Assembly (NCBI GenBank): GCA_022822135.1
Contig: JAJECH010000062.1
Location: 18,498 to 82,497, forward strand
Length of the DNA stretch: 64,000 bases
DNA from: Pseudomonadales bacterium
GTDB taxonomy: Bacteria > Pseudomonadota > Gammaproteobacteria > Pseudomonadales > Azotimanducaceae
Reading direction: 5' to 3'
Shown: piece by piece, positions 1 to 64,000 of the stretch
Layout: each line of letters starts with the position of its first letter
Position numbering within the stretch: position 1 is the stretch's first letter
Notes under the pieces: generated by a model
Seen by the model: only the letters and a program-made list of their open reading frames with translations
What the model was told of the DNA's origin: nothing
Database searches by the model: none
Translations under genes and position numbers: made by a program

Positions 1-1
1 T

Positions 2-1195
2 TGGTTTGACAACTACCTCGGCGTGGTCTCGCTCGTACGCGTGTTTGCTGGTGAACTTCGTAAAGGCGACCGAATCGTTGCTTATTCAGTCGGACAGACT
101 CACACGATTGACGAAGTTGGCGTCTTCACGCCACGTCGAGAAAAAGTAGACGTGCTGCAAAGTGGGGAAGTTGGTTACGTCGTTGCAGGTATCAAGGAAA
201 TCCACGGGGCACCCGTCGGAGATACGCTGGTTTTTGCCAATAGCGAAACACCCGCGCTACCAGGATTCGCGAAAGCGAAGCCACAGATTTTTGCAGGGTT
301 GTACCCGTCTAACTCAGACGACTTTGAAGCGATGCGAATCGCGTTAGAAAAACTCTGCTTGAATGACGCAGCGTTGCACTTTGAGGTCGAAACATCGGAT
401 GCACTAGGTTTCGGTTTTCGCTGTGGTTTCCTCGGGATGCTCCACATGGAGATCGTGCAGGAACGGTTAGAGCGTGAATACGACCTTGACCTCATCACGT
501 CCGCACCGTCGGTAGTCTACGAGGTAGTCGACCGAGACGGCGAAACCTTACGGATCGACAATCCCTCCCAGCTTGATGATTCCGGTCGTATTGTGGAGAT
601 CCGCGAACCGATTGCCGAGGTCAACATACTGGTGCCACCCGACTATCTCGGTAATGTCATCGAGCTTTGCATTGGTCGGCGAGGCGTGCAGAGAAGCATG
701 CTCTTCACGGGTGGACAAGTGTCGCTGCGGTTCGATATACCTATGAGTGAGGTCGTGCTTGACTTCTTCGACAAGCTCAAATCGGTCAGTCGAGGCTATG
801 CGTCGCTTGATTACTCATTTGATCGCTTCGAAACGGCACCACTAGTCAAAGTCGATATCTTGATCAACGGAACAAAAATCGACAGCCTAGCGATGATCGT
901 ACATCGTGAACGCGCGAATGCTCGGGGTCGCGAGATGGCTTCATCGATGAAAGCGCTGATCCCAAGACAAATGTTCGACGTTGCAATTCAGGCCGCGATC
1001 GGGCGACAAGTGATCGCTCGTACGACCGTCAAAGCGTACCGTAAAAACGTTACCGCGAAGTGCTACGGCGGCGACGTGACGAGGAAGAAAAAGCTACTCG
1101 AGAAGCAAAAAGAAGGTAAGAAACGTATGAAGCAGGTGGGGAAGGTGGATATTCCACAAGAGGCCTTTCTTGCTGCTTTGAGCGTAGATCGATGA
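2..1195 (+). CDS. lepA: Elongation factor 4 (LepA), 5'-truncated by the window edge
   Basis: The frame is open from nt 2 ([14 protein letters not shown]...). The C-terminal LepA-type domain with the basic tail [25 protein letters not shown] is present. The stop overlaps the next start (ATGA). Confidence 0.95.
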
Positions 1196-1902
1196 AGCTC
1201 AATCTCTACGACGCGATATTCGGGATATTTCGACATTGGCGTCTTCAAACTCGCATAGGGTATCGCTTCAAAGACCTCACCCGTCTAGACGAAGCGTTGA
1301 CGCATGCAAGTGTGGACCGTGTCAACAACGAGCGGCTTGAGTTCCTTGGTGATTCGGTTCTTGAATTGATCGTTTCAGAGTACCTATACCGCCAGTACTC
1401 CGATATCGATGAAGGTACGTTGACGCAGTTGAAGATCATGAGTGTTAACAACGTGCATTTGCAGTCCGTCGCGCTTAATCTCGGTTTGGATGAGCAGTTG
1501 TTTATTGGGAAAGGTATGTACAACGTTGAAAACCGTGGCGTCAAAATGTATGCGGACGTTGTTGAAGCGTTGATCGGCGCAATTTACATCGATGGAGGTC
1601 TTCGGCCCGCGCGTAAGTTCATTGACAAATTTGTGATACAGACCTTGCCGACGCTTGAAGAAACTCAAATGCACCCGAAGACGGCGCTTCAGAATTGGGT
1701 ATCGAAGCAAGGTATGGAATATCCGGAATACGATGTTGTGCAAGATCCTAAACGGTCTGGCGGTTCCGATTGGCACGTTAAGTGCACAATCAAGCGACTT
1801 GCCATCACACGTACCGCTGCAGCTCGCTCTCGCAAGGCTGCAGAAACAGAAGCGGCTCGGCAGATTTTGGATTCGTTAGGCATCATGGCAAATGGTGCTT
1901 GA
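1192..1902 (+). CDS. rnc: Ribonuclease III, paralog 1 (nuclease domain plus dsRBD)
   Basis: It has the RNase III signature [16 protein letters not shown] and the second catalytic segment [19 protein letters not shown]-terminal dsRBD is present (KTALQNWV...[15 protein letters not shown]). It retains the DEG motif. Confidence 0.85.
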
Positions 1903-1935
1903 GAGCGCCTAATTTTTGGGCGCGATTGATTCTCG

Positions 1936-2607
1936 ATGAATGAAAAGGACCTTGCTGACTTGCAAGACGCCATTGGCTACCAATTCAAGGACACGTCGAT
2001 TCTTGAACGAGCGTTGGTGCACGCAAGCGCGGACGTCGAAAACAACGAGCGTCTCGAATTCCTTGGCGACGCAGCCTTGGGCTATGCGGTGAGTTCGGCG
2101 TTGTTCGAACGCATGTCAAAAAAGTCAGTGGGTGTGTTGGCGGAACGAAAATCCATCCTCGTCAGCAATAAACGTCTGACACAGGTTGCAGTTTCGTTAG
2201 GTATCGATAAGCGCATGCGGTTAGGTAACAGCATCGCAAACAATCGGACGGTTAATCGAAAGATCTATGCAGACGCACTTGAGGCTGTGATCGGTGCAAT
2301 TTCGATGGACGGGGGACTTGACGCGGTTCAGGCATTTGTCGATCAGCACCTCTATCCGCTTGAAAGTAAACCCTTGGATTTAGAGCGGCATGCGAAGTCA
2401 CGGTTACAGGAGTGGGCTGATTGGGCGGGTTTTGAGTCGCCAGTTTACGATGTCGTCAAGCATGAATCTCACCCGAACGGCGAACTTTGGCAGGTGCACT
2501 GTACGGTCAAAGACCTCAACCACGACGGTGAAGGCGTCGCACACTCGAAACGGGAAGCAGAACGCATCGCCGCGGAAGTCCTTCTGTACAAAATCGGTGG
2601 GAAATGA
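1936..2607 (+). CDS. rnc: Ribonuclease III, paralog 2 (nuclease domain plus dsRBD)
   Basis: It has the signature [16 protein letters not shown], the segment YADALEAVIGAISMDGG, and a dsRBD (KSRLQEWA...HSKREAERIAAEVL). Its stop overlaps the era start, which is the usual rnc-era coupling. Confidence 0.85.
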   Translation: MNEKDLADLQDAIGYQFKDTSILERALVHASADVENNERLEFLGDAALGYAVSSALFERMSKKSVGVLAERKSILVSNKRLTQVAVSLGIDKRMRLGNSIANNRTVNRKIYADALEAVIGAISMDGGLDAVQAFVDQHLYPLESKPLDLERHAKSRLQEWADWAGFESPVYDVVKHESHPNGELWQVHCTVKDLNHDGEGVAHSKREAERIAAEVLLYKIGGK

Positions 2608-3503
2608 ACACCGCAACCAAGTCAGGCTACATCACGATCATCGGACGACCCAACGTTGGTAAGTCCACGCTCCTGAATCATTGCCTCGACATGAAACTGA
2701 GCATCACGTCGCGGAAGCCCCAGACGACACGACATCAATTACTTGGTGTGCTAACCCGCGGTTCGTGTCAGTTTATGTTTCTGGACACACCGGGCATCAA
2801 TGCTGGGCGTAAACGAACGGGAAGTTCCATAGAACGATACATGAACCGCCAAGCGCTGAGTACGCTCAACGATGTTGACGTGATCTTGTTCTTGGTTGAA
2901 GGTACGGGTTGGCGCGATGGCGATGCGACGGTGCTCAAGCACCTTGCGAAGACCGACTTACCGGTCATCTGCGTACTCACCAAAGTTGACCGTGTTCGAA
3001 ACAAATCGCAGCTATTACCACTCATCGAAAAGGTAGCAAGTAAGAGTAAATTTCAGGCTATAGTCCCGGTCGCAGCATTGCGCAATGAAGGATTGGACAT
3101 GTTGCTCGACGCTATCGAAAGCGAACTAGAGGAAGGACCTCACCTGTTTAACGCGGATGAGGTAACGGATCGCTCAACCTCGTTTCTGGTCGGTGAAATG
3201 ATTCGTGAACAGGTCGTTAGACAATTAGGGGCTGAATTACCGCATCGAAGCACCGTACTCGTCGAACGATTCGAAGAGGCGCAAGACCAGACTACGATTT
3301 TTGCATCCATCTGCATCGAGCGTGACAGTCAAAAACGCATAGTCATCGGGAAAGGCGGTAGTCGACTCCGGTCGATCGGCGAAGCTGCACGTCACAACAT
3401 CGCAGATTTTCTGGGCAAGAGCATCGATCTACGTTTGCACGTTCGGGTGCGATCAGGTTGGACTGAGAGCCACAAGCACCTAGCTGAATTCGGTTACAAG
3501 TAG
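2604..3503 (+). CDS. era: GTPase Era
   Basis: The G1 motif GRPNVGKST, DTPG and TKVD are present. A C-terminal KH domain is present (VIGKGGSRLRSIG). The position after rnc is conserved. Confidence 0.95.
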   Translation: MNTATKSGYITIIGRPNVGKSTLLNHCLDMKLSITSRKPQTTRHQLLGVLTRGSCQFMFLDTPGINAGRKRTGSSIERYMNRQALSTLNDVDVILFLVEGTGWRDGDATVLKHLAKTDLPVICVLTKVDRVRNKSQLLPLIEKVASKSKFQAIVPVAALRNEGLDMLLDAIESELEEGPHLFNADEVTDRSTSFLVGEMIREQVVRQLGAELPHRSTVLVERFEEAQDQTTIFASICIERDSQKRIVIGKGGSRLRSIGEAARHNIADFLGKSIDLRLHVRVRSGWTESHKHLAEFGYK

Positions 3504-3510
3504 TTCAACG

Positions 3511-4230
3511 ATGCTTCACGAAACCTGTTACGTACTTCGCAGGCGCGCCTACAGCGAAACCAGCCTCCTTCTGGAAATGCTGACGAGCGAATCACGTTAC
3601 GTTCACGCAATGTATCGCGGTGCGAAACGTAACGGGTCGACTCCGATCGATCTTTTTTCTGAGTACGCGATGAGCTGGCGTCCGCGGGATGGCTTGGTCA
3701 CGCTTCGGTCGTGTGAGCTCAAGCACGTTTCTACGCTAGGTGGTAATGCGCTTTACGCCGGACTATATGTCAATGAACTCGTGCGACGCGGCATGCGTGA
3801 AAACCAAGTTGTCGATGACGTGCAACCAGCGTACCAGTCCGCGGTGACCTCCCTCGAACAAGCAGAGGCAGACTTGGATGTCGTGCTGCGATCGTTCGAG
3901 AAGCGGTTCCTTAAGGCATTGGGTTTTGAGCTGGAATTCCATCGCGAGCAAGCGACCGGCGACGTAATCTCGTCAAATTCCAACTATCTATTTGACCCGA
4001 TCCTAGGGTTTACGAAGTCAGCGGATGCTGAAGAAACATCTTATCCTGGACACGTGCTTTTGAATATATCTGTTAATCGATTCGAACAACCCGAAACGCG
4101 CCAAGCAGCAAAATTAATACTTCGGGACGCACTTTATCACCATCTCGGTGAAAGAGCATTAAAAGCGAGATCGCTTTTGTCCGCTAAGCAATATCGTGAG
4201 GAAGTCTCCGGAGCGACCGCACATGACTGA
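3511..4230 (+). CDS. recO: DNA repair protein RecO
   Basis: The size (239 aa), the N-terminal OB-fold-like YVLRRRAYSETSLLLEMLT, and the conserved era-recO synteny all fit RecO. Confidence 0.85.
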   Translation: MLHETCYVLRRRAYSETSLLLEMLTSESRYVHAMYRGAKRNGSTPIDLFSEYAMSWRPRDGLVTLRSCELKHVSTLGGNALYAGLYVNELVRRGMRENQVVDDVQPAYQSAVTSLEQAEADLDVVLRSFEKRFLKALGFELEFHREQATGDVISSNSNYLFDPILGFTKSADAEETSYPGHVLLNISVNRFEQPETRQAAKLILRDALYHHLGERALKARSLLSAKQYREEVSGATAHD

Positions 4231-6154
4231 GCTCGCGGACAAACCTGACCTGAACTCGCATTGGTTCATCAGCAAAACTCGGTCAAGGATTGAGTTAACC
4301 GAAACCAATCGCGAATTAATCGAACATATAGAGTGTGCTCTATCTACAGCTGATCTTCAAGAACAGGCTAACCTACTCGTTGACCAGCTACTGCACTTGC
4401 CGGTGGATTCGCCAACGCTTATCGCTGGTTTAGCGTTCTTTGCAGCGACCGATGGTGACTTAGATCCGAACACGCTCGGCACTGGTGATGCCGGCAATCT
4501 GCTTTCGACTTTGGTACGACTCTCAAGTGCTGACTCGGCTGCTACGACCAGTGCGCTACTCCAGGTTCGCCGTAATCGACGACAATCCGACAACGTGCGC
4601 CGCATGCTGGTGGCAATGATCGACGATCCACGCGTGGTCGTGTTGAAGATGGCAGAACGGTTGGTCCGATTACATCCAAGGCGCTTCGATGGATCTGAGG
4701 AAAGCAGACGTGCCGCCAGCGAGGTCCTTCACTTTTACGCGCCGCTCGCCAGTCGGCTCGGTATTTGGCAGCTAAAGTGGGTTCTCGAGGATTTCGCGTT
4801 TCGTTGCCTTCAACCAGATGATTACTTAGACATCGCGTCGCGGTTCAAAGAACGGCGATCACAGCGGGAAGAGCTGGTATCGAAGATTCAATCCGATCTA
4901 CGCTGGCGATTGAATGAACTTGGCATCACTGCAGAAATCCTGGGTCGCGCCAAGAACATCTACGGTATCTATCGCAAGATGCGTGAGAAAGACATCGCCT
5001 TTAACGATGTTCACGACGTGCTTGCCATACGAGTGATTGTTGATTCCGTGCCTGAGTGTTATCAGGTCCTGGGCGTGGTGCACATGTCATGGCCATACAT
5101 AGGTGCGGAATTCGACGATTACATCGCCAATCCCAAGTCAAACGGCTATCGGTCGCTGCACACTGCAGTCTATGGACCGCAGGGAAGGGTCTTAGAAGTT
5201 CAGATACGCACGCGCGAGATGCATGTCGATTCCGAGTTGGGTGTTTGCTCGCATTGGAGTTACAAGGGCGAAAACGACGCGAGTCTGGAAGATGAATCGA
5301 TCGACTGGATGCGTGAAGTACTAAATTGGCATGAAGCGCTTGATCCGGTAGAAGACACTGACGCGACAAGTCGCGAAAACAGCGACGCCGAAAAGAAGAC
5401 CTACGTTTCAACACCTCAACGACACATCGTTGATTTAGAAGCAGGATCGACAGCTCTCGACTTCGCGTTCAAAGTACATACGGACATCGGGCTACATTGC
5501 GTGGGGGCTCTGGTCGACGGCGAAGAAGCTGCTTTAAACACCGAATTGAAGACGGGACAGACCGTTGAGATATTGACGCAACCGCGTGCGACGCCGCAGC
5601 GCCGGTGGCTCGACCCAGACCTGATGTACTTCAAGACCTCGAAGACGCGTGAATTACTGCGGGGCTACTTTCAAGACTTCGATCGCACACACAATGCGAA
5701 AGCTGGTCGAGATTGGGTGCAGCAAGAGATCGATCGCTTAAACCTGAAACTAACTCCAGAAGAAGCGGCGCGGGCACTAGATTTCGGTTCGCCTGATGAA
5801 CTGTTTATCGAGGTAGCCTTGGGTTCGATGAAAGCACGACAGATGCTGGTGGAGATCGCTCAACTTCAGTTCGAAGTGAGTGAAGTGCTGCAGACCGACG
5901 AAGACTCAAAAGTCACGATGCAAATCCACTTGTCAGCACTGGATCGCAAGAATCTGATACGTGATATCACACGCGAAATTGCGGAGTTGAATGTGAACAT
6001 CGTCAATCTCAAACTTGGCGCGCCGGCACTAGATAAAGAAGCGACCGCAGATATTTGGGTGCAAGTTAGCGGATTGGGCGAAGCATCCTTGGTCATCGTG
6101 AGCTTGCGACGTCTACACCGTGTCACTGATGTTCGGTTAGTGGGCTCCGGTTAA
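4223..6154 (+). CDS. relA: GTP pyrophosphokinase RelA-like RSH protein with a degenerate hydrolase domain, a synthetase domain, TGS and a C-terminal ACT/RRM domain; no ZFD/CC segment
   Basis: DNVRRMLVAMIDDPRVVVLKMAERL and the synthetase core YGIYRKMREKDIAFNDVHDVLAIRVIV...GYRSLHTAV are present. A TGS domain (TGQTVEILT) is present. I prefer the ATG at 4223 (GGAG 9 nt upstream) over the GTG at 4196. Confidence 0.85.
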   Translation: MTELADKPDLNSHWFISKTRSRIELTETNRELIEHIECALSTADLQEQANLLVDQLLHLPVDSPTLIAGLAFFAATDGDLDPNTLGTGDAGNLLSTLVRLSSADSAATTSALLQVRRNRRQSDNVRRMLVAMIDDPRVVVLKMAERLVRLHPRRFDGSEESRRAASEVLHFYAPLASRLGIWQLKWVLEDFAFRCLQPDDYLDIASRFKERRSQREELVSKIQSDLRWRLNELGITAEILGRAKNIYGIYRKMREKDIAFNDVHDVLAIRVIVDSVPECYQVLGVVHMSWPYIGAEFDDYIANPKSNGYRSLHTAVYGPQGRVLEVQIRTREMHVDSELGVCSHWSYKGENDASLEDESIDWMREVLNWHEALDPVEDTDATSRENSDAEKKTYVSTPQRHIVDLEAGSTALDFAFKVHTDIGLHCVGALVDGEEAALNTELKTGQTVEILTQPRATPQRRWLDPDLMYFKTSKTRELLRGYFQDFDRTHNAKAGRDWVQQEIDRLNLKLTPEEAARALDFGSPDELFIEVALGSMKARQMLVEIAQLQFEVSEVLQTDEDSKVTMQIHLSALDRKNLIRDITREIAELNVNIVNLKLGAPALDKEATADIWVQVSGLGEASLVIVSLRRLHRVTDVRLVGSG

Positions 6155-6189
6155 AAAGTCATCGGCTAGGGACTCCCGGTCGAGTTAGT

Positions 6190-7092
6190 ATGGCAAATGT
6201 TCAGCTGATACAGGTAGGTGAGCGCGCTGGTCAGCGACTGGACAACTTTCTACTTAGTTATTTAAAAGGAGTTCCGCGAAGCCGCGTATATCGAATGATT
6301 CGCTCCGGCGAAGTTCGTGTAAATGGGTCCAGACGACGCCCAAATTCCCGACTCGAATACGACGACCAAGTGCGAATTCCACCGGTTCGGATCGAGGAAC
6401 GTAGCGAGTCGGCAGCACCTCCGCGTTCGTGGCTGAACGATGTAAGGAACTCAGTCATATATGAAAACGAGAACCTTTTGGTGCTCAACAAACCGGTAGG
6501 GACCGCGGTACATGGTGGTACTGGCGAGTCATTCGGCATCGCCGAAACGCTTGAGCAGGCATTTGGGACCGCGGACATGCAATTGGCTCACCGATTAGAC
6601 AAGGCGACATCGGGGTGCTTAGTGATCGCGAAGAATCGTTCGACGCTAAATCGATATCACGACGCGTTTCGTAACAACGATATTAAGAAGACATACGACG
6701 TATTAGTCGAAGGTGGGTGGCCGAAAGAACTCGATTCAGTCGATGCTCGGCTTGAACGGTTCCACCTCGCGAATGGTGAGCGAAGGGTCCGAGTTAGCGA
6801 AGCTGGGCAGCGTTCACGAACGGCCTTTGACGTTGTCGCGCGATGTAACAGAGCTACTTGGCTCTTGGCTCGACCCGTCACGGGACGCACTCATCAGATT
6901 CGTGTACACGCGACCTTCGCGGGTTATCCGATCCTTGGTGATCGTAAGTACGGTAATCGCAAATTTCAACCACGCGCATCGCGAATGATGCTCCACGCGA
7001 GAGCGCTCGAATTGCCGGATATCGGCGAAGTAAACGCGCCCGTGCCTTCAGCGATCGTCAGCTACTGGGAGCGTCTGGCGCAAGCGGATTAA
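6190..7092 (+). CDS. rluC: 23S rRNA pseudouridine synthase, RluA family (RluC-like)
   Basis: An N-terminal S4 domain (RLDNFLLSYL...SRVYRMIRSGEVRVNG) and the catalytic HRLDKATSGCLVIAKN motif are present. It is adjacent to a convergent maf, as in E. coli rluC-yceF. Confidence 0.85.
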   Translation: MANVQLIQVGERAGQRLDNFLLSYLKGVPRSRVYRMIRSGEVRVNGSRRRPNSRLEYDDQVRIPPVRIEERSESAAPPRSWLNDVRNSVIYENENLLVLNKPVGTAVHGGTGESFGIAETLEQAFGTADMQLAHRLDKATSGCLVIAKNRSTLNRYHDAFRNNDIKKTYDVLVEGGWPKELDSVDARLERFHLANGERRVRVSEAGQRSRTAFDVVARCNRATWLLARPVTGRTHQIRVHATFAGYPILGDRKYGNRKFQPRASRMMLHARALELPDIGEVNAPVPSAIVSYWERLAQAD

Positions 7093-7657
7093 TCCCAAAA
7101 TCGCGTAACGTAGCTGCTAACCGTATTAGAGGAAGACCTATAAGTGCGCTCGGATCATCTGACGTAACTCGACTAAACATCAGTGAGCCACGTTGTTCCG
7201 ACTTAATGGCACCCGCCGTATCTAGCGGCGAGTCCAACGCGACATAGTTCTCGATTTCGGCTAGCGTCAAGTCGCGCATCACGACTTCTGTCGGTTCGAT
7301 GAATTGCCTTGAGTTATTCGCAGACAACACGGCAACAGCACTATGAAATGTCACCGTGCGGTTGGATAAGAGCTGGAGTTGCTTGATCGCGGCTTCCGTT
7401 GTTCCTGGCTTGCCTAACGCTTGACCGTCCAATGCACATACCTGGTCGCTGCCGATCACGATCGCACTAGGACAAACAGTCAAAACAGCGATTGCCTTTT
7501 GGTACGCGAGGCGTTTTGCGATTTCGGGTGGCGTCTCATCGGGAAGCGGCGTTTCGTCGATGTTCGAAGGCCTGGTTTCAAATTCGTAGCCAGCGGTTGA
7601 CAGCTGTTCGCGACGGTAACTGGAGCCGGATGCGAGGATCAGACGTGATTGCGCCAC
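7058..7657 (-). CDS. Maf-like nucleoside triphosphate pyrophosphatase (YceF type)
   Basis: The LILASGSSYRREQL Maf N-terminus is present. The ORF runs to an ATG at 7702, but the GTG at 7657 gives the canonical Maf N-terminus, so the start is uncertain. Confidence 0.8.
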   Translation of the reverse strand: MAQSRLILASGSSYRREQLSTAGYEFETRPSNIDETPLPDETPPEIAKRLAYQKAIAVLTVCPSAIVIGSDQVCALDGQALGKPGTTEAAIKQLQLLSNRTVTFHSAVAVLSANNSRQFIEPTEVVMRDLTLAEIENYVALDSPLDTAGAIKSEQRGSLMFSRVTSDDPSALIGLPLIRLAATLRDFGINPLAPDAPSS

Positions 7658-7782
7658 AGTGAAAAGCCAGTTAAAGAGATGCTGGAAGCATTGAAAACTC
7701 AAATACGCACTTCGATCGAGAAGCTACGAGTCATCGAATTGCGTAGTATTTTGCAGGTCTTTTTCATCAGCTAACGTTTGCC

Positions 7783-8286
7783 GTGAAGGTATCACCTCGC
7801 GACTTTGCTCGAAAAAATCGTCGCTGGCGTGGCGAGGTACCGACGACGTCGTTTGATCGGCTCATGAACGAAATAACGACGGACAGCAAGTCTGTCGAGG
7901 TCGATCTCGCTTTTACGCATGACGAAAATAACCTGATAAGGATGCAAGGTCACGCCTCGGTGATCGCAGGGGTAGCGTGTCATCGTTGCGCAGAATCGGT
8001 CGAGACGACGATTCACGCGGATATCGACGCCCGAATCGTAGAGTCTGATGAAACTGCTAGGCAATTGGCGCAAGACTCAGATGTGATCGTGATCGAGGAC
8101 AATCCAGTTGCGGTAAGTGAGCTGATTGAGGACGATCTGATACTGAGTATTCCTTGGCGAGTTTGCGAAAACGAAAAGAATTGCCGTAACCTGAAAAACG
8201 ACGCTGCTGCAGAAACGCAAGACGAAAAACCAAGTGAATCTTCTCAGAAACCCTTTGCTAATCTGCGCGAACTTTTAAATCGATAG
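7783..8286 (+). CDS. yceD: YceD/DUF177 family protein (large ribosomal subunit accumulation protein)
   Basis: It lies immediately upstream of rpmF. It has the CxRC motif (CHRCAESV) and an acidic C-terminus, as is typical of YceD. Confidence 0.85.
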   Translation: MKVSPRDFARKNRRWRGEVPTTSFDRLMNEITTDSKSVEVDLAFTHDENNLIRMQGHASVIAGVACHRCAESVETTIHADIDARIVESDETARQLAQDSDVIVIEDNPVAVSELIEDDLILSIPWRVCENEKNCRNLKNDAAAETQDEKPSESSQKPFANLRELLNR

Positions 8287-8331
8287 TTGATAATTACGCG
8301 CTTTCAATTGGATTCTCCACGGGACTGAACT

Positions 8332-8523
8332 ATGGCGGTCCAACAGAACCGTAAGACGCGTTCGAAACGTGACAAGCGTCGTACGCACCAGAAAATCAAG
8401 AAACCGGCCATCTCGATGGATCCTCTGACGGGGGACATTCATCTGCGGCACCATGTAAGCCCGGACGGCATTTATCGTGGCGAGCAAGTTGCTGGCGTTG
8501 AACCTGAATTAGACGACGATTAA
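8332..8523 (+). CDS. rpmF: 50S ribosomal protein L32
   Basis: [19 protein letters not shown] is the canonical L32 N-terminus. Confidence 0.97.
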
Positions 8524-8550
8524 CGTCTCCGCAGATTTGAGTCTGCAACC

Positions 8551-9549
8551 ATGTCCCGCCCCTGCCGGATCGCGGTTGATTTATTAGGTGCAGAGCTCCC
8601 TGCAGCTGATTTGCTGAAAGGGGCGACTGACGCACTCGAGCACCATTCGAAATGCGAGTTGACGTTTATTTGTGACCGTCGCGAGCTTAAATCCAGGGTA
8701 TGCGATGCTCAACGAATTGTTCATTGCACAGACTGGGTGCACGAGCAGGATTCGTTACGGGAAGTATTAGCGGAACGAAAACGGAGCTCGATGCACATCG
8801 GGATGCACATGCTCCAGGATGGCGACATCGAGGGCTTCGTGAGTGTTGGCAGTACGGGCGCGCTCATGGCACTCGGGCGGCATCTCTTGCACACGCCCGA
8901 AGGTATTGATCGACCTGCGGTGATCAAGGAATTCGATGGTCGACAGCGACCGTTTTGGATGCTTGATCTCGGCGCTAATATCGTGCGGAAACCATCAACG
9001 TTGCACCAGTTTGCGAAATTGGGCGTCGCGTACGCGAACCAAGTAGGTAAGGTAAAACAGCCACGAGTTGCGTTGTTGAATATTGGTATCGAAGAGCGAA
9101 AAGGTCCGGCCCTTTTAAGAGACGCGGCTCAAATGCTGGAGCAGACCCGCGATGTGGACTTCGTTGGATTTGTTGAACCGAGTCGAATATTCGATGGGAC
9201 TGCGGATGTTGTCGTTACTGACGGATATGCTGGCAATATCGCGCTGAAATCGGTAGAAGGTACGGTCAACTTCATTCGAGATGTGTTTCTCAATGAACTA
9301 GCGGAAGATGCCAGCGACGATGCCGCAAAGCTCATACGTAAACCCGCGCGAAAGCGTTTTCGCCGTCTAATGAAGAAGCTTGACTCGCAACGACATAACG
9401 GCGCGAGTTTCGTTGGTTTAAATGGCGTTGTTGTGAAGAGCCACAACAGTACATCGAAAGCTGGCATGACCGCGGCGATCGACCAAGCAGTGCGAGAAGT
9501 CGAGTTGCAGGTGCCAGACAAGATCAGAGAATTTTTTTCAAAGGAGTAA
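8551..9549 (+). CDS. plsX: Phosphate acyltransferase PlsX
   Basis: The size is 332 aa. The motifs GFVSVGSTGALMA and DGYAGNIALKSVEG are present. The rpmF-plsX synteny is conserved. Confidence 0.95.
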   Translation: MSRPCRIAVDLLGAELPAADLLKGATDALEHHSKCELTFICDRRELKSRVCDAQRIVHCTDWVHEQDSLREVLAERKRSSMHIGMHMLQDGDIEGFVSVGSTGALMALGRHLLHTPEGIDRPAVIKEFDGRQRPFWMLDLGANIVRKPSTLHQFAKLGVAYANQVGKVKQPRVALLNIGIEERKGPALLRDAAQMLEQTRDVDFVGFVEPSRIFDGTADVVVTDGYAGNIALKSVEGTVNFIRDVFLNELAEDASDDAAKLIRKPARKRFRRLMKKLDSQRHNGASFVGLNGVVVKSHNSTSKAGMTAAIDQAVREVELQVPDKIREFFSKE

Positions 9550-9554
9550 GTTGG

Positions 9555-10487
9555 TTGCAAATTGGATACGTGTTTCCCGGACAAGGTGCGCAAGCCGTCG
9601 GAATGCTCGCGGACTTGAGAGATGCTTTCGCTCATTTGGACGAGCGTTTGCATCAAGCGTCTAAGATCATCAACGAAGATTTAGTAGCGCTCGTAACGAA
9701 TGGACCCGAAGAGCGCCTTAACGACACTGAGATAACGCAGCCTGTAATGCTGGCGACATCTGTAGCGCTTTTCGAAATTTGGCGCGAAGCAGGTGGCGCG
9801 GCGCCGAGTGCAGTCGCGGGTCATAGTCTAGGTGAATACTCAGCGTTAACGGCTGCGGGTGTGTTTGAGTTTAGTGACGCCATCGCGCTCGTGCACGAAC
9901 GTGGCAAGCTCATGCAGGCTGCGGTTCCACGTGGGGAAGGTGCCATGGCGGCGGTACTCGGGCTTGAACTCGACGAACTAAGCGCTATATGCGACGGAGT
10001 CGATGGTGTGGTAACGCCAGCGAACATCAATTCACCGGGACAGGTCGTGATCGCGGGTGCCGCGGGATCCGTGCAGGCGGTCGTTGATCGTGTGTTGTCG
10101 GAAGGCGATAAACGTAAACGTGTTGTACCGTTAGATGTGAGCGTTCCATCACATTGTGAACTAATGAGACCAGCGGCGGAAGGTGTTGAGAGATTGTTAA
10201 CAGAAGTTACGATGAACGATCCGTCCTGCCCAGTTTTTCAAAACGTGGATGCGCAGGCAACGAATAGTGTGCCTGCTATCCGAGACCGTCTCATCCGGCA
10301 ATTAACCGCACCGGTACGTTGGGCTGATTGCGCGACCGCGATGGTGGCAAGTGGTTGTGAAACATTGATAGAGTGTGGTCCGGGCAAGGTCCTTACTGGA
10401 CTCGCCCGACGGATCGATCGTGCGATGAACTGTAAAGCCATCGGCAGTATTGATGACTTCAATACTGCGCTCGAGGCGGTGGCGTAA
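9555..10487 (+). CDS. fabD: Malonyl CoA-ACP transacylase
   Basis: FPGQGAQ and the active-site GHSLGEYSAL are present. The apparent start codon is TTG. Confidence 0.95.
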   Translation: MQIGYVFPGQGAQAVGMLADLRDAFAHLDERLHQASKIINEDLVALVTNGPEERLNDTEITQPVMLATSVALFEIWREAGGAAPSAVAGHSLGEYSALTAAGVFEFSDAIALVHERGKLMQAAVPRGEGAMAAVLGLELDELSAICDGVDGVVTPANINSPGQVVIAGAAGSVQAVVDRVLSEGDKRKRVVPLDVSVPSHCELMRPAAEGVERLLTEVTMNDPSCPVFQNVDAQATNSVPAIRDRLIRQLTAPVRWADCATAMVASGCETLIECGPGKVLTGLARRIDRAMNCKAIGSIDDFNTALEAVA

Positions 10488-11212
10488 TGGCTGATCGCGT
10501 CGCGCTTGTAACTGGCGCTAGTCGGGGGATCGGTGCTGCGATTGCTGCGCGATTGGCGTCCGAAGAAACGTTCGTCTTCGGTTCTGCCACATCGTCGGAT
10601 GGTGTCGCTCGCATTAGCGACGCGCTTGGGAAGAACGGCACCGGTATTGAATTGAGAATAGAAGAACCGGATTCGGTCTCGGCAGCATTCGATCGAATAA
10701 CGGAAGAACACACCGTATCGATCTTGGTGAACAACGCAGGTATCACGAACGACAACCTGTTTTTAAGAATGTCCGACGACGACTGGGCGGACGTGATCAA
10801 TACGAACTTGGTCTCTCTACATCGGTTGTGCAAACCCTTCTTGCGAAGCATGATGCGAGAGCGGTGGGGTCGAATCATCAACGTTGGTTCGGTGGTCGGT
10901 CGAATGGGTAATCCCGGTCAGGCAAACTACGCGGCGGCCAAAGCGGGTATCGAGGGATTTACGCGCAGCTTGGCGCAAGAGCTAGGGAGCAGAGGCATCA
11001 CTGTCAACTGCGTTGCGCCTGGGTTCATCGACACCGACATGACCGCCGAATTAGGCGAGAAAGTGACTGAGCAGTTGGTAACTCGCATTCCACTAGGTCG
11101 TGTTGGAACCCCGACCGAAGTTGCGGAGACGGTCGCGTTTCTAGCGGGTGAGGGCAGTTCATACATCACTGGGCAAACAATCGCCGTAAACGGTGGAATG
11201 TTGTCCTACTAG
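10487..11212 (+). CDS. fabG: 3-oxoacyl-ACP reductase FabG
   Basis: The SDR motifs VTGASRGIG, NNAG and YAAAKAG are present. The position between fabD and acpP fits. Confidence 0.95.
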   Translation: MADRVALVTGASRGIGAAIAARLASEETFVFGSATSSDGVARISDALGKNGTGIELRIEEPDSVSAAFDRITEEHTVSILVNNAGITNDNLFLRMSDDDWADVINTNLVSLHRLCKPFLRSMMRERWGRIINVGSVVGRMGNPGQANYAAAKAGIEGFTRSLAQELGSRGITVNCVAPGFIDTDMTAELGEKVTEQLVTRIPLGRVGTPTEVAETVAFLAGEGSSYITGQTIAVNGGMLSY

Positions 11213-11402
11213 AGATCGACTTGAGGATTACGGCGAAGTGGCATAGCCTTTCACTGTCGAATAGCGAATCTCACCTATAAAATATGCGTCTTAACGGACT
11301 GCGCGCGTTGCTCAGTCTTTTGTTCGCACGACGTTTGCCGTTCTACTGGTGTTTCTTAAACGAGCGTCGTACAAGTCCTTGGCTATGGAGTGAATTCAAC
11401 CC

Positions 11403-11645
11403 ATGAGTTCATTAATGGAACGCATCAAGAGCATTGTGGCTAAGCAGCTGAAAGTCGAAATCGACGAGATCAAGGACGAGTCTTCGCTCGAGGAAGATCT
11501 TGGCGCTGACTCGCTGGACCGCGTCGAACTCGTGATGGCATTCGAAGAGGAATTCCAGATCGAAATCGTCGATGAGGACGCAGAAAATATCACGACGGTT
11601 GCTGAAGCGCATAACTACATTAAGAGTGTCGTCGGCGACGAGTAG
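11403..11645 (+). CDS. acpP: Acyl carrier protein
   Basis: The phosphopantetheine attachment site [19 protein letters not shown] is present. Confidence 0.97.
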
Positions 11646-11708
11646 AGCCATCTTCTACCCAACTCTTTACGCGTATTGATATATCGAATCCGGCTAGACG
11701 TTCAGTAA

Positions 11709-12941
11709 ATGAGTAGACGTCGCGTTGTGGTAACCGGCATTGGCCTGATTACGCCAATCGGTCTGGATACGGTAACGTCTTGGCAAAGTGCGCTCGATGG
11801 TGTAAGCGGTGGCAATCGGCTTGAGTCTTTCGATGCCAGTGGCCATCGTGTGCAGATTGGCGCAAGTCTTAAAGGCTTCGATGCTAGTCAATACATGGAT
11901 CCACGCGAAGCGCGTCGTCTTGATTTATTTCTGCAAATTGGAATGGCGGTCGTTGACCAAGCGGTAGCCGATGCGGGAATCGCTGACCCTCCGGACCCCG
12001 GTCGAATCGGTGTCGCAATGGGTTCTGGGATTGGCGGCATTACGACGATCGAAGATACACACTCCGTTCTTCTAGATCGTGGACCAAAACGTGTTTCACC
12101 ATTCTTTGTACCTTCTAGTGTCATCAACATGATTGCGGGTAACGCATCCATCAAACATGGTTTTCAAGGTCCGAATATCGCAATCGTCACCGCATGTACT
12201 ACCGGTACTCACAATATCGGCTACGGTGCGCGCATGATCCAGTATGGTGAGGCGGATGCCATGGTTGTTGGTGGATCCGAGTGGTCGACAACACCTTTGA
12301 CCGTAGCTGGATTTGCGTCGATGCGTGCATTGTCAACGCGTAACGATGAACCAGAAAAGGCCAGCCGACCATGGGATGTTGAGCGTGATGGTTTCTTGCT
12401 CGGCGACGGTGCTGGTGCATTAGTTATCGAGGAGTACGAGCACGCGAAGAAGCGTGGCGCGAACATCATTTGTGAAGTAAAAGGGTTTGGTGTAAGCGCG
12501 GACGCCTTTCACATAACGAGTCCGCCAGACAGCGGGCATGGTGCTGTTGCGGCGATGCAGAACGCTTTAGCCGACGCTGAACTTGCAGCCGAAGACGTGC
12601 AATATGTGAACGCTCATGGAACGTCGACGCCTCAGGGTGACATTGCGGAAACGGTGGCTATAAAGGTAGTTTTCGGCGCGGATACGGAAGTTGCGGTGAG
12701 TTCTTCAAAGTCAATGATCGGACATCTCTTGGGTGCAGCTGGAGCAGTCGAAGCAGGATTTTGTGCACTCTCGATCCGTGACCAGCGAATTCACCCGACG
12801 ATTAATCTCGATAATCCTGACCCCGCCTGCGATTTAGATTACGTGCCACATACTGCGCGAGACGCTCAACTTGATCATGTTCTCTCGAATTCATTTGGAT
12901 TCGGTGGTACAAATGGCAGTCTAATCTTCAGTCGAGTTTAG
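11709..12941 (+). CDS. fabF: 3-oxoacyl-ACP synthase II
   Basis: The KAS II features are present: the active-site Cys context VTACTTG, plus NAHGTSTP and SNSFGFGGTNG. Confidence 0.95.
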   Translation: MSRRRVVVTGIGLITPIGLDTVTSWQSALDGVSGGNRLESFDASGHRVQIGASLKGFDASQYMDPREARRLDLFLQIGMAVVDQAVADAGIADPPDPGRIGVAMGSGIGGITTIEDTHSVLLDRGPKRVSPFFVPSSVINMIAGNASIKHGFQGPNIAIVTACTTGTHNIGYGARMIQYGEADAMVVGGSEWSTTPLTVAGFASMRALSTRNDEPEKASRPWDVERDGFLLGDGAGALVIEEYEHAKKRGANIICEVKGFGVSADAFHITSPPDSGHGAVAAMQNALADAELAAEDVQYVNAHGTSTPQGDIAETVAIKVVFGADTEVAVSSSKSMIGHLLGAAGAVEAGFCALSIRDQRIHPTINLDNPDPACDLDYVPHTARDAQLDHVLSNSFGFGGTNGSLIFSRV

Positions 12942-12953
12942 TTTTTTCTAGTT

Positions 12954-13952
12954 ATGCGGTGGTTAGTCCTAACCGCAGTGATATTAGTACTGATAGTAGC
13001 CGGTGCTGTTTTCTATAGCCACCGATACGTAAATGACGCGTCACGATCATTAGATCAGCCCATTGATATATTGATTCAGCATGGTGATTCTTTAGCGGTC
13101 GTAGCAGATAAGCTCGAACAATCTGGAGTCATCGAACACGCATTGCCGTTCAAATGGCTTGCACGCTATGAGGAGAAAGATGGGAAGCTGCGAGCAGGTG
13201 AATACCGATTTGAAGGCGATGTGTCGCTAGTGGGCGTACTTCAAAAGCTAGTCGACGGATCGGTGGTCACATATGAAGTGCAACTGCGCGAAGGGGCGAG
13301 ACTCGAGGAATATCTCGTCTTACTTCGTAGCACCGAAAAGCTGGTGAACGATCTTTCCGGAGTCACCCCTGCAAACATCCTTGAACGATTACAGCTTAGG
13401 AGCAGTGCGACTCATGGAGAAGGGTTGTTCTACCCCGACACCTACCAATATCGTCGCGGAGAATCAGCGTCTTCTGTCTTGAAACAAGCGTTTGACCTGA
13501 TGAATCATGAATTGAGTCTCGCCTGGTTTTCAAGATCGGACGACATTTATGTGGATACAAAATATGAGATGCTGATCGTTGCGTCCATGATCGAGCGAGA
13601 GTCACATATTGCTGATGATCGTTCTCGTGTTTCTGGTGTCATCCATCGAAGATTGAAGAAGGACATGTACTTGCAGATTGATCCCACCGTGATTTATGCA
13701 GTTGGTGAGGATTTTCGTGGACGTCTCCGTACGAAAGATCTTCGCATCGACAGCCCATATAACACCTACCGTGTAAAAGGGTTACCACCGTCGCCGATCT
13801 GTGCATCGAGTCGAGAGGCGATCCGAGCCGCTGCGAACCCTGCGCCTGGAAAGGAGTTGTTCTTCGTTTCCCGAGGCGATGGAACGAGCCAATTCAGCGA
13901 AACGCTGAGCGAACATAATCAAGCTGTTGCGCGTTATATCCTCAATCGTTAA
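12954..13952 (+). CDS. mltG: Endolytic murein transglycosylase MltG (YceG)
   Basis: It has an N-terminal TM helix and YceG-like motifs (EGLFYPDTY, ASMIERE, SPYNTY). The position between fabF and tmk is conserved. Confidence 0.9.
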   Translation: MRWLVLTAVILVLIVAGAVFYSHRYVNDASRSLDQPIDILIQHGDSLAVVADKLEQSGVIEHALPFKWLARYEEKDGKLRAGEYRFEGDVSLVGVLQKLVDGSVVTYEVQLREGARLEEYLVLLRSTEKLVNDLSGVTPANILERLQLRSSATHGEGLFYPDTYQYRRGESASSVLKQAFDLMNHELSLAWFSRSDDIYVDTKYEMLIVASMIERESHIADDRSRVSGVIHRRLKKDMYLQIDPTVIYAVGEDFRGRLRTKDLRIDSPYNTYRVKGLPPSPICASSREAIRAAANPAPGKELFFVSRGDGTSQFSETLSEHNQAVARYILNR

Positions 13953-13991
13953 GGCAGATTGATGCGCCCATAAGATGGTTGAATTGAAAGT

Positions 13992-14636
13992 TTGAGCAAA
14001 AAGGAAAACGGGCGTTTTATCACCTTTGAAGGGGTAGAGGGCAGCGGCAAGAGCACGAACATCGCATGGGTTGAGGAGTTTCTGAGGTCTAAACGTATCG
14101 ACGTACTCTTGACACACGAGCCGGGGCGTACGAAGATCGGAGAAGAGTTGCGGGAGGTACTACTAAGGACTCGTGACGAACGCGTTATGCCGATGACCGA
14201 GTTGTTCTTAATGTTCGCATCACGCATGCAGCTCCTGCAGGAGGTCATCATCCCTGCGCTAGAACGAGGCACTTGGGTCTTGTGTGATCGATATGTCGAC
14301 TCATCCATCGCTTATCAAGGTGGAGGAAGGAGACTCGGTGTAGAGCGTGTAAAAAAACTCGTTCAAGCTATGGGTGAACTCTACGTGCAACCAGACCTAA
14401 CGGTTCTGCTCGACTTGCCGGCCGACATGATCCCAATGCGATTGGCAGATCGCACGCTCGATCGGTTTGAGAGCGAAGACAAATCGTTCTTTGAACGAAT
14501 AAGAAAAACATATCTAGACCTTGCGGCGTCGGAATCGCACGTGAGTGTTATCGATGCCACTCAACCGATCGAAGACGTACGTAACGAGATCGCCGGACTT
14601 TTACGTCCACTGCTGAGTGAATTAGCTGGTAGGTGA
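13992..14636 (+). CDS. tmk: Thymidylate kinase
   Basis: The P-loop FITFEGVEGSGKST and DRYVDSSIAYQG are present. The start codon is TTG. Confidence 0.93.
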   Translation: MSKKENGRFITFEGVEGSGKSTNIAWVEEFLRSKRIDVLLTHEPGRTKIGEELREVLLRTRDERVMPMTELFLMFASRMQLLQEVIIPALERGTWVLCDRYVDSSIAYQGGGRRLGVERVKKLVQAMGELYVQPDLTVLLDLPADMIPMRLADRTLDRFESEDKSFFERIRKTYLDLAASESHVSVIDATQPIEDVRNEIAGLLRPLLSELAGR

Positions 14637-15523
14637 ACTCGATGCCATTACCCCCGTGGTTGCAGACGGTGCAGGACGCATTCGAACGCAACATGGAAAC
14701 GGTACGTGTTCCACACGCCATTTTGCTTGATGCAGCACCAGGTTGGGGCGTGTTCGAACTCGCTGACCGGATGGCAGCGACCCTACTAGGGGTCGATTCA
14801 AACTTCGATTTGAGTCGACATCTCGACTATCTTCAGATTGAGCTCGAAGGGCGATCCAGCCTAATCTCGATCAATCAGATTCGGGATGCGATCGAGTTCC
14901 TGAGCACCACCTCACGAGCGGGCGACCGCAAACTCGTGCAAATTAAAGAAGCCGACAAGCTGAGCATTCCAGCGTCGCAAGCGCTGCTGAAGGTGCTGGA
15001 AGAACCTCCCGTAAATAAGCACCTGCTGTTGGTCACAACGAATAGTGCGGTTCTAATGTCGACAATCCGGAGCCGCTGCCAGAAACTCGTGGTTCAGAAC
15101 GGAACCACCGAGCAGGTCGCCGAGTTTTTGGATACACGTGAGATTGGCTCGACGGACGTAGCCGATTTCCTTCAAGATTACGGTGGCGCGCCGTATGCTG
15201 CACTCGAAGCGTTCGACGAGAAGCGGGTGAACTTGACAGAATCACTGACTCGATTTGCACGTCGGCATACCTCGCTCATCGAGCTGGCACGTGAACTGAG
15301 AAAAGAGGAGGCGGATGACATATTGCTCCGTTGGCAATACATCACGCTGCGCCTCGCTCGAAACAGCGCGATCGTTCGACCCGTCGCGACGTTCTATGAC
15401 GAATTGAGCGATGTACGTCGGCAGTTTCGTGAAGTACCGGGGCTCGACAAAGAACGCCAACTCATCCGGTTATTGATTAAGTGGCGCGAATTACTGATTA
15501 GGCATCAGCGCTTGCGGCGCTAA
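14633..15523 (+). CDS. holB: DNA polymerase III subunit delta'
   Basis: PWLQ...HAILLDAAPGWG and LLKVLEEPP are present. It follows tmk as in E. coli. The start could be GTG at 14633 or ATG at 14642. Confidence 0.85.
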   Translation: MNSMPLPPWLQTVQDAFERNMETVRVPHAILLDAAPGWGVFELADRMAATLLGVDSNFDLSRHLDYLQIELEGRSSLISINQIRDAIEFLSTTSRAGDRKLVQIKEADKLSIPASQALLKVLEEPPVNKHLLLVTTNSAVLMSTIRSRCQKLVVQNGTTEQVAEFLDTREIGSTDVADFLQDYGGAPYAALEAFDEKRVNLTESLTRFARRHTSLIELARELRKEEADDILLRWQYITLRLARNSAIVRPVATFYDELSDVRRQFREVPGLDKERQLIRLLIKWRELLIRHQRLRR

Positions 15524-16823
15524 ACGCATTCCGAGTTAGATTTATGGGACCGCTTGGGCCTACCAGGATGTTGTCTTCAACGCGCACGCCACCGTAACAT
15601 ATGAACCGATTGACCTTGCTCCAGTTTACGTCCTGGTGACCGTGCCATCCCGCTAACAGACTAGGAATAAAGTAGATACCGGGCTCTATCGTGAACACCA
15701 TGTTTGGTTCAATCTCGCGCATTAGCCGGAGGCTTTCATATCGACTGTGCGGCGGAACTTGATGACCATCTTTTTCCAAAATTAGGCCTCCAACATCATG
15801 CGTTTGAAGTCCGAGTAAGTGCCCTAATCCATGAGGGAAAAAGGCGTCAACCAACCTCGATTCATAGGCAGTTGTCGGACTGCATGTCACGAACTCGTGT
15901 TCTGAAAGGATTGCGGCGATTCTCTCACTCATTTCGTCATGCAAATCCAGATACGACTTCCCGAGTGTGATTTGTTTGATGATTCCCTGTTGAGCTTGAT
16001 CGACAGCATCTATCAGCTCCGCGAATTCGTCATTCGTGCTCGCCGCATAGGTTCGTGTTATGTCCGAGTGATAGCAATGGACCTTAGCTCCTGCGTCGAT
16101 GAGAAGACTGTGAATTTCCGCAGCCGGTTCTCGATCGTACTTCTGGTAATGCAATGTCGCTGCGTGTGTGTTCATTGCAACGATGCTGGGATAGGGGAGT
16201 TCGGCTTCGTGTTGTGAACTTGCGCGAAGGTAGGCGAGATGAATCTCGTATTCGCTTCCGCCGTCGGCGAATGCTTGAGCCGCAGCATGGTGACCCAAGA
16301 CGCCACGAGACGTTGCTTCCTTAATGCATAGCTGTTCGAATTCGGTCTTGAATGCTCGTTGGTAGTCGAGCTGTCGAAGTAATCTTTCGGCTGGACCGGG
16401 ATCTGAATTCGTTTCGCTTGAAGTGGTTACGTTCCCAAGATGCGCAACGTTAGATTTGGATCGCGTTTGTTGATGCAACGCGTGCTGGAGATCGTCTAGC
16501 TCCGCGAATGTCTGGACGATAAATACTTCGTTACAGAATTCGGGTGCGTCGCTTGGTAAGTACCAGTAGTCGGAAGGGGCATACCACAGCAGCACCGGTT
16601 GTGAGTCCAACGAAATCAGGAGAGCGGCGTGTTCGCAATCGCTCTGCGGAACCCATCGCAGAAAATGACCAAACGCATGAAACGGCGGTTCTTGGTCGTC
16701 GGCGTAGTACGTTTGATTTGCGCCCGCGTAGACGACAACCGCATCAAATCCGTTCTCGCGCATCAACTGACGCCATTCCGCCTTGAGCTGATCAATGTGT
16801 GCGATATACGCTTCTAGGTGCAT
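15498..16823 (-). CDS. pepQ: Xaa-Pro dipeptidase (M24B family, PepQ-like)
   Basis: The M24 metal-ligand contexts are present (DAGAKVHCYHSDITRT, HGLGHLLGLQTHD, FTIEPGIYF, GGVRVEDN). The size is 441 aa. Confidence 0.85.
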   Translation of the reverse strand: MHLEAYIAHIDQLKAEWRQLMRENGFDAVVVYAGANQTYYADDQEPPFHAFGHFLRWVPQSDCEHAALLISLDSQPVLLWYAPSDYWYLPSDAPEFCNEVFIVQTFAELDDLQHALHQQTRSKSNVAHLGNVTTSSETNSDPGPAERLLRQLDYQRAFKTEFEQLCIKEATSRGVLGHHAAAQAFADGGSEYEIHLAYLRASSQHEAELPYPSIVAMNTHAATLHYQKYDREPAAEIHSLLIDAGAKVHCYHSDITRTYAASTNDEFAELIDAVDQAQQGIIKQITLGKSYLDLHDEMSERIAAILSEHEFVTCSPTTAYESRLVDAFFPHGLGHLLGLQTHDVGGLILEKDGHQVPPHSRYESLRLMREIEPNMVFTIEPGIYFIPSLLAGWHGHQDVNWSKVNRFICYGGVRVEDNILVGPSGPINLTRNAFSAASADA

Positions 16824-16939
16824 GGCATCTTAGATTGAGATGAGTTCGGTTGAGTCTCGATGAACAGCGATTGTTAATAACAAGTCTGCACCCGAATGGT
16901 ATAAATTCCCGCACAAATTTCTAGCAAAAGGGGCATTTC

Positions 16940-17815
16940 ATGGGCGACTATGCGTATGCTGCGCCCGCTACTGTGGACAGCACAGTTGAGTTGCTGTCGA
17001 GCAGCGCAAATAGCGGGACGCGTACTCAAGTCTTGGCCGGAGGTACGGACGTTCTTGTGCAGATGCGTTCGACCGATCGCGGAGCACGTCTGATTGTTGA
17101 TATCAAACAGTTGGCAGAGACGAACGTGCTCTCAGTTGGTGAGGATGAAATATACATAGGGGCTGCAATCCCGTCGGCGATCTTGAATGAAAACGCCGAG
17201 TTGAAAGGCTTGTTACCAGGTCTTATTGAATCTGCGGATCTGATAGGCTCAACGCAGATACAGGGTCGAGCTTCGATCGGTGGCAACCTATGCAATTCTT
17301 CGCCAGCGGGCGATACGATTCCGGCACTCATTGCAAATAGTGCAGTGTGCCACATCGTTGGTGCTGACGGCGAGCGGGATGTCCCTGTAGAGGATTTCGT
17401 AACTGGCGTTGGAACCAATTGCATGGCGCCTCATGAGTTTCTGCTTGGTTTGCGCGTACCTACGCCGAAAGGTAATACAGGTGATGCGTACCTCCGTTTC
17501 ATTCCGCGGACTGAAATGGACATTGCCGTTGCTGGCGCGGGCGTACGTTTGACGCTTGATGACAGTGGCGCGTGCACCGCTGCGAGAGTTGGGATCGGTG
17601 CGGTTGCCCCGACGGCATTGGTGGTCTCAGAAGCGGCAGATGCACTGATCGGCACGCAAGTGGATGACGATGCGCTCAATGCGGCGGCGGACGCGTGTTC
17701 AGCAGCTGCATCACCCATCTCGGACAAACGCGGAACAGTTGAGTACCGGATCAAAGTGGTTGGGGTACTGTGTAAACGGGCAGGCGCGATCGCGCGTGAC
17801 CGGGCTAAGGCGTAA
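16940..17815 (+). CDS. Xanthine dehydrogenase family, FAD-binding (medium) subunit
   Basis: A CoxM/XdhB-like FAD-binding domain is present (LAGGTDVLVQMR, GNLCNSSPAGD). It is the first gene of a medium-small-large subunit operon. Confidence 0.9.
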   Translation: MGDYAYAAPATVDSTVELLSSSANSGTRTQVLAGGTDVLVQMRSTDRGARLIVDIKQLAETNVLSVGEDEIYIGAAIPSAILNENAELKGLLPGLIESADLIGSTQIQGRASIGGNLCNSSPAGDTIPALIANSAVCHIVGADGERDVPVEDFVTGVGTNCMAPHEFLLGLRVPTPKGNTGDAYLRFIPRTEMDIAVAGAGVRLTLDDSGACTAARVGIGAVAPTALVVSEAADALIGTQVDDDALNAAADACSAAASPISDKRGTVEYRIKVVGVLCKRAGAIARDRAKA

Positions 17816-17840
17816 TAGAGTAGGACCGGGGGAAACAGAA

Positions 17841-18320
17841 ATGGCAAAAGTACATGTATCAACCACCGTCAATGGGCAACCCATGGACGTGTTGGTTGAA
17901 CCGAATGATTCGTTGCTCGACACCTTGCGCGATGGCTTGGGATTAACGGGCACAAAAGAAGGCTGTGCGACAGGTGACTGTGGCGCGTGTTCTGTGATGC
18001 TGGACGGAAGGCTGGTATGCTCGTGCCTCGTGTTGGGCGCAGAAGCGGAAGGCAAGACAATTGACACAATCGAGGGCGTCGCAGACGGTGACGGCCTACA
18101 TGTCATTCAGCAGAAATTCCTAGAGCATGCCGCATTGCAATGTGGCATTTGCACACCAGGATTCATCGTCGCGGCGAAAGCGCTTTTGGAAAAGAACCCA
18201 AATCCGGACGAAACGACGATTCGATATTGGCTAGCGGGTAATCTATGTCGATGCACGGGATATGACAAGATCGTGCGTGCAGTACAAGATGCCGCTGACG
18301 AATTAGCTTCACCTGCCTAG
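17841..18320 (+). CDS. Xanthine dehydrogenase family, [2Fe-2S] (small) subunit
   Basis: Both cluster motifs are present: CATGDCGACSV and CGICTPGF...CRCTGY. The true ATG is at 17841 (MAKVHVSTTVNGQP). The tracked ORF from 17664 is an upstream extension overlapping the previous gene. Confidence 0.92.
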   Translation: MAKVHVSTTVNGQPMDVLVEPNDSLLDTLRDGLGLTGTKEGCATGDCGACSVMLDGRLVCSCLVLGAEAEGKTIDTIEGVADGDGLHVIQQKFLEHAALQCGICTPGFIVAAKALLEKNPNPDETTIRYWLAGNLCRCTGYDKIVRAVQDAADELASPA

Positions 18321-18336
18321 TCGAAGGAGATATACG

Positions 18337-20553
18337 ATGGCGGAAGCAGTAGATTTAAAAGCAATCGGAACCAGACCCGTTCGACCTGATGGTGTCGAGA
18401 AAGTAACTGGAAGGGCTAACTTTGGCGCGGATTTGAACTTGCCTGGCATGCTCCATGGCAAGATTCTTCGAAGCCCCCATGCACACGCCCGCATCAAGAG
18501 TGTTGATCTCTCTGGAGCCTTGGCGATGGACGGCGTTCTGGCGGCGGTCTCTGGCAAGGATATTCCGGGTGGTGGGGATCTTGGCGACAACGTGCTCGCG
18601 AAGGACAAGGCTTTGTATCACGGTCATGCGGTAGCGGCGGTTGCTGCGAGATCAGCATACATCGCGGAACTAGCGCTCGACGAAATCAAGGTTGAGTACG
18701 AAGTGCTCAATCCCGTGATGTCCATTGACGATGCGATCGCCGATGGTGCGACACTCGTGAATGAGTCATTGCACACGAACGGCGATACCTCACAACCGGC
18801 TAGCAACATTGCGGCGATTACCAAATTCGAACGCGGCGACGTCGACCAAGGTTTCGCGGACGCTGATGTTGTCGTTGAAGGCGAGTATCGCGTACCAACT
18901 GCGCATCAGGGGTATATCGAACCTCACGCGTGTACGGCCACGATCAACGAAGAGGGCAAGGCGACCGTATGGTGTTGTACACAAGGTCAATTTGACGTAC
19001 GCAGCATGACGGCGAACTGCTTGAATAAGCAGGTGAGTGACATTCGTGTTATTCCCTCCGAGATCGGCGGTGGCTTTGGTGGAAAGACAACGATCTATCT
19101 AGAACCCGTTGCGGTCAAGTTGTCGGAAATTAGCGGACGTCCTGTGAAGATGGTGATGTCACGCGAAGAAGTATTCCGTGCAACTGGACCGACTTCAGCC
19201 ACGCTTTGTCGTGCGAAAGTTGGTGCGAAGAAAGACGGCACGATCACAGCCGCCACTGCATGGTTAGCTTATGAAGCGGGTGCGTTCGCGGGTGCACCTG
19301 TCGGACCTGGTTGTATGTCGGTGCTTGCACCTTATGACTTGGAGAACTTCAGAATCGAAGGTCATGACGTACTCGTCACTAAGCCGAAAGTCGCGGCATA
19401 TCGCGCCCCGGGTGCTCCGCAATCCATGCACGCCATGGAATGCGCGATCGACGAACTCGCGCGAAAGCTGGACATGGATCCAATCGATCTACGGCTCAAG
19501 AATGCAGCCGATGAAGGTACCGTTGCTCCTTATGGACCGCAGTTCCCAGCAATCGGTTTACGTGCTTGCCTAGAGGCGGCAAAGGTTCATCCGAACTACA
19601 CGACGCCTCCGGCTGAAGGCCAGGGACGCGGTGTTGCGGTTGGATTCTGGTTCAACATTGGTATGCAGTCAAGCGCAGAGATCCGAATCGCTGAAAATGG
19701 TGCGGTCACCATCATGGAAGGCAGTCCCGATATCGGCGGATCACGCGCCTCAATGTGCTTGATGGCTGCTGAAACACTCGGCATCCCGTATGAGAACATC
19801 AACGCGCACGTCGGCGATACTGAAGCAACGGGTTATTGCAACACCACCGGCGGCAGCCGGACCACGTTCGCAACCGGTATGGCAGTCATCGAAGCATGTG
19901 AAGACATCATTGCACAATGCAAGGAGCGTGCCGCACTGACGTGGGAACTTGATGTTGATCAAGTCGATTGGGAAGACGGTCAAGCGATACCGAAACCAGG
20001 TGTGAACGCAGACGTCAAACCATTGAGTTTGGCGGATATCGCACGTTCGGCAGGCCGAACCGGTGGTCCGTTGCTCGGTCGCGCTAGTTTGAACGCGCAA
20101 GGTCCTGGTGCTTCGTTCTCTGTCAACTGGACCGATGTCGAAGTCGATCGCGAGACAGGTAAGGTCGATGTGAAGGCGTTCACCGGTGTGCAAGATGCAG
20201 GTCGAGCGATTCACCCATCGTACGTCGAAGGTCAGATGCAAGGTGGCGCAGTTCAAGGACTGGGTTGGGCACTCAATGAGGAGTACATCTATGACGCGGA
20301 TGGCGTCATGGAAAACGCTGGATTCCTCGACTATCGTGTGCCAGTGACTTCTGACATGCCAATGATCGATACACAGATTGTTGAAGTACCGAATCCATCG
20401 CACCCGTACGGTGTACGAGGGGTAGGTGAGACGCCGATTGTGGCGCCGCTCGCAGCTACTTCAAATGCTGTACGTGACGCGCTCGGTTTTCGAATCAACG
20501 ATTTGCCGCTGTCCCCACCTCGTGTGTTAGCAGCGATCGACGAAAACGAATAG
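18337..20553 (+). CDS. Xanthine dehydrogenase family, molybdopterin-binding (large) subunit; aldehyde oxidoreductase-like
   Basis: The size is 738 aa. The motifs GGGFGGK, AAYRAPGAPQ and GVGETPIV are present. The CODH-type active-site loop is absent. Confidence 0.92.
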   Translation: MAEAVDLKAIGTRPVRPDGVEKVTGRANFGADLNLPGMLHGKILRSPHAHARIKSVDLSGALAMDGVLAAVSGKDIPGGGDLGDNVLAKDKALYHGHAVAAVAARSAYIAELALDEIKVEYEVLNPVMSIDDAIADGATLVNESLHTNGDTSQPASNIAAITKFERGDVDQGFADADVVVEGEYRVPTAHQGYIEPHACTATINEEGKATVWCCTQGQFDVRSMTANCLNKQVSDIRVIPSEIGGGFGGKTTIYLEPVAVKLSEISGRPVKMVMSREEVFRATGPTSATLCRAKVGAKKDGTITAATAWLAYEAGAFAGAPVGPGCMSVLAPYDLENFRIEGHDVLVTKPKVAAYRAPGAPQSMHAMECAIDELARKLDMDPIDLRLKNAADEGTVAPYGPQFPAIGLRACLEAAKVHPNYTTPPAEGQGRGVAVGFWFNIGMQSSAEIRIAENGAVTIMEGSPDIGGSRASMCLMAAETLGIPYENINAHVGDTEATGYCNTTGGSRTTFATGMAVIEACEDIIAQCKERAALTWELDVDQVDWEDGQAIPKPGVNADVKPLSLADIARSAGRTGGPLLGRASLNAQGPGASFSVNWTDVEVDRETGKVDVKAFTGVQDAGRAIHPSYVEGQMQGGAVQGLGWALNEEYIYDADGVMENAGFLDYRVPVTSDMPMIDTQIVEVPNPSHPYGVRGVGETPIVAPLAATSNAVRDALGFRINDLPLSPPRVLAAIDENE

Positions 20554-20573
20554 TCCTTCGACCTCTAAAACTG

Positions 20574-20603
20574 AAAAAGACCAGCCGATTGGCTGGTCTT
20601 TTT
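20574..20603. terminator. Bidirectional rho-independent terminator between convergent genes
   Basis: AAAAAGACCAGCC-GATT-GGCTGGTCTTTTT is a perfect 13-bp stem flanked by A and T tracts. Confidence 0.75.
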
Positions 20604-20686
20604 CATTGTGGCGCAGTAAAAAACCGCAAGGCGTACTTTCGTTTCCGTTTCGGTGAGATTGCTAATTTAGCCGAATACAGTAAGTT

Positions 20687-21442
20687 CTAGCGTGAGATCA
20701 TCGAGGTCCCGGCGATTAACCATCGATCATCTTGCTTACCGACGACGACGATTCCGGATTCCACTACGCCATCACTGAATTCCGTTACCACTTCGACTAT
20801 CGCACCGCTAGCACCGGTCTGGACAGCATTGGCACGCTTCAGTCGAATTCCCCGACCACTGTATCCGTCAAGAAGCTCGACTATCTCAGTCTCGCTTGTC
20901 GCAGTGATCACGTTACCGACGCGCACCACGGTCAGAGGCAATCGGCACAGTCTCGCACACGCGTGGAGATCAGAGTCTGCAACGTGCGCTACAAACTGCT
21001 TCGCGAGATTTTCAGTTTCCGTAGTCGTTTCCTCGACTTCATACTCGACAAACGAGTCGACGCCAAACCTCGCTTGAATTCCCCACGAATCTTCAATTCG
21101 CGTGAGGATGTACGTTACGCGATTTTCGAGGATCGGATTGTCTTCTGCATTGAATCGAGTCCATCCTCCGAGGAGATGAACCTTTTCAGGGGTTTCATGT
21201 AGGCGGCGGGGCGTGACGCCTTCCGATCGGACCCAACCTGTTGCTTCTCGGGAGGTCCAGTCTGCGGCATCCGCATACGCTTTAGGGGACTCATATCGAA
21301 CCGTTCCGCCCGGAGCAGATACCCGTACGTGCGGGTAGCTCATCACAGCAGCCCAAGCTGGTGCATTCTTGGCATTATCAGCGCGAAAGAAGCCTCGATA
21401 AGCATCTTCTGGTCCGTCAAATCGATTGGGAAACTCGGTCAT
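20687..21442 (-). CDS. Hypothetical protein, no family recognised by eye
   Basis: This is a long ORF with coding-like composition. The likely start is MTEFPNRF at 21442. The ATG at 21517 would extend into the phoX relic. Confidence 0.6.
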   Translation of the reverse strand: MTEFPNRFDGPEDAYRGFFRADNAKNAPAWAAVMSYPHVRVSAPGGTVRYESPKAYADAADWTSREATGWVRSEGVTPRRLHETPEKVHLLGGWTRFNAEDNPILENRVTYILTRIEDSWGIQARFGVDSFVEYEVEETTTETENLAKQFVAHVADSDLHACARLCRLPLTVVRVGNVITATSETEIVELLDGYSGRGIRLKRANAVQTGASGAIVEVVTEFSDGVVESGIVVVGKQDDRWLIAGTSMISR

Positions 21443-21511
21443 GGCATCAATCTCTAGTTGAAAACAGAATTTAACGAATCGTTGATTCAATTCGAGCTGT
21501 TCCATTGAGAA

Positions 21512-21637
21512 ATGCATGGTATTGGATTTAGTAACGGGGACATCGAACGAACTGATTTCCCACGATTAGGAGACCAAGTTCCGAGCGATGCGACGATCGT
21601 GATCACGCGCAAAGACGGAGGAATCATCGGGTCCTGA
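21512..21637 (+). pseudogene. C-terminal relic (41 codons) of a second PhoX-like phosphatase gene
   Basis: It translates to MHGIGFSNGDIERTDFPRLGDQVPSDATIVITRKDGGIIGS*. This aligns with the last ~40 aa of the intact PhoX at 21877..23712 (QHVGNGNISRTNFPRIGDHRVPRDATIVITRKDGGIVGS*). GAATTCGAC recurs just after both stop codons. Confidence 0.7.
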
Positions 21638-21876
21638 GCACTCAACGAATTCGACTGAAGAGATCGAAGAGGCAACTTAGCTGCCGGTTTCTCGTGAAAC
21701 CGGCACTTATTTGAAGAGGTCCATCGAGTCGAAGTATTCGGATTCTGGTGAATTGGTCGACTCCTCTTGCAGCGAAACTTCAATGCGAGTTGAAATATCT
21801 CCCCCAGTTCTTGAAAATAAACCTCAACGTAAGTGGATTCGGTTCTAGGCATCCTTGAACCGAAAGTGAATTCGAC

Positions 21877-23712
21877 ATGAAAAATCGCAACGCTGGGTTA
21901 GACAACGACATAGTGAACCCGACGGAGAATCGGACGATGCAAGATGTCGTTCGGGTAGCTGCAAGTCGACGCAAAATCCTTCAAGGCGGGATGTCGCTTG
22001 CTGCAGGATTCATGGCTTCAAATTCGATCGTGGGGCAGCGCGCTCCCATCATCCCGTTCAATCCTGGCCTGATGGATTTCACGCCTCTGAGTCGCGCAGA
22101 TGCCACAGGACCATGGCCGACTATCTCAAGTGATTACGAGTTTCAGATCCTCATTCCTTGGGGTGACCCGGTATTACCTGATGGTCCGTCGTTCGCATAC
22201 CCAACGAATGCCGATGATCAAGCTGCGCAAATAGGTATTGGTCACGATGGGATGTGGTTCTTTCCTGACGCTGACGATCCAGAAGCCGGAAATAGAAAGG
22301 GCATGCTAGCCATTAACCATGAATTTGGCGGTAATTCGCACGTCTTGGGTAAGGGTGATCCTGAATCATTAGAGGATGTTCGTTTATCACAGCACGCTCA
22401 TGGTGTATCTATCGTCGGCATCCAGCGCGAGGAAGGAACCTGGAAGGTCTATGACGCTTGTGGTGCACGACGCATTCATGTAAATACTGCAGTCACGTTT
22501 AGCGGTCCAGCGGCAGAAAGTGAATTACTTCAAACGACATTTGGCAATTCGCCATTAGGCACCGTGAACAACTGCGGCTGCGGATTTACGCCGTGGGGCA
22601 CCTATCTAACATGCGAAGAGAATTTCCAAGGCTATTTTGGCGCGCCCGCCAATGCCCGACCACCGTGGGCAGCGACAGAAGCTCAAACCCGTTATGGCTT
22701 CAGTGAGAACGGTTTCGGCTATGGGTGGCACTTATTCGATTTTCGATTTAATCTAGCTTATGGCGGATATCGCAACGAGGAAAATCGATTTGGTTGGGTA
22801 GTAGAAATCGATCCCTACAACGGCGGTCAAATACCTGTGAAGCGGACAGGATTAGGACGTTTCAAGCACGAAAGCGTTGCAGTTGCTGTCGGGAAAGACC
22901 GTCGGGTTGTCGCATATATGGGCGACGATCAACAGTTCGATTACATCTATAAATTCGTTAGTTCAGAAGATCACGTCAAACTGCGCTATGAGGGTGAATC
23001 GCCATTCGACCATGGCAGGCTTTACGTAGCGAAATTCAATGATGATTTCACTGGTGAGTGGCTTGAACTAACAATTGAAAACTCGGCATTGAGCGCGAGA
23101 TTTTCGAGCCAAGCCGAGATATTGATTTTCGCCCGGTTGGCTGCCGATGAATTGGGTGCTACACGCATGGATCGTCCGGAGTGGACAACGGTGGGACCAG
23201 ATGGTACGGTGTACTGCGCCTGTACGAACAACAGCTCACGGACCGTGGCTGACGCAGCAAACCCACAAGCGCCGAACGCAGATGGTCATATCATCAGTTG
23301 GGTAGACGACGATATGCACGTCGGGACACGTTTCGAGTGGGAGATATTCAAACTAGCTAGTGACACGCACGGAACCGAAGAGTCATTTAGTGACCCCGAT
23401 TCGATCTACGTTGATCCGGACGGTCGATTGTTCTGCGGGACGGACGGAGGTCAACAGGACGGTATGAACAATCAGCTGCTAGTTGCAGACACAGTATCGG
23501 GTACCGTTAAGCGGCTGTTCGCAGGAGTTTTCGATGACGAAGTCACGGGAATCACGATGACGCCGAATCGGCGTACTATGTTCGTCAATCTTCAGCATGT
23601 TGGAAACGGAAACATTAGCCGGACCAATTTTCCAAGGATAGGAGACCATAGGGTTCCTCGGGATGCCACGATCGTGATTACACGTAAAGATGGTGGGATC
23701 GTCGGTTCATGA
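21877..23712 (+). CDS. phoX: PhoX-family (DUF839) secreted alkaline phosphatase with a Tat signal
   Basis: A twin-arginine signal is present (SRRKILQGGMSLAAGFMA). The beta-propeller PhoX-like body contains DRPEWTTV, GTDGG and NLQH. The start could be 21877 or the ATG at 21937. Confidence 0.8.
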   Translation: MKNRNAGLDNDIVNPTENRTMQDVVRVAASRRKILQGGMSLAAGFMASNSIVGQRAPIIPFNPGLMDFTPLSRADATGPWPTISSDYEFQILIPWGDPVLPDGPSFAYPTNADDQAAQIGIGHDGMWFFPDADDPEAGNRKGMLAINHEFGGNSHVLGKGDPESLEDVRLSQHAHGVSIVGIQREEGTWKVYDACGARRIHVNTAVTFSGPAAESELLQTTFGNSPLGTVNNCGCGFTPWGTYLTCEENFQGYFGAPANARPPWAATEAQTRYGFSENGFGYGWHLFDFRFNLAYGGYRNEENRFGWVVEIDPYNGGQIPVKRTGLGRFKHESVAVAVGKDRRVVAYMGDDQQFDYIYKFVSSEDHVKLRYEGESPFDHGRLYVAKFNDDFTGEWLELTIENSALSARFSSQAEILIFARLAADELGATRMDRPEWTTVGPDGTVYCACTNNSSRTVADAANPQAPNADGHIISWVDDDMHVGTRFEWEIFKLASDTHGTEESFSDPDSIYVDPDGRLFCGTDGGQQDGMNNQLLVADTVSGTVKRLFAGVFDDEVTGITMTPNRRTMFVNLQHVGNGNISRTNFPRIGDHRVPRDATIVITRKDGGIVGS

Positions 23713-23939
23713 GAATTCGACGGGTAGTCAAAACAGAACGTTAAATTCAGTTTCGATGCGGACCAAGAGCTAATCTGCGTCGCAGAGTGATCAGAATAAC
23801 GAAGAATCGTCAATTTCTTCGCGAAAATCGCTCGATTACTGCATCCAAATCGCTCACTCTACGGGAAATTTTGAGATATATCAGACTCAAATCTCGTTGA
23901 TAGAATTCGATCTTACCGTGAATTGAGGCCTGACACATC

Positions 23940-24182
23940 GTGGCGCGTGTGGTATTTCCCGATCATCTTCGTCAGCACACCAATGGCACCGAAGAGCTGA
24001 CCGTCACGTGTGACTCTTTTCGTTCCTTAGTCCGCAAACTCGATACTGAGTTCCCGGGGATCGAAGAGGTACTGATGAAGACTGCCGTTGCCATTGACGG
24101 TCAAATTTATCAGGATGCGTGGCTTGAACCTATTCAGCCGAACAGTGAAGTGTTTTTTATGCATCGAATTGAAGGTGGCTGA
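23940..24182 (+). CDS. MoaD/ThiS-like ubiquitin-fold protein ending in Gly-Gly
   Basis: The size is 80 aa and the C-terminus is ...FFMHRIEGG*. The length and pattern are typical of beta-grasp sulfur carriers. The start is GTG, with GAGG 12 nt upstream and an in-frame stop just upstream. Confidence 0.6.
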   Translation: MARVVFPDHLRQHTNGTEELTVTCDSFRSLVRKLDTEFPGIEEVLMKTAVAIDGQIYQDAWLEPIQPNSEVFFMHRIEGG

Positions 24183-24211
24183 CGTCACTATTCGATTAAG
24201 GAATAACGAAC

Positions 24212-25114
24212 GTGCCTAAGCTGGTTAATTTAGGGTCGCTTGGAATTGACCACGTATATAGTGTTGATCATATCTCCGGTCCCGGAGAAACACTGGCTAG
24301 CGAAACCCACGATGTGTTCCCAGGCGGTAAAGGGTCAAATCAGTCGATCGCAGCTGCTAAAGCGGGTGCTGAAGTAATCCACGTCGGTTGTATTGGCCCT
24401 GATGGTGACATGCTAATCGATGTGCTTAAAGATTCGAATGTTGACGTCAACGACGTTCGCGTCGGGGATACAGCAACTCAACATGCGGTCATTCAAGTGG
24501 ATCGTCAGGGTCAGAATTCGATCGTGATATTCGGCGGCGCAAATCGAACGATTAATCAGCATGATCGAGACGCGGCGCTTTCCAAGATCGAACCCGGAGA
24601 TTGGTTGCTATTGCAGAATGAAATCAATGATCTAGAGCAGATTCTTGATCAGGCAGCGCAACGAAATGTCTCGGTCGCGTTCAATGTAGCGCCTGTCGAT
24701 GGGCGAGAGAAACACTATGACTATTCTCGTGTGGGTCTACTGATCGTAAACGAAGTTGAAGCTGCATCGCTTTCAGGGGAAAGTAATCCAGAGCGTGCGT
24801 ACGAAGCTCTTACCACACGATATCCAGACACGATTGTGCTGTTGACGCTCGGGAGAGATGGGGGAATTTATGGTGGCAGCTCACATCCCCGTGTGGTCTA
24901 TCAAGCACATTCTGTAGATGCGGTCGACGAGACCGCAGCCGGTGATACGTTTATCGGCTACTTCATGGCAGAATGGTTAAATAGCCAAGACCTTGCAAAA
25001 GCCGTTGCGGATGCGAGTGCGGCAGGAGCGATTGCAGTCACCAAACCTGGCGCTGCGTCTTCGATTCCTACTCGGGCTGAAGTCGACGCATTTAAACAGC
25101 AGCTCACAAGTTAG
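24212..25114 (+). CDS. rbsK: Ribokinase / PfkB-family sugar kinase
   Basis: FPGGKGSNQSIAAAKAG and the PfkB signature DETAAGDTFIGYF are present. The start codon is GTG. Confidence 0.8.
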   Translation: MPKLVNLGSLGIDHVYSVDHISGPGETLASETHDVFPGGKGSNQSIAAAKAGAEVIHVGCIGPDGDMLIDVLKDSNVDVNDVRVGDTATQHAVIQVDRQGQNSIVIFGGANRTINQHDRDAALSKIEPGDWLLLQNEINDLEQILDQAAQRNVSVAFNVAPVDGREKHYDYSRVGLLIVNEVEAASLSGESNPERAYEALTTRYPDTIVLLTLGRDGGIYGGSSHPRVVYQAHSVDAVDETAAGDTFIGYFMAEWLNSQDLAKAVADASAAGAIAVTKPGAASSIPTRAEVDAFKQQLTS

Positions 25115-25770
25115 TCGAACTTCAGACCGGTCGCTTCCTCAAGTTCGCGAATCGCGTCGTCTGGATCAACGACCTTAATCGTTGTCATGCCCATCGCTCG
25201 AGCTGGCTTGAGATTGATACCTAGATCGTCGAGAAAAACACAACGGTCTGCAGCAACGCCGAGTCGCTTACACGCTATTTCATAAATTTTCGGACTTGGT
25301 TTCCGAACACCTTCGATCGAAGATTCGATGATCACGTCGAACATCTCCATGATGGGTCCGGTTTCGGTAAACTGGCGCGTAGCGGGTGTATTCTGTTCTG
25401 GATTGTCGGGTTTTATGTTGTTCGTGATGCAACCGACCTTGAAGTGTTCTTTGCATGTTGCCAAGACGCGAACCATCCTCGGTCGGAGTTTCCCCGATAG
25501 TAGGGTTAGCACGTCGCGACCACGCACCGCGTGACCCATCGCACGACTTTCGTCTTCAAACAATCCATCGAATTCCTCGCGGCTTACTGCATTTGCCTCG
25601 AGCTTTGCCCAGGCATTCGAGTCAGGATTTGTCGAGTTCACCGTTCGAATGAAGTCCTTGGGCAAACCGTGCTCTTCCTCGAAGTGATTGAATGCCTCAA
25701 AAGGACTGCTGGTAAATACGCCGCCGAAATCCCACAACACGGCTTCTACGGTTGGCTGCGAGTGTTCCAA
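25111..25770 (-). CDS. HAD-superfamily hydrolase (subfamily IA, epoxide-hydrolase N-terminal-like phosphatase)
   Basis: Motif I (LWDFGGV), a conserved Ser/Thr segment (CITNN) and the motif IV context (FLDDLGINL) are present. Confidence 0.85.
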   Translation of the reverse strand: MEHSQPTVEAVLWDFGGVFTSSPFEAFNHFEEEHGLPKDFIRTVNSTNPDSNAWAKLEANAVSREEFDGLFEDESRAMGHAVRGRDVLTLLSGKLRPRMVRVLATCKEHFKVGCITNNIKPDNPEQNTPATRQFTETGPIMEMFDVIIESSIEGVRKPSPKIYEIACKRLGVAADRCVFLDDLGINLKPARAMGMTTIKVVDPDDAIRELEEATGLKFD

Positions 25771-25928
25771 TTTCGTTACTACTCAGCGGTGCTATCGATG
25801 GAAAGTGTGCAATTATCAAGGTCGGAGTGCGATGGGTCGAAAGTAACATATTCGATTCTTGAGACGGCGCTTTTCTAGTCGTTTCAACCCCAGCGCATCC
25901 GTAATTGCGAAAGCAGGAATCGACCGTT

Positions 25929-26870
25929 ATGAGCTATAACAACATTGAATACGAGGAAGATGATCGCCTTGCGTTCGTCACCCTAAACCGACCAGAAAAA
26001 CTGAACGCACTGAGCCATGCGCTACGTGGCGAGGTCTATGACGCCATGAAGGAGGCGGAAGCCAATCCGGACGTTGGCATCATCATTCTTCGTGGTAACG
26101 GCAGGGCATTTAGTGCCGGCTACGACTTGGCGCCTGACCCCACGGAGGAGAGTGATTTCACGTCCGATCGTTCGAGTATGCCCGATACAGGTACCACCCA
26201 TCCGCAGCACTACGATTGGTCACGCCATGCGTTGATGGGACATTGGGTGATATGGGAACTGGCGAAACCGGTAATTTGCCAAATCCATGGGTATTGCTTG
26301 GCTGGTGGCACCGAACTTGCGTCAATGTGCGATCTGCGAATCGTAGCTGAAGATGCACTAGTCGGCTATCCGCCCGTTCGAGCAATGGGAACCATGGACA
26401 TGATGTGGGCGCCGTGGTTTATGCCACCCGTGAAAGCGCGTGAGTTCGCTTATACCGGCGACACGTTCACAGGTGTGGAGATGGCACAGTATGGCTGGGC
26501 GAACTATGCGTTGCCGAAAGAAGATCTTGACGATTTTGTTGAGACGTTCGCACGCCGACTTGGATTCATTGATAACGACCAGCTCAACTACAACAAGCGT
26601 GCGGTGAACCGACAGTACGAGATCATGGGTATGCGAACCGGCTTGATGGTCGGTACCGACGTTGAGGCAATGTCGAAGCATCGTCCAGCGGCTCCGGAAT
26701 TTGGTCGCCGCGTTCGTGAAGAAGGACTGAAAGCTGCACTTGAATGGCGCGATGGTCCGTTCCGTGATTTTCGTGGTGCATATTCGGAGAAATATGCCAA
26801 TCGGGCACTTGCAGGAAGCGAGAAGCGTGGCGGCGATCAATCTGACGCCGATTACAGTAAAAACGACTAG
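25929..26870 (+). CDS. Enoyl-CoA hydratase/isomerase (crotonase) family protein
   Basis: VTLNRPEKLNAL, GRAFSAGYDL and GYCLAGGTELA are present. I prefer the ATG at 25929 (AGGA upstream) over the TTG at 25905. Confidence 0.85.
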   Translation: MSYNNIEYEEDDRLAFVTLNRPEKLNALSHALRGEVYDAMKEAEANPDVGIIILRGNGRAFSAGYDLAPDPTEESDFTSDRSSMPDTGTTHPQHYDWSRHALMGHWVIWELAKPVICQIHGYCLAGGTELASMCDLRIVAEDALVGYPPVRAMGTMDMMWAPWFMPPVKAREFAYTGDTFTGVEMAQYGWANYALPKEDLDDFVETFARRLGFIDNDQLNYNKRAVNRQYEIMGMRTGLMVGTDVEAMSKHRPAAPEFGRRVREEGLKAALEWRDGPFRDFRGAYSEKYANRALAGSEKRGGDQSDADYSKND

Positions 26871-26929
26871 AAAAACCCAGAGCTGCCGCGACATCGTGGC
26901 AGCTCAAGCTCTATCTGAATTGGAGTAGT

Positions 26930-27721
26930 TTGATCATGGACATGCAGAACGGCGTCGCTATCGTCACGGGTTCTTCATCAGGAGTCGGCGCCGCTTGTGC
27001 ACGTCAGCTCGCAGAACTCGGTGCACATGTCGTGATCAACTACTCACGAAACGAAGAAGGAGCTCGAGAGACAGAAGCGGCGTGTAAGGAACTCGGGGCC
27101 GAAACACTGGTCGTTCAGGCGGACGTCTCTGATGACCAACAATGCCGAGCGCTCGCGCAAGCAGCGGAAGATCGCTGGGGACGTATTGACGCCCTGATAA
27201 ACAACGCAGGTACGACCAAGTTTGTCCCTCATACTGACCTTGAAGGGTTGTCGAGCGAAGATTTTTTACGGATTTATGCGGTTAACACCCTTGGACCGTT
27301 CATGATGTCACGCGCTGTTGTACCCGCGATGCAACGCGGACAGCGAGGTAGTATCGTAAATGTCTCTTCGATCGCGGGCGTGATGGGAGTTGGGTCGTCT
27401 ATCGCGTACGCTGCGTCGAAAGGCGCACTAAACACGATGACACTTTCATTGGCTAGGACATTGGGTCCGTTCATCCGCGTAAACACCATTTGTCCAGGAT
27501 TTATTCAAGGCGACTGGTTGCGTGGTGGTTTGGGTGACGATGCGTACGAGGCATCAAAACGACGGGTAGAGGAGACATCGCCCTTAAACGTCGCATCGAC
27601 ACCGGACGACATTGCGGCCGGTGTTCTCTACTTTATCGTTGGTGCGGATGTCGTGACGGGTGAGACCTTGATCATGGACGGCGGTAGCCATCTATCAACA
27701 GCTGGCTTGACCAAGCGATAG
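26930..27721 (+). CDS. SDR-family oxidoreductase
   Basis: VTGSSSGVG, NNAG and YAASKGAL are present. The start is ambiguous among 26930, 26936 and 26942. Confidence 0.9.
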   Translation: MIMDMQNGVAIVTGSSSGVGAACARQLAELGAHVVINYSRNEEGARETEAACKELGAETLVVQADVSDDQQCRALAQAAEDRWGRIDALINNAGTTKFVPHTDLEGLSSEDFLRIYAVNTLGPFMMSRAVVPAMQRGQRGSIVNVSSIAGVMGVGSSIAYAASKGALNTMTLSLARTLGPFIRVNTICPGFIQGDWLRGGLGDDAYEASKRRVEETSPLNVASTPDDIAAGVLYFIVGADVVTGETLIMDGGSHLSTAGLTKR

Positions 27722-27728
27722 CAGCAGC

Positions 27729-28424
27729 TTATTGAGGGATGTTGTGGTGACGGACATCCGTGCCACGCACCGAGTAGACGGTGTTTTCCGCAATGTTCTT
27801 TGCGTGGTCACCGATGCGTTCCAGTGAACGCGCCACCCAAATGACAGCCATGTATTCGTCAACGTGCGATGGGTTTTGTGCCATACCTTCACTGCACGAA
27901 TCGATTACGGCGTTGTACACCTGATCGACTTCCGCGTCGGCTTCGATCGTAGCACTTGCACCGGATTCGTCCTTCCGTGCAAATTGATTGAGCGACTCGC
28001 GTAGCATTTGACTTGCCAAGCTATCTAGTGTTGACACGTCATCGAGTATTGCGCGCAAATCGTCAAGAGGTGGACTTGACGGTTCTGTGTTGATCGTGAC
28101 TTTTGCAATTCGGTCTGCTTCGTCGCCAATTCGCTCAAGGTCAGTACTGCTCTTGAGGAAGCCAACTAGAAGGCGTAGATCGCTTGCGGTCGGCTGCCGA
28201 CGAGCGATGATCGTCGTGGTCTCCTGATCGATCTCCATCTCGAATTGATTCACTTGAGTTTCTCGCGTACACACCGACTGAGCGAGAGAGAGGTCGATGG
28301 ACTTGAATGCGTTCATCGCAGAGCGTACTTGCTCTTCGACCAGTCCACCCATCGCCGCGAATTTGCCTTCAAGCGTTCGTAATTCAGCTTCGAATTGCGC
28401 TGAAATGTGTCGATGTTCTTTCAT
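27729..28424 (-). CDS. phoU: Phosphate signalling complex protein PhoU
   Basis: Two PhoU repeats with E(R)IGD motifs are present (LERIGDEADRIAK, LERIGDHAKNIAE). It follows pstB. Confidence 0.95.
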   Translation of the reverse strand: MKEHRHISAQFEAELRTLEGKFAAMGGLVEEQVRSAMNAFKSIDLSLAQSVCTRETQVNQFEMEIDQETTTIIARRQPTASDLRLLVGFLKSSTDLERIGDEADRIAKVTINTEPSSPPLDDLRAILDDVSTLDSLASQMLRESLNQFARKDESGASATIEADAEVDQVYNAVIDSCSEGMAQNPSHVDEYMAVIWVARSLERIGDHAKNIAENTVYSVRGTDVRHHNIPQ

Positions 28425-28462
28425 GGTTGATGTCCGTTATACAGCTAGGAGGAGAGGCATCG

Positions 28463-29329
28463 TCAGCCGTACCTGCCAGTGATGTAGTCTTCGGTTTGCT
28501 TCTCTGTAGGATTCGTGAAAATGATGTTGGTGGTGTCGTACTCTACCAACTTGCCGAGATATAGAAACCCCGTGTAATCTGAAACGCGTGCTGCTTGTTG
28601 CATGTTGTGGGTGACGATCAAGATCGTGTAGTCTTGTTTCAGTTGATGAATGAGCTCTTCGATTTTCAATGTCGATATCGGATCAAGCGCCGATGCTGGT
28701 TCGTCCAACAATAGAACATCAGGCTGTACAGCGATCGCTCTTGCGATCACGAGTCGTTGTTGTTGCCCGCCCGACATATCAAGTGCTGATTCGTTCAATC
28801 GGTCGCTGACTTCCTCCCATAGCGCTGCGTTCTTCAGTGCCCATTCAACTCGGTCGTCTACCTCGCTCTTCGGTAAACGGCCTTGAAGTCGTAATCCGTA
28901 AGCAACGTTTTCGTAAATTGACTTGGGGAACGGATTGGGTCGTTGAAACACCATCCCGACGCGGCGTCTGAGTTGAGCGATATCAACCGAAGTGCTATGG
29001 ATCTCCATGCCATTGAGTTCGATCTCGCCAGTGATTCGCACGTCGTCGATTAAGTCGTTCATGCGGTTGAAGCAGCGTAACAGAGTTGACTTTCCACACC
29101 CAGATGGACCGATTAGCGCCGTAACACGCTGTCGTGCAACACGCATGGATATGTCTGCTAGTGCTTCGTTATCACCGTAGTAGAGGCACAGGTTAGATAC
29201 CGTGAGGCAAATATCGTCGTCTCGCCACTCGCTCGGCGAAGGCGCTTCCTCGACCGCGGACACGGGAGTAGGAATTTCAGGCATTGAAGTCGAATCGTAG
29301 CCGTCGCCTGCTCGTTCTTCGATCATCAA
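28463..29329 (-). CDS. pstB: Phosphate ABC transporter ATP-binding protein
   Basis: Walker A (GPSGCGKST), the ABC signature (MSGGQQQR) and Walker B (LLLDEP) are present. Confidence 0.95.
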
Positions 29330-31017
29330 TTGATACTCACTCTAAATCTTGCCTCAAGTCGATTGCGTAACGTGATGGCAGTTAAGTTCAGCACGATGAT
29401 GATTAAGACCAAAAGTAGTGCGGTTGCGAACACTAGCGGTCGCGCGGCATCAACGTTCGGACTCTGAAAACCGACATCGTAAATATGAAAGCCTAGATGC
29501 ATGAATTTGCGTTCTAGGTGAAGGTAAGGAAAGTTCCCATCGATCGGTAGGGTCGGCGCAAGTTTGACAACGCCGACAAGCATCAACGGTGCGACTTCGC
29601 CAGCCGCTCTGGCCACAGCCAAGATCATGCCGGTCAGGATCGAGGGGCTCGCCATGGGGAGAACCACTTTGAAGATCGTTTCTGCTTTTGTCGCACCGAG
29701 TGCCAAACTACCTTCGCGTACTGCGCGAGGGATTCTGGTCAAGCCTTCCTCCGTGGATACGATCACCACGGGCACCGTTAACAGCGCCAAAGTAAGAGAT
29801 GCCCAAATTAGACCCGGTGTACCAAATGTCGGAGCCGGTTTCGCTTCAGGGAAAAATAGGTCGTCGATCGAGCCGCCAATGGCATAAACGAAGAATCCAA
29901 GACCGAAAACTCCGTATACGATCGAAGGCACGCCCGCCAGGTTATTTACGGCGATACGAATCAGCTGTACGAACGGTCCTTGTTTCGCATACTCACGTAG
30001 ATATAGCGCTGCGATAACGCCGAACGGTGTGACTAACGCCGACATTAATAAAACCATCAGTACGGTTCCGAAGAGCGCTGGGTAGACGCCCCCTTCGGTG
30101 TTGGCTTCACGTGGGTCGTCTGTCAGGAAGTTCCAGAGGTTCTTGCAATAGAGACCTAGCTTCCGCCATACGGACATGCTGTTTGGCATCCACGCCTGAA
30201 TAACGGTACTGATCGGAATATCGGTGATGCGACCATCCGCAAGAGCTAGACTCGCCGTATCCCGCTCAAGCTGTGTGGTCAAATCGAAAACTTGGCGTTC
30301 GATCACTGCATAGTCAGCTCTTAGCCTCTCTTCCTTAGCTTCAAGATCACTGAATTCGTGGATGTCATCGAGTTGTCGACGGCGCTTTTCGAGTCGGATC
30401 GATTCAAGTTCATAGTTGATGCCGTTAATAGATCCTTCTTGGAGCGCGTCAATCTCTTCGCGAATCGATGCCGTTCGTTCGATACGAGCTTGGAACTCTT
30501 CCCACAAATCTTCTGACTCAACGATCTCGCCTTTTTGCTTGATACCGACAAGAAGACCGAACGCGTCGCCCCACTCGGTTCGCTCAATCACGACCACGTC
30601 CTGCGGGACACTACTTGCAATTACGTCGTGTGCGAACAACCAGCGAAAGTCAGGAGGATTTGCTTGTCGATTACCCGTCTTGATGAGCCACCGTTCTACC
30701 GTTGCTGGGACCGGTTTGTCGTAACTTGGATTCGCCTCCATGAACTGGCGTCGACCGATCGACTCACGTTCGCTGAGTTCGCCAAAGATATGGGTCTTCG
30801 CCCCGAAACGCTCGTATTCGATAGACATCACCTGTGACGGCCAGAAATGCGCGAGACCGTTGATCGCGAGCAAACTGATTAGACCTAGTACAGCCGCAAC
30901 ACTCGCGGCTACTGCCGCCGAGGTAAGCCATATCCAAGGATCGCCAGAACGCCACCATCCGAGCAAGGATTGACGCTGAAGGCTTAGATCTTGCGAGACG
31001 GCGTCAGAGGTTGCCAT
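29326..31017 (-). CDS. pstA: Phosphate ABC transporter permease PstA (long form, 563 aa)
   Basis: The C-terminal permease core carries the EAA-type loop ([21 protein letters not shown]). A large N-terminal periplasmic insertion is present, as in Pseudomonas-type PstA. Confidence 0.9.
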
Positions 31018-33193
31018 AACGCGTCCTTAGGCGATTCCGCACGATTTCTGCAACGGTGTTGAACATGAATGTGATGAAGAACAGCACGAGCGCCATTAAG
31101 AAGAGGATTCGGAAGTGCGTCGAATTAGCTTCAGATTCCGGCATTTCCACCGCGATGTTAGCGGCGAATGTTCGCATGCCTTGAAATAGATTTAAGTCCA
31201 TGATGGGAGTATTACCAGTCGCCATCAAGACGATCATGGTTTCGCCGACCGCGCGACCGAATCCGATCATGATTGCGGAGAAAATCCCAGGGCTTGCCGT
31301 GAGTAGTACGACTCTCACTAGCGTTTGCCAACGGGTAGCCCCGAGTGCAAGCGAACCATGCACTAGGTGTTGTGGTACACCGTAAATTGCGTCTTCTGCG
31401 ATAGAGAAAATCGTTGGGATAACTGCCAATCCCATCGCGATACCGATGATGAGCGCGTTTCGTTGGTCGTACTCCAGACCCAGCTTCTCATACATCCAGG
31501 TCTTTGCGTCACCACTAAAAAACAGATTTGCGAGTGGCTGATCGAATTCGAGCGTGATCCACGTGAAAAAGACAAGCACAGGAACGGCGATCGCCGCGAA
31601 CCAACCGTCACATGCGCTGAGTACCTTACTCGGCATTCGCGACCAAAGTGTTGCGAATAGCAGCATCCCAATCGGTAGAACGATCACGCACAACAAAACA
31701 GATGTGAGATGGTCCTCAACGATGGGCGCCAACCATAAACCTGCAAGGAATCCCAGGATGACAGTAGGTAATGCTGCCATGATCTCGATACCCGGCTTCA
31801 CCCAAGCACGCATGCCAGGCGACATGAAATTAGCCGTATAGACGGCACCAGCTACCGCGATTGGGATCGCGAAGATCATGGCGTAAAACGCCGCTTTAAG
31901 CGTGCCAAAGAGAAGAGGCGTTAGCGAGAATTTCGCTTCAAAATCCGTATCAGCAGAAGAACTCTGCCAACTAAACACGGGTTCCTCATATCCTTCGTAC
32001 CAAACCTTGCCCCAAAGCGAATTCCATGAAATCTCCGGATGCGCGTTTTGGATCGCATACGTCTGGATTTGATCGGCTTGATACGTAACGAGTCGATCAG
32101 CCCGTGGTGAAAACACGAGCAACTTCGGCATCGCGTCAAAGTCGATCGACGTGAGTACCCGATTCGAAGTCGTGTAAGCCAAATGGGCAGTGTTATTCGC
32201 ATCGACGGCTACAAATCCCTTACGACGCTGCTCGCTTGCCAACGTTAAGATCGGGGCGTCGAAATCCATGGATCGGATCGGTTTAAAAACCGTGCCGATT
32301 TCCGACGGCGATAGTGACCACTGTCGAACGACACCAGAGTCGTGCCCAACGAGAATCGAGTATCTACCAAGAAGTGGTTCGAACGCAGTCGGTGCTTTCC
32401 CATCTTCCGCAAATGACGAGGACTGTACGACGCGAGGTCGCAGAACGGATGGCACGAGAATTAGTTGGAAATCCCCTGTTTGCTCGTTGACGTTGAATAG
32501 AAAGCGACCACGCGGTCCGAAGAGTGTGCGATATCTGCCGGGCGGCGCCTCGATCGTATTCTCGATTGGGAATTCCAGTTCAAAGTCGTCGTCCACTTCC
32601 TCAAATTCGGCGAGCAACAAGGAACCGTCTTGGCGACGCGCGACGATGCGAAGATCTTCATCGCTACGGTACACATCGAAGTCCGCCGTATCTTGTGGTA
32701 GTTGATACGTCGTATTAACAAACACTGGCTCTACCCGCTGTTCTAGAGTGCGAGTGTTGTCGATGTATCGGACCTGATGGGAGATGCGAAAGAATCGAAC
32801 TTCATTCGAGGTGTCACGGACCGCATAGGTATCCGTGGTCGGAAAGACAAGGATCGCGTCACGCCAAGGCATGGCGCTCATTTCAGCGACGTTCTCCAGC
32901 TCGAACGTCGACGGGTTTCGAAACTCAACATGACCGTTACCTCGGACCAACGTCACGATTTCAAAACTGTCGTCCGACCCAATCGCGAGCACATCTTCTG
33001 GCTGGTACGACACGTTATCTAAAACGTCGATCGATGTGGGTGCGAAAATCGGCAAGATGACCCAGAAGAGATACCCCATGATTAGCACGATAGCGGCAAT
33101 GACAGCGACGCCACCTGCGCCAATCACTTTCGCGGTAATCGTGTTAGTTAGTCTTCGCCGGTTCGAGATTTTCGGCAGGTTGTAGGCGGTCAT
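31004..33193 (-). CDS. pstC: Phosphate ABC transporter permease PstC (long form, 729 aa)
   Basis: The C-terminal permease core is present ([20 protein letters not shown]). A ~400-aa periplasmic N-terminal domain follows one TM helix. Confidence 0.9.
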   Translation of the reverse strand: MTAYNLPKISNRRRLTNTITAKVIGAGGVAVIAAIVLIMGYLFWVILPIFAPTSIDVLDNVSYQPEDVLAIGSDDSFEIVTLVRGNGHVEFRNPSTFELENVAEMSAMPWRDAILVFPTTDTYAVRDTSNEVRFFRISHQVRYIDNTRTLEQRVEPVFVNTTYQLPQDTADFDVYRSDEDLRIVARRQDGSLLLAEFEEVDDDFELEFPIENTIEAPPGRYRTLFGPRGRFLFNVNEQTGDFQLILVPSVLRPRVVQSSSFAEDGKAPTAFEPLLGRYSILVGHDSGVVRQWSLSPSEIGTVFKPIRSMDFDAPILTLASEQRRKGFVAVDANNTAHLAYTTSNRVLTSIDFDAMPKLLVFSPRADRLVTYQADQIQTYAIQNAHPEISWNSLWGKVWYEGYEEPVFSWQSSSADTDFEAKFSLTPLLFGTLKAAFYAMIFAIPIAVAGAVYTANFMSPGMRAWVKPGIEIMAALPTVILGFLAGLWLAPIVEDHLTSVLLCVIVLPIGMLLFATLWSRMPSKVLSACDGWFAAIAVPVLVFFTWITLEFDQPLANLFFSGDAKTWMYEKLGLEYDQRNALIIGIAMGLAVIPTIFSIAEDAIYGVPQHLVHGSLALGATRWQTLVRVVLLTASPGIFSAIMIGFGRAVGETMIVLMATGNTPIMDLNLFQGMRTFAANIAVEMPESEANSTHFRILFLMALVLFFITFMFNTVAEIVRNRLRTRYGNL

Positions 33194-33199
33194 GGATCG

Positions 33200-34159
33200 T
33201 TAGTTCTCGAGCCGTTTCAGCTCCCGGTTTACCATGCGTGCCGAAAGAGGTACGTATCCGTCTTTTTCTACTACTTCCTGTCCGGTTTCCGACAAGACCA
33301 TACGTAAGAACTCAAACTCGAGCGGATTAAGCGGTGTGTCAGGTTTCTTGTTAACGTAGATATACAAGTAACGACGAAGTGGATAGCTGCCATCAAGTGC
33401 AGTTTCTGTCGTCACTATCACCGGAGGCATGGTGGCGTCTTCTGCGATCGGTACAGCACGTACTCCCGAAGTAACGTAACCTACACCTGAGTATCCGATC
33501 CCGTTCAACGACGCGGTCACTGACTGTACGACGGACGCAGAGCCCGGTTGTTCATTTACGGTGTTCTTGAAATCGCCGGAGCACAATCCGACTTGCTTGA
33601 AATACCCATAGGTCCCGGACACCGAGTTTCTACCGTATAGCTGAAGTGGTCTATTCATCCAGGAACCATCCAACCCGAGATCTCCCCACGTACGCACGTT
33701 GGATGTTCCTCCGCATCGTCGAGTCGTCGAAAAAGCCGCATCGACTTGCTGGATTGTGAGTGCTTCAAGCGGGTTGTCCTTATGTACGTAAATCGCTAAT
33801 GCGTCAATGGCGACCCTTATACCTAAAGGCTTATAGCCGTAGTGCTTCTCAAACGCTTCGATTTCTTTGTCCTTCATCTTGCGACTCATAGGACCAAAAT
33901 TCGATACGCCTTCCGTTAAGGCAGGTGGCGCAGTGGACGAACCGGCAGCTTGCACTTGAATGTTGACGTTGGGGTATTCCTTTTCGAATGCTTCCGCCCA
34001 TAGCGTCATCAGATTGGCAAGCGTGTCTGATCCAACACTCGATAGATTTCCGGAAACACCACTAACTCGTTCGTACGTGGGAAGTTCGTCCGCAAAAACG
34101 AGGAATGCACTCGCCATGCACACGACAGCGAACTGGTATCGAAGTCGAAACGTATTCAT
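33200..34159 (-). CDS. pstS: Phosphate-binding protein PstS
   Basis: A signal peptide and periplasmic-binding-protein type motifs are present (GSDTL, AAGSS, GYSGVGY). The start overlaps the phoR stop (ATGA). Confidence 0.9.
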
Positions 34160-35457
34160 TGAACGACTCTACTGACCTCTTGATGCGAAAAAGTCATTGG
34201 CAAATCGAAATAGAACTTGCTCCCCATCCCAACCGTACTTGATACCTTCAACTCGGATTGATGCCTTCTTAGTACGTGTTTGACGATGGCTAGACCGAGT
34301 CCGGTGCCACCTCGAGCTCTACTTCCTTTCATGTCGACACGATAAAAACGTTCGGTTAATCGGGAGATCGAGTCTGGCGGAATGCCTACTCCTTGGTCCT
34401 CAACTTCGAAGCGAGCAAATTCACCCAAGTCACGCCAACGAATCGTGATCTCGCCGCCATCGGGACTATAGCGAATCGCATTTGTAACAAGATTCATGAA
34501 TGCACTATGAATCTCAGAAGGTACACATTCAACATGTACGTTTTCCGTCGCCTCGACCTTGAAGCAATGTGAAGAGGACGTAAGTGGACGTGCTTCATCG
34601 ATGACCAAGTGGAGTTCCGCTCGTCCATCGATCGATTGAATCTCATCGACGGTAGGAAGAGGAGCAGATTCGAGTTGAGTCAATGTGAGTAAATCATCGA
34701 CCATGAATCGCATACGATCCACAGGTGTAACCAAGCGATCCGCAAGCTCTCGAAGTGTCTCCTCGCTCAATTCGTCGCTCGTCATGGATTCAACATAGCC
34801 AAGCAAGACGGTCAACGGGGTTCGTAACTCATGAGACACATTAGCAATGAAGTCTTGTCGCATCGTTAGTAGACGATTAAGTTCTGAGATGTCTCTTGCG
34901 ATGACTAGCTGACGATTTTCATCGAGCGCAACGATCCGAACTTCAAGCCGTTTTGAATCGTCGATCGGTGAAGCGATCTCGACGATTTCAGTTTCGTCGT
35001 GAGTGAGCAAACGAGAGAGGCTTGGATGACGGATTAAGGTTTTCAGATCCGAACCGATATCCGCTGACTTGATACCCAGAAGATTCTGTGCAGATCGGTT
35101 GAACGTTTCGATTTGTTGATGTTGCTGCAAGGTAATCCAAGCATCCGGCAAATAATCCGAAGTTGATCGAATCCGCTTTAGAGCCTGAAGCAATGTCCGA
35201 CTGCGCCCGCGTGAGTGGTCGATCGAACCCGTGATGCGTTTCGCGGCTTTCTGCCAGCCTTCAGTCTGAATCGGTACTGGTTGGAGAGGATGTTCCAGCC
35301 ACTTTCTTACCTTTTGTTCACGGACGAGAACGTAGATAAGAATCCCTCCAAGCAAACAAACGACAGCCCATCCGGTAAGTCCGGTCGTAAACTCTAAGGC
35401 GAGTGCTGCCAGTCCGAGCGCAACGGCAAGAAGGCTCTTTATCCAGCGAGATTTCAC
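34156..35457 (-). CDS. phoR: Phosphate regulon sensor histidine kinase PhoR
   Basis: Two N-terminal TM segments, a PAS-like region, the H-box [14 protein letters not shown] and the N/G boxes ([23 protein letters not shown]) are present. Confidence 0.9.
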
Positions 35458-36152
35458 GCACTTGCGAACGCAGGATTCAATCGATACCCCACGCCGCGTA
35501 CCGTTTGTACGAGAGAATCCATTTCATATTTCTGTAATGCTTTCCGAAGTCGCAATACGTGCACGTCAACGGTACGCTCATCGACATAGACGCTCCGGCC
35601 CCAAACCAAATCTAGCAACTGACTTCGTTGAAACGCTCGCTTTGGATGACGTAGCAGCAATTCGAGAAGGCGATACTCAGTGGGTCTCAAATGGACGTAG
35701 TCGCCATTGACACACACGCTATGCGCGACGGTATCAAGTTTCAGACCGTCAACCGACAACTGACTGCCTTCGGCATCACCGGCACGGCGGAGTAGCGCTT
35801 TGATCCTCGCATTTAACTCGCGCGGCGAGAATGGTTTCGTAATGTAGTCGTCGACACCCGCGTCGAAACTCTTGAGTTTGTCAACTTCTTCCCCACGAGC
35901 GGTCAACATGATCAAAGGGATGTCTTTTGTGTACTGGTCGTGTCGAATCCGACGCGCCAGTTCGATCCCTGACATATGCGGCAGCATCCAGTCGATGATG
36001 ACCAAATCGGGTGTTTCGCTCTTGAGCTGGTCGAGGGCAGACTCCGCGTCGGGAACCACGGATACGGTGTAGCCGGAACGACCAATCGAGTAATGAAGCA
36101 GTTCACGTATTTCCCGCTCGTCTTCAACTACCAGGATGTGATGCGAGGTCAT
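35454..36152 (-). CDS. phoB: Phosphate regulon response regulator PhoB
   Basis: A receiver domain (ILVVEDE...DLVIIDWMLP) plus an OmpR/PhoB winged-helix domain (VRGVGYRL) are present. Confidence 0.95.
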   Translation of the reverse strand: MTSHHILVVEDEREIRELLHYSIGRSGYTVSVVPDAESALDQLKSETPDLVIIDWMLPHMSGIELARRIRHDQYTKDIPLIMLTARGEEVDKLKSFDAGVDDYITKPFSPRELNARIKALLRRAGDAEGSQLSVDGLKLDTVAHSVCVNGDYVHLRPTEYRLLELLLRHPKRAFQRSQLLDLVWGRSVYVDERTVDVHVLRLRKALQKYEMDSLVQTVRGVGYRLNPAFASA

Positions 36153-36197
36153 GGAACCTTGTTAGTAGAAACTCAATGGGAAAGCATGGAATTAGAT

Positions 36198-36215
36198 ATG
36201 ACAACTTTATGAAAT
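36198..36215 (-). promoter_or_regulatory. Candidate Pho box upstream of phoB
   Basis: The minus strand reads ATTTCAT-AAAG-TTGTCAT, two 7-bp direct repeats resembling CTGTCAT with a 4-bp A/T-rich spacer. It lies ~45 nt upstream of the phoB ATG. Confidence 0.6.
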
Positions 36216-36400
36216 TCGTATCAAAATAAAACGACGCGGTGTCGACCATGAGTTGCAATTTGGGAAGCTTACAATCCCGAGTCGCCGATATTTGCGACAG
36301 CATGCATCCTGGACGAGTGATGTTTGCCACTTCACGAAGGCGTCGTGTTCGCGTATATCGGAATGCGATAACGTGACGAATAAAAGAAAGGTTAGAACGC

Positions 36401-37072
36401 ATGGGCATGCAGCGTCAATTACATGCAGAAGATGGATTCACTTTAGGTGCGTACGAAGCGATGCCTGAAGGCACGCCGCGAGCTGGCATCGTCATCATCC
36501 AAGAAATTTTCGGAGTCAACTCTCATATCCGAGCAGTGGTTGACGGATACGCGGCGGAAGGTTATGCCGTGGTTGCGCCGCAGATTTTCGATCGCGTCAA
36601 ACGTGACGTTGAATTGGGTTATGAAGGCGACGATATGACCGAAGGCATGAAGTTCGCTTTTCAAGAATCCGACCGTGCAAAAACCTTGGTGGATATTCAG
36701 GCAGCGGTTGAAGAAATCGGCAAGTGGGGTAATGTCGCGGTTATTGGTTACTGCTACGGTGGTCTATTAACGTGGTTGTCCGCATGTCAACTTCGTGGTG
36801 TTGCATGCGCGGTACCGTTTTATGGCGGTGGGATCGCTGCGGAGAAAGACCAAGCTGCACGGTGTCCGGTCATGATGCACTTCGGTGAACTGGATCAGAT
36901 GATCCCGATGTCAGATGTTGACGATATAAGAACAGCACAACCCGATGCGGACGTGTTCACGTATCCTGCAGACCATGGGTTTAATTGCGATCATCGTGCG
37001 TCTCACAATGCTGAGGCCGCGAAACTCGCGAAAGAACGAACACTTGGATTCCTCGCGGAACACCTGTGTTGA
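36401..37072 (+). CDS. Dienelactone hydrolase family protein
   Basis: IVIIQEIFGVNSHIR and the nucleophile context VIGYCYGG are present. The size is ~220 aa. Confidence 0.85.
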   Translation: MGMQRQLHAEDGFTLGAYEAMPEGTPRAGIVIIQEIFGVNSHIRAVVDGYAAEGYAVVAPQIFDRVKRDVELGYEGDDMTEGMKFAFQESDRAKTLVDIQAAVEEIGKWGNVAVIGYCYGGLLTWLSACQLRGVACAVPFYGGGIAAEKDQAARCPVMMHFGELDQMIPMSDVDDIRTAQPDADVFTYPADHGFNCDHRASHNAEAAKLAKERTLGFLAEHLC

Positions 37073-37331
37073 AGCGATTTGATACATCCGTCAATCTCGT
37101 TGGCATATAAATGACGTGGTAGAACTATCTGCATCGTCACTTAGTTTGTGTATCTGAATGTCGGAGCCGTTGTGCTCAGCGCTTCAGATTCGCACCACAT
37201 GTAGCGACGAAGTATGAAACTGGTTCGACAACGAAACAGAGCAAAAACGGTCGCAGATCGTTTTCAAGGGTATAAGGAATCGACCCTAACGGGTCGTTTG
37301 ACAAATTGAGAAAGGGGGTACTCGCACTCAC

Positions 37332-38120
37332 ATGAGTATTTTTCTTAGGAAATCCAGTAAACGGCTCGGCGCCGGTTTGTTGGTGACTATCGCCGGCCTG
37401 CTTGTCGGACCAGTCGCTGGCGAGACGACATTGAACGACGTCTACACGGTCGCCGAAGCGATCAACGAAGACGCGCGTGCATCGCAAGCGAAGATCAACG
37501 ACGTCGCGGAAGAAACCAACGATCTGCTCAATCAATACAAGGCGGTTCTTAAAGTCAATGACGGCTTGAGGGTATACAACCGTCAACTTGAACGTCAGAT
37601 TGCGAATCAGGAACGTCAGATTGCGACGTTGAACAAGTCCATCGACGATGTCACGGTGATTCAACGCCAAATCGTGCCGCTCATGTGGCGCATGATCGAG
37701 GGCTTGGAACAATTCGTGCAACTTGATCTTCCGTTTCTCATGGAAGAGCGACGCGATCGCGTCGATCGACTCAAGGACTTAATGGAACGAGCAGACGTTG
37801 CAGTTTCTGAACAGTTCAGCCAAGTATTGCGAGCGTACCAAATCGAGAACGAATACGGCCGTACGTTAACCCCCTATACGGGCGAAATCGAAGTCGAAGG
37901 TCAGACACGAATCGTGGACATCCTTCAAGTCGGACGTGTCGCGCTTCTCTATCAAACGACCGACGCGTCCGAAACAGGGTTTTGGAACAAGAAGTCGCGG
38001 CAGTGGGAAGTACTTGACGATTCATTCACAACGCCGACTCGAAACGGCTTAAAAATGGCGCGTAAGCAGCTGACAAGCGGCTTGTTTATCGTCCCTGTTC
38101 ACGCTCCGGAGGGCTCGTAG
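37332..38120 (+). CDS. DUF3450-family periplasmic coiled-coil protein (TtpB-like, TonB2 system)
   Basis: A signal peptide and a coiled-coil region are present. It is the first gene of a TonB2-type cluster. Confidence 0.75.
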   Translation: MSIFLRKSSKRLGAGLLVTIAGLLVGPVAGETTLNDVYTVAEAINEDARASQAKINDVAEETNDLLNQYKAVLKVNDGLRVYNRQLERQIANQERQIATLNKSIDDVTVIQRQIVPLMWRMIEGLEQFVQLDLPFLMEERRDRVDRLKDLMERADVAVSEQFSQVLRAYQIENEYGRTLTPYTGEIEVEGQTRIVDILQVGRVALLYQTTDASETGFWNKKSRQWEVLDDSFTTPTRNGLKMARKQLTSGLFIVPVHAPEGS

Positions 38121-39593
38121 ATGAAACCGAATTGGTTACGAATTAGTGCGGCGAGTCTTCTGTGTGTCGTAGGTTCCTTGCTTTTCGCCCAAGAGGAGAG
38201 CATCCTCGAGGCGGAAGCGCTGGAAGTCGTCAAAGCGAACACGCTTGATGAGCTACTCCAGAACATTCAAGACCGGCGAATTGTTGAGAATCGAGAACAT
38301 GCTCAACGAGAAGCTGAGTTTCTCGCCAGCAAGGCTAATCAAGAACGTCTCTTAAGCGAAGCTCGAGCGGAACAAGCACGTCTTGAACGACGGAGCAATC
38401 AACTTGACACTCAGTATGAGTCGAACGAAGTCCGTATTGGTGATTTGCAGGAGTTGCTCGACGACAGGCTAGGATCGCTGCGGGAGCTCTTTGGTGTGCT
38501 TCAGCAAGTTGCTGGCGATGCACGTGGGAACTTTGAAGGTTCCATCATCAGTTTGGAAATACAAGGACGTGAAGAGTTCTTAGGTGATTTTGCCGCTCGT
38601 ATGGGAACTGCCAGCGAGCTCGCCTCTATCTATGAGATGGAGGAGATTTGGTCAATGCTCCAGCAGCAGATGATCGAGTCGTCAAACGTCTCGAAATTCC
38701 CGGCTACGGTCAACATGCTATCTGGTAGCCAAGTCGCCACTGACGCCATTCGAGTTGGCGAGTTTAACTTGATTGGACCAGAGGGCTACGTGAATTTTGA
38801 CGTTGATCTCAAAGCGATCACGGAACTCTCAAGACAGCCTTCGGCTGAGTTCGCCGGTTCCGCACGACGACTATACGACGCGGACCCAGGGGAATTAGTC
38901 GGTTTCGCACTTGACCCGACACGCGGTTCATTGCTGAGCTTAGAAATTCAGAAAGCGACGTTAGGCGAAATGGTGGGAACGCCGTTTGGTGGCATTGCCA
39001 CAGGGAAGTGCTACTTGCCATTCTGTGACGGTCAAGGCGGCATCATGGGCTCGATCATCATCTTGGTGGGTATTGCTGGTGTCATCTTGGCACTGGAACG
39101 ATTAATCGGACTCTTCTTTACGGCGCGCAAAGTCAATGCGCAACGACAAAATCCTGGCGAGCCTGACCCAGGTAATCCACTCGGTCGGGTCATCGGCGTT
39201 TATCACAATAATCGTGAGGTCGACGTCGAAACGCTCCAGTTGAAAATGGGTGAGGCGGTGTTACAAGAAACACCGAAGATATCGAGAAACATTGCGATCG
39301 TGCAGGTGATCTCGGTTGTTGCTCCACTAATGGGTCTTTTAGGTACCGTGATCGGGATGATTCAAACATTCCAGGCGATCACGCTCTATGGTACTGGCGA
39401 TCCCAAGATCATGGCAAGTGGTATCTCGACAGCGTTGATGACCACGGTCCTTGGTCTTTGCGTGGCGATTCCAACGGTACTGCTGCATGCGCTCGCGCAC
39501 CAACGCAGTCGTTCGCTGATCCACGTGCTCGATGAACAATCTGAAGGTATCATCGCGCAACACGCGGAAGATACTGGCCAAAAACTCGGGTAG
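38121..39593 (+). CDS. Long MotA/TolQ/ExbB proton-channel family protein (TtpC-like)
   Basis: It has a ~300-aa periplasmic N-terminal domain and a C-terminal ExbB-type channel (PLMGLLGTVIGMIQTF). Confidence 0.85.
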   Translation: MKPNWLRISAASLLCVVGSLLFAQEESILEAEALEVVKANTLDELLQNIQDRRIVENREHAQREAEFLASKANQERLLSEARAEQARLERRSNQLDTQYESNEVRIGDLQELLDDRLGSLRELFGVLQQVAGDARGNFEGSIISLEIQGREEFLGDFAARMGTASELASIYEMEEIWSMLQQQMIESSNVSKFPATVNMLSGSQVATDAIRVGEFNLIGPEGYVNFDVDLKAITELSRQPSAEFAGSARRLYDADPGELVGFALDPTRGSLLSLEIQKATLGEMVGTPFGGIATGKCYLPFCDGQGGIMGSIIILVGIAGVILALERLIGLFFTARKVNAQRQNPGEPDPGNPLGRVIGVYHNNREVDVETLQLKMGEAVLQETPKISRNIAIVQVISVVAPLMGLLGTVIGMIQTFQAITLYGTGDPKIMASGISTALMTTVLGLCVAIPTVLLHALAHQRSRSLIHVLDEQSEGIIAQHAEDTGQKLG

Positions 39594-39599
39594 AACGCA

Positions 39600-40112
39600 A
39601 TGGATATCTACGTATCTATTGTTCGATTTTTCGAGCAGGGCGGTGATGTCATCTACTTCATCGCCCTCACGATGTTCCTGATGTGGATGTTAATGTTCGA
39701 ACGGGCGTGGTACTTCCTACGAGAACATCGCAATGTGATCCGTGACGCAATCGAGGCGTGGGAAGCGCGTGACGAGCGTAACTCGTGGAGTGCGCATGCC
39801 ATACGCGAGCAATTGATCTCGGAAACAACCGCTCAAATTCGCGGTTCGATGCCCATCATTCTGACGTGCATTACGCTTTGTCCGTTATTAGGATTGTTGG
39901 GTACCGTGACCGGAATGATTCAGGTATTTGACGCGATGGCAACTCAAGGTGGCAACGCGCGATCAATGGCAGCGGGTGTATCTGCTGCGACTATTCCTAC
40001 GATGTCTGGGATGATTGCATCTTTGTCCGGCATCATGGGTTCGACGTTCTTGCGACGACGTATCGACAATGAAAGCGAACTCCTTGAAGACCACTTGACC
40101 TTGGATCACTGA
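39600..40112 (+). CDS. exbB: ExbB/TolQ-family proton channel protein
   Basis: It has three predicted TM helices and the LLGLLGTVTGMIQVF motif. Confidence 0.85.
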   Translation: MDIYVSIVRFFEQGGDVIYFIALTMFLMWMLMFERAWYFLREHRNVIRDAIEAWEARDERNSWSAHAIREQLISETTAQIRGSMPIILTCITLCPLLGLLGTVTGMIQVFDAMATQGGNARSMAAGVSAATIPTMSGMIASLSGIMGSTFLRRRIDNESELLEDHLTLDH

Positions 40113-40513
40113 TGGCTACTGGAAAACGCCGCACAAGCGACGACGAATCTGATATCAACATAACACCTATGCTTGATGTCGTGTTCATCATGTTGATCTT
40201 CTTCATCGTCACAGCCACGTTCATAAAACAGGCTGGTATTGACGTAACGCGACCGGATGCTGACACGGACAGTCCAAAACCCTTGGTCAGTGTGCTGATC
40301 GCGATAGGTCCGAGTGGCGACATTTGGATCGACAAGAACCGCGTTGATGAAAACACGATTCGAGCGCATATCGAACGCTTGATGGCTGAGAATCCGAAAG
40401 GCGGAATCGTGATTCAGGCGGACAAATTGGCATCGTATAAAAAATTGAAAGCTACGTTAGACGCCGCGAGAGGCGCTGGCGTACAAGAGGTGGCGATAGC
40501 GACCACAGACTGA
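40112..40513 (+). CDS. exbD: Biopolymer transport protein ExbD/TolR
   Basis: INITPMLDVVFIMLIFFIV contains the essential Asp in the TM helix. The size is 133 aa. Confidence 0.9.
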   Translation: MATGKRRTSDDESDINITPMLDVVFIMLIFFIVTATFIKQAGIDVTRPDADTDSPKPLVSVLIAIGPSGDIWIDKNRVDENTIRAHIERLMAENPKGGIVIQADKLASYKKLKATLDAARGAGVQEVAIATTD

Positions 40514-40527
40514 GGGAGGACATTCCC

Positions 40528-41139
40528 ATGCCCATCACGTTGACTTTACGGTATGCGATCGGTCTTGTCGGTGGCATATTCGTCACAATCGTCCTACTGT
40601 ATCTGATGCAGGCGATCATTACGTCGGACGAAAATCCGCTAAACGAAGCACCTTCGATTACGCTTCTCGAGTTCCACCGTGTGCTAGAGGACGAGGTGCC
40701 GGAACTCAAGGATCTCAAGCCGAAGCCACCGCCACCACCGGACGAAGCTCCGCCGGATATGCCGACGCCAGATTTTGACGCTTCTACAAATATGGGTATC
40801 GATATCGGTTCGATTAACCCTGAAGTGGATATCGACATGAGCGGTGGCGGATTTTCATCGGATGGCGAGTATCTGCCGATTGTGAAGGTGCTTCCAATCT
40901 ATCCACGACGCGCACTGTCACGTGGTATCGAAGGTTATGTGATCGTCGAGTTTTGCGTCACAGCGCAAGGAACCGTACGTGATCCTGTCGTTGTCGAAGC
41001 AGATCCATCATCTATTTTTGATCGGGCGGCGGTCAACGCGGCTTTGAAATTCAAGTACAAGCCCAAGGTTGTCAATGAACAGCCAGTCGAAGTGTGTGGT
41101 GTACCTAACAAAATTACGTTTGAGATGGAGGACGGCTGA
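40528..41139 (+). CDS. tonB: Energy transducer TonB
   Basis: It has an N-terminal TM anchor, a Pro-rich spacer (KPKPPPPPDEAPPDMPTPD) and a C-terminal TonB domain (YPRRALSRGIEGYVIVEF). Confidence 0.85.
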   Translation: MPITLTLRYAIGLVGGIFVTIVLLYLMQAIITSDENPLNEAPSITLLEFHRVLEDEVPELKDLKPKPPPPPDEAPPDMPTPDFDASTNMGIDIGSINPEVDIDMSGGGFSSDGEYLPIVKVLPIYPRRALSRGIEGYVIVEFCVTAQGTVRDPVVVEADPSSIFDRAAVNAALKFKYKPKVVNEQPVEVCGVPNKITFEMEDG

Positions 41140-41155
41140 TCTAGGCGTTTAAGCC

Positions 41156-42574
41156 TTGAGATTGGAGAGATGTATGCGTAAGCCAAGAAAAACGTCAATG
41201 TCGATGCTGCCTAGACTCGCGTTGTTAACAGTAGCGGTCGGGTTCGGATGGTCCGCGTTGTTTACTTCGATCGAACCTACTGCGAATGGTTTGTCGATTT
41301 CGATTAGCGGAGACGTGCATGCACAGACCTGCTTTCGGGATCCCGAAGATGACCAGGTAGATCGGCGCGTGCCGAACATGAACCTCTCGACTGCAGATAA
41401 GCTCGGTGAAATTCAGGAAATCATCGATACCGAAAACAATCCGCAAGCTGGTATTGAGGAACTCGATCGGATGATCGCTCGAGGTACGCGTCGGTACAAC
41501 GGCAACGAACTTGCGAACATCTACAAGATGCTGGCCTATGCATATTTCATCCTGGATGATATGCCGAACACCATCACTTACAACGAGAAGATCTTGGAGT
41601 ATTGTGACGATGTTCGTATGGGGATGCTATCAACGACGATGTTCACGCTCTCGCAGTTGTATTACTCACAAGAGCGGTATGGCGAAGCACTGGGAATGAT
41701 TGAAGATTGGCTCTTAATTGCCAGCGATCCAGGACCGAACCCTTATTACTTCGTTGCAACCATCTACTATCAACAGGATGATTTCGATCGAGCCATTGAG
41801 TACGTGGAGCTCGCGATCGACATGGCGACTGAACGAGGGATGCTACCGATCAAGAAATCTTGGTGGGGGATGTTGCGCTTCCTCTATTACGAGAAAGAGA
41901 ACTTTCCCAAAGTGATCGAAATTCTTGAAATCATGGTTAAGGAGTACCCGGAACGTAGCTCGTGGGTACAACTCGCCGGAATGTACGGTGAAGAGGGTTT
42001 CGAGAAGAAGCAGCTGTACGCGATGGAGTCAGCGAACGTGCTTGGTTTCTTCGATCGCGAATCGGATTACCTTCAGTATCAAGGGATTCTGATGAACGCA
42101 GACGCCGCGATTCGTGGTGCGTGGTACTTGCAAGAAGGTTTCGACAAAGAAATCGTTGAAGAGAGCTATCGCAGTTTGAATGCGTTAGGTCAGTCATATC
42201 AAGCATCGCTGGAAGACGATGAGGCTATTGAACAGTTTGAAAAAGCGACTGAATTTACTGAAGATGGTCGAATCTTCAAGCGCCTCGCACAGCTTTACCT
42301 CGGGAAGGAACAATTCGAAAAGTGCACAGAACGAGCCGAGGAGGCGATCAATCGTGGTGGGATCGATCGTGTTTGGGACTTAAAGATCTTACAAGGTATG
42401 TGCGAGTACAACCGGGGACGATTGACTCGTGCACTGGAGATTTTCCAAGATGCTCGTCGCGATGCTCGTGACGCAAAAGCTGAAAGCGCGGAAAGGTCTG
42501 CACGCGACTGGATACGTTACATTGAAAATGAGCGGAATCGTCTACGTGCGCTAGAGGCTGCCGAAGCCACGTAA
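41156..42574 (+). CDS. TPR-repeat protein (TtpD-like, last gene of the TonB2-type cluster)
   Basis: It has a signal peptide or anchor and multiple TPR-like helical repeats. The start could be 41156 or the ATG at 41174. Confidence 0.75.
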   Translation: MRLERCMRKPRKTSMSMLPRLALLTVAVGFGWSALFTSIEPTANGLSISISGDVHAQTCFRDPEDDQVDRRVPNMNLSTADKLGEIQEIIDTENNPQAGIEELDRMIARGTRRYNGNELANIYKMLAYAYFILDDMPNTITYNEKILEYCDDVRMGMLSTTMFTLSQLYYSQERYGEALGMIEDWLLIASDPGPNPYYFVATIYYQQDDFDRAIEYVELAIDMATERGMLPIKKSWWGMLRFLYYEKENFPKVIEILEIMVKEYPERSSWVQLAGMYGEEGFEKKQLYAMESANVLGFFDRESDYLQYQGILMNADAAIRGAWYLQEGFDKEIVEESYRSLNALGQSYQASLEDDEAIEQFEKATEFTEDGRIFKRLAQLYLGKEQFEKCTERAEEAINRGGIDRVWDLKILQGMCEYNRGRLTRALEIFQDARRDARDAKAESAERSARDWIRYIENERNRLRALEAAEAT

Positions 42575-42587
42575 ACGCTAAAGTAAT

Positions 42588-42619
42588 GCGAGTCGCATCT
42601 ACTGCGACTCGCGTTTTTC
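42588..42619 (+). terminator. Rho-independent terminator after the TonB2-type cluster
   Basis: GCGAGTCGCA-TCTAC-TGCGACTCGC is followed by GTTTTT. Confidence 0.75.
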
Positions 42620-42721
42620 ATATATTCGTCTGACGTTTGCCGAGACTCTCGAACAACTCGTGCTTCATAGAAACGTCCGACTTTCTAATTTGGCATACTA
42701 GAACCGCGAGAGGTCGAATTC

Positions 42722-43351
42722 TTGTTTACTGGGATCGCGCACGGGAAGTACCGTGCCAAAATTAGTAAACAGTCGGACGGAATCCTCAAGCTGACAATCG
42801 ACCTTGACTCGTATGGCGAAGACTTAACGATAGGCGCATCTGTCGCGATCAATGGTGTGTGTTTAACCGTGGTATCAATTTCAGCTGGTGTGGCGAGCTT
42901 CGACGTCGGAACCGAAACGGCTCGAATAAGCAATTTGGGTGAGCTATCTGACGGTTCGTATGTGAACGTTGAACGTTCTTTTCGTGTGGGGGACGAAGTT
43001 GGCGGTCACATCTTGTCCGGGCATGTCGCTGATGTCGTGATGGTCGAGAGCAACACGCGAAATGGCTCAGAGTCGTTGCTTGAGTTTCGAGTTCCGGAAG
43101 CTTGGCGCCAGTACGTTATGTCGAAAGGCTTTATCGCGCTCAATGGATGTAGCCTTACGGTAGCAGAATTCGATCGTGAATCGGGTATCGGTTCAATCAA
43201 TCTCATACCTGAGACTTTGCGTAGAACTACCTTTGATGAGGTCACGAAAGGCGATCGCTTGAACTTAGAGGTGGACTCGCAGACACAAGCAGTAGTCGAC
43301 ACGGTTCGTTCGATGATGTCTGACAAAAACTGGTTGCAGTCGATTCAATGA
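42722..43351 (+). CDS. ribE: Riboflavin synthase (alpha chain)
   Basis: It has the MFTGI N-terminus and two lumazine-binding repeats (GASVAINGVCLTV / ALNGCSLTV). The start codon is TTG. Confidence 0.9.
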   Translation: MFTGIAHGKYRAKISKQSDGILKLTIDLDSYGEDLTIGASVAINGVCLTVVSISAGVASFDVGTETARISNLGELSDGSYVNVERSFRVGDEVGGHILSGHVADVVMVESNTRNGSESLLEFRVPEAWRQYVMSKGFIALNGCSLTVAEFDRESGIGSINLIPETLRRTTFDEVTKGDRLNLEVDSQTQAVVDTVRSMMSDKNWLQSIQ

Positions 43352-44166
43352 CAGCTCGAAACAGCTTCCATACTCAGGTTGAAATAGCGTGGGATCAAAC
43401 GAGGTCGCTGCTTTGCGTGGGTCTGGACCCAAGGCTTGACTTGCTTCCCGCTCCATTTGAGAAGGATCGTGATAGCGTATTAGAGTTTTGTAAGACGATC
43501 GTTGATGCAACGAGTGGTTCAGCATGTGCATATAAACCGAACCATGCTTTCTATGCTGCACTAGGTCTGGAAGACGAACTCGCCGACCTTGTCGAGTACA
43601 TCCACAACCGGTATCAAGACATTCCGGTGATTCTGGATGCAAAGCGCGGTGACATCGATTCGACTGCCGAGCATTACGCGATCGAAGCATTTGATCGCTA
43701 CGACGTTGACGCCGTTACGGTTAATCCTTTCCTGGGTTGGGACACTGTAGAGCCATTCCTTGCGTGGGAGGATCGAGGGATCTTCGTGCTGTGTCGGACA
43801 AGTAACAAAGGCAGTGCGTGGCTACAAACCCAACCCGATATTGATCCGATATACGAACAAATCGCGGAACGCGTGGATGCACTGAATAATCCGAACGTTG
43901 GTTTAGTGGTAGGCGCGACGAACTTAGAGGAACTTCGCGAGATTCGTGACTATGCGCCGGATACTCTGTTGCTGATTCCCGGCGTTGGTATTCAAGGTGC
44001 GAAAGCTGAAGACGTCCTCGAGACTGGATGCGCTGATGATGGGCGCGAAGTACTAATCAACGTATCGCGCGGCATCATCCACCAGGACGAGTCGGCCGAA
44101 TACCTTGACTCCGTCACAGCAAAAGCTCAAGAATATGCATCACAGATGATGATCGATGCAGAGTGA
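43348..44166 (+). CDS. pyrF: Orotidine 5'-phosphate decarboxylase (type 2)
   Basis: LCVGLDP and DAKRGDIDSTA are present. The 272-aa length fits the long type. Confidence 0.9.
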   Translation: MTARNSFHTQVEIAWDQTRSLLCVGLDPRLDLLPAPFEKDRDSVLEFCKTIVDATSGSACAYKPNHAFYAALGLEDELADLVEYIHNRYQDIPVILDAKRGDIDSTAEHYAIEAFDRYDVDAVTVNPFLGWDTVEPFLAWEDRGIFVLCRTSNKGSAWLQTQPDIDPIYEQIAERVDALNNPNVGLVVGATNLEELREIRDYAPDTLLLIPGVGIQGAKAEDVLETGCADDGREVLINVSRGIIHQDESAEYLDSVTAKAQEYASQMMIDAE

Positions 44167-44212
44167 TGGGCGTTGCCATCTGTAGTTCGTACGAAGATCG
44201 ACACATAGAGTC

Positions 44213-45016
44213 ATGACGCGACCTTCGGTCGTTCTCGCGATCGGCGGGTTTGACGGATCTGGAGGGGCAGGAACTCTCGCGGATGCGCGCGCAATCCAGC
44301 TAAATGGAGGTTATCCGTGTACGATCGTCACGGCGATTACAGCCCAGAATACCTTGCGTGTCGACCAAATAGAACCTGTCTCCAGTGATTCGATTCGTAC
44401 ACAACTCAAGTGTCTCACAGACGATTTTCGGATTGACGCGATCAAAATCGGATTGTTGCCAAGTGTCGATTGCGTCGAGACGTTGATTGAGTGCTTGAGA
44501 ACCGAGGAATTCAATTGCCCCATCGTGCTCGACCCTGTAATGCGAGCAACCAGCGGTGGTCAATTGGCGGATCACGGGGCGATCGACCGACTGTTACATG
44601 GATTAGTGCCACTCGCGACGCTCATTACGCCGAATATAGACGAAGCGAGCAAGCTGGCGAGTAGGACGATCAACAACCTCACGGACGCGATTGCAGCGGG
44701 CAATCAGCTTGTGCGTAAGGGCTGTCAAAACGTTCTAGTGAAGGGAGGTCATCTGGAGATCGACAAAGGCACTGATGTATGGTGCTGTCAGGCGGGATAC
44801 GAGGTATTCGAAGCGGTTAAACGGGAGGACGGTACCGTTCGTGGGACGGGTTGCATGCTATCGTCAGCGATCGCGTGCTATCTAGGTCATGGACTGTCGA
44901 TGCGTGACGCCATTCTGTCATCGAAAACGTTCGTGAGTCACGTGATCTCTGTTCGTCACAGCTTAGGGAGCGGTACGCCGCTTACGACTGCCGGTATTCG
45001 GATTTTCGATCCATGA
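44213..45016 (+). CDS. thiD: Hydroxymethylpyrimidine/phosphomethylpyrimidine kinase
   Basis: AIGGFDGSGGAG, DPVM and VKGGH are present. It belongs to the PfkB-like ThiD family. Confidence 0.9.
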   Translation: MTRPSVVLAIGGFDGSGGAGTLADARAIQLNGGYPCTIVTAITAQNTLRVDQIEPVSSDSIRTQLKCLTDDFRIDAIKIGLLPSVDCVETLIECLRTEEFNCPIVLDPVMRATSGGQLADHGAIDRLLHGLVPLATLITPNIDEASKLASRTINNLTDAIAAGNQLVRKGCQNVLVKGGHLEIDKGTDVWCCQAGYEVFEAVKREDGTVRGTGCMLSSAIACYLGHGLSMRDAILSSKTFVSHVISVRHSLGSGTPLTTAGIRIFDP

Positions 45017-45642
45017 AATCGTCGGTTCCGCGTTTGCATGTGATCACGGACGAGACATTGCAAACCCGTTATACGCACGCCGAACTTGCTCAATTGTGCG
45101 TCGATGCTGGTGCGGACGGGATTCAATACCGAGAAAAACGAGAGAGGTCAGTAAGCGAACACGCACAAACCGTAACGAGGATGAATGAGATCTGCGCAAA
45201 TCGGGGTGCGACCTTAATTGTCAACGACTTCGTCGATGTTGCTATTCGAGCTCAAGCGTCCGCAATTCACTTAGGGAGAACAGATCAATCGATACCTTCA
45301 GCTCGAGCGTTGCTCCCTCAACGTACGATGATCGGAGGTACCGCCAATTCCTTAACAGAAGCACTACAGGTTGCGAAGCTCGACGTGGATTACCTAGGCG
45401 TAGGACCTGTGTTCGGGACATCGTCAAAAGCTTCGCCGGCGCCGCCACTAGGAATCGCGATGTTGCGGGAAATATGCAATCGCACGGACAAACCGGTGAT
45501 TGCTATCGGAAACATCCAATTAGAGAATGTCGAAGCAGTTATATCATCAGGTGCGCACGGTGTTGCGGTTCTATCTGCGATCTGTTGTGCACAGGATGTT
45601 GCGCAGACTACAAGTGACTTTTGCGAGCGACTCGGTCTGTGA
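45013..45642 (+). CDS. thiE: Thiamine-phosphate synthase
   Basis: IQYREK, VNDFVDVA, GPVFGTSSK and IAIGNI are present. It overlaps the thiD stop. Confidence 0.9.
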   Translation: MKSSVPRLHVITDETLQTRYTHAELAQLCVDAGADGIQYREKRERSVSEHAQTVTRMNEICANRGATLIVNDFVDVAIRAQASAIHLGRTDQSIPSARALLPQRTMIGGTANSLTEALQVAKLDVDYLGVGPVFGTSSKASPAPPLGIAMLREICNRTDKPVIAIGNIQLENVEAVISSGAHGVAVLSAICCAQDVAQTTSDFCERLGL

Positions 45643-46286
45643 AGCCAGCTGCCAATCCATGCCCAGAGGTAGTCGCTATCGTGGATCGCAGCTACGCGAG
45701 AGATCTGGATCATTGGCTTGACACCATTCGTCGTTTGAGCGATCTTCCGGAAGATCCGAAGGTGTGTGTCCAGATTCGCGTCAAGTCGTTACGTAACCGC
45801 GAACTGGAGCAAGCTGCAAAACTTGCGCGTGAGGCATTCGCTAATCGATCAGTATCGTTGAGTTGGAATGGAGATATTCACATTGCAACTTCTTGTGGAT
45901 TCGATGCTTGTCATCAACCGCAAGAAGATATAAGTGGGTTTCCAGTAGAAGCGTCACATCTGGTCCATAGTGCCTCGGTACATGACGAAGCGTCGCTACG
46001 GCAAGCTCAATCCTGTGATGTTGATTTCGTACTCTATGGTCCGATTTTTCAACCCCATTGGAAGAAGGTCCAAGCACAAGGAATCCATGAACTTGCAAAA
46101 CTCGCAGCTTTGGCGAACGTTCCTGTGGTAGCAATAGGTGGTATCAATTTGGATACGGTAACGAGGATTTCGCAGACTGGTGCCTCAGGCGTTGCATGTC
46201 TATCGAGCTTAATGGATGCCGCCGATCCGGTGGCCACGGTCACTAAACTACAAGCGAAATGGAGAACGGGCGTCCAGCTAGCATAA
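45639..46286 (+). CDS. ThiE/TenI-fold paralog with a degenerate ThiE active site (possible thiazole tautomerase-like protein)
   Basis: It has the same fold signature (VQIRVKS..., GPIFQPHWKK, VVAIGGINLDT, GASGVACLSS). The ThiE T-x-S-K segment is replaced by Q-P-H-W-K-K. The GTG at 45639 overlaps the thiE stop (GTGA). The tracked ORF starts at the TTG at 45621. Confidence 0.6.
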   Translation: MKPAANPCPEVVAIVDRSYARDLDHWLDTIRRLSDLPEDPKVCVQIRVKSLRNRELEQAAKLAREAFANRSVSLSWNGDIHIATSCGFDACHQPQEDISGFPVEASHLVHSASVHDEASLRQAQSCDVDFVLYGPIFQPHWKKVQAQGIHELAKLAALANVPVVAIGGINLDTVTRISQTGASGVACLSSLMDAADPVATVTKLQAKWRTGVQLA

Positions 46287-46382
46287 ATACGCGAACCAAA
46301 TGCCGACATTTCGTCAAGACCCCCTCGGCTTCCACTTCGGAAACGTACTGAGGGCTTAATCACGTTTGGCTGAACCTATAAT

Positions 46383-48388
<2,006 letters not shown>

Positions 48389-48393
48389 TCTCA

Positions 48394-49389
48394 TTGGACG
48401 TCGCCATCGCCGGGGCTGGTTTGATCGGGCGCATGCTCGGTCGGCAACTGACCCGTGAAGGGTATCGCGTCACTGTGTACGAACGCGAACCTCGAGAGCG
48501 ATCAACCAGCAGTTCGTATGTTGCGGCCGCGATGTTAGCGCCTTTGAGCGAATACCCTGATTGTGAACCTGCAATTTGGGAGATGGCAACGACGAGTCTT
48601 GACGCTTGGCCTGCGATCCTGGATGAACTGGATGTTCCCTATGGTATAGACGGATCCCTCGTTGTCGCACACACTCAGGATGCTTCGTTGCTGGTTAAGT
48701 TTCGGCGTACTTTGCACCGGGCTGAATTGAGTGGTGTCGTTGATCTGACGGCTAACGAATTGGCGACGCTCGAACCTGAACTTGCAGATCGATTTTCGTC
48801 GGGTCTTCATCTCCTAGGTGAAGGTTGGTTAGACAATCGTGTCTTACTACACGCGTTGGAACGGGAGTGTGGGGAGATTCGTTTCGAATGTCCGGTCGAT
48901 CCTGACAGGATGCACGGCGATATCAATGTCGACTGCCGAGGAAGCGACGCCGCGGACCCAGAACTTCGAGGCGTTCGCGGTGAGGTTGTTAGGGTGTTCG
49001 CACCGGATGTGCGTTTAAATCGTCCTATTAGGTTGATGCATCCGAAATACCAGCTTTATGTCTCGCCGAGACCGGACAACGTGTACGTCATCGGTGCTAC
49101 GCAAATCGAGAGCGGGTCTACATCGCCGATGACGGTGCGAAGCGCGCTTGAGTTGCTGTCAGCGGCATATACATTGCACGCTGGATTTGCTGAAGCCGAA
49201 ATACTCGAGTTAAACGTAGGTGTGCGACCAGCGTTCCCTGACAACCTCCCACGAGTGCAATGGCGCGATGGCGTACTGTGTGTCAATGGTTTGTATCGAC
49301 ACGGATATCTCATCGCACCGGCCGTTGTGCAAGCTGCAATGGATGAAATACGAGCGGTATGCAAGTATTCGTTAACGGCGAGCCAGTAA
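48394..49389 (+). CDS. thiO: Glycine oxidase ThiO (FAD-dependent)
   Basis: It has the dinucleotide fold VAIAGAGLIGR and belongs to the DAO family. It lies between thiC and thiS-thiG. The start codon is TTG. Confidence 0.8.
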   Translation: MDVAIAGAGLIGRMLGRQLTREGYRVTVYEREPRERSTSSSYVAAAMLAPLSEYPDCEPAIWEMATTSLDAWPAILDELDVPYGIDGSLVVAHTQDASLLVKFRRTLHRAELSGVVDLTANELATLEPELADRFSSGLHLLGEGWLDNRVLLHALERECGEIRFECPVDPDRMHGDINVDCRGSDAADPELRGVRGEVVRVFAPDVRLNRPIRLMHPKYQLYVSPRPDNVYVIGATQIESGSTSPMTVRSALELLSAAYTLHAGFAEAEILELNVGVRPAFPDNLPRVQWRDGVLCVNGLYRHGYLIAPAVVQAAMDEIRAVCKYSLTASQ

Positions 49390-49556
49390 TCGTCAAGCCG
49401 ATTCGGCTTAGTGAAGTGCTAGTGTCCCTTGGCTACGAGTGCGAGAAAGTTGCGGTTGCCGTGAACGAGACGTTTGTGCCTCGCCGGACTTGGGAATCTT
49501 GCGAATTAGAAACCGATGATCGTGTGGACGTGCTTGCTGCGATTCAAGGTGGTTAG
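49359..49556 (+). CDS. thiS: Sulfur carrier protein ThiS
   Basis: The size is 65 aa, starting MQVFVNGE and ending in GG. It lies immediately upstream of thiG. Confidence 0.9.
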   Translation: MQVFVNGEPVIVKPIRLSEVLVSLGYECEKVAVAVNETFVPRRTWESCELETDDRVDVLAAIQGG

Positions 49557-50348
49557 ATGACGGACTCGGGTTGGTCGGTTTATGGCACCGAATTGTCCAG
49601 CCGCCTGTTCTTAGGCACAGCGCGATATCCATCGCCAGCGATCGTCGAACAAGCGATTGTCGTGTCCAACGCCGATGTCATTACGACAGGATTACGCCGT
49701 CAAGCACCTCGCGAAGGCGGAGGTGATGCGTTCTGGGAATTCTTGAAGCGGCAGGACTGCCACCTTCTTCCTAATACAGCGGGGTGTGCCACCGCGAAAG
49801 AAGCCGTCACACTTGCACAGATGAGTCGTGAGATTTTTGAAACAGATTGGATCAAACTCGAAGTAACAGGCGACGAATACAACCTTCAACCTGACCCTTA
49901 CGAGCTCTTGACGGCGACACAGGAACTCATGAGTCTGGGATTTAAAGTGTTTCCTTATACCACGGATGACTTGGTCGTATGTACGCGTTTAGCGGAATTA
50001 GGTTGCGAAGTCATCATGCCATGGGGAGCGCCAATCGGGACCGGGAAAGGCTTAATCAATCCGTACGCACTCGCCACCTTGCGGAACCGCCTACCGACAA
50101 CCACGTTGATTGTCGACGCAGGTATCGGTATGCCGTCTCACGCCGCTCAAGCGATGGAGTTGGGATTTGACGGTGTTTTGCTCAATACGGCAGTGGCAAA
50201 AGCCGATGATCCTGTTCAGATGGCAGGTGCGATGGCGCAGGCTATCGAGGCGGGGCGTTCTGCGTATGAGGCAGGCGCAATGCCTGTGAGCGAGACAGCA
50301 CAGGCCTCTACGCCAATCGTCGGACGACCTTTCTGGCACGCGAAATAA
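49557..50348 (+). CDS. thiG: Thiazole synthase ThiG
   Basis: [24 protein letters not shown] and DAGIG are present. Confidence 0.95.
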
Positions 50349-50390
50349 CCTAGTCACCAAAATCGATTAGAACCACAACAAGGAGAGTCA

Positions 50391-51566
50391 ATGCCGACGC
50401 CGCCTTTCAATTGGGCCGACCCTTTCAATCTCGATGAACAGCTTTCCGAAGAAGAGCGCACGGTGCGTGATTCTGTGCATGAATTCGCTCAAGATCGCTT
50501 AATGACGCGTGTTATCGAAGCTAATCGGAAGGAGTACTTCGATCGCGAGATCATGAATGAGATGGGGGAGATCGGGATTCTTGGATCGACACTGTCAGAG
50601 AAATACGGTTGCGCTAATCTGAGTTACGTCTGTTACGGACTAGCCGCACGCGAGGTAGAGCGTGTGGATTCCGGTTATCGCTCAGCAATGAGCGTGCAGT
50701 CGTCGCTGGTAATGCATCCGATAAATGAATACGGAACGGAAGAGCAACGACAGCGTTATCTACCTAAATTGGCGAGCGGTGAATGGGTAGGTTGTTTTGG
50801 CTTAACGGAACCGGATCACGGTTCCGATCCCGGAGGCATGAAAACGGTCGCGATTGACGCCGGCGACAACTACGTGCTCAATGGCTCGAAGACTTGGATT
50901 ACAAATGCGCCGATCGCCGATGTCGCCGTTATTTGGGCGAAACTGGACGGTGATATTCGGGGTTTTGTCGTCGAACGCGGCACGGATGGATTCTCAACGC
51001 CGCGAATCGAAGGCAAAATGAGTCTACGGAGTTCCGTCACGGGACAGATCGTTCTCGAAGACGTTCACGTGCCAAAAGACGCGATATTCCCAACGGTTCG
51101 CGGATTAGCGGGACCTTTTGGTTGCTTGAACCGTGCACGGTACGGCATTGCGTGGGGATCGATGGGTGCGGCAGAGTTTTGCTTGCAAGCAGCTCGCCAA
51201 TACACGCTCGATCGTACGCAGTTCGGTCGTCCGCTCGCAGCCAATCAACTCATCCAGAAAAAACTTGCTGATATGCAAACTGATATTGCGCTTGGACTAC
51301 AGGGAGCGTTACGAATCGGGCGCCTCATGGACGAGGGAAACTGTCCAGTAGAAGCAATTTCCATTATGAAACGCAATAATTGCGGAAAAGCGTTAGATGC
51401 AGCGCGCGTCGCTCGCGATATGCATGGTGGTAACGGAATTTCGGATGAATATCACGTGATTCGGCATGTAATGAATCTTGAGACCGTAAACACCTATGAA
51501 GGTACTCATGACATTCATGCACTGATTTTGGGGCGGGCGATCACGGGCATTCAAGCCTTTCAATAG
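50391..51566 (+). CDS. gcdH: Glutaryl-CoA dehydrogenase-type acyl-CoA dehydrogenase
   Basis: It has the acyl-CoA dehydrogenase fold ([20 protein letters not shown]). The C-terminal [14 protein letters not shown] motif is typical of GCDH. Confidence 0.85.
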
Positions 51567-51574
51567 GCATCCCG

Positions 51575-53410
51575 ATGGTCGCGGAATCATCTGATCAGAG
51601 CTTCGACCATGAAGCTATGCTTCGGTCGCTGCCGACCAAATGTGGGGTATACCGGATGCTCGATGCAAACGGTAAAGTACTCTACGTCGGTAAAGCACGA
51701 AATTTAAAAGCGCGCGTTTCCAGCTACTTCCGCTCGGGTGGCTTGGCTTCAAAGACCATCGCATTAATGAATAAGACGTGCGATGTCCAGGTCACGGCGT
51801 TACAGAGCGAAGTAGAGGCGCTGATTCTCGAACAGACGTTCATCAAGAGCGAGCGGCCGCCTTACAACGTCATTCTGCGCGACGATAAGTCCTATCCATT
51901 TATTCTGTTTAGTGACCACGACTATCCACGCATCAGTCTGCATCGGGGTGCGAAGCGTCACAAAGGGAAGTACTTTGGACCGTATCCCAGTGCAAAAGCG
52001 ACTCGCGACACCATTCAGATTCTTCAGAAACTGTTTAGGCTGCGTACTTGCGATGACACGTTCTTTAAAAATCGAACCCGACCGTGTCTGCAGTACCAGA
52101 TCGGACGTTGTAGTGGTTCTTGCGTCATGGACGTGGATAAGAAGGAATACGACGCCGATCTGCGTCTTGCGGAAATGTTCTTACGCGGCAAGAGTGAGGA
52201 TCTTCTCAACGAATTCAAGCATGAGATGAACGAAGCGTCGGCTCTTCTCGAGTTTGAAAAGGCCGCTAAGTTGCGCGATCAGATCACGGACCTGGTTCGT
52301 GTGCAGCAATCCCAATACGTGGAGACGAGTACGGGAAGCGCGGATGTCTTTGGGATTGCAAGCAGTGGTCGATATGTTTGTGTTCAGGGGATCTTCATCC
52401 GAGACGGTCGGATGCTTGGTCACCGTACTTGGTACCCACGTAATGAGCTCGGTCAGGACGACCACGAAATGCTTGCCGCGTTTCTTGCACAGTATTACTT
52501 TGGCGGCGTGACGCGAGATCTACCACGAGAAGTGCTGACTTCGATTCCGATCAGTGACGAAGAAACTTTGGAAGAAGCGCTTACAGACCTGGCGCAGCAT
52601 CGCGTGGTAGTAAGTTCGCACGGTATCACACAACGCGCCCGATGGCTAAAGCTCATTCGCGAGAACAGCGAGCTTGCGCTAAGTTCGTATATGGCGAAGC
52701 GAAAGAACGTTTTTGAACGATATGCAGAACTACAGGACGTGTTGGAGTTGGATGAAGTCCCACAACGAATGGAGTGCTTTGACATAAGCCACTCGCAAGG
52801 TGAAGCGACGGTTGCTTCTTGTGTGGTATTCGACAGTGAAGGTCCGGTGTCCTCCGACTATCGGCGTTTTAACATCAAATCTTCTGTCGGCGGAGACGAC
52901 TATGCAGCGATGGCTGAAGCGGTTGAACGGCATTACACTCGACTGAAATCGAATGAGGCGAATCTACCGGATATCTTGTTAATCGACGGTGGCCGTGGTC
53001 AACTCAATCGTGTACTCGAGGTCTTGTCGGAGTTACAGATTGATTCGATCCTGGTCTTGGGAATATCGAAGGGTGAAGGGCGCCGCCCAGAGTACGATAC
53101 AGTGTGGGTGGACGGCAAAACCCGCCTAGAACTAGCGCCAAACAGCGCGGCACTACATCTTCTGCAGCAATTACGGGACGAGGCTCACCGTTTTGCAATC
53201 ACTGGTCACCGAAATCGGCGACAGAAGCAAAGGCGTCGATCGGAGATCGACGAGATTGAAGGCGTGGGTCCAAAACGGAAGCGTGAACTGCTGACCCATT
53301 TTGGATCGGTTGCAGCGATAAAAGGAGCCTCTGCCGAAGAACTGGAGAAGGTTCCGGGAATTAGTACGAAGTTAGCTCAAGAGATTTACGGCGTCTTCCA
53401 CGACGGCTAG
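51575..53410 (+). CDS. uvrC: Excinuclease ABC subunit C
   Basis: A GIY-YIG domain (GVYRMLDANGKVLYVGKARNLKARV), a UVR domain, an endonuclease V domain and a C-terminal HhH domain are present. Confidence 0.95.
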   Translation: MVAESSDQSFDHEAMLRSLPTKCGVYRMLDANGKVLYVGKARNLKARVSSYFRSGGLASKTIALMNKTCDVQVTALQSEVEALILEQTFIKSERPPYNVILRDDKSYPFILFSDHDYPRISLHRGAKRHKGKYFGPYPSAKATRDTIQILQKLFRLRTCDDTFFKNRTRPCLQYQIGRCSGSCVMDVDKKEYDADLRLAEMFLRGKSEDLLNEFKHEMNEASALLEFEKAAKLRDQITDLVRVQQSQYVETSTGSADVFGIASSGRYVCVQGIFIRDGRMLGHRTWYPRNELGQDDHEMLAAFLAQYYFGGVTRDLPREVLTSIPISDEETLEEALTDLAQHRVVVSSHGITQRARWLKLIRENSELALSSYMAKRKNVFERYAELQDVLELDEVPQRMECFDISHSQGEATVASCVVFDSEGPVSSDYRRFNIKSSVGGDDYAAMAEAVERHYTRLKSNEANLPDILLIDGGRGQLNRVLEVLSELQIDSILVLGISKGEGRRPEYDTVWVDGKTRLELAPNSAALHLLQQLRDEAHRFAITGHRNRRQKQRRRSEIDEIEGVGPKRKRELLTHFGSVAAIKGASAEELEKVPGISTKLAQEIYGVFHDG

Positions 53411-53505
53411 TGGTACCGCAAATTCTTTTGACGGTAGGGACCCGTTAGTCGCAAAACTCCACTGCACTTAGTCGAATCTTGGATTTGTCGGCGCTTTAGA
53501 CCCAC

Positions 53506-54177
53506 TCACAAGCAATTAATGCTGGTGTAGAACCCCTTTTCTTCAGCACTGCGTTTTGCTTTCTCGCATTTTGCAACATTTCCGGTTGTTTTCACACCGT
53601 CCAGAATTCGTTTCTCACTACCGCTTGCAACGCCACGTGCGATAAATATCCCCGAACTAAACCCGCCCGTTCCGCCGACATAACCCTGATTGTTCTCCAT
53701 TGGCTCGTGTGAGAAATCAATGAATCCATCCAGTACCGTAAAGCCACCTAGGACATGTTTCTTTGGACGAGTCGATGAATCTAAATTCAAGACTGCGATG
53801 CGTAACTTACGACCTGCTTTCGATCCTTCTTTGAATGCCACAGCATCTTCGTTGATACAGACTCTCGCAGATTCAATGCCACTTAGAGCGAGATCAAACC
53901 CGTTTTGCCCAGTGCAGTATTCGGCGTTTCCTTCCTTATGACCGATTAAATAAGCCTGACGGTCAAAGACGATAGATTGCTGATTACATGTTCGTTCGTA
54001 TTCGTTGGCGGCTCTTGGCGATATACCTCTTAACCCGTCTCTTACGCCCTTCCCGTGCCAGCTATGTGGATCGCAGTTTACGCTCGTGAGTTGGGAACAA
54101 GAAACAACCGCGAAAAGTACTGGTACGATCGCAATGAAGCGGATTAGGATGTTGATTTTCGACAGATTTTTACTCAT
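53506..54177 (-). CDS. Lipoprotein with a DUF2799-like N-terminal domain
   Basis: A lipobox is present (LFAVVSC). The Cys/Trp/Gly repeat pattern (CDPHSWHGKGVRDGLRG...YLIGHKEGNAEYC) resembles DUF2799. The ATG at 54177 is preferred over 54204. Confidence 0.65.
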   Translation of the reverse strand: MSKNLSKINILIRFIAIVPVLFAVVSCSQLTSVNCDPHSWHGKGVRDGLRGISPRAANEYERTCNQQSIVFDRQAYLIGHKEGNAEYCTGQNGFDLALSGIESARVCINEDAVAFKEGSKAGRKLRIAVLNLDSSTRPKKHVLGGFTVLDGFIDFSHEPMENNQGYVGGTGGFSSGIFIARGVASGSEKRILDGVKTTGNVAKCEKAKRSAEEKGFYTSINCL

Positions 54178-54755
54178 CGTTGTGGCTATTGCCGCGATAC
54201 TCACATTTCACGATTCTAAGCAGGACAACATAAACTCCAACGAATTCTCACCCACTTAAAGAAGAAATGTTGATCACCAATTCTCGTCCTAGCAATTCGC
54301 GTTGTATCGACGTAGGATTTCGCAAGTGCCGACGCTCTAAGAAACGAAAACAGTTTTGAACTCAATATTCCGAATGAGCGGAAAGGGTTCATTTGCCATA
54401 GTATTGACTACTAGCGTCAGTACAAATAAACGTGACGGCGAGCGTTCCGATTGACAGCGGAACACGTCAATGTGCGCGGTTAGATGGATTGACATCGAAA
54501 TTCAGCTCGGAGTGTTCACAGTGAGTGCGAAGCGAGGCGAATCGTTTTGGTAGTCCAGGTTGTCTTATTCGGTGACGAAATTGGCGAATTCATATGGAGT
54601 CGGACGGAATCGAAGAATTCGAACTCGAGAGTAACGACGAACCGATGTCTCAATACGACGTCGTAGGCTTACTAGGGGAGGTTCAGTGAAAAGACAGGTG
54701 GAAATTACCGGCGACGAGACTGCACTTGCTCTAAGGAATGACAAGGACTGCTACG

Positions 54756-55334
54756 ATGGCTAACTCCATCGCCAGTCACATTCCGAATGCGCTTACGCTC
54801 TTACGGATCGCTTGTATTCCCTTATTCGTACTCATCTATGTCTTAACTGAGGAGTGGCACTGGGTAGCGGGATTGTTGTTCGGATTCGCGGCAGCGACCG
54901 ACTGGCTTGATGGTTTCATCGCGCGTCGGTGGAACTTACACTCACGATTCGGCGCGTTTTTGGATCCTGTCGCTGACAAGCTAATCGTTATTACGGCACT
55001 TGTGCTACTTGTGGGTACGTACGCATCCATATGGATCACCCTTCCCGCCATTGTTATTTGTGCTCGAGAGCTGTTCGTATCCGCATTACGGGAGTGGATG
55101 GCGGAGATGAATCGGCGCTCGGTGGTTAACGTGACGTTGGTCGGCAAAGTTAAAACCGCGATTCAGATGTCCGCGATTTTCGTTTTGTTGTGTAACCCAG
55201 TCGATTTGGGGTTACCTCTTGTAATCGCAGGAGTTGCTCTGCTGTATGCGGCAACGTTCATGACGATTTGGTCGATGATCGTGTTGTTGAAGGCTGCGTG
55301 GCCCGATCTCACCCCTACGCGAGAAAAAGCGTAG
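54756..55334 (+). CDS. pgsA: CDP-diacylglycerol--glycerol-3-phosphate 3-phosphatidyltransferase
   Basis: The CDP-alcohol phosphotransferase motif DWLDGFIARR...GAFLDPVADK is present. I prefer the ATG at 54756 (AAGGA 8 nt upstream). Confidence 0.9.
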   Translation: MANSIASHIPNALTLLRIACIPLFVLIYVLTEEWHWVAGLLFGFAAATDWLDGFIARRWNLHSRFGAFLDPVADKLIVITALVLLVGTYASIWITLPAIVICARELFVSALREWMAEMNRRSVVNVTLVGKVKTAIQMSAIFVLLCNPVDLGLPLVIAGVALLYAATFMTIWSMIVLLKAAWPDLTPTREKA

Positions 55335-55382
55335 AAAGCACGTGTTTGCTATGATTGGCGCGCTTCAATTTTGCGGCAAGCG

Positions 55383-55456
55383 GGCTGGGTGGCAGAGTGG
55401 CCATGCTGCAGACTGCAACTCTGTTTACGCCGGTTCGATTCCGACCCCAGCCTCCA
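55383..55456 (+). tRNA. tRNA-Cys (GCA), 74 nt with encoded CCA
   Basis: I folded it by hand. The acceptor is GGCTGGG/CCCAGCC and the anticodon stem is GCAGA/TCTGT with loop CTGCAAC. The variable loop is 4 nt and the T-arm is GCCGG-TTCGATT-CCGAC with one C-A mismatch. It follows pgsA, as cysT does in E. coli. Confidence 0.88.
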
Positions 55457-55499
55457 TCTTTATTACCCGAGTAACCCTTCCTATCTACAGCTCGGTTGC

Positions 55500-55844
55500 A
55501 TGACGCAGCATGTCACTAGGTTGTTTGGGGTCACTGTTCATGGCGTACAGATTGATCAAAGGACCGGATGCGCACACTATCGATCGCCACTTGACGTTAT
55601 TGCAATTCGTCACCATTGTTGTGGCGAGTGGTACGCATGCATTGCGTGTCACAAAGAACTTGCAGGCCACGACGCATCGGTTTGGCCGCATACGGAGTTT
55701 GACTCATTAGCGATCATGTGCGGCGTATGCGGACACCAATCCACGATTCGAGCGTACTTAGGGTATCCCGATCAGTGCATTGCGTGTGGCGCGCAATTCA
55801 ACCCAGGTTGTAGAAATCACCACCACTTCTACTTTGACAAATAG
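55500..55844 (+). CDS. CHY-type zinc-finger protein
   Basis: The Cys/His pattern is CAHY...HHCCGEWYACIACH...CGVCGH...CIACG...GCRNHHH. The tracked ORF start at 55371 runs through tRNA-Cys and is rejected. Confidence 0.8.
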   Translation: MTQHVTRLFGVTVHGVQIDQRTGCAHYRSPLDVIAIRHHCCGEWYACIACHKELAGHDASVWPHTEFDSLAIMCGVCGHQSTIRAYLGYPDQCIACGAQFNPGCRNHHHFYFDK

Positions 55845-57894
55845 ACTCGCGATCGACATCGGTGGCACCTTCACCGATGTCGTACTTGAATGCGGCGACG
55901 ATCAGTTCACGCGGAAAGTACTGACCTCCCACGATCATCCAGCCGATGCGGTACTGCGAGGAATCCAAGAACTCTTCAATGAGCACGAGGTCACGCCGGA
56001 TTCGATCTCGTTAGTTCTGCACGGTACGACACTTGCGACCAACGCGATTATCGAACGGCGCGGCGCGAGAACTGCACTACTCACAACCGAAGGTCATCGC
56101 GACGTCCTGGCAATGGCGTTCGAAAATAGATTTGAACAGTACGACGTCAACATCGAACGTCCGGAACCTCTAATCCCGCGCTACTTGCGTATTCCAGTTT
56201 ATGAACGCATGAGCGCAGAAGGTGTCTCGTTACGGGCATTGGATATGGGTTCCGTAGATGTCGCGATTAAGACACTGCGACGTGAAAACGTTGAGAGCGT
56301 CGCAATCGGCTTTCTGCACTCGTATACCAATAGTGCGCACGAAGACGCTGTCGCGGAACAGGTGGCTGACGCACTACCTGATGTGGCGCTTAGTTTGTCT
56401 TCGCAAGTCTGTCCCGAAATCCGTGAATACGAACGTTTCTCCACAACGTGCGCCAACGCATATGTGTTGCCACTAATGTCTACCTACCTGCACGATCTTT
56501 CTGAGCGAATGGCTGCGATGGGAATTCGTTGTCCATTTCTCGTTATGACATCGAATGGCGGATTGACGACATTAGATACTGCCGTCAAGTTTCCGATTCG
56601 GTTGGTTGAATCCGGTCCAGCTGGGGGTGCTGTACTTGCAGCGTGGAAAGCGCGGGAGCTTGGCGTTACCAAAGCGCTTTCATTTGACATGGGAGGCACC
56701 ACGGCGAAGATCTGCATGATCGACGAGGGTACTCCGTTACGCTCACGTTCGTTTGAGGTCGATCGAAGGTACCGCTTCAAGAAAGGCAGTGGTTTGCCGG
56801 TGCGCATACCCGTCATCGAAATGGTTGAGATCGGTGCTGGGGGTGGGTCAATCGCCCAAGTCGATCAGTTAAAACGTATCCGAGTGGGACCCGAGAGCGC
56901 GGGATCCGATCCTGGCCCTGCCTGCTATGGTTTAGGTGGCGAACTACCTACGGTCACTGATGCGGACGCAATCATGGGTCGACTAGAAGCCGCGAATTTC
57001 GCTGGTGGACAAATGGTGCTTGATCTCGAGGCGAGCAATCTCGCGATTACGACCAACATTGTCGGTAACGAACATCAGAATCCACATGACGCGGCGCGTG
57101 CGATCGCTGAGGTGGTCGATGAAAACATGGCTTCGGCTGCGCGAGGACACGCAAGCGAATGGGGTAAAACTGTTGCCGAGCGTGTACTGATTGCGTACGG
57201 AGGCGCGGCGCCGATTCACGCGGCGAGGTTGCTAACTAAACTCAACTGCGACTACGCGCTGATTCCGGTCGGCGCGGGTGTGGGATCAGCACTTGGATTT
57301 CTGCGATCACCCATTGCATATGAGGTTGTTCACAGCAAATACATGCGCTTGTCGACCTACGATCGAAGTGTCGTTGAAGACGTGGTCGACACCATGCGCG
57401 CCGAAGCCGAAGCGGTGTTGACGGAAACCACTAGTGAGCTTGAAGTGCAGGTGGCTGCAACAGCGTACATGCGGTACGTAGGTCAAGGCTACGAAATCAG
57501 TGTACCGCTGGATTTAGAAGATTTGTCGATTGAAAAGTTGCGAACGAACTTTGAATTTTCGTACGAAGCACTTTATGGTCGACTCTTGCCAAAGTCAGAT
57601 ATTGAGGTTATGAGTTGGACACTGACGTTAGCGACGATCGCAAAGGAGCCAACCTTATTGGACGCAATCTCGGAGCTCACGTCGTACGACGCGATCAATA
57701 GGGAACAAGAACTGACCGAGTTCGATGAAGAAACGGTAGCTCAGTGCATCGACCGAGTGAATCTGAAACCAGGTCACCACGTGATAGGTCCTGCGTTAAT
57801 CAGTGAACGACACACCTCAACATTGATTCCGTCTGGATTCGAGATGATTGTCAATCGTGCGCATGACTTGATCCTGCGGCGTCACGCGTCATGA
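55834..57894 (+). CDS. hyuA: Hydantoinase A / oxoprolinase family protein (HyuA-like)
   Basis: The N-terminal LAIDIGGTFTDVV motif is present in an ASKHA-fold body. The TTG at 55834 gives the canonical N-terminus and overlaps the CHY stop. The tracked ORF starts at 55780. Confidence 0.85.
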   Translation: MTNRLAIDIGGTFTDVVLECGDDQFTRKVLTSHDHPADAVLRGIQELFNEHEVTPDSISLVLHGTTLATNAIIERRGARTALLTTEGHRDVLAMAFENRFEQYDVNIERPEPLIPRYLRIPVYERMSAEGVSLRALDMGSVDVAIKTLRRENVESVAIGFLHSYTNSAHEDAVAEQVADALPDVALSLSSQVCPEIREYERFSTTCANAYVLPLMSTYLHDLSERMAAMGIRCPFLVMTSNGGLTTLDTAVKFPIRLVESGPAGGAVLAAWKARELGVTKALSFDMGGTTAKICMIDEGTPLRSRSFEVDRRYRFKKGSGLPVRIPVIEMVEIGAGGGSIAQVDQLKRIRVGPESAGSDPGPACYGLGGELPTVTDADAIMGRLEAANFAGGQMVLDLEASNLAITTNIVGNEHQNPHDAARAIAEVVDENMASAARGHASEWGKTVAERVLIAYGGAAPIHAARLLTKLNCDYALIPVGAGVGSALGFLRSPIAYEVVHSKYMRLSTYDRSVVEDVVDTMRAEAEAVLTETTSELEVQVAATAYMRYVGQGYEISVPLDLEDLSIEKLRTNFEFSYEALYGRLLPKSDIEVMSWTLTLATIAKEPTLLDAISELTSYDAINREQELTEFDEETVAQCIDRVNLKPGHHVIGPALISERHTSTLIPSGFEMIVNRAHDLILRRHAS

Positions 57895-59546
57895 GCACAC
57901 TTACAGATCTTCAGCGTCAACTCGTCTGGGACAGGTTGCTGGCAGTTGTCGAAGAACAAGCTCAAACGCTCATGCGCACCGCGTTTTCGACGGTTGTACG
58001 TGAAGCGGGTGATCTCTCCGCAGGGGTGTTCGACACGCACGGTCGGATGATTGCGCAGGCCGTGACTGGAACACCGGGTCACGTAAACGCCATGGCGGCG
58101 TCTGTAGGTCACTTTCTTGAACGATTTCCAGTAGAGCGTATGCATCCCGATGACGTTCTGATGACGAACGATCCGTGGATGGCGACGGGGCACTTGAACG
58201 ACTTCACCGTCGTATCGCCTGTTTATTTCAAGGAAGAACCAGTGGCCTTATTCGCGTCAACCAGTCATATCGCGGATGTGGGTGGACGCGGTTTCGGACC
58301 GGATGCTAACGACGTCTTCGAAGAAGGTATCCGTTTCCCGGTAATGCATCTATTTAAAGCAGGGGAACGAAACGACGCATTGATGGAAATTCTTGCAGCG
58401 AATGTTCGAGATCCGGTCGTTGCAGAAGGAGACCTCTATTCGCTGGCGGCTTGTAACCATCATGGCAGCCTTCAGCTCGTAGACATGATGGATGAATTTG
58501 ACCTGGAATCGCTGGACGCGGTGGGTGAGGAGCTACTTCGCTTGTCGCAAGCAGCGGTCGAGAATGAGATCGAAGCTCTTGCTGACGGAGTTTACCGTCA
58601 AAGTATGCGAGTAGACGGATACGATGAACCAATCGATATCCAATGCGCTCTGACGATCGATGGTAAGTTGATCGATATTGATTTTGACGGGTCTTCGCCT
58701 ATCTCGAGATACGGTATCAATGTGCCGCTTACGTATGCTCAAGCCTATGCTTCGTTTGGTGTGCGATGCTTGATCGGGAACGAAGTGCCGAACAACGCGG
58801 GTTCATTGAAACCGATTTCAGTACGTGCGCCTGAAGGCTCAATTCTCAATGCCCAGCCTCCAGCGGCCGTGTCAGCTCGTCACGCGCTGGGTCAAATGCT
58901 GCCCGATGTCGTAATCGGCGCGCTTGCACAGGTTCTCGACAATGGCGTACCCGCTGAAGGTGCCTCATGCATTTGGAATCCGGTGCTGATGAATAGCAAT
59001 TTGCGTGACGGAAACGTGCCGGACGCAAATTTCGTCATCAATCCTATTTTCAATGGCGGTACGGGTGCACGTGCCGCAAAGGACGGACTGTCGACGACTG
59101 CTTTTCCGTCAGGCGTCCGCACCACGCCTACGGAGATCAATGAAGTCACGTCGCCATTGATATTCTGGAAGCGCGAGTTCAAACCAGACTCTGGTGGCGC
59201 CGGACGACTACGTGGCGGGTTAGGTCAGATCATTGAAATCGAGCATGCGCACGGTGCGGGCTTTTCGATTTCAAAGATGTTCGAGAGGGTCGTACACCCA
59301 GCTCAGGGTCGTGACGGCGGTCATGACGGCGCGCGTGGTCGTGTAGGGATTAAGGATGCGCAAGATTTTCGGGGCAAAGGAAAGGAAACGCTTCCGGCTG
59401 GCGCAACGTTGATTATGGAAACGCCTGGTGGCGCCGGTATTGGATCTCCACACGACCGGGATCCAGATCGCATTGAGGAAGACTTACGTGAAGGCGTGAT
59501 CTCGGCAAAGGCTGCCGAATCGATTTACCGAAGCGATCAAACGTGA
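57891..59546 (+). CDS. hyuB: Hydantoinase B / oxoprolinase family protein (HyuB-like)
   Basis: TAFSTVVREAGDLSAGVFD and NDPWMATGHLNDFTVVSP are present. The start overlaps the hyuA stop (ATGA). Confidence 0.9.
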   Translation: MSTLTDLQRQLVWDRLLAVVEEQAQTLMRTAFSTVVREAGDLSAGVFDTHGRMIAQAVTGTPGHVNAMAASVGHFLERFPVERMHPDDVLMTNDPWMATGHLNDFTVVSPVYFKEEPVALFASTSHIADVGGRGFGPDANDVFEEGIRFPVMHLFKAGERNDALMEILAANVRDPVVAEGDLYSLAACNHHGSLQLVDMMDEFDLESLDAVGEELLRLSQAAVENEIEALADGVYRQSMRVDGYDEPIDIQCALTIDGKLIDIDFDGSSPISRYGINVPLTYAQAYASFGVRCLIGNEVPNNAGSLKPISVRAPEGSILNAQPPAAVSARHALGQMLPDVVIGALAQVLDNGVPAEGASCIWNPVLMNSNLRDGNVPDANFVINPIFNGGTGARAAKDGLSTTAFPSGVRTTPTEINEVTSPLIFWKREFKPDSGGAGRLRGGLGQIIEIEHAHGAGFSISKMFERVVHPAQGRDGGHDGARGRVGIKDAQDFRGKGKETLPAGATLIMETPGGAGIGSPHDRDPDRIEEDLREGVISAKAAESIYRSDQT

Positions 59547-59550
59547 TGGC

Positions 59551-59564
59551 TGGTGCCCGGCGCC
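59551..59564. repeat. Partial direct repeat of the tRNA-Leu 3' end (candidate distal att site of a decayed islet)
   Basis: TGGTGCCCGGCGCC here compares with TGGTGCCCGAGGCC at 60752..60765. The first 9 nt are identical and 12 of 14 match. It lies immediately after the hyuB stop. Confidence 0.35.
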
Positions 59565-60008
59565 TAAACTGACAATTTCTTTAACTATTTGACAAACATT
59601 TTTTTAGGTGTCCAATTTCAGAAGACAACAGTTTGTACAACAAATATCCAAGGAAAAAGTTGGCAGGCACCAAATTCGTTCTCCGGTTAATCGGTTTCTG
59701 TTCGACCGTGCCGTGTATGCTGATACTCACGGAGTGTACCGCACGGCACATCCGAAATCTCACAATAAGGCGGTCAGCTGCAGGACCGGGATCGCCCCGT
59801 GGCGGTTTGTACCGATGAAACCAGTTCGCGAACCGAAATGATCCCGGTCAGTTCGACTTCGCCGAGTTCTATCGCGAAGCAGTCCTCTATTTCAAAGACA
59901 ACCTCCAACAACGCGTTGCCTCTCCGACGAGCAAGCCCATCCCGCGCCGAGTAGTTACGCAGTGCGAATTCATTGCCGCGATGTGTCGCACTCCGATACA
60001 ATTTCGGC

Positions 60009-60290
60009 GTGAGAATCCGCCACAAGGCGTTACGGCGATTCTGGACGACGGAAGGCAGAATCAGAACCGGGCTGGATGCCGCCATGCTGCCCCGAATCAG
60101 GCTTGTCCTCACCGTACTGTCGCAGTCGCCTGGACCGGAGGGCATGCGCGGCAATCCGGGATGGAGACTGCATCAGTTGAAGGGCGATCTGGCTGGATTC
60201 TGGAGCGTACGCATTACCAGTAACTGGCGGATCGTGTTTCGCTTCGAGAATGGCGAGGCTATAGATGTCGACCTCGTCGATTATCATTGA
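60009..60290 (+). CDS. higB: HigB-type (RelE superfamily) toxin, plasmid-maintenance killer family
   Basis: IRHKALRRFW...LHQLKGDLAGFWSVRITSNWRIVFRFENGEAIDVDLVDYH is present. The likely start is the GTG at 60009. The toxin-first gene order fits HigBA. Confidence 0.85.
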   Translation: MRIRHKALRRFWTTEGRIRTGLDAAMLPRIRLVLTVLSQSPGPEGMRGNPGWRLHQLKGDLAGFWSVRITSNWRIVFRFENGEAIDVDLVDYH

Positions 60291-60300
60291 GGCAACGACC

Positions 60301-60570
60301 ATGAGCAATCCAAACTTGCAACTTCCGGCGCATCCCGGCGAGGTCTTGCGCGAATGGATCAAGGGCAACGACAAGACCATCGCTGAAACCGCGGCGCTGC
60401 TCGGTGCGTCCACGTCTCAACTTAATAGGGTGCTTGCAGGAAAGGTGCGACTGTCGGCTACCCTTGCGGTGCGGCTGGAAAACCTGGGCTGGAGCACCGC
60501 AGAGGTATGGTCCCGTATGCAGGCCGCCTGGGAGGTCTCCGAAGCGCGCCGGGCCGAGGACGCAGCCTGA
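60301..60570 (+). CDS. higA: HigA-type antitoxin (XRE-family HTH)
   Basis: PAHPGEVLREWI...IAETAALLGASTSQLNRVLAGK is present. It starts at the ATG at 60301, 11 nt after the higB stop. Confidence 0.85.
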   Translation: MSNPNLQLPAHPGEVLREWIKGNDKTIAETAALLGASTSQLNRVLAGKVRLSATLAVRLENLGWSTAEVWSRMQAAWEVSEARRAEDAA

Positions 60571-60751
60571 GTTCGTGTGCCAGAAGTTCAATTTGTTTCG
60601 GCGCAAGAAGCAGCTCGTACCGGCCCGGGAACCGCAACCGATGGCGGTGGCCACCCGCGCGGTACCGCCAAGATGCGGTACGATCGGTCGAGGTGTTTAA
60701 ACCCTTTAAGCTGTTATTTCATCGGCTTTATTTACAAAGCGCGGGAGGGTA

Positions 60752-61050
60752 TGGTGCCCGAGGCCGGAGTCGAACCGGCACGGATTAACTCCGAGGGATT
60801 TTCATACCACTACGGCTTTCGCCGCCGACAAATTTCGTTTGTGGTCTGGACTTTCTCTTCACCATAGCTACAAACCGTAGGTGGAGGCCGTCAAGTCTCT
60901 ACACTTCTCGCTCGGGTGAGCGATTTAGCTCGGGATTGCCAGTCAAGCGACGCAGGTTTCCCCGAATTTGACCTCATTCACGACGACGGTTTCCCGTCGA
61001 GTGCTCAAGCTTATTAAGTCCCTTGCGTCTACCAATTTCGCCACTCGGGC
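60752..61050 (-). tRNA. tRNA-Leu (UAA) gene interrupted by a group I intron; the exons join to an 86-nt tRNA with CCA
   Basis: The 5' exon (61050..61016) is GCCCGAGTGGCGAAATTGGTAGACGCAAGGGACTT. The 3' exon (60802..60752) is AAAATCCCTCGGAGTTAATCCGTGCCGGTTCGACTCCGGCCTCGGGCACCA. The acceptor GCCCGAG/CTCGGGC, the anticodon stem AGGGA/TCCCT, the joined loop CTTAAAA, a long variable arm and a TTCGACT T-loop are all present. Confidence 0.85.
60803..61015 (-). ncRNA. Group I intron (IC3-like, 213 nt, no ORF) in the tRNA-Leu anticodon loop
   Basis: It is inserted after U34. P1 has a U-G pair at the splice site (CUU|AA with UUGAG). P2 is CGACGG-GAAA-CCGTCG. The core strings TCAAATTCGGGGAAACC, GGCAATCCCGAGCTAA and GTGTAGAGACTTGACGGCC..CCACCTACGG are present. 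The last nucleotide is G. Confidence 0.8.
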
Positions 61051-61115
61051 ACGCAGCGTAATTATCGCAAAGCGCAAGGCTGATAAACGTAATGGCTATG
61101 TCGGCGTGGCTAGGC

Positions 61116-62024
61116 TCATGTCGCAGTAGTAGTATCTTCGATAACTCGCCGGCGATTTACGACGTATAAACCGAGAAAAATCATGGCGATCCCGATGAAC
61201 GCGGTGAAGTGGATCGATTCACCAAGTATCGTGATGATCAAGACGAGCGAGATGATCGGTGATAGAAAGATCAGCTGGCTTAACCTCGCAACACTTGATG
61301 TTCTCGACATAGCTCGCTGCCAAAGTAGGAAAGCGAATCCCATTTCGAGGAGTCCAATCCACGCGCCATAACCGAAGTTTGACGGAGTCAGCGGTGGAAA
61401 TCCTTCTGTAAAGTAACAGAGAACGGTCAATATCGGAACAGCGACACTAAACCCATACCACATGAACCACCATGGTTCGAGTCGTATCGCCACGCTCCAG
61501 ATCCAATAGATTGCCCAGACCAAGGTACTGGCTATCGCAAGCGCAACGCCCAATCCGTCGAACCCGAGCGTCCCGGTTAACTGCCCTTTCGTAACGAGTA
61601 GGAGTACCCCCATGTATCCAATACATATGCCGACGAATGTGCTTCGGTGTAGTTTTTGGCGCAACATGGGTATCGCGAGTAGCGCAGTCACGATTGCCCA
61701 TGTGTAGTTCAACGGTTGCGCAACGTGCGCTGGCAGCAAGTCGTATGCGGTAAGCAACACAATGTAGTAAAGCAGCGGGTTTAGAAGCCCGAGCAGGCAC
61801 GCTTTGAATACATGAGTTATCTCGCGCGGTTGCGAGGGTAAAACTGCACAACAAATAGAAAACAAGACCCAAGAGAAGCAACTGCCGATCCATAGCAGTT
61901 GAATAGGCTCCATGTTGCGCAACCCGAGCTTGAATCCCACTGCAACGGTCGACCACATCATCACAGCGGTAAGTCCCATCAGCATGGGTCTACTCAAGAC
62001 CGGTGGCATAGGTGTCGTGGGCAA
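61116..62024 (-). CDS. DMT-superfamily (EamA-like) transporter
   Basis: It has about ten predicted TM helices in two EamA-like halves. Confidence 0.8.
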   Translation of the reverse strand: MPTTPMPPVLSRPMLMGLTAVMMWSTVAVGFKLGLRNMEPIQLLWIGSCFSWVLFSICCAVLPSQPREITHVFKACLLGLLNPLLYYIVLLTAYDLLPAHVAQPLNYTWAIVTALLAIPMLRQKLHRSTFVGICIGYMGVLLLVTKGQLTGTLGFDGLGVALAIASTLVWAIYWIWSVAIRLEPWWFMWYGFSVAVPILTVLCYFTEGFPPLTPSNFGYGAWIGLLEMGFAFLLWQRAMSRTSSVARLSQLIFLSPIISLVLIITILGESIHFTAFIGIAMIFLGLYVVNRRRVIEDTTTAT

Positions 62025-62144
62025 AGGTAGCTTCTATCTCGAAAGTAGAATCTTAGCTGCACGAATGTCCTGCGTGAGCGCACCTTGTTGGGTGTGATCC
62101 GCGATGCGGCATTTCTATTCTGATTCAATTCTCGAGAGGACTCC

Positions 62145-62624
62145 ATGAGTATTTCGCAAGGCGACGCAGTGCCCGATGTAACGGTGCAAGTGATGAAAGA
62201 TGGCCGACCAGGTCCCGTATCGTTACGTGACTTGACATCTGGTAAGAAGGTCGTTCTATTCGCCGTTCCCGGGGCATTTACGCCAACGTGCTCATTGCAA
62301 CACCTTCCGGGCTTCGTAAACAAAGCCGACGAAATAAAAGCGAAAGGCGTCGACGAGATCATTTGTACGGCCGTGAACGACGCCTTTGTGATGGATGCCT
62401 GGGGTCAGTCGCAGTCCGCTGATGCGATTAGCATGGTAGCGGATGGCAACGGTGCGCTTGCGAGTGCGCTCGGGTTGGAAATGGATGGTTCTGGGTTTGG
62501 TTTAGGTACTCGATCGCAAAGGTACGCCATGGTGATTGACGATGGTGTCGTCACAAAGCTCGCGGTTGAAGCACCTGGAGCATTCGAGGTCAGTAGCGCC
62601 GAAGCGATTTTGGCCGACCTCTGA
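62145..62624 (+). CDS. Peroxiredoxin, Prx5-like subfamily
   Basis: The VPGAFTPTCS peroxidatic-Cys motif is present. The size is 159 aa. Confidence 0.9.
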   Translation: MSISQGDAVPDVTVQVMKDGRPGPVSLRDLTSGKKVVLFAVPGAFTPTCSLQHLPGFVNKADEIKAKGVDEIICTAVNDAFVMDAWGQSQSADAISMVADGNGALASALGLEMDGSGFGLGTRSQRYAMVIDDGVVTKLAVEAPGAFEVSSAEAILADL

Positions 62625-62636
62625 TTCCACATTCTT

Positions 62637-62672
62637 AGGGATTACGCGGGTCGACGACGAAATCCCTTTTGT
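62637..62672 (+). terminator. Possible rho-independent terminator after the peroxiredoxin gene
   Basis: The AGGGATT...AATCCCT stem is followed by TTTTGTT. The 17-nt loop is long, so the call is weak. Confidence 0.4.
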
Positions 62673-62766
62673 TGACAGCGCGTGAATTGTCGATGGGCTT
62701 CGACAGGACTGACTGTTCGAGTCTTCGTTCGCGCGAGAAACACAACCAAAACGAAGGATTAACGCG

Positions 62767-63381
62767 ATGGGTTTAGAGATATTTGGATATAGCCAAAGTA
62801 GGGCGTTCCGCACGCTCTGGATGGCTGAAGAAATTAAAGCGGCTAGGGGAATAGATTTCGAACATAGCAATTCGAGTCCAATGCCCGGACCTGAACTTGA
62901 CCAGTTACTTAAGCTGAATCCGATGGGTCAAGTACCCGTTATTCGCAACGATGGATTTCTGTTGCGCGAATCGATGGCGATCAATCTCTATCTCGCGAAG
63001 AAATATGAGGTGCTCGCACTCAATTCACTTGAGGACGAAGCCTTGGCGTCGCAGTGGTCTTTTTGGGTTATGACCGCCGTCGAATCGCACACCCTCGAAG
63101 CGCTCAAGTACAAACTTGGGATGATGGGAGTTGAGCAGAGTGACGCGAAAGTAGACGCTGAGATGGAGGCGTTGAGTCGTCCGCTTGAGGTACTCGAAAA
63201 CCATCTAAGCTCTCACACGCAGCTGATTGGTGAATTCTTCAGTGTTGCGGATCTAAATGTCGCGTCCGTCCTCATGTGGCTTCGTATGGGCGGCATTGAT
63301 ACTTCGAAGTACGAAGTATTAAGTGCGTGGTTAGATCGCTGCCTGGGGCGTGAAGCGGTCACGGCTGCCCGACAACATTGA
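62767..63381 (+). CDS. Glutathione S-transferase family protein
   Basis: It has an N-terminal thioredoxin-like GST domain (NPMGQVPVIRNDGFLLRESMAI) and a helical C-terminal domain. Confidence 0.85.
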   Translation: MGLEIFGYSQSRAFRTLWMAEEIKAARGIDFEHSNSSPMPGPELDQLLKLNPMGQVPVIRNDGFLLRESMAINLYLAKKYEVLALNSLEDEALASQWSFWVMTAVESHTLEALKYKLGMMGVEQSDAKVDAEMEALSRPLEVLENHLSSHTQLIGEFFSVADLNVASVLMWLRMGGIDTSKYEVLSAWLDRCLGREAVTAARQH

Positions 63382-63406
63382 GCGAACAGCCGTTTCGTGT
63401 TCGGTT

Positions 63407-64000
63407 CTAGTTGATCTGAACGTTTCGGATCGACTTGACGGTGCGAATGTAGGGTTCAGCCATACCGTAAGTACTGGTGAGCATTTGGCTCTGCGCGGAA
63501 GCAAGCTGTTTACTTTCGAACGTACCAGCAATCACGATGTAGAAGGTCTTGCCCTTTGATTGCGTTTTGACGCGCATCAGATCAAGCGACGGATACGAAC
63601 TGAGAAAGTCAGAAGACAATCCATAGTTCGTGAATGCTGCTAGCTGAACCGCATAGTCGTAGTCGCCGCCTAGACCATCAATTGGTATATCGGGATTCGT
63701 TCGTGATGCAGCTCGTCGTGCGGTTGTCGTTCCTCGTGTGTCAGAACGGGGTACTTGCATAACAACCACTGGTTGCCGAGGTGTCGCTACGGGAACCGGT
63801 GCAGTCGGAGTCGAAGTTTGGCGTATCGTTTGTCGAGACGCTGTATCCGTTGGTTTCGCGCTCAACCGCTCAGATGGACGCGCGCCGATAGCGACGAGCG
63901 GTTGTGAGCTAGTGGTTGTGCGGTTCGTGGTAGGTGTAGGGTTCGACTCGACGACTTGAGCTGGTTTTGTCGCAACATTTTCTGATGCTTCAGCCGTTGA
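63407..64000 (-). CDS. SPOR-domain protein, N-terminus outside the window
   Basis: The C-terminal SPOR-like domain is YAVQLAAFTNYG...FYIVIAGTFESKQLA. It is preceded by a Pro/Thr/Arg-rich linker. By manual translation the frame stays open to nt 64000. Confidence 0.75.
   Translation of the reverse strand, partial: STAEASENVATKPAQVVESNPTPTTNRTTTSSQPLVAIGARPSERLSAKPTDTASRQTIRQTSTPTAPVPVATPRQPVVVMQVPRSDTRGTTTARRAASRTNPDIPIDGLGGDYDYAVQLAAFTNYGLSSDFLSSYPSLDLMRVKTQSKGKTFYIVIAGTFESKQLASAQSQMLTSTYGMAEPYIRTVKSIRNVQIN

Follow-up and report, generated by a model that had tools for sequence, protein, structure and literature searches.

Two adjacent RNase III genes of probable ancient tandem-duplication origin in the lepA-era-recO operon of uncultured marine Pseudomonadales

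Two complete, divergent RNase III genes, designated here as rnc1 and rnc2, are located side by side in the operon lepA-rnc1-rnc2-era-recO of a member of the Pseudomonadales, and are probably explained by a single ancient tandem duplication of rnc, the products of which have been kept as an asymmetrically diverging pair. The operon was analysed within a 64,000 nt stretch of genomic DNA, referred to as the window. RNase III, founding member of the Dicer/Drosha superfamily, has to our knowledge been treated in bacteria as a single homodimeric enzyme, a few dispersed paralogs aside. Adjacent intact copies of its gene within one operon are unusual for bacteria.

Organization of the rnc1-rnc2 operon

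The window opens within the 3' part of lepA (positions 2 to 1195, forward strand, as for the other operon features given here), the EF4 GTPase gene, which begins upstream of the window; in relatives, a full LepA protein of 599 aa with a PF06421 domain is encoded directly upstream of rnc1. The lepA stop codon (TGA, 1193–1195) overlaps the rnc1 start codon (ATG, 1192–1194) in an ATGA arrangement. The rnc1 ORF (1192–1902) encodes a class 1 RNase III of 236 aa and is separated by a spacer of 33 nt (1903–1935) from the rnc2 ORF (1936–2607), encoding a class 1 RNase III of 223 aa, the TGA codon of which overlaps the ATG of era at position 2604 (ATGA). The GTPase gene era (2604–3503), translationally coupled to rnc2 and with orthologs containing PF01926 and PF07650, is followed by recO (3511–4230; orthologs with PF11967 and PF02565), the final conserved gene of the rnc-era-recO block. 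These coordinates bear out an initial sequence-only reading of the DNA, in which two complete tandem RNase III genes, coupling of lepA to rnc1, a gap of 33 nt and coupling of rnc2 to era had been described. The genes form a tightly packed operon, in which rnc1 and rnc2 are presumably co-transcribed. Across the 3.75-Mb assembly, the search identified rnc1 and rnc2 as the only RNase III genes.

The standard rnc-era-recO operon exhibits the same era/recO linkage with lepA upstream, yet contains one rnc copy rather than two diverged tandem copies, and lepB is gone from the operon described here. Unlike a standard rnc, rnc1 and rnc2 have no room for an rncO-type leader, given the 4-nt overlap with lepA and the non-conserved 33-nt spacer. 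Orthologous spacers, compared across nine loci, were 28–33 nt in length and differed in sequence and predicted fold. A candidate regulatory hairpin in the window spacer (stem GCGCC...GGCGC) was rejected, being not kept in eight orthologous spacers, and comparison with these eight revealed no other conserved element.

The sequence-only reading had also proposed that an RNase III copy occupies the slot of lepB and that no signal peptidase gene is present. While lepB is indeed absent between lepA and era in the window, the gene was found elsewhere in the genome, on a separate contig (G000:C14:25243-25845). In the survey of relatives for which that reading had called, no lepB was observed near rnc in any genus member examined, including the single-copy species G005, G019 and G016 (the last as far as readable), which possess lepA-rnc-era. 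As single-copy genus members also lack lepB near rnc, its departure would have preceded the duplication, and the proposed slot replacement does not hold: lepB was already gone from the operon genus-wide.

Conservation and rarity of the tandem pair

The same survey identified the tandem pair in each of the 14 loci carrying an Rnc1-type gene (G000, G001, G008, G009, G017, G023, three COS bins and five deeper metagenomic lineages), several of them on contigs of >3 Mb, including complete chromosomes. This identical arrangement in independent assemblies, single-contig chromosomes among them, rules out an assembly artefact. Within a database of 5.8 billion proteins, each type was represented by about 22–24 clusters before identity fell to about 40%, and paired Rnc1- and Rnc2-type clusters were shown to share contigs. 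No other adjacent full-length rnc pair was detected among 400 sampled Gammaproteobacteria, in which additional rnc matches represented dispersed copies or long multi-RIIID ORFs, and a search of the full-text literature returned no description of such a tandem RNase III pair.

Family membership and predicted structure

Rnc1 and Rnc2 share 40% identity (86/213) in a BLASTP alignment without gaps (E=1e-51), matching the earlier estimate by eye. Against the whole-protein HMM TIGR02191, they score 188.5 and 179.9 bits, respectively, above its curated equivalog threshold of 166.25 bits, and both contain the Pfam RNase III and dsrm domains. The single, C-terminal dsRBD scored 30.5 and 33.8 bits against PF00035 (cut-off 23), which distinguishes both paralogs from Mini-III (MrnC), an RNase III domain without a dsRBD.

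Confident AlphaFold2 models (pLDDT 85.3 for Rnc1 and 89.1 for Rnc2) showed an alpha-beta-beta-beta-alpha dsRBD unit in both proteins. The best Foldseek match of either model was E. coli RNase III (7r97_A; E=2e-14 and 5e-17), with a TM score of 0.75 for Rnc2, and the nuclease domain superposes on Campylobacter jejuni 3o2r at 1.1–1.5 Å. The pair thus resembles the E. coli (P0A7Y0/7r97) and Aquifex aeolicus (2ez6/2nug) enzymes in having an RIIID and one dsRBD, the signature motif, four carboxylates and the predicted fold. They differ from these enzymes in the loss of E100 and Q165 from both proteins, in the replacement of E65 by Val in Rnc2 and in an extra N-terminal helix in Rnc1. This helix (residues 5–14 of the model) corresponds to a conserved aromatic/basic N-terminal extension of ~10 aa, and Rnc1 in addition contains a G-I/V-M-A-N-G tail.

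Catalytic residues and differences between the paralogs

Residues were compared, using E. coli RNase III numbering, across distinct sequences, 29 of Rnc1 and 33 of Rnc2. The catalytic quartet E41/D45/D114/E117 was invariant (29/29 and 33/33, respectively), so that the mapping of catalytic residues, also advised at the outset, revealed no loss in either copy. The signature motif NERLEFLGD occurs in both paralogs with F42 and G44 kept, mutation of either of which abolishes activity in E. coli (PMC8708148). Class 1 enzymes act as homodimers that cut dsRNA in a Mg2+-dependent manner, and both proteins are predicted to be catalytically active. The accessory acidic residues conserved in class 1 enzymes at the surface facing the RNA, E38/E65/E100, which are not catalytic ligands, form an incomplete set here, with E100 missing from both paralogs and from the whole genus; loss of E100 and Q165 and replacement of D155 by His are genus-wide peculiarities common to both.

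The main difference concerns E65. Rnc1 of the window retains E38, E41, D45, E65, D114 and E117, whereas Rnc2 retains E38, E41, D45, D114 and E117 and has Val at position 65, the corresponding regions being DIDEG and KKSVG. E65 is invariant in Rnc1, and the position is occupied by Val in 31, Ala in one and Leu in one of the 33 Rnc2 sequences. The contrast between DEG and SVG noted by the sequence-only reading is therefore fixed lineage-wide, and the functional divergence it had suggested is credible. Strict fixed differences between the paralogs comprise E65V, L75S, G99S, E162N (dsRBD helix 1) and R208K; helix 1 of the Rnc2 dsRBD is variable, and E38 is replaced by Gln in 5 of the 29 Rnc1 sequences, from the five deeper lineages.

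Four carboxylates are catalytic in E. coli RNase III, while E38 and E65 belong to the surface that contacts RNA; their removal stabilizes the RNA complex (PMC9291653). For the E. coli E65A variant, a lack of activity in vivo and weak activity in vitro are listed (PMC8708148, Table 1), and by analogy Rnc2 alone could be a poor nuclease. A further parallel is provided by the 'bacterial Dicer' variants E38A and E38A/E65A/Q165A, in which neutralization of the E38/E65/Q165 surface positions stabilizes the RNA complex and shifts the products to about 22 nt (PMC9291653). Rnc2 naturally lacks both the E65 carboxylate and Q165 (D/A/V), and Rnc1 also lacks Q165, with E38Q in the five deeper lineages. 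Unlike the engineered enzymes, Rnc2 has Val rather than Ala, through natural substitution in a 30%-identical background, and retains E38.

A possible heterodimer

It was considered whether Rnc1 and Rnc2 form an obligate or predominant heterodimer, with an E65 end and a V65 end of the dsRNA-binding valley and differing dsRBDs. Such an enzyme would bind directionally or cleave with a changed pattern, as a two-gene bacterial analogue of RIIIDa/RIIIDb of Drosha/Dicer. The 'asymmetric catalytic sites' raised by the sequence-only reading would then mean an asymmetric RNA-binding valley, not asymmetric metal sites, since E65 is not among the catalytic carboxylates. The genes were found together without exception, as neighbours in a compact operon, which favours co-assembly, and neither copy has been lost anywhere across a deep radiation. 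Both paralogs keep the signature helix, including G44 and F42, the latter of which forms the ball-and-socket contact between subunits. The ball-and-socket motif is described in PMC3867540. Heterodimers of E. coli RNase III made by engineering retain function, and heterodimers occur naturally in trypanosome editosomes (PMC3867540; PMC9508840).

However, each protein possesses all that a self-sufficient homodimer needs, with its active site intact and a dsRBD of its own included, and known natural heterodimers mostly contain one dead site, as in the editosome, whereas all four catalytic residues are present in both Rnc1 and Rnc2. The large/small asymmetry at positions 47/51/55/124 (V/I/Y/Y in Rnc1 and A/A/A/A in Rnc2) follows the covariation of ordinary homodimers, measured in 224 ordinary RNase IIIs (47–116, rho –0.32; 51–124, rho +0.36). 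The Rnc2 states, A47 with L116 and A51 with a small residue at 124, fit these ordinary modes, and a knob-into-hole signature was therefore rejected; no heterodimer-specific signal of complementary residue volume was found at the candidate packing positions. An obligate or predominant heterodimer is regarded as a plausible though rather unlikely proposal. The fuller claim, of a natural heterodimer with two live sites and a valley made asymmetric by E65 versus V65 and by dsRBD helix 1, is rather improbable. If true, it would represent a free-standing bacterial intermediate as postulated between homodimeric RNase III and RIIIDa/RIIIDb of Drosha/Dicer, and might orient on substrates or yield measured, Dicer-like products.

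The pair resembles KREN1-3/KREPB and the Drosha/Dicer domains in comprising two RNase III domains that diverged following duplication and are produced together. In those systems, however, pairing is demonstrated, and in the trypanosome KREN/KREPB proteins one partner is dead, whereas here both sites are intact and pairing is putative; in Drosha/Dicer the domains form part of one chain rather than being encoded by separate genes. Duplication followed by specialization likewise characterizes cyanobacterial paralogs, Bacillus Rnc with Mini-III, and yeast Rnt1/Dcr1 (PMC3579876), although these paralogs are dispersed or, like Mini-III with its missing dsRBD, of another architecture, unlike the full-length, adjacent copies of this housekeeping operon.

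Origin and selection

Phylogenetic analysis, likewise proposed beforehand, placed 17 rows each in an Rnc1 clade (100/98) and an Rnc2 clade (100/97), which appear as sisters with moderate support (93/77). Both clades nest in that of the genus (100/99), from which E. coli and the remaining Pseudomonadales are separate, i.e. within the family's own RNase III clade and with no sign of import. Consistent with the earlier view that the duplication is not recent, it predates at least 14 lineages with saturated synonymous sites. The dN/dS ratio (omega) was 0.007–0.06 for Rnc1 and 0.08–0.14 for Rnc2, compared with 0.03–0.07 for era and 0.06–0.13 for recO; both copies are under purifying selection.

Horizontal gain of one copy, inserted beside a resident rnc, would account for an identity of 40%, which makes the paralogs about as distant from each other as from the RNase III of other orders. 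It is nevertheless highly improbable, given their mutual sister relation within a genus-specific clade, the genus-wide traits common to both and the finding of no closer relatives outside the lineage among the 5.8 billion proteins. Highly improbable too, and in effect already ruled out by the evidence of selection and conservation, is that Rnc2 is a redundant duplicate drifting to loss while Rnc1 alone matters. Its dN is 2–9 times that of Rnc1, and it has lost E65, substitution of which by Ala abolishes in vivo activity of the E. coli enzyme. Its omega of about 0.1, however, is like that of recO, and frameshifts or stops occur in none of the 33 distinct sequences, all of which share the catalytic four, the signature motif and the KxxAE motif of the dsRBD without variation; the gene is kept in all 14 loci across dS-saturated divergence.

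A putative division of labour

Under the preferred explanation of an ancient tandem duplication, the housekeeping rnc would have been duplicated once, in a sub-lineage of uncultured marine Pseudomonadales (NCBI: Candidatus Azotimanducaceae), in an operon presumably already devoid of lepB. Rnc1, strongly constrained, with its full acidic set and having gained the N-terminal aromatic/basic helix, would most likely act as the general rRNA/mRNA-processing enzyme, a putative housekeeping role assigned from its slower evolution. Rnc2 most likely binds and cuts dsRNA with a different affinity, choice of sites or length of product, as suggested by its several-fold faster evolution, the fixed E65V change where the rim of the catalytic valley touches RNA, and the variable dsRBD helix 1. 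Since the ancestor of both proteins was a homodimer and the two are produced together, mixed dimers may also form.

The pair is stably inherited and putatively co-expressed; its members are full-length and seemingly active, with a fixed change at a position known to govern the stability of the RNA complex, and it offers a natural experiment in how a symmetric dsRNA nuclease splits its work and how asymmetry might arise. As a separate observation, 14 single-copy relatives (sister species) were shown to carry Gly at the catalytic position D114 of their sole RNase III, which is under purifying selection, raising the question of what portion of the canonical active site is really required in vivo.

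Genomic organization of the tandem rnc genes

In the window, a partial lepA gene (2-1195) is followed by two RNase III genes, rnc1 (1192-1902; Rnc1, 236 aa) and rnc2 (1936-2607; Rnc2, 223 aa), separated by a 33 nt spacer (1903-1935), and subsequently by era (2604-3503), recO (3511-4230) and a RelA/SpoT-family gene (4196-6154), all on the + strand. The TGA stop codons of lepA and rnc2 overlap the ATG start codons of rnc1 and era, respectively. Inspection of the ORFs in all six frames, together with the sequence, reproduced the arrangement described in the sequence-only reading. The lepA/rnc1 overlap of 4 nt was observed in all nine loci compared and that of rnc2/era in six, with a few bases between the latter genes in genomes G001 and G017, and a longer gap in G008. 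The rnc1-rnc2 spacer measured 28-33 nt in these nine loci, across which neither its sequence nor its predicted fold was conserved. Because the genes are tightly packed, rnc1 and rnc2 are probably co-transcribed with the operon; immediately upstream of either gene there is no space for an rncO-like autoregulatory leader. The recO-relA adjacency is retained in all tandem loci, and the listed GTG start of the RelA/SpoT-family gene, at 4196, lies within the 3' end of recO (35 nt overlap).

Both proteins were shown to be ordinary members of a known family, class-1 RNase III. They share 40% identity over 213 residues in a gap-free pairwise alignment (E=1e-51), contain Pfam Ribonuclease_3/Ribonucleas_3_3 and dsrm domains and score 188.5 (Rnc1) and 179.9 bits (Rnc2) against NCBIfam TIGR02191, above its curated equivalog cut-off of 166.25 bits, in agreement with the earlier description of two full-length enzymes of about 40% identity. 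AF2 models built from 81-sequence alignments were confident (pLDDT 85.3 and 89.1, respectively), with E. coli RNase III 7r97 as the top Foldseek match for both, and their nuclease domains superposed at 1.1-1.5 Å onto C. jejuni RNase III. No further RNase III-domain genes were found in the 3.75 Mb, 97.6%-complete assembly.

Distribution and origin of the tandem pair

As judged from comparative sequence analysis, the pair goes back to an old tandem duplication of rnc that is specific to the lineage, and has been kept in the form of two diverged class-1 RNase III enzymes, both apparently active. Among 24 other species of the genus, five carried the tandem pair and 18 a single copy, with no rnc match in G014. 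The pair was also present in three further MAGs (L017-L019) and in five deeper lineages from metagenomes, all with the context M32 peptidase-lepA-rnc1-rnc2-era-recO-relA; Rnc1 of these five is only 56-65% identical to that of the window. Rnc2 adjoined an Rnc1-type gene in 14/14 loci, the five deep lineages included, consistent with the earlier view that the duplication is not recent. In a collection of 5.8 billion proteins, the Rnc1 type comprised 22 clusters before identity fell from 56% to 38%, and the Rnc2 type ~24 clusters down to 43% identity, many such cluster pairs sharing contigs. Near-identical loci derive from MAGs of marine origin that carry the label Pseudomonadales or Candidatus Azotimanducaceae, and chromosome OZ244815.1 (3.68 Mb) is 98% identical to the window locus; the family, formerly the HTCC2089 group, is mainly free-living in seawater (PMC12625764).

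When 64 RNase III proteins were analysed by maximum likelihood (LG+C20; a smaller tree was also built), all genus sequences formed one clade (100/99), separate from other Pseudomonadales and E. coli. Within it, Rnc1 (17 rows, 100/98) and Rnc2 (17 rows, 100/97) were each monophyletic and sisters (93/77), with the single-copy G005 adjacent. Both paralogs also share genus-wide oddities, namely the absence of E100 and Q165, and His at D155. Together, this grouping and these residues indicate that the pair probably arose by one tandem duplication within the lineage. Horizontal acquisition of one copy, raised earlier as a possibility, is very unlikely given the same clade and shared oddities, and an assembly artefact is excluded because several assemblies with the pair are single contigs of 3-4 Mb.

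Elsewhere, only 13 others of 400 evenly sampled Gammaproteobacteria contained more than one TIGR02191 match, none as an adjacent full-length pair (0/13); the extra matches were either copies scattered over the genome or long multidomain RNase III ORFs. Long ORFs with two to three successive RNase III-domain matches (G128:C146:8851-11454, G209:C13:10686-11648, G425:C1:25707-26657 and G185:C250:1945-3111) represent intramolecular tandem domains and are unrelated to this pair. No report of a stably inherited adjacent rnc pair with a fixed E65V change was found in the literature searched.

Relocation of lepB

The sequence-only reading had correctly recorded the absence of lepB from the operon, but its placement of the RNase III genes in the lepB slot did not hold. 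Twelve further families within the order showed the arrangement lepA-lepB-rnc-era-recO, as far as the fetched stretches extend, whereas lepB never adjoined rnc in the genus species examined. The arrangement lepA-rnc-era-recO is present in single-copy G005 and G019 and in the readable part of G016 (whose rnc is partly masked), and most remaining species have a permease gene rather than lepA upstream of rnc. As this absence includes single-copy species, lepB departed from the operon before rnc was duplicated and was not replaced by the added copy. A good lepB match of the window's genome is on another contig (G000:C14:25243-25845, 150 bits). This gene (L003/L046; ~242 aa) lies directly downstream of, and on the same strand as, an S41 tail-specific protease gene, a context different from the usual lepA-lepB pairing.

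Residue conservation and expected RNA handling

Residues (E. coli numbering) were mapped using 29 non-identical sequences of Rnc1 and 33 of Rnc2. E41, F42, G44, D45, D114 and E117 were invariant in both, except for one F42Y in Rnc1. E65 was invariant in Rnc1 (n=29) and replaced in Rnc2 by V (31/33), A (1/33) or L (1/33), extending the previously noted DEG/SVG contrast to the whole lineage. Position 38 was E in Rnc1 except in the five deepest lineages, which have Q, and E/D in Rnc2; position 165, where Q reads the +3 G in E. coli, was S/K and D/A/V, respectively. Strictly fixed differences were E65V, L75S, G99S, E162N (dsRBD helix 1) and R208K. Rnc1 also has a conserved, aromatic/basic-rich N-terminal extension (12 residues, not shown; WDAxVDxWRY in deep lineages), predicted to be helical in the AF2 model, and a conserved G-V/I-M-x-N-G tail.

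Catalysis is carried out by the side chains of E41, D45, D114 and E117, while E38 and E65 lie at the valley ends on the RNA-contacting surface; when these two are neutralized, the complex with RNA becomes more stable and cooperative 'inside-out' cutting to ~22 nt products is favoured (Dharavath et al., PMC9291653). A review table gives E65A as having no activity in vivo and weak activity in vitro (PMC8708148). Given the retained quartet, the loss of E65 and these published effects, the metal sites of Rnc2 are expected to be catalytically competent, with RNA handling that would differ from the usual. Rnc2 cannot be classed as a dead enzyme, and loss of catalytic residues from one copy, as previously contemplated, was not observed, the quartet being invariant in both paralogs. 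In deeper tandem lineages (L047-L050), the Rnc1 signature reads NNQRLEFLGD (E38Q; five deepest sequences), and the partner Rnc2 proteins keep E38 with V/L at E65, such that each paralog has neutralized a different valley-end carboxylate.

Dimerization

Predominant heterodimerization of Rnc1 and Rnc2 would be compatible with their constant co-occurrence and probable co-expression, their descent from a homodimer and their retained signature helix with F42, which forms the ball-and-socket subunit contact. Precedents are functional engineered heterodimers of E. coli RNase III, whose ball-and-socket motif has been described (PMC3867540), and trypanosome KREN/KREPB pairs (PMC9508840). However, both proteins are predicted to be self-sufficient enzymes, each with a functional active site and a dsRBD, and we consider predominant heterodimerization rather unlikely; some mixed dimers beside homodimers are somewhat more likely. 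Positions 47, 51, 55 and 124 carry large residues in Rnc1 and small ones in Rnc2. Among 224 ordinary RNase IIIs, residue volumes were anticorrelated between 47 and 116 (rho -0.32) and positively correlated between 51 and 124 (rho +0.36), and the A47/L116 and A51/small-124 states of Rnc2 agree with the modes of these enzymes; the asymmetry was therefore rejected as evidence of a mixed interface.

Selection and RNase III evolution across the genus

Omega values (Nei-Gojobori, unsaturated pairs only) showed purifying selection on both genes, at 0.007-0.06 for rnc1 and 0.08-0.14 for rnc2, compared with 0.01-0.05 for lepA, 0.03-0.07 for era and 0.06-0.13 for recO. Amino-acid change was 2-9 times faster in Rnc2 than in Rnc1 (dN, window vs L017, 0.213 and 0.025, respectively), with mean majority-residue fractions of 0.69 and 0.82, and 38 and 65 invariant columns.

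RNase III evolution appears unusual throughout the genus, in which TIGR02191 scores were ~150-195 bits vs 221-249 bits in other families of the order. In 14 single-copy species (G002, G003, G004, G006, G007, G010, G011, G012, G013, G015, G018, G020, G022 and G024; loci L024-L026, L028, L029, L032-L036, L039, L041, L043 and L045), the sole RNase III-domain gene encodes Gly in place of D114, a catalytic metal ligand ('LAG..EA'), several with additional E38V/A/K and E65P/Q changes, and is under purifying selection (omega 0.03-0.19). G021 keeps Asp at this position, though nested among the D114G species, and the single rnc of G016 (L037, G016:C82, ~3000-3700), with 240 bases of its 5' half masked as N, encodes Asn ('LANALEA'). 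The single rnc of G005 (L027, G005:C6, ~3029-3886, minus strand; 285 aa), the closest single copy to the duplicated clade, has a very long branch (2.3); its product carries a long extra segment at the N-terminus and, between nuclease domain and dsRBD, an insertion of ~35 aa rich in Lys/Ala/Pro.

Follow-up and report, generated by a model that had tools for sequence, protein, structure and literature searches.

A tRNA-Leu(UAA) gene split by a small IC3-like group I intron in a clade of uncultured marine gammaproteobacteria

Within the window, by which we mean the whole 64,000-nucleotide stretch of DNA analysed here, positions 60752-61050 of the minus strand hold a 35-nt exon, a 213-nt insert and a 51-nt exon, exact to the base, that together make up an interrupted tRNA-Leu(UAA) gene (Table 1). 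A first-pass annotation had read the locus as a minus-strand tRNA-Leu in pieces of 35 and 51 nt lying 213 nt apart, had placed the insertion after U34, and had expected standard tRNA callers to overlook the gene; coordinates and sequence agree with it on the pieces, and the tRNA finders on the other two points. ARAGORN in default mode reports no tRNA at the locus, a tRNA-Cys being its sole call in the whole 64-kb window, and the Rfam tRNA model returns nothing at the split tRNA-Leu locus. Intron-aware ARAGORN, the check proposed at the time, recovers tRNA-Leu(taa) at the exact junction, with a 213-nt intron at 35/36 in ARAGORN numbering (GACTT-intron-AAAAT). Joining the exons restores the AGGGA/TCCCT stem and CU-UAA-AA loop that the annotation had described, and ARAGORN folds the product as an 86-nt tRNA-Leu(taa) with a canonical class II cloverleaf: a 5-bp anticodon stem, a long variable arm, A73 and a 3' CCA. 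The predicted ligated junction is ...GGGACUU/AAAAUCCC.... A close likeness to E. coli leuZ had also been claimed; the best E. coli match of the spliced tRNA is indeed the tRNA-Leu at the leuZ position, in the tRNA-Gly/tRNA-Cys/tRNA-Leu cluster, and at 78% identity over the full length the likeness is fair but not strong. The intron contains no ORF and no homing endonuclease gene, the ORFs that run over it being spurious opposite-strand frames only.

Table 1. Features of the interrupted tRNA-Leu(UAA) gene, in 5' to 3' order along the minus strand; positions are those of the window.
Feature	Position	Strand	Description
Candidate extended -10 element	61061..61069	minus	TGC-GATAAT, 10 nt upstream of mature tRNA 5' end
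tRNA-Leu(UAA) exon 1	61050..61016	minus	35 nt, GCCCGAGTGGCGAAATTGGTAGACGCAAGGGACTT, 3' end ...GGGACTT; acceptor 5' strand, D arm, anticodon stem 5' strand, C32 U33 U34
Group I intron	61015..60803	minus	213 nt, start AATAAGCTTGAG, end GTGGTATG; between U34 and A35
P1	61004..61018	minus	exon C33 U34 U35 and intron A36 A37 (61018..61014) with guide UUGAG (61008..61004)
P2 hairpin	60979..61003	minus	9-10 bp, invariant GAAA tetraloop L2 at 60993..60990
P3 5' strand	60970..60975	minus	GAGGUC, pairs with 60889..60884
P4-P5 domain	60930..60965	minus	P4 UCGGGG/UCCCGA, J4/5 AAA, P5 hairpin, J5/4 CAA
P6 and P6a hairpin	60903..60929	minus	4 of 7 pairs compensatory
P7 5' strand	60894..60899	minus	G-A(bulge)-GACU, complementary to AGUCC 60852..60848
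P3 3' strand	60884..60889	minus	GGCCUC, forms P3/P7 pseudoknot
P8	60860..60883	minus	internal loop CCUACG...UAUGG; outer and inner helices covary
J8/7 and P7 3' strand	60848..60859	minus	AAGAGAA (60859..60853) and AGUCC (60852..60848); nearly invariant
P9 three-way junction	60806..60845	minus	P9 ACCAC/GUGGU, P9a CGA/UCG, P9b CGGC-GAAA-GCCG (loop 60820..60817)
Terminal guanosine (omega-G)	60803..60803	minus	G in 15/15 homologues; invariant AAAATC of exon 2 follows directly
tRNA-Leu(UAA) exon 2	60802..60752	minus	51 nt, AAAATCCCTCGGAGTTAATCCGTGCCGGTTCGACTCCGGCCTCGGGCACCA, start AAAATCCCT, encoded CCA included; A35 A36, anticodon stem 3' strand, long variable arm, T arm, acceptor 3' strand, A73, CCA

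Codon usage in the window allowed us to ask what the gene would be needed for. UUA accounts for 11.4 per 1,000 codons and appears in 34 of the 35 long ORFs of the window. By the decoding rules UUA needs a tRNA with a UAA anticodon, so that its regular use makes such a tRNA a requirement, and ARAGORN in default mode finds no other tRNA-Leu within the 64-kb window.

The insert itself is recognized by the Rfam group I intron model. RF00028 (Intron_gpI) matches 61025..60826 on the minus strand with 55.2 bits (E = 2.8e-11, model positions 1-253), about 5 bits above its gathering score of 50, which bears out the group I assignment on the covariance model that the first-pass annotation had named for the purpose. 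The alignment ends 23 nt short of the true 3' splice site; RF00028 models a single P9 hairpin and the window intron has a three-way P9 junction. The intron shows IC3-type compactness, with a length of 213 nt, P2 present, a simple P5 hairpin and a site at 34/35 in the tRNA anticodon loop; P5 and P6/P6a are both simple hairpins, without P5abc. Absence of P5(a-d) is described for IC3 introns (PMC11835236).

Comparison across a set of 15 sequences, which all share the intron position, shows how the individual helices are maintained. At P1, where the annotation had paired CUU/AA with UUGAG and placed a U·G at the 5' splice site, C33-G47, U34-A46 and the U35·G45 wobble are invariant in 15/15 sequences. 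P2, correctly described before as capped by GAAA, has both partners substituted in 9 of its 10 pairs across the 15 sequences and in 5 of 10 within the clade alone. All cells pair (100%) in P3 and in P4, with compensatory changes in 4/6 and 3/6 pairs respectively; P4 is flanked by A-rich J3/4, J4/5 and J5/4, and P5 conserves its two closing C-G pairs. In each of the P3, P4, P6 and P8 helices 90-100% of cells pair, and three of the six P8/P8a pairs are changed on both sides. Since all 5 pairs of P7 are invariant in 15/15 sequences, this helix is supported by conservation and complementarity, a case on which covariation cannot speak; guanosine is expected to bind at its G-C pair, next to the bulged A. 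The internal loop of P8 is an 11-nt GAAA-tetraloop-receptor-like motif that would receive L2, by analogy with the known 11-nt receptor, and the canonical receptor form CCUAAG...UAUGG is present in two of the loci (L008 and L009). At the 3' end, the ACCAC/GTGGT pairing that had been seen to enclose two hairpins, one of them CGGC-GAAA-GCCG, matches the P9 domain and is supported by covariation, P9a having 3/3 and P9b 3/5 pairs changed on both sides around a conserved P9. The intron ends in G at 60803, also as first reported.

The one structural claim that had to be replaced concerns this 3' region, which had been described as an extra extension of ~59 nt after GCTATGG. Its first ~22 nt are J8/7, the P7 3' strand and an AG linker between that strand and P9, and the rest is the P9 domain; J8/7 and the P7 3' strand align to the RF00028 core. 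The sequence is not extra: a catalytic core requires both of these elements. The description of the intron as an Azoarcus core plus an added extension was accordingly rejected, on the RF00028 alignment and covariation, for a standard core with a P9 three-way junction. The extension had appeared because the comparison with the Azoarcus intron went only as far as GCUAUGG; beyond that point the Azoarcus intron presumably continues with UGAAGGCAUAGUCCAG..., colinear with the window intron.

Folding the homologues jointly gives the same picture without guidance. RNAalifold on 13 homologues, run unguided, returns the cloverleaf together with P1, P2, P3, P4, P5, P6, P6a, P8, P8a, P9, P9a and P9b, with compensatory changes in 38 of 79 pairs. 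The single-sequence MFE fold has the same architecture minus the pseudoknot, at a modest folding z-score of -2.1. With P7 added and 15 sequences, 97.4% of 1,250 cells pair, against 85.8% in shuffles and 30-43% when the partner is slid by 1-3 columns; 45 of 84 pairs are changed on both sides, against 18.6 ± 2.7 in shuffles and 12-17 in the slid controls. All four tRNA arms covary in the 15-sequence set. The two halves of the anticodon stem, one on either side of the intron, change together in distant homologues (AGGGA/UCCCU, GCAGA/UCUGC, ACGGA/UCCGU). For P7 and P9, which vary hardly or not at all, the basis is conservation and complementarity, not covariation. A chance or false-positive match is ruled out by the RF00028 hit, ARAGORN in intron mode, RNAalifold and the covariation counts.

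Relatives of the window were gathered through the neighbouring DMT/EamA transporter (61116..62024, minus), whose homologues are 59-100% identical to the window protein. In all 10 complete syntenic loci a tRNA-Leu(taa) gene is interrupted at 35/36 by 212-221 nt of intron, and the eleventh (L015) carries the first ~140 nt of the precursor, that is, the 35-nt exon 1 and the intron start, before the fetched DNA ends. The survey of relatives for alleles that had been suggested thus finds the same intron at the same site in all 11 syntenic genomes fetched, one of them partial, and in every fetched member the gene lies between the DMT transporter and hydantoinase B (or nearby). The intron is fixed in the clade. 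An exact 30-mer scan of species-representative genomes found one relative, L001 (MAG label Gammaproteobacteria bacterium COS1_bin_8), which shares the gene order and has a pre-tRNA 96% identical to that of the window and an intron scoring 50.6 bits against RF00028. Intron identity with L019 is 78%, and more distant homologues score 38-46 bits, below the gathering score. Elsewhere, a metagenome scan found four loci, including tRNA-Leu(UAA) genes with 214- and 217-nt introns (L002 and L003), a viral scan one tRNA-Leu(UAA)+intron homologue (L024), and a plasmid search two (L039 and L040). The nearest outgroup contig with the DMT transporter (L038, 51% identity) has no tRNA within 10 kb on either side and is therefore uninformative on an intron-less ancestral allele.

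The window, which comes from a metagenomic scaffold (KELL22-1 scaffold_214, ENA ERZ23491298), is chromosomal, with relA-like, fabF, pstCA, thiC with a TPP riboswitch, and uvrC. Its closest named UvrC proteins come from 'Gammaproteobacteria bacterium' MAGs (61-85% identity) and 'Pseudomonadales bacterium' MAGs (59-61%), with a step in identity between clade members, at least 70%, and all others, at most 64%. Clade genomes are ~3.0-3.6 Mb, and several come from marine samples, one being a TARA assembly. On these data the host clade is one of uncultured marine gammaproteobacteria; the gammaproteobacterial setting assumed from the start fits the UvrC relatives.

Variation inside this clade is distributed in a telling way. 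Restricting the count to the 10 clade sequences leaves 98.8% of cells paired, with compensatory changes in 9 pairs where shuffles give 5.0 ± 1.3; both exons (exon 1 nearly so when the whole clade is considered) and the core (P3, P4, P6, P7, J8/7) are invariant. What varies are the loops and the helices P2, P8, P8a and P9b, and the helices do so by compensatory substitutions. An invariant core with compensatory peripheral helices argues that the intron is maintained and is no relic. Purifying selection on a ribozyme leaves such a pattern; decay of an insert would not. Upstream of the gene, a hexamer (A/G/T)ATAAT at a fixed distance from the tRNA +1 is the only conserved block in otherwise divergent spacers, at 11/11 clade loci, and in the window the ATAAT box is preceded by TG. 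As a phylogenetic footprint it is a candidate extended -10 promoter; scans around the gene for a two-hexamer sigma-70 promoter and for an intrinsic terminator found nothing.

We therefore read the locus, with a probability of about 0.9 for the explanation as a whole, as a functional tRNA-Leu(UAA) gene split by a 213-nt, ORF-less, small IC3-like tRNA-resident group I intron, which would have been present in the ancestor of the clade and inherited vertically under purifying selection. Judged from sequence, the intron is almost certainly splicing-competent. The steps of splicing can be modelled on the group I paradigm (PMC3984707). Transcription from the gene's own promoter would yield a precursor of ~300 nt, whose intron would fold into a core of P3-P7 and P4-P6 stabilised by two GAAA tetraloops. 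By analogy with the Azoarcus structure, the L2 GAAA would probably dock on the CCUA(C/A)G...UAUGG loop of P8, and the L9b GAAA probably on the two conserved C-G pairs of P5. An external guanosine, bound at the P7 G-C pair by the bulged A, would attack the phosphate after U34 at the P1 U·G. The intron half of P1 (A36 A37 with U44 U43) would then be replaced by a minimal P10, of at most 2 bp, between A249 A250 and the same U's; the terminal G would enter the G site, and the freed 3'-OH of U34 would attack after it and become joined to A35. The product would be the 86-nt tRNA-Leu(UAA) needed for UUA codons.

There are several ways in which this reading could fail, and the comparative data bear on each. 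A relic would be an intron that no longer splices in a copy that has become a pseudogene, an intron-less tRNA-Leu(UAA) being encoded elsewhere in the genome. The search for tRNA-Leu genes covered the 64-kb window, and the rest of the genome could hold another copy. Against this, exons and core are essentially invariant although the neighbouring protein has diverged down to 59-63% identity, the peripheral helices change by compensatory substitutions that leave 98.8% of cells paired, and the -10-like box is kept inside otherwise divergent spacers; a pseudogene would not keep such features in 11 other lineages, and we consider a relic very unlikely. Only slightly less improbable is a genuine intron that depends in vivo on a host protein, such as an RNA chaperone or a synthetase-like cofactor, for folding or splicing. 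Related tRNA introns, those of Anabaena and Azoarcus, self-splice in vitro, and the two GAAA tetraloops, the receptor-like motif of P8 and the compact GC-rich core are features of self-sufficiency in small tRNA introns; no candidate cofactor gene is linked to the locus. These weigh more with us than the short P1 and P10 or the fact that some group I introns need proteins (reviewed in PMC3984707). We infer that splicing is protein-free and that the gene is the sole tRNA-Leu(UAA) of its genome.

The age of the intron in this lineage can be judged in a similar way. A Bradyrhizobium plasmid, enterobacterial resistance plasmids and a viral contig carry homologous units, and in the window the gene adjoins a 1.2-kb insertion that repeats the tRNA 3' end (12/14), all of which might suggest that the intron, or the whole unit of tRNA and intron, was recently transferred horizontally into this genome. 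Yet the chromosomal locus is the same in all fetched clade members, the divergence of the intron follows that of the hosts (from 96% pre-tRNA identity with L001 to 78% intron identity with L019), and there is no homing endonuclease gene in the intron. Together these place the acquisition before the clade and make a recent arrival the least credible of the alternatives, with a probability close to nil. Transfer at some older time may nonetheless have brought the intron in. The split but functional gene, inherited vertically, remains the reading that we carry forward.

The intron can be set against those already known in bacterial tRNA genes. The cyanobacterial tRNA-Leu(UAA) intron of Anabaena PCC 7120 is 249 nt long (Kuhsel 1990 and Xu 1990, as cited in PMC3984707). 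Like it, the window intron lies in the same host gene at the same site, U34/A35, forms P1 from CUU/AA with UUGAG and lacks an ORF; that the insertion falls at the site of the cyanobacterial and plastid tRNA-Leu(UAA) intron had been stated before and is now located there by ARAGORN and in all 15 homologues. As a lead from comparison with the Anabaena sequence, the window intron appears to share the P9 three-way junction with a GAAA-capped P9b and aligns nearly gap-free from P7' to the terminal G, at ~65% identity overall. It differs in its P6, a short hairpin here and a long extension in Anabaena, in the CCUACG...UAUGG receptor-like loop of P8, and in its host, a gammaproteobacterium whose exons are 78% identical to E. 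coli leuZ.

The tRNA-Ile(CAU) intron of Azoarcus sp. BH72 is an IC3 intron with crystal structures (cited in PMC3984707), and it resembles the window intron in its small size, GC-rich core, and GAAA tetraloops on P2 and the P9 domain. With the 197-nt ribozyme, likewise as a lead, identity is ~67%, and the J3/4-P4, J6/7-P7-P3' and P8 stretches are near-identical; the tRNA and the insertion site are different, and Azoarcus has a single P9 hairpin in contrast to P9/P9a/P9b here. The earlier label 'Azoarcus-like' would fit the core and P8 and so only half the picture; the insertion site and P9 junction appear to match the cyanobacterial Leu intron. As a lead, the sequence looks like a Leu-type intron with an Azoarcus-like P8.

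A precedent closer to the host has been reported. Vepritskiy and colleagues reportedly described, in J Bacteriol in 2002, a tRNA-Leu(UAA) intron of ~231 nt from Pseudomonas sp. subsurface isolate D0715 that self-splices in vitro, sits in the same gene at the same site and carries a CCUACG...UAUGG motif. On that description, the intron shares with ours a gammaproteobacterial host, gene, site and motif; the window clade is a different, uncultured marine lineage. Among Beggiatoaceae, Ca. Maribeggiatoa (BOGUAY) and Ca. Thiomargarita nelsonii have an interrupted tRNA-Leu-TAA that annotation pipelines missed, with a putative group I intron (PMC4853749). These are also Gammaproteobacteria whose tRNA-Leu-TAA was overlooked owing to a putative group I intron, a likeness by description and not by sequence; unlike the present case their introns are longer, the Thiomargarita locus measuring ~350 nt (PMC4853749). 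With two Beggiatoaceae and, reportedly, a Pseudomonas isolate on record, and with homologues on plasmids and viral contigs, the rarity claimed for an intron in such a genome was overstated. What is new is a gammaproteobacterial lineage in which the tRNA-Leu(UAA) intron is fixed; the kind of intron is already known, with precedent in the same class.

Similar units turn up well beyond the clade. On ~1,260 plasmids, aac(3)-IId has as its neighbour a homologous tRNA-Leu(UAA) gene with an intron, which is left unannotated; 625 of 5,426 complete E. coli genomes have the same aac(3)-IId-adjacent gene. A Bradyrhizobium conjugative plasmid, viral contigs and an aac(3)-IId/tmrB resistance module were also seen to carry units of tRNA-Leu(UAA) and intron.

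One possible, and at this stage tentative, hypothesis is that the 'cyanobacterial' tRNA-Leu(UAA) intron is the visible tip of a larger, mostly unannotated Proteobacterial population of tRNA+intron units on mobile DNA; we hold this to be somewhat less probable than its opposite. If true, the window clade would be one vertically inheriting branch, and other branches would sit on the Bradyrhizobium plasmid, on viral contigs and in the aac(3)-IId/tmrB module. With that module, about 1 in 9 complete E. coli genomes have received an additional tRNA-Leu(UAA) gene and a group I intron that looks intact, and if the plasmid copy is expressed and spliced, clinical E. coli and Klebsiella would carry an active group I ribozyme that nobody annotates.

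No new mechanism is revealed by the intron, and its value lies in the sequences and in their distribution. The 11 clade sequences and 5 distant homologues form a natural variant set of a very small ribozyme, with an invariant core, covarying P2, P6a, P8 and P9b, and two tetraloop contacts, which would be of use in engineering ribozymes and, beside Azoarcus, in studies of folding. For the organisms themselves, because default tRNA finders and the Rfam tRNA model miss the gene, genomes of the clade will look unable to read UUA. A whole gammaproteobacterial lineage with a fixed intron at U34/A35 also bears on the question of whether this intron is ancient or has moved between phyla.

A complete homologue of the intron-bearing tRNA-Leu(UAA) gene of the window is carried on an E. 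coli plasmid (L039), where a 212-nt group I intron occupies the same insertion site as in the window gene. The plasmid element is 68-69% identical to the window sequence and conforms to the covarying structure seen among homologues of the window intron, with a P1 that contains only three exon pairs. Joining the exons gives a tRNA-Leu(taa) call, and the intron itself scores 39.8 bits against RF00028, the Rfam Intron_gpI model, which is under the gathering score. The element lies about 95 bp from a tmrB-like gene annotated as 'AAA family ATPase', which is itself beside aac(3)-IId, and its surroundings comprise two hypothetical genes, followed by a DUF3883 gene and then ISCfr1 or IS26. RefSeq has no feature annotated across this element, and our literature search found no paper connecting tmrB with a group I intron. 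At an identity of at least 99%, the element is found in about 1,257-1,273 PLSDB plasmids, whose hosts include E. coli, Klebsiella, Salmonella, Acinetobacter and others. Among 5,426 complete E. coli genomes, 625-636 carry the element, and 82 of its 671 places there are chromosomal.

A second plasmid homologue (L040) is carried by an alphaproteobacterium on a 316-kb conjugative plasmid, on which trb transfer genes adjoin the tRNA-Leu(UAA). Its 204-nt intron belongs to the family of the window intron; the locus is 72% identical to that of the window and scores 45 bits against RF00028. The coordinates of these and the other features are collected in the table.

Location of tRNA, intron and neighboring features in the window and in related loci
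Feature	Location	Strand	Details
tRNA-Leu(UAA) with group I intron	L039:3995-4292		E. coli plasmid NZ_CP058575.1, 32996..33293
L039-type tRNA-Leu(UAA) with intron	L041 and L042, each 6001-6299
tRNA-Leu(UAA) with intron	L040:2995-3284		Bradyrhizobium sp. ISRA443 plasmid NZ_CP094524.1, 6509..6792
Intron-split tRNA or intron loci	L024:723-999; L034:7988-8175 and 8920-9193; also L021, L028, L032		Viral contigs, IMG/VR
tRNA, anticodon CAU, 192-nt intron	L005:928-1194		WBZT01000151.1, metagenome scan
Related intron core	L004:~400-800		Metagenome scan
HigB-like toxin gene	Window 59973-60290		PF05015, E = 5.6e-14
101-aa ORF overlapping HigB-like gene	Window 60265-60570		HTH antitoxin-like by eye
TPP riboswitch	Window 46381-46479	+	RF00059, 60.6 bits
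tRNA-Cys(GCA)	Window 55383-55456	+	Counterpart L001:954-1027

Introns sharing the core of the window intron also split tRNA genes on IMG/VR viral contigs that carry tRNA arrays. In one of these (L024), a 201-nt intron (54.9 bits against RF00028) interrupts a tRNA with a UAA anticodon that is without a long variable arm, and in another (L034) RF00028 matches twice (67 and 65 bits), once within a tRNA(CAU). A 2014 review described the phage group I introns then known as all residing in protein-coding genes (PMC3984707). From metagenomes, the intron of L005 is inserted before C34 and shares core and P9 features with the window intron, while around the L004 core no tRNA is detectable and the location is possibly a protein gene.

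Within the window, TGGTGCCCGGCGCC (59551-59564) matches the tRNA-Leu 3′ end (60752-60765) as a direct repeat at 12 of 14 positions. The repeat lies 4 nt past the stop codon of hydantoinase B, at precisely the point that marks the end of the tRNA in L001, a relative with matching gene order, and in the other relatives, all of which are missing the 1.2 kb between repeat and tRNA 3′ end. This segment, which encodes the HigB-like toxin and the overlapping 101-aa ORF, has no integrase, and the 101-aa ORF has no Pfam match. The segment appears to be a small insertion that entered at the 3′ end of the tRNA and restored the gene in doing so. The tRNA-Cys(GCA) lies on the opposite strand about 5 kb from tRNA-Leu, across the hydantoinase A/B pair, in a layout that is kept in L001; cysT and leuZ of E. 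coli are neighbors in one operon. Elsewhere in the window, the TPP riboswitch is directly upstream of thiC (46505-48388), a common arrangement.

The two plasmid introns (L039, L040) and those of two metagenome tRNA-Leu(UAA) loci (L002, L003) are clear homologues, tRNA-Leu introns of intact structure, and each scores 38-46 bits, under the RF00028 gathering score of 50. Annotation at the Rfam threshold therefore overlooks much of the intron family.
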